This document shows positions 1-64,000 of a stretch of DNA of 64,000 nucleotides, one piece after another; position 1 is the stretch's first letter, and each line of letters begins with the position of its first letter. Under the pieces are notes generated by a model. It was not told the DNA's origin, did no database searches, and saw nothing but the letters and a program-made list of their open reading frames with translations. This stretch comes from Octopus vulgaris. Its lineage: Eukaryota. The stretch spans positions 66,960,001 through 67,024,000 of the forward strand of contig OX597827.1 of the NCBI GenBank assembly GCA_951406725.2, written 5' to 3'. The position numbers and the translations under genes were made by a program.

Positions 1-11795: not shown

Positions 11796-13372
11796 CCTTG
11801 AGCTTCCTTGCAGCTGGCAAACTTCCAAGACAACTGAAGGAAGGTAAAATATACCCCATTCATAAAGGAGGTAGGAGAGCGGAAGCCAAGAACTATAGAC
11901 CTATCTCTCTGACCTCACACATCAGCAAGGTCATGGAACGAATAGTCAGAAGGAAGCTGATCACCTTCCTTGAAGAAAATGACTTGCTGCCCGACACCCA
12001 ACATGGTTTCCGACCAGGGAGAAGCTGTTTACCTCAGCTCCTACAACACTATGACTGGGTGCTGAAACGGCTGCTCAACCACTCAAATGTGGAAGTGATA
12101 TATCTCGACTTTGCAAAGGCCTTTGATAAAGTCGATCATGGAATGATATGTCACAAACTGCGTGATCTCAACAAAGTTGGAAAACTGGGAGAATGGCTTC
12201 ATGACTTTCTGAAAGATAGAAGTCAGGTGGTAGTGGCCAATGGGGCCACTTCCATTAACACGCAAATAGTGAGCGGTGTTCCGCAGGGCACTGTTCTGGG
12301 ACCACTACTGTTCATAATGGCCCTCTCAGACATGCCCTCAGCCACGCAGAGAGCCACGATCACAAGTTATGCAGATGATACAAAAGTTTCACAGGCAATA
12401 CAGAACCCTGAGGACACTAAACACCTGCAATGTGAGCTAGACAAAATATACAAGTGAGCCGAAAAGAATAGCATGCAGTTCAATGCTGAAAAGTTTCAAA
12501 CTCTATACTATCAGCATGCAAAACTAAATGCAATACACAATGAATACACTGGACCCGGAGGAATAGCAATCCCAGAGGCACAATCAGTGCGTGACCTAGG
12601 TATTTACATGAGTGATGACGCGACCTTTCGTGTACATGTTGCTAAATTAGCAATGAAATGTAGACGACTGGCCGGATGGATCCTCAGAACCTTTAGAACA
12701 AGAGAACAAGAAACCATGATGGTCCTCTGGAGGACACTTGTCCTAAGCCACTTTGACCACTGCTCTCAGTTATGGTCACCATCCAGTGTCAAGTTGATCA
12801 CAGAGCTCGAGGCGATCCAACGTAGCTACACGAAGAAGATAGCCTCTATGCAGAATGTAAGCTACTGGGAAAGACTCAGGAAATTAAAATTATATTCCCT
12901 GGAGCGTAGGCGGGAAAGATATGCCATAATATACATCTGGAACATCCTGGAGGGAAGTGTCCTGAACTTTGGCATCGAGAGTTACGCAAATGCCAGAACT
13001 GGGCGCCACTGCGTGGTGCCTAGGACTCCAAACTTGCCATCAAGATGTAGGACAAGATTCTGTGATAGCCTGGGCTTCCGAGGCCCACAGCTCTTCAATA
13101 TCCTCCCGAAGAACCTGAGAGACCTGCATGGGGTGGATACAGATGTCTTTAAAATGAAGCTGGATCTCTTCCTGTCAGGTGTCCCAGATGAACCAACTTC
13201 ACGGCAGGAGGGGCAGATGAGGGCAGCTGCATCGAACTCTCTCATGCACCAAATAGCAATTGCTAGAAAGCCTTCATGAAGTGAAACCAAGTAGCAACAC
13301 CAAATGGCGGTGCCCCAGCATGGCCACAGCTCATAAGCTGAAACTGGAAAAATCAAAATCAAAATCAAAATC
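11791..13372 (+). mobile_element. 5'-truncated CR1-group LINE; RT ORF with a single nonsense codon (TGA 12455-12457, probably Trp); (AAAATC)n tail
   Basis: NYRPISLTS, QHGFRPGRSC, YLDFAKAFDKV, SGVPQGTVLGPLLF, YADDTK, SLERRRER; ORFs 11483-12457 and 12473-13279 are in the same frame. Confidence 0.95.
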
Positions 13373-13879
13373 ATATATACATATATATATATAGATAGAT
13401 AGATACATGCATACATACATACATACATACATACATACATACATACATACATAATACATACATACATACATACATACATACATACATACATACATACATA
13501 CATACATACATACATACATACATACATACATGCATTCATGTATGTATGGCAGAACTGATAGTGAAAACTTCCATTTCTTCTCTTATATGTGTATTTCAAT
13601 GACCCTCACGAAGATATTCTCAAATATATAACAACCACATATTTAAATTTGAGTATTAAATGAATCGAGTTAAACGTGATCTGAAGGCTATTTTATCGTT
13701 GGTTCTTGATTAAATTACTTGAATATTAGTTTCCATTACAAAAATCGGGGTCAGTCCCAGAGGGGGCATGTCCAGCACATCGACAAAAGAACTGAGACAA
13801 AACTAGCTGATTGACTGACAGACCAAACGATGAAACAAACAAACGATTAATTAATGGGTTAAATGGCTAATTAGTTCAC

Positions 13880-14230
<351 letters not shown>

Positions 14231-14453
14231 AAGGTATTTTGTTCTTATCTGCATAATGGCACTCCCAAGGCAAACCAGAATTACCATTTCTTTGAATTAT
14301 CATGCGTACACACAGTTTAAAATTAAGCACTCAAACACACGCACACACACACACTATGGTTTCCATGCCAAACTGAGTGTCAACGGAATTCATTTACTGT
14401 AAAAGTCATTGTGACTTTTGTTGCTTTCGTTTTTAATTGTTATTTTCGAGTTG

Positions 14454-14520
<67 letters not shown>

Positions 14521-14521
14521 G

Positions 14522-14736
14522 TTTTTACTCTCTTACTTGTTTCAGTCAATTTGACTGCGGCCACATGCCGCAGCATCGCCTTTAGTCGAGCGAATCGACC
14601 CCAGGACATTCTTTGTAAGCGTAGTACGTGTTCTATCAGTCTCTTTCGCTGAACAGCTAAGTTACGGGAATGTAAACACACTAGCATCAGTTGTCAAGCG
14701 ACGTTGGGGGAGGACACAGACACATAAACACACACA

Positions 14737-14808
<72 letters not shown>

Positions 14809-14966
14809 CATATTTACGACGTGCTTCTTTCAGTTTCCGCCTACCAAATCCACTCACAAGTCTGGTCGGCCCGAGGCTATAGTAGAAGATACTTGCCCAA
14901 GATACCACGACTGAACTCAGAACCATGTGGTTGGTAAGCAATTTACTTACCACACAGCCATTCCTG
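14522..14966 (-). mobile_element. SINE family A copy
   Basis: Homology to family A. Confidence 0.85.
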
Positions 14967-15199
14967 TATACATATATATATATTGTTTATCAATCACTTT
15001 GAGCGAAACGTTATGTTATGGGTGTAGAATCAAACAAGCACCAGTTGTAAAATGGTGTTCGGCGACAGTCAGAGATACGAAATGTCACAAGCGTAAACCG
15101 CGCGCGCACATACCCATACAAATATATACACACATATGTGTTCTAAGCTGCGACCCTGACTTTCGTCAGAAAATATCTTCATTCCAGTATCAAGGCCTT

Positions 15200-15430
15200 G
15201 ATAAGAGGTGAAGACGATTGCCGTGGATGATCAAAATGTTACCTGTAACACATTGCGCTCTGTAATTCACAATGCTTTGCAGCATCTGCCTTTTTGTCCG
15301 TTCAGCCATGATGATTTCTACCGAAGCGGTCGCCAAATCCAGTTTCCACATGCGTATATACGTAGGCGAGCACTAAATCACCAAGTATTATATAATCGAT
15401 AGCTTGCCTGATTTGATTTAGTTCGTCATT
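15200..15430 (-). pseudogene. Possible highly decayed LINE AP-endonuclease fragment
   Basis: Minus strand DYIILGD(F)SAR...NGQ resembles the APE motif IILGDFNA; frameshifted. Confidence 0.35.
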
Positions 15431-15899
15431 CGAGGCGACTTAAAGGGATGTGATCACACAGTTGCATTGTAAATTGCTACAGGTGAACTACGGGTGAGAA
15501 CAGGGTGGAGAACAAAGGGAAGGGACAACCCTTCAGAAGTGTTCCGCCTTCAAAATTACTGCCTATACACACTGAAATACAAACACGCGCACACAGAAAC
15601 ACACACACAGATGCCCACGCACGCACAAACAGACACACGCATATACACACACGCACATTCACACACACGCACACAAATGCATACTCACACACGCACATGC
15701 ATAATCACACACGCACACAAACAGACATACACACACGCATACACTCGCGCATGCACACACACACATTGGATTGTTACATAAATTTGTCGTTTCTTTTCAA
15801 TGACATTTGAATTAAACCAGAAAAATACTTTTAGCGTCGTGTTTTAGGTTTTTTACGGTTCATTTCTTTCTCAACAATTTTTGTCTATCGTGTTGAGAT

Positions 15900-16200
15900 T
15901 TGCATAAATCTTACCTATTTTCAGACATATGAAGGTGGAGTACCGTGAAGAGAAAGTAAACGTATTCGAAACCTGCTTCTGCTAATTTTCAATCGAGATT
16001 CCAAACCGGCCAAATATTTGGAATAAAAGAACTTCACAGAAATTGTTCTAAAGCTTGATGAATACTTCGAGGTAAGACACACTGATTTCTGCACTCGTGG
16101 CATTCACAAGATTACTAATGTTGGTAAGAAGTCTTGAACAATGATGGAAATTATATCATGGACTGATTTGTTAGAATCGTTATGGGAAAATATGGATAAA
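15900..16200 (+). pseudogene. Mariner transposase C-terminal remnant
   Basis: DEYFEVRHTDFCTRGIHKI / CW*EVLNNDGNYIMD* resembles FYxRGIxKLxxRWxKVxxNDGxYI. Confidence 0.65.
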
Positions 16201-16569
16201 ATAAATGAAAAAAGAGCCAGAAATCTACCGCACAGCCTAATAAGTATTTGTGTATATGTATGCATATATGTATGTATGTGATTATTCAGTTTTATTTCAA
16301 GGTTTCTTGCCAACAAAGAAAGAGTCAGTTTCTAACTCAAATCCAAGGCTCCTCCATTGGAATTTAAACAACATGGCAAGCTCGAACTTTTATAGGTGCA
16401 GGAGAAGCTGTGTGGTAAATAGCTTGAGTAGCAACCACATAGTTCCGTGTTCATTCTCACTACGTGGCACCTTGGGCTAGTGTCTTCTACTATAGCCACG
16501 GGCCAACACTTGCCCAAGGTACCAAGCAATGATACAGAACCAAGATCATGTGTGGCACAGAACCAGCCT

Positions 16570-16655
<86 letters not shown>

Positions 16656-16656
16656 T

Positions 16657-17155
16657 TATAAAGTGGATTGTATGTTGTCACCTTAATGTGACAGTGCCAT
16701 GAAAGGGAGGAATGTTATTGCTATTTAGCCCTAGGAAAGACCGTTTCCTGTTGGCCTTGACACATTTCCTGTTTTCTTATGTTTTCAAAAGGGAGATAAG
16801 CACCTCCACCCAGCAAAGCCAGCTTTCAGAGACTTGTTTCAGAGTCATTGCTCATCATCAGTTTGGAATAGCTGGCGATGCCTATTCGCCTTTGAAAACA
16901 TATATATATTTCAAGTGAAATACATTCACTGATTTCGTAAATAGAAATAATACATTTCTAAATATCTCTGAGAGATTTATACAGTAGCAGCACGATAAAA
17001 GTAAAGACACAGGAAATGTGTCAAGGCCAATAGGAAACGGTGTTTCCTAGAGCTAAATAGCAGTAACATTCTTCGCTTTCATGGGAACTGTCACATTAAG
17101 TTTACGATATATCATCAATTTTTCCTGCTGCTACTTTATAAATCTTTCATAGATG
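16657..17155. mobile_element. Inverted-repeat element with a degenerate HHR (16824-16868, minus)
   Basis: ~16680-16775 is the reverse complement of ~17005-17100; CUGAUGA-U-GAG..CUC-U-GAAAC-AA-GUC on the minus strand. Confidence 0.55.
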
Positions 17156-17916
17156 TACATATAAAGTCAGTAATGGGAGCGTGTGTGTGTGTATGTGTGT
17201 GTGTGTGCGTGCGTGTGTGTGCGTGTTTATGTGTGTGTGAGTGTGTTTGTGTATACAAATGGTGTAAGTCTCATATTATAATCGCTGATACTGTTATCAA
17301 ACAGTTCTTTAATTCAAATTGATATAGTTTTAGTAAGGTTCCACGGATGCAAATGAAATTTTTTATATCTGCTTAATGTCATCAGTCGTATATTCTTATC
17401 TGGTCCATCTAAGTCAAGATCTTTAATCTCAATATTCATCGATCACTGAATGTTTATATAAATAAATGGTTCCCAAACAAGCACACACACATATTAATAT
17501 ACATAAACACACACACACACACACATACTAATGTACATTAACACATACACAAGCACAATCACAGACACACACACACACACAGAGTTTTTATAGTGAGCTG
17601 AGAGTGAAATCTTAGAAATGTGAGTGATATAGTGAGTTGCCTCATAGCTGTGAACCTTATACTCATATGGGTTTGTTTGAGAGTATGTGCGTGCACGTGT
17701 GAGTAGGTGTGTGCGCAGGCGCATTCGATTCAGTTCTTAGAATATAGTAGACACTGCTACTAGTGTCAATTCTTCTTTTAGCCGGTATGTTTAGTGGAAT
17801 TTCTCATTTCTCTTGGGGAATATGAGGAAAAAAAGTGGACCGTTTGCAGTGTTTAATGAAGATAACGACTTTTGTTGATCATCTTCACATTATTCACATA
17901 CGTACGTGTAAATAAA

Positions 17917-17960
<44 letters not shown>

Positions 17961-17972
17961 GATAGATACATT

Positions 17973-18021
<49 letters not shown>

Positions 18022-18159
18022 TAACATCGTCCTATGAAGGACTACCACGTTGCTTTGGCAAATAGATTTTATTTATATGAATATATGCATATATATCTTT
18101 GTGAGTGTATGCGTTTGTATATATGGGTATGCATACACACATACACATCTACACATACA

Positions 18160-18194
<35 letters not shown>

Positions 18195-18310
18195 TTTATT
18201 TAAAGCAGCAGAAAATTCAACAAAACCTGTTACTCTGTGTCTCACGTTCACGTTCGTCGGTATTTGAGTACTCTTTTTTCTACGTTGTTTCACATTTATG
18301 TGTTTACTCC

Positions 18311-18446
<136 letters not shown>

Positions 18447-18469
18447 GCAATGAAAGAGCGGGAGAGAGA

Positions 18470-18520
<51 letters not shown>

Positions 18521-19071
18521 GCAGAGATGTTTGCGGGTATGTGTGAATACTGAAAATAAGTATTTGCTTGTGAACAATATGTGTGTGGAGAATATAATAC
18601 TTATATAATAAACTACATTCTACAAAGTGCAGAGTTATCTTATTCGCAACACAAAACGATGCATTGTGTAGGTATATATATATTTATCATTTGAAAATTT
18701 TACAGTCTACACTTTTCCTGCCAGAGGCTGCGCTGGTCTCGACAAAGTCTTCAACAGGTCAGCCTGGGGCGAACCTCCGAATAGAATTAGCAAAACTATA
18801 CATACAGATAGTTATACACACACACCTTTGTATACATTAACCTGCGAACACAGGAGCGTGTGTATGTGCGTATAAATGTGTGTGTGTGTTATCGTGTCAA
18901 AGTTAACTGCTTTCTTGTATATGTGTGTGCGTGTGTGTGTATGAATAAGATTATGATGTTCTTATATACAATATATTCATATATACAAACAGACATTAAT
19001 GCGTAAGTAAACAAATATAATCATACATACATACATGCATACATACATACATACATACATACATACATACA

Positions 19072-19146
<75 letters not shown>

Positions 19147-19148
<2 letters not shown>

Positions 19149-19370
19149 CAATATAGTTAATCCAATCATGAAAACACAAAGAGAAAACTCAACAACGCGA
19201 GGACGTGGAGCAAGTATGATGTTATTGGACGCTGAGGAAAGGAAAGAAAGAAGGAGGACTTAACGTTTCGAGCGGAGCCCTTCGTCAGAAACATAGAAAA
19301 AGGAAATATCCAAGGAAGGGAAGACAGAGGGGAAAAAAATCACCAACGATACACACGCGGTAACATATTG
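19147..19370 (-). mobile_element. Penelope-like pLTR fragment with a minimal HHR (19258-19292), ending in (TA)n
   Basis: Minus strand: ttt-CTGACGA-agggctccgctc-GAAACGTT-aag. Confidence 0.65.
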
Positions 19371-19427
19371 AACATACGTACATACACGCGCATTGACACA
19401 TACGTGCACAGACACGCGCCGACATAC

Positions 19428-19763
19428 GAGCAAATCGACCCCAGGATTTATTCTTTGTAAGCCCAGTACTTATTCTATCGGTGTCTATTGCCGAACCGCT
19501 AAGTTATGGGGACGAAGACACACCTGCATCGGTTGTCAAGCGATGTTGGGGGGGGACGAACACAGACACACAAACAGACACACGCACGCACATACATGTA
19601 GATATGTACGACAGGCTTCTTTCAGTTTCTGGCTACCAATTGTACTCACAAGGCATTAGTCGGCCTGAGGCTATACTAGAAGACATCTGCCCAAGGCGCC
19701 ACACGCAGTGGGACTGAATCAGGTACCATGTGGTTCGTAACCAAGCTACTTACCACACAGCCG
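19428..19763 (-). mobile_element. SINE family A copy (tail missing)
   Basis: Homology to family A. Confidence 0.85.
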
Positions 19764-20042
19764 CATTTAATCACAGTTTTAGATCGAAGGGATGTATTAG
19801 AGGCACCGCAAATTCAGTAGCGCCTATTCAGGTAATGATGAACATCAAATACGAAATTAGATTCTTTACGTGTCTGTCTACCAAATCGACTCAAAGGCAT
19901 TGGTCGGCCCGCCGGCAACAGCAGAAGGTATTTGCTGAAGTTACTACGTAGTCAGGCTGAACCCGCAACAATATGGTTGCGAAGCAAAATTCTTACAACG
20001 AACTCAGCCAGGCCTGTGCCTGCAAGTGTATGTTATTTGTAT

Positions 20043-20432
20043 GTGGAGGCGCAATGGCCCAGTGGTTAGGGCAGCGGATTCGCGGTCGTAGGATCGCGGT
20101 TTCGATTCCCAGACCGGGCGTTGTGAGTGTTTATTGAACGAAAACACATAAAAGCTCCACGAGGCTCTGGCAGTGGGTGGTGGTGATCCCTGCTGTACTC
20201 TTCTTTCACCACAACTTTCTCTCACTCTTACTTCCTGTTTCTGTTGTACCTGTATTTCAAGGGGCCGGCCTTGTCACTCTCTGTGTCACGCTGAATATCC
20301 CCGAGAACTACGTTAAGGGTACACGTGTCTGTGGAGTGCTCAGCCACTTACACGTTAATTTCACGAGCAGGCTGTTCCGTTGATTCGGATCAACCGGAAC
20401 CCTCATCGTCGTAACCGACGGAGTGCTTCCAT
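20043..20432 (+). mobile_element. SINE family C (head ggaggcgcaatggcccagtggttagggcagcgg...ggtttcgattccc), tail a
   Basis: A/B-box-like motifs; homologues at 22757, 49479, 59224, 60713; flanking gttatttg direct repeat. Confidence 0.88.
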
Positions 20433-20779
20433 CCACGTTATTTGCATATGATATATGTGCATAATGTAAGCGTGTGTTATGTGTGTGTGTATATATATAT
20501 ATGTATGTGTATATATATATATATGTGTATGTGTGTGAGTTTGTATGTGTATTTCCCTTTTTCTAATTAAATATTTTAAGCGACCTGGGATGCTCTTCCT
20601 GCTTTGGTTTTGTTATCAATATATACCTAATGATTCAGACGCCTACCATGGATCCCTTGTACCAGCTTCAGCAGGGAGCTTGAACCGAACGGATACCTAT
20701 TGGTTTAGATCACCAGTGAACTAAGCCCTTCATATTCTCTCTCTCCCACTCTCATTCTCTCTCAATCTATCTCTATCTC

Positions 20780-20831
<52 letters not shown>

Positions 20832-20919
20832 TCCCGGGTTGAGTCGGGGTTAACCACAGTAAATAAGGTACTCAATACATAGCTGAGTAAATTAATTTAT
20901 TTTATAGAACTTCTATAAA

Positions 20920-20958
<39 letters not shown>

Positions 20959-20962
<4 letters not shown>

Positions 20963-21066
20963 CCTACTCGATTAGCCAGCGGGGTGGCGTCATTCGAAGG
21001 CTAAAACAATGCGAACGCATTGTGACCAGCGATGTGTAACAACATCTGATGGTCTGGTCGGTCACG
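20959..21066 (+). mobile_element. Solo tail b of SINE family C (or the 3' end of its partner LINE) within (TA)n
   Basis: Matches the reverse complement of 22760-22875. Confidence 0.75.
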
Positions 21067-21084
21067 AAAAAAATATATATATAT

Positions 21085-21322
21085 AATCAAAATAAGCAAC
21101 AAGAATAACTCCGGTAATTTGGTACGATCAATTCGCACTACATCATTTTATTAAATGTTGTAAGTATTACTTACACACACACCACACATACATGTAGATA
21201 TGTACGACAGGCTTCTTTCAGTTTCCGTGTATGTATTACTTACAACATTTAATAATATGATGTAGTGCGAAGCGATCGTACCAAATTACCGGAGTTTTTC
21301 TTGTTGTTTATTTTGATTATAA
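21085..21322. repeat. Fold-back element (~85-bp inverted arms) with an insert at its apex
   Basis: taatcaaaataagcaacaag...taagtattac pairs with gtattactta...cttgttgtttattttgatta. Confidence 0.85.
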
Positions 21323-21418
21323 TCACCCCATGGATTTATATGGATAACACCATACAGAATTCTGGTGCATCTAACTTAAGTATCATATTCATTTGAATCT
21401 CTCTCTCTATATATATAT

Positions 21419-21755
21419 ATAGGCACAAGAGCGGATGTGTGGTAAGTAGTTTGCTTTCCAATTACACCGGTCTGGATTCAGTCCCACAGCGTGGCACCTT
21501 GGGCAAATGTCTTCTACTATAGTCTCGGTGTAGTTGGTAGATGGAAACTGAAAGGAAACCGTCCATCCCTCCACCATCACTTGACAACCGATGCTGGTGT
21601 ATTTTCGTCACCGTACCTTAACGTTTCGGAGAAAAGAGACTGATGGAATATGTACTAGGCTTACAAAGAATAAATCCTGGGGTCGATTTGTTCGACTAAA
21701 GGCGGTACTCCAGCATGGCCACACTCAAGTAAGCAAGTCAAAGAATAAAAGAGTA

Positions 21756-21756
<1 letters not shown>
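21419..21756 (+). mobile_element. SINE family A copy (internally deleted)
   Basis: Homology to family A. Confidence 0.8.
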
Positions 21757-21819
<63 letters not shown>

Positions 21820-21821
<2 letters not shown>

Positions 21822-21952
21822 TTCTGTTGAAGAGCGTAGGCTCGAAACGTAAAATACTTGTTTTATTTATATTCCTGAGCGCCATACTAATACAATTGTT
21901 TGTTTATATTCCACCTGCCTTCGTCTTTTGTTTATTTTCATAAAGCTTCCCG

Positions 21953-21954
<2 letters not shown>
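21820..21954 (+). mobile_element. Penelope-like 3' fragment with a minimal HHR variant, between (TA)n arrays
   Basis: ttt-CTGTTGA-agagcgtaggctc-GAAACGTA-aaa; homologous to 37463-37601 on the minus strand. Confidence 0.65.
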
Positions 21955-22004
<50 letters not shown>

Positions 22005-22093
22005 TAATTAAGGGCTAAAGAGGGTTTACTGCCCACGCTTCCCGATGGATTCCTTTTCTGTAGAGAAAAGGACTTAATCCTATATTGTTAGTA

Positions 22094-22144
<51 letters not shown>

Positions 22145-22154
22145 CATATATATA

Positions 22155-22715
22155 TACAAATGAGGGTGAGCACTAGAGTCGACCACATACTGGTTAATCT
22201 CTCATATTTATGTATAAATTTATATATTGTATCCCTGGTTTTTATGTGCTAAGCCACTTGGTGATAAATTGATGGTATTATTGAATTAATACTAACTTAT
22301 TCACCCTCATTTGTAAATTTAATTATACTGCAGTAAATAGTTTATGCAGTATTCGTTTCCAGAAGTCTTATCACACTTTTGGCGGGGGAATTTGAATCAT
22401 AGCTGCAAATACAATCGATTGAACCGCACGTGCGTCTCACGCTGCATCAAAATTTAACGTGCGATTTAATAAATTGCATTTTAGACAAACTTCTGCTGAA
22501 GAATTATAGATATTATGTAAGTAAAATTGCATATTACATTAATAATGAAACAATTGTCCAGAGTTAATCTATTTTTTCGTTATTCTTCACTTGCCCTACG
22601 TTAAATGTTGTGTTATTTCTCCTTGGAAACAATTTTTAGTGGCTATGCCATAGCGGATCTATTTTTAGCACTAGAGTAGACCACATAGTGGTTACTCTCT
22701 CATATTTATGTATAT
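22155..22715 (+). mobile_element. Terminally redundant (498-bp period) HHR-bearing element in (TA)n
   Basis: agcactagagt..ctctcatatttatgtata at 22169 and 22667; internal HHR; 15-bp inverted piece at the 5' junction. Confidence 0.75.
22488..22565 (+). ncRNA. Type I hammerhead ribozyme
   Basis: AACU(U)CUG-CUGAAGA-AUUAU..AUAAU-GAAAC-AAUU-GUC^CAGAGUU. Confidence 0.8.
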
Positions 22716-22756
22716 ATATATATATACCTAATATATACCTATATATATATATAAAC

Positions 22757-23063
22757 CACGTGATCACGTGACCGACCAGACCATCAGATGTAGTTACACA
22801 TCGCTGGTCACAATGCGTTCGCATTGTTTTAGCCTTCGAATGACGCCACCCCGCTGGCTAAGCGAGCAGGCCGACAGAAGAAAGAGAGGGAGAAAGAGTA
22901 GTGAAAGAGTACACCAGGGATCACCCACCCCCCTGCCGAAGCCTCGTGGAGCCTTTTAGGTGTTTTCGCTCAATAAACACTCACAACGCCCGGTCTGGGA
23001 ATCGAAACCACGATCCTGCGACCGCAAGTCCGCTGCCCTAACCACTAGGCCATTGCGCCTCCA
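22757..23063 (-). mobile_element. SINE family C, tail b
   Basis: Homologous to 60713-61022. Confidence 0.88.
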
Positions 23064-23070
23064 AAAAAAT

Positions 23071-23192
<122 letters not shown>

Positions 23193-23715
23193 AACACACA
23201 CACTCACATGTGTGTGTGCGCGTGCGCTTGTATATAACTTTTTTCTTTATCTTTTAATTGTTTCAGTCATTAGACTGCAGCCATGCTGTGCATCGTCTCA
23301 AGAAACCTCAAGTGGAACTAATCGATCCCATAACTCATATATCTTTCTTTTTTACTTTTCCTCTTTTTTCTTATTTCTTTTTCTTACTTTTTTTTTGTTT
23401 CTAAGTCTGTAACTTATTTTGTCTTCTCTCTAAAGGAATTTACAACGAAACGCTACATTTCCGGGACGTAGACAAAGCAACACCGGATGTCAAACAGCTG
23501 AGGTGGTGGCCTAAACACAGACTAAAAGATATACACCCATATTTATAAATAAATAAATAAATAAATAAATAAATATAAAGTTTTTATTTTTATTCTCTTC
23601 CAAATTGCTCTTAAATGTGGTTTTGATCGTATTGACTGCTCCTTCAACTGTGTAAGGGTGCCCTGTTAAGAGTCGCCTCTTTTGTGTTTAAATGTACGCT
23701 AATTATATATATATA

Positions 23716-24126
<411 letters not shown>

Positions 24127-25459
24127 TCATACAACAGGCTTCTTTCAGTCTCCACTCACAAAGCTTTGCTTGGCCCCAGGCTTTAGTAGAACTCACGTGA
24201 ACAATGAGCCACGCAGTGGGGCTGAATATGGAACATGGAAGCTTGTGGCTGGGAAGCAAATTTCTTACCACACAGTCACGCCTGTATGTGTGTGTGTTTG
24301 TGTGTGTCTGTGTGTGTGGAAGAAATATTATCAACACATGCAATGAACTGTTTCCATGGAAACTTGTTGACACGAACGACAAGTTATTATGAGGGCGAGA
24401 GAGAAACTTTAAAAGAGAGTTTGAAATTCTGCGAAAAGAAATAAAGATAGAAGCCCCGAGGAGACGAGGTTATGACACGAGAGAGGTGTTGAGTGGAAGG
24501 GTGAAGACTTCAGCGCGAAATAAAATACAGATAAGCAAAGATAGCGAGAAGGAGGAAGAGTGAAGCGTAAAGAAAAGACGGAGGGACATGGAGGATGAGG
24601 GACAGAGAGAGAATACAAGAGGTAGACAGTGAGGATGGATAGAATGCAAGAGAGAAAGAGATACAAGCTTAGGAGGAATGCCTTGGAGTAAGAGAGAGTG
24701 TGTGGTGGGGAGTGTGTAAGAAATTGAGACAGAGAGAGAATGAAAGAGAAGGAAATATCGTTGTTAGAAGTTGTGAGACAGCAAGAACGTAAGAGAGACA
24801 GAGATGAAAAGTGAGTAGAAGGAAAAAGGAAACGGAGACGCGATATAGAGAGTATGGTAATCAGTGAGAGAGAGACAGACAGAGAGACAGAGAGAGAGAG
24901 AAGAGAGAGGGAATGATTATGTGTGTGTGTGCGTGTAAACTGTGTTTCTGCTTACTGTAAAAGATATGGGATCTATATAGAGAGAGAGATACAGGGAAAG
25001 GTAGTTAAGGGATTAGGTGATCTGAAGAATCCAGAAAAAGGGATAAGGTAATATATATAGATAGTAGTGAGAGAGAAAGAGAAAGAGACACGGAGAAAGA
25101 GAGGGTGATGGATAGAGGTAGAGAGAATGAGAAAGATGTAATGTGAGTGAGAGACAAAGCGTGTGTGCCTGTGTGTGTGTGTGTGTGTGAGTGTGTGAGT
25201 GCATATATCTCTCCGTTATATGCATGTGTTTGCTGTTGAGGGAGGATTATGGATTGAGTGAGAAGTGGAGATAGAGATATTGAGAAAGACAGATGTTAAA
25301 TAGTAAGAAAAACACACCGAAAGACCGATAAATAGAGAGAGAGGGAAGGTGAGAGTGTGAGAGTGTGAGGGAGAGAGTGTGAGGGAGAGAGAGAGAAACA
25401 ATTACGATGATGTATATATATGTGTGTGAGTGCGTGCGTATGTATAAACATACACACAC

Positions 25460-25530
<71 letters not shown>

Positions 25531-25596
25531 TATGTATATATAAAAATGTCTATATGTATGTATATATATATATTTATGTATGTATATATATATGTC

Positions 25597-25653
<57 letters not shown>

Positions 25654-25788
25654 GCATATATATAAATATATATATGTATACATGTATATAAATATATATA
25701 TATATATATATATACATACATGCATATAAATATATTTATATATATATGCCTATATATACATACACATATATATATATATATATGTATA

Positions 25789-25840
<52 letters not shown>

Positions 25841-25999
25841 CATACATACAAACATACATACATACATGAATATACATATATTAGTCGATCATCGTTTTTA
25901 TCTCCTCATAACTATAACGGTCTTTGTATATATAGTTCATTAATATATGGAAAACCCTTCGTTTTATTATCTAATTCATTAGCACACAGACACACGGAC

Positions 26000-26086
<87 letters not shown>

Positions 26087-26114
26087 CGCACAAATGTTAA
26101 TGAATTATTCTGTT

Positions 26115-40947: not shown

Positions 40948-41826
40948 TATGTGAGAGTAAAAAAAAAAAAACTAATTTCCTCTATTTGCAAACATTCTCT
41001 AGAAGGAATTTGTATTGTATTTTTTTTTTTTTTTTTTTATCGACGCGTGAATTCAAATGCATCCTTCATTTAACAAAGCCACTCGCGCAAAGTACACATC
41101 TCTAACAGAAGTAAATGATATCAAGTGGCGATGCCAAGTGTTAATTGCCTTGACTACAGATAATGTACTATAATGGTTTGGCTGTCACTCGTAAGCGACT
41201 CGGACCTGCTAGCTTACACCACGTTTTTGCTGCTTTACATGCTTATGTAGTTGTGTGCAGTCACAGAGACATACATACTCGGCATTCTCACTGCTGACTA
41301 AGCTAAAAACCGAGGATGTGACAACTGAAAGCTAAGAGAACTACGCCACTACTTGGCTGGTACGCATTAACGGCAGAGCAGACTGTGGCTACGTGAAATC
41401 AAAGGACTTAGCAGGCTATACGTTTCTGGAATCGAACCCACGACTTTAAAATTTCAAGTCCACCACTATAAACACTAGTTCACGTTCCTTCACATAGGGA
41501 CCTATGTGATGGTGTGCGCACTACCATACTCAAGGGATTTACAGGGATGGTCATGCAATTGTATTGTGTTTCTGTGTTGTCCATGTGGTTAAACTGTTCT
41601 AACGATGGATGGAGGATGTTGTTGTTGTCAGTGATGTTATTGTTGTTGGAGGTTGTGTTGAGTTGGTACAATTGTGCTGCGTTCAAATCCATCTTTGGTT
41701 AACTTTGGTTTTCAAACTTCCGGAAACGATGTATTAAAGTACCTGGAATTTTATTGTGTTATTAATATTTAGCACAAATATGACCCTGATCGAGTATTGA
41801 CGATATAATCCCCTATTTGTAAACAT

Positions 41827-42241
41827 TAGGCGTAGGAATGGCTGTGTAGTAAGTAGCCTTCTTACGAACCACATGGTTCCGGGTTCAGTCCCACTGCGTG
41901 GCACCTTGGGCAAGTGTCTTCTACTATAGCCTCGGGCCGACCAAAGCCTTGTGAGTGGATTTGGTAGACGGAAACTAAGAGAAGCCCGTCGTATATATGT
42001 ATATATATATATGTGTGTGTATGCATATGTTTGTGTGTTTGTGTTTGTCCCCCAAATATCGCTTGACAAGAGATGCTGGTGTGTTTACGTCCCTGTAATT
42101 TTGCGGTTCGGCGAAAGAGATCGAAGTACTAGGCTTCCAAAGAATAAGTCCTGGGGTCGATTTGCTCGACGAAAGGCGGTGCTCCAGCACGGCCACAGTC
42201 ACATGACTGAAACAAGTAAAAGAGTAAAGAGTAAAAGAGTA
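41827..42241 (+). mobile_element. SINE family A copy
   Basis: Homology to family A. Confidence 0.9.
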
Positions 42242-42904
42242 TTAGAGAGTGGCTTAAGAAAAACTGGGTTGTTATTTTCCGCAGGCAATATTATTTGTAA
42301 TAATATATTTTAATGATATCATTTCTAATGTCTTGTTGACCATAACGATTGGATTAAGGTCCGATACAATAAAATTCATGATTCCTCAGCAACAGTGCAA
42401 CTCGAAAGAAACAGAGCACTTTTACCGTTATCTAATGTTACTGTCTATAAATAGGTACCATATATAAATAATGTATTTCCTAGTGACTAGGGGTTGTGAC
42501 CCAAGGTAATTAGCAGTCGTAATTTGTTCAACGCAGCGGCTAGGCCCAAACTTTCTGGATGCGAAACATAATGCATGTAGGAGCCACTTCAGTACGTTAT
42601 CAATTCTCTATATATATATCCACAGTCAGTAAGTCTGCTGGCTCTCTTTAATCCAACGGCTGAGTTGTTGTGGAAACGTGAAAGTGAAAGCAACACAGAA
42701 AGGATAGAGTAGATATTGTACTCTGATACATACTGACTGAATAAAATACTGGATGGTCACAGCTGGAAATAATTTGTTCACAGGTATACTCAGTTAGAAC
42801 AGAAACCGGGGTATGCATTAATTCGGCGCTCCTCGACTCTGGTTCTCGTATAGCTTCATATTAAAGATCGCTTGCGATTTGTACCATAGAAATCTATAAA
42901 TTTA

Positions 42905-43357
42905 AAGGCGGCGAGCTGGCAGAAACGGTAGCACGCCGGGCAAAATGCTTAGCGTTATTTCGTCTGCCGTTACGATCTGAGTTCAAATTCCGCCAAGGTC
43001 GACTTAGCCTTTCATCCTCTCGGGATCGATAAATTAAGTACCAGTTACGCACTGGGGTCGATATAATCGACTTAATCCGTTTGTCTGTCCTTGTTTTTAC
43101 TCTCTGTGTGTAGCCCCTTCTGGGCAGTAAAGAAATAAGAAACGTTAGTACGCCGGGCGAAATGCTTATCTGTATTTCGTGTGCCGTTACGTTCTGATTT
43201 CAAATTCCGCCGAGGTCGACTTTGCCTTTCATCCTTTCGGGATCGATAAATTAAGTACCAGTTGCGCACTGGGGTCGATATAATCGACTTGATCCGTTTG
43301 TCTGTCCTTGTTTGTCCCGTCTATGTTTGGCCCCTTGTGGGTAATAAAGAAATAAGA
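42905..43357 (+). mobile_element. SINE family B head-to-tail dimer
   Basis: Second unit starts at agaaacgttag (~43138). Confidence 0.88.
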
Positions 43358-43946
43358 AATCCATAGCGTTAACAGAATTATTCGAGAGAAAACTTAAAGA
43401 ACAGTTAGAGAGATGCTGAGAATTTGCCCCTACGTGACTCCACGTGCAGGAACTATGTAAAACAGAGACAAACGAGTCCGAATCACATATGCCTTCTTTA
43501 AAACCGAGCAAGAATCCATTGGACAATATAAGAACTGACAGGCGGCCAATGCTGGAAATCGATCTGTCAAATATCTGATACATTAGAAGGGAACTAATAC
43601 TGAACTAAATAACTGCACGAACAGCATCTCCAACCCCCAAGGAGCTATCGAACTTGACTGTCGATTTTTATTACGGTAGAATCAATATTAAAATTGGGAT
43701 GATGGATAAATTCCTCATCATGATGGAAAAGATGTAGCCTGATAAGCAACGCAAGGAGAAAAATGTCCATAGTGTTTACATTTACGTATACATGCATTCA
43801 AATTTCAAACCTCACTGGAGTTATCTACGCTGATATATTCAATCTTCCAAGTCCCAAAATTATAAATACAGTAATACAAATAAAGTAGCTATAGCTTCGT
43901 GCCTCCATAAGAAAACGTCAGCCTTATTAAGGTCAGTCGAACAACG

Positions 43947-44165
43947 AAGGCAGCAAACTAGGCGAATGGTTAGCAGTCCGAACCGAATGATTAGCGATAT
44001 TTTGCGGGGTTTCACACTCTGAGTTCGAATGCCGCCGAGCAAAATTTTGACATTCGTTCTTTACGGGGTCGATAAAATAAGTGCCTGTTGAGCACTAGAG
44101 TCGATATAATCGAATTATCCCCCCCCCCGAAATTGCAGGCCTTGTGCCAATTGTAGAAAGGATTA
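43947..44165 (+). mobile_element. SINE family B, tail 2
   Basis: Homology; ends gtagaaaggattatt. Confidence 0.75.
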
Positions 44166-44187
44166 TTACTAATATTATTATTATTAT

Positions 44188-44471
44188 GTTTTTTTCCTTC
44201 TTTCTTCAAATTTTCTTCCGTTTCTCGCCGAGTGTTTTCCATACACCTAGGGCAGAGAAGGGCATTGTATGCATTCCCAGATTACACGCGCAAATTCACA
44301 GATAAAATATGTATTTAAAAATTAATAAATAAATAAATTCATGGATGGATGTTATTTTCACAACGATAGTACTCTTCTCAGTACATGAGCCGTTCCAGGT
44401 AATACGATTTTTTGCACTTCCTGTATGAATGGTAAGCCTGGAATCATATTCAAATAGGTTTCAGTACCTTT
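44188..44471 (-). mobile_element. 3' end of an R4/Dong-type LINE inserted in (TAA)n
   Basis: C-terminus IPGLPFIQEVQKIVLPGTAHVLRRVLSL* (cf. QKxxLLGTAxILRxVL) plus 3' UTR; (TAA)n on both sides. Confidence 0.78.
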
Positions 44472-44505
44472 TATTATTATTATTTTTATTATCACTATTA
44501 TTATT

Positions 44506-44721
44506 AAGGTGGCGAGCTGGCTGAATTGTTGGCACGCCAAGTGAAATGTTTAACGGTATTTTGCCCGTCGATACGTTCTTAGTTCAAATTCCGCCGAGAT
44601 CAACTTTGCTTTTACCCTCAGGATCGATAAATTAAGTACTAATGAAACACTGGGTTCGATGTAGTCGATTATCCCCCACCCCCAAATTTCAAGCCTTGAG
44701 CCTATAATAGAAAGGATTACA

Positions 44722-44771
<50 letters not shown>

Positions 44772-46000
44772 GGGAACAGTGTTTAGGACTGTGCGTTGGC
44801 AGAATCGTTTCAACGTCGGGTATATATTTCGTATATACAGAATGGCCGAAAAGTCACACGCTGGAGGCATAAAGGTGATGTCAATGGATGGCAATATAGA
44901 GTCAGAGAAGGCGACGAGCTGGCAGAAACGTTAGTACACCGGGCGAAATGCCTAGCGGTATTTCGTCTGCCTTTACGTTCAGAGTTCAAATTCAGTCGAG
45001 GTCGACTTTGCCTTTCATTCTTTAGGGTTCGATAAATTAAGTACCATTTACGCACTGGGATCCATGTATTCGACTTGATCCCTTTGTCTGTCCTTGTTTG
45101 TCCCCTCTGCTTAGCCCTTTGTGGGCACTAAAAAAATAAGAAACGTTAGCACGCCGGGCTAACTACTTAGCGGCATTTCATCTGTTTTTTACGTTCTGAG
45201 GTCAAATTCTGAGGTCGTCTTTGTCTTTGATCCTTTTGGAGTCGATAAATTAAGTACCAGTTGCGTATTGAGGTCGATCGAATCGCATGGCCTCCTCCCC
45301 CAAAATTTCGGGCCTTATGCCCAGAATAGAAAAAAAGTATGCAGTCAGAGCAGTGGCGAGCTGGCAGACACGTTAGCACGCCGGGCGAAATACTTGGCAG
45401 CATTTCATCTGTCTTTACACTCTGGGTTCAAATTCCGCCGAGGTCGATTTTGCCTTTCATCCTTTCGGGGTCGATAAATTAAGTTCCAGTTGCATACTGG
45501 GGAATGATCTAATCGACTGGCTCCTCCCCCAAAATTTCGGGCCCTATGCCTAGCGTGGAAAAGAATTTACAGTTAGAGGTGATTACACTTGACGCATCCT
45601 CTACTATATTTCTTCTCATCTGTTATGTTCTGAGTTCAAATATTTCTGCCGTCAACGTAATCTTTTATCCTTCAGAGGTCGATAAAACAAAACAGCGGTC
45701 GAGTACTAAGGTCGATGTTATCGATTAGCTATTACTCCTCAAGTCTGCTTGACTTCAGCCAAAATGTTTCAAATTTTGGGTGGCGAACAGTTAAAATCAT
45801 TAGCATTTCGAATAGAAAGGTAAGCGGTACTTTTTACGCCACTTTACGTTATGAGTTCAATTCCTGTCATGGTCAACTTTGCCAAATTTTTTGTGGGTTT
45901 ATAAAAGAAGTACCGGTTTATCACTGGGGTTAATGCTATCGATTTTCCCCCTCCCTTCAAATTTCACGCATGGTGCCAAAATTAAAAAGAATGCTATTAT
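44506..46000 (+). mobile_element. Cluster of at least 6 co-oriented SINE family B copies
   Basis: Repeated ggtcgactttgcctttcatcc/gataaattaagtacc blocks. Confidence 0.85.
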
Positions 46001-46237
46001 TAAAACTTCGCGAAGAACGTCGTGTTAGAAAAAACTGTTGTTAGAACTTTGGTAAAATGCTTTGAGTTATTTGTTCCAGTACTTTTCTTTCAAAGTTCAA
46101 AATCTTGCTCAGACCTGAACGTTCCTGTTATCCTTTCGCTGTCCATAAATTACAGTAACATTTAAGTATTCCGATTAAACTCACTCGAATTAAAATTGCA
46201 TGCCTTGTAATTATGTTCGAAAATATATTTGAACTAA

Positions 46238-46651
46238 TTGTGTGGTAAGTAGCTTGCTTACCAACGACATGGTTCCGGGTTCAGTCCCAAATCGTGGCAT
46301 TTGGGTAAATGCCCCGGGCCGACCAAAGCCTAGTGGGTGGATTTGGTAGACGGAAACTGAAAAGATACCTGTCGTATATATGTATATGTATATCTATATA
46401 TATATGTGTGTTTGTGTGCCTGTGTTTGTCCCCCCAACACGGCTTTACAACCGATGCTGATGTGTTTACGCCCCTGTAACTTATCGGTTCGGCAAAAGAA
46501 ATCGATAGAATAAGAACTAGGCTCACAATGAATAATTCCTGGGGTCGATTTGCTCGACTCAAGGCGGTGCTCCAACATGGCCGCAGTCAAATGACTGAAA
46601 CAAGTAAAAGAGTAAAAGAGTAAAGATTAAAGAGTAAAAGAGTAAAGAGTA
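46238..46651 (+). mobile_element. SINE family A copy
   Basis: Homology; long (gtaaaaga)n tail. Confidence 0.88.
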
Positions 46652-46689
46652 ATGGATGACAATGTATTGAGAGAAATCTTTGGAACGTG

Positions 46690-47510
46690 GGAAAATAATA
46701 CCCTGCGGATTATTTCTTATCTGTACGCTGTGAATTCAAATCAAACCAATGTCAAATTTGTTTTTCACCATTTTCTAAATGATAAAATTAAGTACCAGTC
46801 TAATACTGGAGATACTTATCGACTAAGCCCCTTTGCTATATACATAATTTTGTTACTGATATTGAAATATTAATTTCGGTAAAAAGGCGGCAAGCTGACA
46901 GATTTATTAGCACAAATTCTGTCCGTCTTGTCATTTCAAATCCCGCTGAGGATGACTTTGCTTTACGTCCTTTAGGAGTCGTTAAAATAAGCCCTAGTCG
47001 CACAATGGAGTCGATATTGCAAGCCAAAATTTGAAATTAATATTAGTTTGGGCAATAAGGCATTGAGCTGGCAGAACCGTTAGTACACCGTGCGAAATGC
47101 TTTGCGGTATTTTAAAAGGCAGCGAGCTGGCAGAGACGTTAGCACGCTGGGAGAAGTGCTTTGCGGTATTTCGCATGTCGTTACGTTCTGAGTTCAAGTT
47201 CCACCAAGGTCCACTTTGCTTTTCATCCTTTCGGGGTCGATAAATTAAGTACCAGTTACGCACTGCGGTCGATTAAATCGACTTAATCCGTTCTCTTAAT
47301 TGTTCTCTCTATGTTTAGCCCCTTGTGTGTAATAAAGAAACAGGTATTTCGTCCGTCCTTACATTCTGAGTTCACATTCTGCCGAAATCGATTTCTACCC
47401 TTTATTTTTTGGGGTCGATTAAGATAAGCCCCAGTTGAACACTGGGGTCAATATAATCGATTTACCTTTCTGCAAAATTGCTGGCCTTGTGCCAAATTGG
47501 GAAATCGATA
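46690..47510 (+). mobile_element. Nested or tandem SINE family B copies
   Basis: Homology to family B. Confidence 0.8.
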
Positions 47511-48039
47511 TTAATTCGAACAATTGAAATAGAAATATCGTAAGTTCTTATTCCATCCAAGTCACGTTTCAAATTTTCTAGTTCCTAAAATCAAGATTAG
47601 CCAACTACTAAAACTCTAATTAATTGGCCATAATTCCTACACATAAACTGAATTATTGTGCATATATCATCTTGAAATTTCCTCAGTTTCGCTTACATCA
47701 AAAGTGTGTATCCCAGCCACATCATATTTATTATCCCGAAGTCGGGAAATTTATGCAGAAGATAAGTGCGAAGTAAAAAAAGGGCGAAAATAATAGTTTC
47801 GGATAGTTTCCTTCTACAACAAGTTCCAGTTCTTGTTGCGGTATTATGGTTTGTCTGCACCAATAATATTGAGAGCTACGCCAGCGGAGCGCAGGCTTCT
47901 GGTAGGTCAAAAGGGAAAGGCTTGGTTAACGTGGTTCTACTCTTTTCAAAGTTAGAATTGGGTTTACATGAGGCCAGTACGCTTATCTAGCAAACAAAAA
48001 AAAAGGTGAATTTACAGAAGCATCGATGACAATTCAAAA

Positions 48040-48136
48040 CCAACTAGACTTGAGAGTAGACAATCCAGAGTCGAGAACAGTGGAGAAAGATGTCGATAGC
48101 TTTTGCTCCATTGGAGGCGAAGAGCTTCAGTAAGTA
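48040..48136 (+). pseudogene. Possible RTE-clade LINE 3' remnant
   Basis: QSREQWRKMSIAF/CSIGGEEL followed by taagta resembles RTE C-termini. Confidence 0.4.
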
Positions 48137-48306
48137 TTAGTTTCCTTGTATTATTGTATTTTTTACAAAGCCAATTCATGCAGGATTTAATATTCGTAGT
48201 CGCTGGTCAGTAAGATAAAAGTAATAAATTTTGTTGTCTATTAAATGGATACTACGTCTACTCTTGGTAGAAATTTCAAATAAAGTGTTGATAGATAGAT
48301 AGATAA

Positions 48307-48431
<125 letters not shown>

Positions 48432-49478
48432 GAAGATAGGTGTGTGTATCTATTCACATGTGTGGATGTAAAGAGATCCAATCATTTGTTTAGGCAATAC
48501 AATCATACATTATATTCTTCAACGTATCTTATCAACACCATTGTTGTAGTCAGGACGTCCGTGTGTTTATATATGAACATCTAATTAATTAATAGAAACG
48601 CTACACATGTAGATACATATATAGATATGTAAAGCAAACATACTAATATGCTAGTGTGTATATAGCTGTGTTTGTTTCTGTTTCGGCGTGTAGTTGTTTT
48701 GTTTTTTTTTACTTTCGTGTAGTTCACACATATTTTTAGCCTCGCTGTGAAATGTAGATACTATGGTTAAACCACGTGTTTATCTTTGTGTGGCCAGAAG
48801 ACCAGATCGATGTGACTAGTTTCAGCGACTATTACTGCTTCATCTCTGATGACACATGCTCGTAAGTTTACCTTACATCTCTATAAACATACAAATGCAC
48901 ACTTAACATACATATAAATATATATATATATTATATAATTTTGTATGCGATTAAACTTCAAGATTCTTAAGTGGTGCGGAAAAAATACAGAAAAGAAGGG
49001 ATTTAATACTCTGACATCATGCGTGACCGGATGAATGAAAGATTTATTTTGTTTTGCCTGCATTATTTTTCTTGTTTTTCTTTTTTTTTCAGTATTTTTT
49101 TTTTAATCTTTTCACTTTTTAACAGAATTCTTATACAAAGAATCTAATACTTATACGTTAAATTCTTTCTTTTCCCCCACCGTGTCGTGAAAGAGGAATA
49201 CAAATCAATCCATTTATTTAATTTAATTTAATCATTTAATGAATTCTGTGTCAGTAAGCGTTTAAGCGTGTATGTTTGTGTGTGTGTATGTTTTGATGGA
49301 TATTGGTGCGTATAAAAATATATATTTGTGCAAATATATGAGGGTTTTTATATATATATATATATGAGTATATGTATATGTATGTATGTATATTATGTAT
49401 ATTATATAAACATCTGTCTCTCTCTATATATATATACGTATGTGTGTGTGTGTGTGTGTGGCTGTGGGTGTGGGTGTG

Positions 49479-49760
49479 TAGGCGCAATGGCCCAGTGGTT
49501 AGGGCTGCGGGCTCGCGGTGTGTGTTTATTGAGCGAAAACACCTAAAGCTCTATGAGGCTCCGACAGGGGCTGGTGGCGACCCCTGTTGTACTCTTTCGC
49601 CACAACTTTCTCTCACTCTCTCTTCCTGTTTCTTGAGTAACGCTGCGATGGACTGGCGTCCCGTCCAACTGGGCGGGGGTGGGTGGAAGAACACATACGC
49701 CATAGAAACCGGGAAACCGGGCCCATGAACTTGGCTAGGCTTGAAAAGGGTTCATAAATA
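49479..49760 (+). mobile_element. SINE family C, tail c (tgcgatggactggcgtcccgtcca motif)
   Basis: Head and body shared with 20043, different tail. Confidence 0.8.
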
Positions 49761-49763
49761 GAT

Positions 49764-49816
<53 letters not shown>

Positions 49817-50149
49817 GAAATATGTTACAAAAAGAAAATATAAAATACACGTGGAAATGTAAGGTTAAAATATGAAAAATCAACGAAAATGCACATTGTA
49901 AATAAAAAAAAGAAAAGGCTTTTTATGAAAGGTAACGACAGATATATACATTTAGATAGACTGAGGTAGTAATAAAAGTCATAAAAGTCATTATTATGAG
50001 ATAATTATAAAGTCATGTTTACATGTACATACAAGGTTTCTATAAAGCCCGTGTGCAATATAAAGTTACCTTTTTTATAGATACAAACTTCTAAGTCTTT
50101 TATATTGCACACAGAGTTTATAATAACCGTGTGTGTGTATGTGTATTTA

Positions 50150-50194
<45 letters not shown>

Positions 50195-50675
50195 ATACAC
50201 ACATATTGTGTATTTTTTGTACGCGTGGATACGCACAAGTTGAATTTCAACTCCGATACAAGACCAACAAAAGTAAACGGATATGGGGAACGACAAACAG
50301 TAAACCAAAGTATATTACTGGTATTTGTTTCTTTACGTTTGTGATCGCAGGGACGCGGTGTTCATGACAACTAAAGTCAATAGTTGTCTGTTAATTAAAT
50401 ATACTACTGTATGGTATTGAATTTTAAAGCACGGCATTACTTCAGTATGCCATCGTTACGCAGAAAATTGATTAAGTAAAATAACTTGTAAGATAATTAT
50501 TTTATTACATAAATAACTATACAGCCAGCAAATGACTGCATTATTTGTTCAGTTAGAAATCATAGTAAAATCTTCCTCAAACCACGTTTGATTGTTTTTA
50601 AAGCAAAAAAAAAAAAAAAAAGAACAATAAAACAATCAGTCGCAGTGATTTATATATTACCTAATACATTATTAT

Positions 50676-50850
50676 GTGGTGGTGCATGGCTTAATGGTTA
50701 CAGGTGTTGGATTTATGATCGTGAGATCGTGGTTTCGAATCCTGAAGTGAGCGATGCTTTATGTTCTTTAGCAAAACATTTCATTTCACATTTCTCCAGT
50801 CCACCTAGCTGGCAAAGATGAATTATTCTGCGACGGAACGGCGTCCCATA
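50676..50850 (+). mobile_element. Diverged CORE-SINE (family D-like head)
   Basis: Similar to the 35758 head and CORE; ends tgcgacggaacggcgtccc. Confidence 0.65.
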
Positions 50851-50856
50851 CATGAG

Positions 50857-50906
<50 letters not shown>

Positions 50907-51098
50907 TAAGGGTATCTAAAAGATAACACCATGCTAGTGTTAACATGGTGGTACCTTTTAGAAACCCTTAATTATGATTTTATTAATAATTATTACCTAT
51001 AAGGTTTTTTTATTCCTATGCTGGACACTTGATATGATCGGTATTTTAAATAACGATCTTATCCTTATTTATATATACACACACACACACACACACAT

Positions 51099-51156
<58 letters not shown>

Positions 51157-51166
51157 CATACATACT

Positions 51167-51220
<54 letters not shown>

Positions 51221-51870
51221 TGCCACGAAAACCTGGAGAATGACCCTATTAGTCTGAATGAGTCGGGAAGGAGCTTTATAACTGGTTTTCTTTATTAATA
51301 TATTATTCAAGAATGTGGCCATGGCTGGGACGGTGCTACTCTTAAACTTGCTTTATCACGCTTGATTTGAGTTAAACATCAACAGACCATGAACATTTAC
51401 TTAGCCATCGCGAAGTTTCAAGTTGTGTCCGCTGTACCCTACATTGGCGAAGTACCTTATAATGCAGCCCCGGACTGATCAATGCCTTATGATTGAATTT
51501 AGTTGAAGGAAACTGCGTTGAATCCGCTATTTGTTATTTTGTTTACGTTCCCGTTATCTATCATTCGGCAAAAACCGACGAAGGGAATACGTCTGAAAGA
51601 CAACAGCTAGGATCGAATTGCTCGACTAAACCCTTTAGGGCGCTACCCCAATGCGGCCGCAATTTAGTAGTCGAAATATACACACACACGCCCACGCACA
51701 GACACACACAAAAACGGACACACACGCACGCACACAACGCACACACATACACATATACATATATATATGTAATTGAATAACTTAGTCAGCAGGAAGGAAT
51801 TACCAGCTATTCTGCAATTTTAAGACCGAACAAGGTCTGTACTGTACACTGCTACGTTCCTATATGTAAC

Positions 51871-51925
<55 letters not shown>

Positions 51926-51929
<4 letters not shown>

Positions 51930-51935
51930 ACTAAG

Positions 51936-51967
<32 letters not shown>

Positions 51968-52022
51968 ACTAAGCCCTAATTATATAATATATATATATAT
52001 ATAGATATATTTTACTAAGCCC

Positions 52023-52058
<36 letters not shown>

Positions 52059-52072
52059 TATATTTTACTAAG

Positions 52073-52115
<43 letters not shown>

Positions 52116-52132
52116 TATATTTTACTAAGCCC

Positions 52133-52160
<28 letters not shown>
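51926..52160. repeat. Compound minisatellite [ttttactaagccctaatta(TA)n] x5
   Basis: Visible directly. Confidence 0.9.
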
Positions 52161-52170
<10 letters not shown>

Positions 52171-53029
52171 TACATACGTGTATGTGTGTGCTGTGTGCAC
52201 TGACATACATATGCCACATACGTGTACAATCACACTCGTACACAGATGCGCAAAATTCAAACAATCGCATGCATATTCCTACATGAAGACAGATTTGAAC
52301 GTAAGTTTTTAACTGCAGCTACGGAACTCTAAAAATTATATGAATGCGTGCCAACTTTAATACTCAGTAACACACAAGAGTTCACGCGCACGCACACGCG
52401 CACACACACACAGACTGCATCTATAAGCTTGTTTGTATGTTGATATTCCGAAGAGATTTCCATATTTAGATGATGTCACCATGCATTATAGGAAAAGTAT
52501 TTCCCGTTTACTTTCTGGACATTATATGTAACATAGAACTGCTTTTCTCCCGTTGCTATATGAACTTTAAAAAAGAACACATTAACTTTTCGTTATGGGA
52601 CTTTCTCTCAAATAGAAACTGCCATTTTGTTGTTTGAGCTCAATATACTGAACCAGGCAAAATTATTTGAGTTATTTCATCCGGGTCGCGAGTTCAAATT
52701 TTCAGTTTTTCTGCGTAGTGTCTCTAGCAATCTTTCTTTATTGTTCCAGGTGTTTCTCATCCACAACACATCGCTGGCAAGAAGATAAACGTATTATTGC
52801 ATGAGCAGTAAACAGTTGCTTGCAGTTGCTTTTGTAATAGAGATAGAAACACAAAAATACTTTAACTTACACGTTTTCCCCAGAGAGAAAATTTCTCATT
52901 CCACATGTCCATAAACGGCAAATTCGACCAGCAGAGAACGTAAGAATATTTCTCATAATGATATAAGTGAAATCTTGGGTGGGAATGGTTTAAAAGTGGT
53001 TCATTAACTGTGTACAATACACTTTGCTA

Positions 53030-53182
53030 TTTCTATGTGATAAGAAGCTTGCTTTCCAGCCACGAAGTTTGGGATTCAGTCCTACTGCGTGGCACATTCG
53101 GAAAGTGTTAGCTACTACAGCTTCAAGCCGACCAAAGCCTTGTGGGTGGATTTGGTACACAGAAACTGAAAGAAGCTCGTGT

Positions 53183-53218
<36 letters not shown>

Positions 53219-53723
53219 ATATTTTATAATTATATTCAAATATATAACAAGGGGTCGGCTTCATGCCTCACTACGGACCGTAAGAAATGGAGATTCTAAG
53301 GTAGTAAAAAGGACTTTAGCGTCTATTTCTTACGGTGAGAGGTGAGGTATAAAGCCAAACCCTTGTTATAATTATGTATTTAATTATAAAATATTTTATA
53401 AAATTTACCTGTAAGGTTATTATTTCGAACTGGTTACCTGATAAAATTATTATTGATGTACATGTATGAATGTATGTATGTAAGTATGTATGTACGTATG
53501 TCTCTCTGTATGTATGTATATATACGACAGGCTTCTTTCAGTTTACATCTACCAAACCCACTCACAAGGCTTTGGTCAGCCTGCCCGAGACCATAGTAGA
53601 AAAAAAGCAAGATGACACGCAGTGGGACTGAACCCTGTTTCATTCAGATGAAATCTTCAGGATTCCTGAAGATTTCATCTGAATGAAACAGTTCTAGTCC
53701 TGTAGAAGCTCCTTCTATAAATA

Positions 53724-53780
<57 letters not shown>

Positions 53781-54000
53781 TGTGTGTCTTTGTATCTATA
53801 TTTTTTTCCCCACCACCTCTTGACAACCGATGTTAGTGAATTTGCGTACACAAAACTTAACGGTTCGCCAACAGATACAGATAAAATAAGTACCAGGCCT
53901 TGAAAAATTAAGTGCTTGGGCCGATTCATTCAATAAATAGCTGATCGATGCATTGTCCCAGCAAGGGTGGAGTCCAGTGACTGATACAAGTAAAACATAA
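53030..54000 (+). mobile_element. Old SINE family A copy split by nested insertions in its internal microsatellite
   Basis: Head ~53030-53180, tail ~53777-54000; between them a hairpin, an inverted SINE head and an HHR palindrome. Confidence 0.65.
53635..53730 (+). ncRNA. HHR-like motif (53663-53708) with an inverted partial copy upstream
   Basis: UUC-CUGAAGA-uuucaucugaau-GAAACAG..CUGUA^GAA; 57-bp palindrome 53635-53691. Confidence 0.55.
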
Positions 54001-54407
54001 AAGCTATGCATGTAGGTATGTATTCGTGCATGTATGTGTATATGGATGTGCGTATGCATGTATGTATGGGTTTGTAAGATGTTTGTGAGATATATGTGTG
54101 AGAGTGTATATATATTTATATATATATATATAGTAGCTGCATAACTACATTAGTGACTCCGGAGCCTAGAGATCTTACGCAAGTAACTAATAAATATTGA
54201 TAACTGTCTCAGAAAAGAATTTAAATACTCGACTCTCAAATGTATGGTCATAGCTTTTAATACACAAATATACATGCCATAATATTCTTTGTTAAGTGCT
54301 ATTTTCCCCCATCTTAATATCAAAATACACTTTCGCTTTACATAATGTCTTTCTGTGGTACGGTCTTTCATCATATATCTCTCACTATTCGTATACTGTT
54401 CGTACTA

Positions 54408-54484
<77 letters not shown>

Positions 54485-54508
54485 ACTATCTATCTATCTA
54501 TCTATCTA

Positions 54509-54551
<43 letters not shown>

Positions 54552-54981
54552 AGATTGAATGACGGATCGATAGAGATATTGCTATATAGATATAAACAGG
54601 ACAATACTTAAGAAAACTTGTGTATAATAGTATCTCTATGGATGCATGTGTGTGTGTGTGAGCGTTTCTGTTTGTGAGTGCGCACGCTCGTGTGTATGTG
54701 TGTGTATGTTTGTTTGAAATTGAGAATTCAGCATTTCTTGTGTCTCACAGAATTTGCTTCAGGAAACGAGAAACTCGGTGCTACATCGGAATAACCTTCG
54801 GGCCCGATCGATGACACATACACAGCGACAAACAGTTATGCATATAATGCACAGCCACACACACACACACAAAATACACACATCATATCCCCCCTCTTCT
54901 ATGTGCACGAAACATATCGAATCATATGTATGCAACTATACGGAAATAGGAAAATGAATGTATGCACACGTGTGTTTACAC

Positions 54982-55055
<74 letters not shown>

Positions 55056-55066
55056 ATATATATCCT

Positions 55067-55135
<69 letters not shown>

Positions 55136-55221
55136 AGAACAGTAACCGATATCTTATATTACTTTTATAATCTTTGTATTCAGATTACAGTTACTTTGAA
55201 ATGAATGTAGAGCTCACACGT

Positions 55222-55619
55222 ACAAGAATGGCGGTGTGGAAGTAGCTTGCTTACGAACCACATGGTTCCGGGTTCAGGCCCACTGCTTGGCACCTTGCGC
55301 AACTATCTTCTTGTATAGCCTCGGGCCGACCAAAGCCTTGTGAGTGGATTTGGTAGACGGAAAATGAAAGAAGCCCGTCGTATATATGTATATGTACATG
55401 GGTATTTATGTGTGTGTATACGTTTCTGTGTCTGTGTTTGTCCCCCCAACATCGCTTGATAACCGATGCTGGTGTGTTTACTTCCCCGCAAGCAAGCTGT
55501 TCGGCAAAATATACCGATAATACAAGTACTAGGCTTACAAAGTATAAGTCCTGGGGTCGATTTGTTCGACTAAAAGCGCGGTGCTCCGGCATGGCCACAG
55601 TCAAATGACTGAAACAAGC
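55222..55619 (+). mobile_element. SINE family A copy
   Basis: Homology to family A. Confidence 0.88.
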
Positions 55620-55622
55620 AAT

Positions 55623-55754
<132 letters not shown>

Positions 55755-56143
55755 GTATGTATGTTTGTGTAATGTGTATGTACGATGTATAATGGTAATG
55801 TATATTCCTGGAGAAACGCCTATTGCAAGGCACGAACCTGTGACAATTGATTCGATTCAAATCTGTCAACTTTCCCATTCATATCTTAAGAATACAAACA
55901 AAAGTGTGTGTGTTTTTGTATTATTCACACTATGTGAGAATAAGATGTATTGCAACGCTGCATGTTATACAACAGAAGCAGCAGAGGTTCCCAATTTGCC
56001 CCAGGCATCGCACGGTTCTTTTAAACACACGTACACACACATACACAGATTCATATATGTACAGAAGACAGACACAAGGAAACACACTTACAGATACGCA
56101 TACACATACATACACTCGTATATTTATTTAAATGTAGGAATGA

Positions 56144-56202
<59 letters not shown>

Positions 56203-56439
56203 ATATATGATGTTGCGTCAGTATGTTGGCTTCAACCCAATTATGTACTGTCGAGGTGTATGTTCTGTTGTTTTTTTTTTGTTTTTCATTTTATCATCCT
56301 TAAATCGCCTGCATCTCTGTGCTTGTTATTTGAGCGTTATTTAGTTACTAGGCAACGGATATTTGCTTATCAGAAAACGCGGAAGATAAAAGAAGCGAAA
56401 CAAAAAAACAGTCTATCATACTAGCATACCTTGAGTTTA

Positions 56440-56515
<76 letters not shown>

Positions 56516-56657
56516 CTTTTGTAGTTTTCTTACAACAAAGCCTGAGTCGAAACATCTGTCCATGCTGCAAGGAAATAAGAAACCGAATAATATATCATTT
56601 TGTTTTTTCTTAATGAATTCTTATTTATTAACATCCAAATATTCCTGTTACGTATTA

Positions 56658-56693
<36 letters not shown>

Positions 56694-57268
56694 CTTTTGG
56701 GTATGGTTTGCAAGATTGTTTATGTGAGTTCGTGTGTTGAAGCATATACTGTTGTGTCTGGGGAGAGTCATTTTCTTTTTGTGCCTTATAATTTAGCACC
56801 CTCACCGGTAAAATTTCCACTTATTTCTTATTATTATTTTCCTAAAATTTTCGTTTGCGTCTTGCAATCTTTTCAATAGTTTTGACATATATATATACTT
56901 ATACATACACACACACATATATATTGCTTGCCCTGAATGATTGCTGCCATTCTGGGCTAGTGTTTACGCGAATATATTATGTTGCTATTTTTTATCCATC
57001 CGCTATGGTACAGAAACATAAATGAACAGACATTGGTTTTCAAGTGACAGCGATGGGTCAAACACTGACATAAAGTTAAGCACATAAGCACACAGAAACA
57101 CACATACACACACACACACACATACACACATACACACACATGTTTATACTTAAATATGTATGTGTGCTTCTGTGTATATGTAAATACACAGGGAGAAAGA
57201 AAGAAAGAAAGAAAAAATAAAGAAAGAAAGAAAGAGAGAAAGACATAAAGAAAGAAAGAAAGAAAGAG

Positions 57269-57299
<31 letters not shown>

Positions 57300-57443
57300 G
57301 AGAAATAAATAAATAAAGAAAGAAAGAAAGAAAGAAAGGATGTGGTGTCCCTTGTTTCATTGAAAGAATAATTGTGAATTGGGGTGAATTTACAAAAAGG
57401 GCATAGCTAAAACAAATATTGTGTGTTTATATATGTTGTATGT

Positions 57444-57504
<61 letters not shown>

Positions 57505-57950
57505 CAACATATAAATGTGTGTGTCTCTGTGTATGCGTGTGTATGTGTTGTACGTAAGCTTGCAAGCATATATAATCGCATATCAGTGTTTACATATTTG
57601 ATATTTGTGCGTTCCTGTGCTTCTGTAAGCCTGTCTGTGAAACAATAATGCGTTTTATATTCGATCCAACGATATATATCATTCTATATCGCTTTCACAA
57701 TCTTTCTAGGTATATGATGTATTGTTTAATGTTATCGAATAAGCAGAGAAATTGTTCGGGATTGAAATTTTTGAAAATTTTATATAATTAATTCTTCTAA
57801 TTTTATCAATTTTATTTTAATAATTGTTCTAAATTTGTCTTATTATATATTGCATTTTCGTAATTTCTGCTGAAGGTTCTCCATTTTGGAATTGATTTGC
57901 TATTTTTATTAACATTTCCGAAGATATCTCTCGTTTCTTTTGTTTCTCAT

Positions 57951-58152
57951 TTAAAATTCTGATATTGAATTTCAGAAATAATTTTATAAAATAAAAACTC
58001 AAATGGTTATATCTTAGTCGTTAGTTTGAAGTGCGATTTGACTCACTTCTTAAAATTCTGATATTGAATTTCAGAAATAATTTTATAAAATAAAAACTCA
58101 AATGGTTATATCTTAGTCGTTAGTTTGAAGTGCGATTTGACTCACTTCTTAA
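57951..58152. repeat. Perfect 99-bp tandem duplication with TTAA microhomology
   Basis: ttaaaattctgatattg...gactcacttc at 57951 and 58050. Confidence 0.95.
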
Positions 58153-58399
58153 GAAGACAAGTGAATATAAAAATGAAGGCCTCTGAAAGACCAAGCGGAG
58201 GCGACGAAGTGTTGTGCTTTCGTGATTACAGTCAATAAGTGTGATAAATTACAACCCTACAAAAACAGTGGCGTAGCTATATGTGTGTCATTTGGGGCAG
58301 TCCGTTACTTCCACGTCCATGTACCGGGCCCCAAGCGTACACGCGCTTATTTAAGAGAGCGAAAATGCCTTCACTAAGGACCAAATACATTTATATTCT

Positions 58400-58785
58400 T
58401 TTCTACTTTAGGCACAAGGCTCGAAATTTTTTTTGGGGGAGGGGGCAGTCGATTACATCGAACCAGTATGAAACTGGTATTTAATTTATCGACCCCGAAA
58501 GGATGAAAGGCAAAGTCAACCTCGGTGGAATTTGAACTCAAAACGTAAAGACGAAATACCTATTTCTGTACTACCCACAAGGGGTCAAACAAGGAGGAGA
58601 CAAACGAAGACAGACAGATGGATTAAGTCGATTACATCGATCCGAGAGCGTAACTGGTACTTAGTTAATCGACCCCGAAAGGATGAAAGGCAAAGTCGAC
58701 CCCGACGGTCAGAACGTAGCGGCAGACGAAATACCACTAAGCATTTCGCCCGGAGAGCTAACGTTTCTGCCAACTCACCGCCTTC
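58400..58785 (-). mobile_element. SINE family B dimer (tail 1 unit + truncated tail 2 unit)
   Basis: Reverse-complement homology to family B. Confidence 0.85.
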
Positions 58786-59223
58786 AAATACACTCATATT
58801 ACACACATTTGTTTCAGAATCAGTGATTAGGCGTGTGTAAGTGAGCGTTTGCGTTCCTGTGCGTGAGTGTGTGTCTTTTTCTGTGTGTGTGTATTTGCGC
58901 GCGCGAGTTCGTGGCGTTCGACTTTATGAAATACATTTCTAAGATCGTAGGTATTTTTTTTTTACATTATCTATGGTATTGCCTTCAAATTTTGACACAA
59001 CACCGGCAATTTCGGGCCAGAGCTTATGTCCCTTTCAACGACCCCAGCGCTCAGCTGGTGATCATTTTATCGGCTCTGAAAGGATGAAAGGCAAACTCGA
59101 TCTCGGTATATGTTTAACTCAGGATGTAAAGACGAACGATAAAAGGCCAAGCATTTAGCCCGGTGTCCTAATCATTCTACCAGCACGCTGCTTTTCCATT
59201 GCCTCTGATATTAACATCGAATA

Positions 59224-59600
59224 TGTGGAGGTGCAATGGCCTAGTGGTTAGGGCAGCGGACTCGCAGTCATAGGATCGTGGTTTCGATTCCCAGACCGGG
59301 AGTTGTGAGTGTTTATTGAGCGAAAACACTTAGAGATCCACGAGACACCGACAGGGGGTGGTGGTGAAATCTGCTGTACTCTTTCACCACAACTTTCTCT
59401 CACTCTTTCTTCCTATTTCTGTTGCACTTGTATTTCAAAGGACCAGCCTTATCACACTCTGTGTCACGCTTAATCTCCCTGAGAACTATGTTATGGGTAC
59501 ATGTATCTGGGGAGTGCTCAGCCACTTGTACGTTAATTTCACGAGCAGGTTGTTTCGTTGATCCGATCAACTGGACTCCTCGTAGTCGTAACCGACAGGG
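59224..59600 (+). mobile_element. SINE family C, tail a
   Basis: Colinear with 20043-20432. Confidence 0.88.
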
Positions 59601-59864
59601 TACCGTAGTAATATCAGATATAATGTGACGGAGTGTACAAAATGTTTCCTTTGCTACTTTATGCCTTAGTTTCGATCCTTCTCCTCATGGACGTGTCATG
59701 CGTTATACCCTAAAGTAAATCAAAACGTGCTTCAGTGAAATTGGGTAAATGGAAACGGTGTGAATCAGTCGGGTTAATCGGGCAAGTAATTGAAAAGGAT
59801 AACCTCATATTCATTCTCGTTGTAGATTGACTATTCAATGCCCAACGCTAAAATTAAGCGAATA

Positions 59865-60475
59865 TTAGTTGGCGACCGCGCAAATTCGTTAACACAGCGG
59901 GCAAAATGTTCAGCGGCTTTTCTGCTGATGTCGACTTTGCTTGCATCCTTTCGGGGTCGATAAAATAAGTACCTGTTGAGTACTGAGGTCCTTGTGATAG
60001 ACTTACACGAAATTGCTGGCCTCGTGCCAAATGATGAAACAAATATGTAAGTTAAGTCAGTGAATTGGCAGAATCGTAAGCATGCCGGAGAAAATACTTA
60101 GCAGCATGTCGTCCGTCTTTACTTTCTGAGTTCAAAAGCCGCCGAGGTCGACTTTGCCTTCCATTCTTTGGGAGTCGATAAAATAAGTACTTATTAAGCA
60201 CTGGGATCATTGTCATTGGCGTAACTTCGCTCATGAAATTGCTGGCATTGTCCCAAAAGTTGAAACAAATATTTAAGATAATGCTCTGATTCGGAAGATA
60301 ACACATCAGGTAAAATGTTTAGCGGAATATCGTCCATCTTTATGTTCTGAATTCAAATTCCATGAAGGTCAACTTTCCTCCTTTCAAGGGTTGATAAAAT
60401 AAGTACCAGTTGAACATTAGGCACTTGCCTTCTTCCCCGAAATCGCTGTTTTTGTGTCAAAATATGAAATCTATA
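59865..60475 (+). mobile_element. Three diverged SINE family B copies
   Basis: Homology to family B. Confidence 0.75.
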
Positions 60476-60712
60476 TTAGATGAATATCACTTTACCTTTT
60501 AACTGTTATATATTGCTTGCTTTAGTCATTGCACTAATTAGTAGAGTACGGTTAATTAATGAAACCAAAGAAGAGAAATTTTTAAAAGGAGCATGAAAGG
60601 AAATATAATTATTATCACTAAAACTTTCCTTAGGTATACGGTGAAACTATATTACTTATAACTAATAAAACACATAAAAACGCAAACGAGTAAAAGCAGA
60701 CATATTCTAAGT

Positions 60713-61022
60713 CACGTGACTTTTCCTTTCGTGACCGACCAGACCATCAGATGTTGCTACACATCGCTGGTCACAATGCGTTCGCACTGTTTTAGCCTTC
60801 GAATGACGCCACCCCGCCGGCTAAGCGAGCAGGCCAACAGAAGAAAGAGTGGGAGAAAGCGTGGTGAAAGAGTACAGCAGGGATCACCACCCCCTGCCAG
60901 AGCCTTGTGGAGCTTTTTAGGTGTTTTTGCTCAATAAACACACACAACGCCCGGTCTGGGAATCGAAACCGCGACCTACGACCGCGAATCCGCTGCCCTA
61001 ACCACTGGGCCATTGCGCCTCC
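60713..61022 (-). mobile_element. SINE family C, tail b, with a 13-bp TSD
   Basis: acatattctaagt at 60700-60712 and 61023-61035. Confidence 0.92.
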
Positions 61023-61090
61023 ACATATTCTAAGTAAGTACATTTAAATAATGACATTAAAACATTAAAAAACTCAATGGTACATCATAT

Positions 61091-61757
61091 TCTGTTGTAC
61101 CTGTTTTCCCAAGGGCCAGCCTTGTCACACTCTGTGTCATGCTGAATCTCCCCGAGAACTACGTTAAGGGTATACGTGTCTGTGGTGTGCTCAGCCACTT
61201 GCACGTTAATAAATGAGCTGCGACGTCACCGGTGCCAAGGTGTATCGGCCTTTGCCCTACCCTTGGATAACATCGGTGGTGTGGAAAGAGGAGGCTGGTA
61301 TGCATGGGCGACTGTTAGTCTGCCACAAACAACCTTGCCCGGACCTGTGCCTCGGAGGCTCTGTGAGGCTCCGATAGGGGGTGGTGGCGAACCCTGCTGT
61401 AATCTTTCACCACAACTTTATTTCATTCTTTCTTCCATTTTCTGTTGTACCTGTTTTTCAAAGGGACCAGCCTTGTCACACTCTGTGTCCCGCTAAATCT
61501 CCCCGAGAACTACGTTAAGGGTACACGTGTCTGTGGATTGCTCAGCCACTTGCACGTTAATAAATGAGCTGCTACGCCACAGGTGCCAAGCTGTATCGGT
61601 ATTTGCCTTTCCCTTGGATAACATCGGTGGCGTGGAGAGGGGAGGCCGGTATGCGTGGGCGACTGCTGGTCTTCCATAAACAACCTTGCCCAGACTTGTG
61701 CCTCGGATGTTGACTTTCTAGGAGCAAACCCATGTTCATTCATAACCAAAGGGGGTC
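61091..61757 (+). mobile_element. Two headless SINE C-derived units with a fourth tail type
   Basis: Tail-a 5' half joined to aaatgagctgc.acg.cac.ggtgccaag...; repeated at 61091 and 61441. Confidence 0.75.
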
Positions 61758-61885
61758 ACAACAAGTCATCGCACTGCAACCATGCATTTTCTATGAATAC
61801 AGCCGCCATGTTTGACCGCTAGCTCTAAAGGCATGTCTTATTCTCTCTTTGTTTATTTCCTCGTGTTCCTTTCTGTAAACCCCAA

Positions 61886-61968
<83 letters not shown>

Positions 61969-62235
61969 TGTATTTTTACCTTGTTAACAATTAACACGGA
62001 AAAAATAAATAAATAGTTACCAGGGCAGCAAAAATCTCACAAGTAAAGATGTTGTAACTCCTTGTTTATAAAGGTAGAAACTTCGTGTTTAATATTAATA
62101 TCCCTACTCTTTCTGTTAGCTACTTATGACGTTATATCATATAACGTTTTTTTTTAAACAATATTAATAGCGTTCTGTCTATCGCTATACAAATCCATCA
62201 TTTTTTGCTAAAATGTCTTATTGACGAGTTTCGTT

Positions 62236-62332
62236 TTTTTCACTTTCCTGAGGAGAAGATTGCATTGTTTATACCATTTATTCTTTAGAATAGTATCAGT
62301 GGAATTTTCGAAACATGTGTCGAATGTAAAAA
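62236..62332 (+). ncRNA. Type I hammerhead ribozyme in a ~420-bp element between (TA)n tracts (~61966-62385)
   Basis: UUUUCACUUUC-CUGAGGA-GAAGAUUGCAUUG..CAGUGGAAUUUUC-GAAAC-AUGU-GUC^GAAUGUAAAAA. Confidence 0.8.
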
Positions 62333-62854
62333 TATTTGATTACACCTGCGTTAACTCCATTTTTTATTCAAATATATATTTATATATATATATTTATATA
62401 TATATTGCGTTTTTCTTTTTCAAAATTATTATGAGTATATAAGCACAGGAATGGTTGTGTGGTAAGAACTTTGCTTCACAGGCACATTGTATCCTGTTTA
62501 GTTCTACTTACGAGGCCAACTTTGTACAGTGCATTCCACTATAGCACCGGGTCCTCGAAACCTATCTTGCGCCGCGCGCGTTTTTGTGTTTTCCCCTGCT
62601 ATCGCTTTATAGCAGTTGTAGTGTTGGTTTTTTTACGTTCGCGTAACCTAATGGTTTGATATATGAGATCGTTAAACTAACTAGCAGACATTAACAAAAT
62701 TACATACCGGAGGTGATTCGTTGGAAACCTTTAAGGATGAGACCCTACAAGTAAAAGATGATATATTTGGGAACCGAAACCACGATCCTACGACTGCGAA
62801 CCCTCTGCCCGAACCACTGGGCCATTGCGCCTCAATATATATATTACTCTCTTT

Positions 62855-63259
62855 CTCTTTTACTCTTTTACTTGTTTCAGTCATTTGACTACGGCCATGC
62901 TGGAGCACCGCCTTTAATCGAGCAACTCGACCCCGGGACTTATTCTTTTTGTAAGTCCAGTACTTATTTTATCGGTCTCTTTTGCCGAACCGATAAGTAA
63001 CGGGGACATAAACACACCAGCATCGGTTGTCAAGCAATGCTAGGGGGACAAATACAGACACACACAACACACGCATATATATATATACATATATACGACG
63101 GGCTTCTTTCAGTTTCCGTCTACCAAATCCACTCACAAGGCTTTGCTCGGCCCGAGGCTATAGTAGAAGACACTTATCCAAGGTGCCACGCAGTGGGACT
63201 GAACCCGGAACCATGTGGTTGGTAACAAGCTACTTACCACACAGCCACTCCTGCGCCAT
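62855..63259 (-). mobile_element. SINE family A copy
   Basis: Homology to family A. Confidence 0.9.
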
Positions 63260-63758
63260 ATATATATGCATACATACATACATACATACATACATACATA
63301 CATACATACATACATACATTTTGGTAACAGTTTGGTAAGTTACAATTTACCATATTTATGTGAAGTTGAGAGATTTATAATATGAGACCGTAATGCTGTC
63401 CTTTTCTTTTTTTTTTCTAAACAATGTGTAGTATTTGCAAATGAATGGATACATTTCTATAATAGTCTAAAAGTTAGTTTAAAATTAGAACGTTAAATGG
63501 ATGGAGGATTATACCAGATGAAATATCGTTTCCGCTTTCTAGTCATCGTTTTAATAGTACGTCTAGTAGTTGAAGGCATATTCCTCGAAGCCACTTTTTT
63601 TTTAAGTGCTTTATTTAAGTAAGTCGCGGAATCAATAAATGACCTCTGCGTACAAGAATCGATTTAGGTGCATGCAATGTTCTTACATGGTATTAAGTGT
63701 TTAGGTACATATATTTGAGTAAAAATCATTGCAAATTCTTATATAGCTAGCGTTGTTA

Positions 63759-63822
<64 letters not shown>

Positions 63823-64000
63823 GGGACCTCACCATCCAACTTTAAATGTACAACCACGAACATTTGTCTACCACATACAACTAAATAATATGTGGAGGCG
63901 CAATGGCCCAGTGGTTAGGACACGACTGCAGTTTCGATTCCCATTTGTTTATTCTAAAACACCACATACAAGTGATCCCTGCATAATATACTGTTTCTGT

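Follow-up and report, generated by a model that had tools for sequence, protein, structure and literature searches.

Introduction

Animal retrozymes were defined by Cervera and de la Pena (2020, PMC7229834), who named Penelope-like elements (PLEs) as strong candidates for their mobilization, and Li, Clavereau and Pollet (2026, 10.64898/2026.07.22.740005) tied retrozymes to pLTRs by phylogeny, leaving the mechanism open. In the parts of both papers that are drawn on here, the enzyme that moves animal retrozymes is proposed, not shown. For PLEs, the sections of PMC11167929 used here report that two internal reverse transcriptase (RT) start sites produce the PLE tail, that in vitro the start site shows no strand difference, hammerhead cleavage is not needed and unprocessed RNA is the main substrate, and that the later integration steps are still unvalidated. 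In the corresponding sections of PMC8557442, EN+ PLEs are described as giving inverted, 5'-truncated copies, as often carrying a 30-40-bp tail at one end, and as targeting microsatellites. A short palindromic stem III is the mark of the PLE-type hammerhead, which is thought to cleave slowly and as dimers (excerpted from PMC6765202).

Structure of the window copy

The locus studied here lies in a 64-kb stretch of the Octopus vulgaris genome (G000:C14:66960001-67024000; hereafter, the window) and is an old copy of a repeat of about 500 nt with no coding capacity. A single full unit of 498 nt occupies 22169..22666 on the forward strand (u coordinates are window position minus 22168). Its first block, 22169-22216, recurs at 22667-22714 with 3/48 mismatches, which gives the spacing of 498 and the 48-bp redundancy described in the earlier note; the recurring block (22667..22714, forward strand) is read as the start of a second round. 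The unit has a GC content of 31.9%, the ORFs within it are all ≤45 aa, and neither a tRNA nor an RT + GIY-YIG ORF was found in it. No second copy of the 498-nt unit was found within the 64-kb window.

The long arm reads through one site A in its first round (22209..22216, forward strand) and has its 3' end at the next (22707..22714, forward strand; ..CTCATATTT|ATGTATA), 155 nt past the predicted hammerhead cut. A predicted hairpin, AGAGT..CCAC ATA GTGG..ACTCT (22673..22698, forward strand), lies immediately 5' of this site. The arm then passes, as had been reported, into degenerate (TA)n, which forms the right flank (22715..22755); the left flank (22095..22154) is likewise a (TA)n target, the sequence that arm ends of sample 2 (below) mostly meet.

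Between the left flank and the unit, positions 22155-22169 are the exact reverse complement of 22301-22315 (15 bp), again in agreement with the earlier observation. A 15-bp inverted piece is expected by chance in the region with a probability of the order of 1e-6 (hand arithmetic from base composition), and this one ends at site B (22301..22315, forward strand; ..CACCCTCATTT|GTA), the family's second fixed 3' end, 100 nt past site A. By the end rule of the family, 22155..22169 is thus a short arm on the reverse strand, corresponding to unit positions 133-147 and terminating at start site B. The earlier note had recorded this inverted 15-mer and inferred a single priming site; the 15-mer is better read as a second arm begun at site B, 255 nt past the cut. 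A predicted hairpin, GGTG...CACC, lies immediately 5' of site B (22260..22305, forward strand). The window copy as a whole therefore comprises an A arm of 546 nt and a B arm of 15 nt, with one base (22169) in common.

The locus is also flanked by near-identical repeat fragments in opposite orientation (20960-21066 and 22756-22860; 99% over at least 67 nt), which probably represent a short interspersed repeat present twice.

Copy number and subfamilies

In the 2.8-Gb genome the family amounts to hundreds of dispersed copies. The 19-nt site-B motif (u130-148) had 499 exact genome matches and the hammerhead 3' motif had 432, against 0 for each of the reversed controls. Besides an initial genome similarity search, in which the best 40 of 2679 candidates were scored, three samples of loci were analyzed: sample 1 by BLAST similarity (120 loci at 61 places, the duplicate L084 left out), sample 2 by the site-B motif (90 loci at 75 places, among which L193 is a chance match to the motif), and sample 3 by the hammerhead motif (34 loci). 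The nearest copies were 93-95% like the window unit, a young subfamily with a 493-nt unit was 74-76% like it, and a further subfamily was about 70% like the 493-nt one. Among the young 493-nt sister arrays, L207 (G000:C1:60458870-60461640), L208, L161 and L318 hold between 2.6 and 5.6 units, have CCGAAGA as core and GTA as triplet, and are the best material for a bench test. L083 and L084 (G000:C14:66.12-66.13 Mb) are one insertion that a local duplication has placed at two points about 10 kb apart; a truncated LINE adjoins its B end.

Two fixed ends and back-to-back arms

Across the family the arms end at site A (about u41-48, 155 nt past the predicted cut) or at site B (about u143-147, 255 nt past it). 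The 3' ends were 42 A and 47 B of 99 arms in sample 1, 47 A and 69 B of 119 in sample 2, and 17 A and 25 B of 49 in sample 3, and TA adjoined 112/116 of the A or B arm ends in sample 2. The earlier note had proposed priming about 150 nt downstream of the cut, which fits the end of the long arm and leaves out the second site; likewise, its expectation of one fixed 3' end with variable 5' ends among genomic copies holds for the 5' ends, and the fixed 3' ends are two. Homologues with an empty site were found for 6/135 places, and 5/6 of them already carried short TA runs; such runs hide target-site duplications, which in animal retrozymes exceed 4 bp when present. On the idea that the enzyme itself adds the TA runs de novo, L083 is uninformative because the truncated LINE abuts the insertion.

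The arms frequently occur in back-to-back (5'-to-5') pairs, of which 84 were counted (35 + 42 + 7 by sample, with L045 entered twice in sample 1). Seventy were A+B, none was A+A, two were B+B, and 12 had one unclassed arm, mostly truncated. In both B+B pairs (L146 and L324) an arm is interrupted and the outermost end is A. Sample 2 was selected for B, and is therefore informative only on the partner arm being A. The lengths of paired arms were uncorrelated (rho 0.05, 39 pairs), and the junctions between them ranged from 15 bases in common to gaps of 57. In L298 (2016-7740), an LTR-retrotransposon-like element with an 886-codon frame sits between a B arm and an A arm, which are 5.7 kb apart; the insert is not a PLE ORF.

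Twin priming of the L1 type gives 5' inversions, and LINEs are abundant in the flanks of these loci, so that a LINE enzyme might have copied the repeat and inverted it in the L1 manner. We regard this as hardly credible: there is neither a poly(A) nor a LINE-like tail, the inverted arm begins at a fixed site, and the two arms overlap by hundreds of bases with independent lengths, which would not be expected of twin priming on one linear template.

The 5' ends of the arms were scattered. In sample 1, 9/99 lay at the predicted cut (p 0.001 versus uniform), yet other intervals of the unit hold up to 10, and in sample 2 the count was 4/119 versus a mean of 3.1. The idea that the cut site sets the 5' ends was rejected, as other intervals were equally full and the effect did not repeat in sample 2.

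Wrap-around and arrays

Wrap-around, seen in the window copy as the 48-bp redundancy, was found in other copies as well, with arms longer than one unit in 29/99, 15/119 and 4/49 cases in samples 1 to 3. The longest arms (5.62, 3.37, 2.95 and 2.62 units) all belong to the young 493-nt subfamily, and no arm of the window subfamily exceeded 1.58 units (99 arms, sample 1). Slightly more than one round of reverse transcription had been suggested for the window copy; wrap-around is indeed a property of the family, but a length of little more than one round is unsafe for so old a copy. As the copy is aged and young sister arrays reach 5.6 units, its 1.1 units may represent a collapsed longer array: older arrays may have been shortened by recombination, and the original length at the window was not necessarily 1.1 units.

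Arms extending across at least two cut sites numbered 6/99 in sample 1 and 7/119 in sample 2, with up to six cut sites crossed, which means that a linear monomer released by the cut was not the template. Within an insertion, the two arms and every unit belonged to a single sequence type. The distance within a locus was smaller than the median distance to other loci at 14/14, 16/16, 10/10 and 8/8 loci, and smaller than that to the nearest other locus at 7/10 and 5/8 loci of the young subfamily and at 3/14 and 1/16 of the old copies. The three units of L143 had no differences over the places compared and were 1.4-1.7% from the nearest other locus, and the units of L131 had 0-2 differences among themselves.

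The predicted hammerhead

The motif words of a type I hammerhead are present at 22488..22565 (forward strand), where the earlier note had located them: AACTTCTG (22488-22495), CTGAAGA (22496-22502), GAAA (22547-22550), GTC (22556-22558) and CAGAGTT (22559-22565), with the predicted cut after 22558. Stem II is long (44 nt), and stem III is a minimal palindrome, ACAATTGT (22550-22557). An Rfam search of the window gave no match at the gathering score, only TA-driven chance matches (E up to 5). The minimum-energy fold of the isolated motif was not a hammerhead (z -0.09), and neither single-sequence nor self-dimer folds contained the full hammerhead; the dimer reached -30.0 kcal/mol versus -9.4 kcal/mol per monomer.

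Across copies, a recognizable core was found in 88/108 anchor matches (CTGATGA 36, CCGAAGA 28, CTGAAGA 14, CCGATGA 8, and two others), with GTT (33), GTA (28) or GTC (27) as the NUH triplet; the young arrays have the CCGAAGA core. Among 38 haplotypes, pairs 1-5 of helix I were kept in 33-36 and pairs 2-5 of helix II in 36-37, with exchanges at pair 1 of helix I (G-C 29, A-U 6), at its pair 4 (U-A 16, U-G 10, C-G 7) and at pair 2 of helix II (U-A 29, C-G 8). The first pair of helix II forms in 8/38 haplotypes and is U.U in 20. These counts cover helices I and II, since the search anchor dictated stem III, and related copies have changes in common. The covariation across copies supports the call of a predicted hammerhead ribozyme. 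In L028 a damaged core, CTGATGG, is present in both arms, so that insertion still took place from a template whose ribozyme was probably inactive.

Two further hammerhead-like features were observed in the window. An inverted repeat (23726-23984) encloses, at 23876-23944, a CTGAAGA...GAAA motif whose stem III is the palindrome CGATCG; it resembles a separate PLE end. At 53638-53688, the two strands each carry a hammerhead-like core, placed back to back (CTGAAGA TTTCATCTGAAT GAAA).

The form of the RNA template

Four presumed-RNA assemblies were compared with the window copy and gave only short, diverged pieces. For the sister subfamily, contig 21 of run X3 (presumed RNA; 523 nt, depth 192) aligned to the L207 array over its whole length, without gaps and with 17 differences. 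All 17 variant letters are present in the genomic trimer L143, which has two further differences. The contig is 493 + 30 nt long, and the 30 letters that open the covered stretch return unchanged as its last 30, as would be expected of a closed 493-nt loop assembled from 31-letter words. The same loop would come from a tandem transcript or from DNA, and the contig is therefore only a weak hint of a circle, for the sister subfamily and not that of the window. As circles, the window unit and the L207 unit folded better than 25 shuffles (z -3.3 and z -5.1).

These data bear on whether the template was a circle or an uncut linear tandem transcript, on which a PLE enzyme would have primed twice while the hammerhead was weak or idle. 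Such a transcript would account for 5' ends that ignore the cut and for arms that cross up to six cut sites. It would also fit the non-canonical helix II junction and the variant cores, the use of unprocessed RNA as main substrate in vitro (PMC11167929, sections cited above), and the finding, in the part of 10.64898/2026.07.22.740005 drawn on, that 8/9 Xenopus retrozyme dimers were uncleaved in vitro. However, the helices covary across subfamilies, the arrays are uniform inside and different between loci, the closed 493 + 30 contig gives its weak hint of a circle, and the units fold better as circles than shuffles do (z -3.3 and -5.1 versus 25 shuffles); we consider the linear transcript unlikely, and a circular RNA is probably the template.

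Penelope-like elements in the same genome

Intact PLEs are present in the same genome, with 148 GIY-YIG matches when the best 150 of 6136 candidates were scored. Many of the matches lie in a 781-codon frame, and RVT_1 and GIY-YIG were confirmed on partial frames. The octopus PLEs appear Neptune-like, a class called from the TA target and the cysteine linker as given in the part of PMC8557442 consulted for it. The autonomous RT + GIY-YIG elements end in (TA)n and have tails of about 38 and about 30 nt. In all three two-armed PLE insertions seen (L223, L246 and L258), one end has the 30-38-nt tail and the other lacks it.

The loci L241-L257 represent a young intact Neptune-like PLE with a 781-codon RT + GIY-YIG frame preceded by an ORF-like region; it has a (TA)n target, a tail of 38 nt and TTGATAA as the core of its hammerhead-like motif. 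L258, L260 and L214 belong to a second PLE family with a CCGAAGA or CTGAAGA hammerhead core and a tail of about 30-40 nt; the first pair of stem II in their hammerhead is U.U, as in the retrozyme.

None of 50 PLE loci (0/50, from the 148 GIY-YIG matches among the best of 6136) resembled the unit beyond AT-rich sequence, and no arm at 169 places (60 + 75 + 34) was seen running into a PLE ORF on its 5' side. The class of the mobilizing enzyme is thus read from the insertion geometry, and a partner element was not found by sequence. The PLE-type hammerhead and ends would also suit a unit that is the detached pseudo-LTR of an autonomous PLE, its arrays arising from later local DNA amplification, a route that Li et al. 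2026 propose in the portion of 10.64898/2026.07.22.740005 drawn on here; moreover, our PLE search was confined to the top-ranking GIY-YIG candidates (150 of 6136 scored). This origin is nevertheless very improbable, given that none of the arms at the 169 places was seen to join a PLE ORF at the 5' side, that arms wrap into the unit, and that multi-unit arms keep the A/B end rule.

A 490-bp family with the same layout

The window contains a second hammerhead-bearing repeat, a young insertion of a 490-bp family (9682-10591, reverse strand) with 1.86 units, which the earlier note had called unrelated. BLAST of the 490-bp family against the 498-nt unit gave no match. When phased by the cut, its global alignment with the window unit scored above 200/200 shuffles (z 3.9), and that with the 493-nt unit had a z of 3.1, with 2/200 shuffles as high; for the stretch before site B alone, the alignment with the window unit was not significant (z 0.7).

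The layout is also shared. The 490-bp family ends at 124-131 and 233-240 nt past its cut, about 105 nt apart, and all of its two-armed loci (6/6, among 11 loci) are A+B. In the 498-nt family, alignment folding of 44 cut-to-B segments gave a GGTG..CACC hairpin directly 5' of site B, and in the hairpin before site A the inner four pairs were kept in 40-43/44 and the next two poorly. A GGTG..CACC hairpin also precedes site B of the 490-bp family, and all four sites of the two families loosely share a hairpin followed by CT..ATT, a likeness judged by eye. The alignment score and the shared layout together indicate that "unrelated" was too strong and is probably wrong: the 490-bp family is probably a distant cousin of the 498-nt family, the alternative being convergence on one enzyme. 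A 55-nt piece of the 490-bp family was observed at L213:343-397, with a GIY-YIG remnant about 1.1 kb downstream of it.

Proposed mode of insertion

We think it likely that the family is a non-coding retrozyme with a predicted hammerhead, inserted by a borrowed Penelope-like enzyme that would copy one RNA, probably a circle, from each of the two nicked strands at a (TA)n target. The borrowed enzyme is probably of the Neptune type. Tandem copies would be transcribed, and the hammerhead would cut the transcript to monomers, likely as a dimer because stem III is palindromic, and the monomers would circularize. A PLE protein would then nick both strands of a TA run, with one 3' end priming RT at site A and the other at site B, both sites lying immediately past a hairpin. 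The resulting cDNAs would extend for lengths independent of each other before their ends were joined, often via a few common bases. For the window copy, the A cDNA would be the 546 nt and the B cDNA the 15 nt. Against this scheme stand the PLE tails of 30-38 nt rather than 100, the lack of a partner in 50 loci, and the weak first pair of helix II.

More tentatively, and with somewhat more doubt than belief, a circular ribozyme RNA could have evolved a pair of hairpin-marked starts, separated by 100 nt, to which a dimeric Penelope-type enzyme is recruited, one subunit per strand and strictly A + B, and the 498/493 and 490 families could be an old circle lineage that kept its structure and lost its sequence likeness. 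If true, rolling-circle retrotransposition of an animal circRNA would here have left its footprint directly in the genome, and the combination of a dimeric enzyme with a circle would explain the tail-plus-inversion structure of PLEs in general.

Comparison with known systems

The element at this locus is itself old and ordinary, of a kind already known; the interest of its family lies in the 100 nt between the two ends and in the strictness of the A+B pairing. The family gives a counted, near-exceptionless rule for making both ends of an insertion on a short non-coding template. As its two start sites are widely spaced and distinguishable, models of two-strand priming and of a circular template become directly testable in vitro. 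A literature search, covering sources other than subscription journals and Repbase/Dfam, found no description of a cephalopod retrozyme or of PLE twin priming.

The comparisons that follow are limited to the parts of the cited sources used here. The Chlamys MRC1-type elements (PMC8557442) are alike in being non-autonomous PLE derivatives, with pLTRs and head-to-tail multimers. Their 3' end resembles that of an autonomous partner and they are mostly without a canonical hammerhead, whereas the octopus family has kept the hammerhead and no partner was found by sequence in 50 PLE loci. With PLEs the family shares partial tandems with an inverted 5'-truncated copy, a TA or microsatellite target, and the short palindromic stem III. 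However, EN+ PLEs (PMC8557442, PMC11167929) carry an ORF and have a tail of 30-40, while the octopus unit is without an ORF and its ends are 100 nt apart; its arms follow the one-A-one-B rule without clear exception, in contrast to the absence of a strand difference in vitro in PMC11167929.

Like animal non-LTR retrozymes, the octopus repeats are non-coding and poor in GC, show no LTR structure, carry a single type I hammerhead in each unit and occur in forms from monomer to multimer. Its unit is about 495 nt, against 170-400 nt (PMC7229834) or 51-972 (10.64898/2026.07.22.740005) for animal retrozymes, and its stem III is of the minimal palindromic PLE type; a canonical hammerhead with tertiary contacts between loops 1 and 2 characterizes animal retrozymes. 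Circles and cleavage have been shown for animal retrozymes, and for the octopus family cleavage is predicted and a circle is probable. The two fixed ends and the inverted arms are not among the features described for animal retrozymes in these sources. In summary, the family is new and its kind is known: it works like a PLE-mobilized element and has the testable features of a retrozyme.
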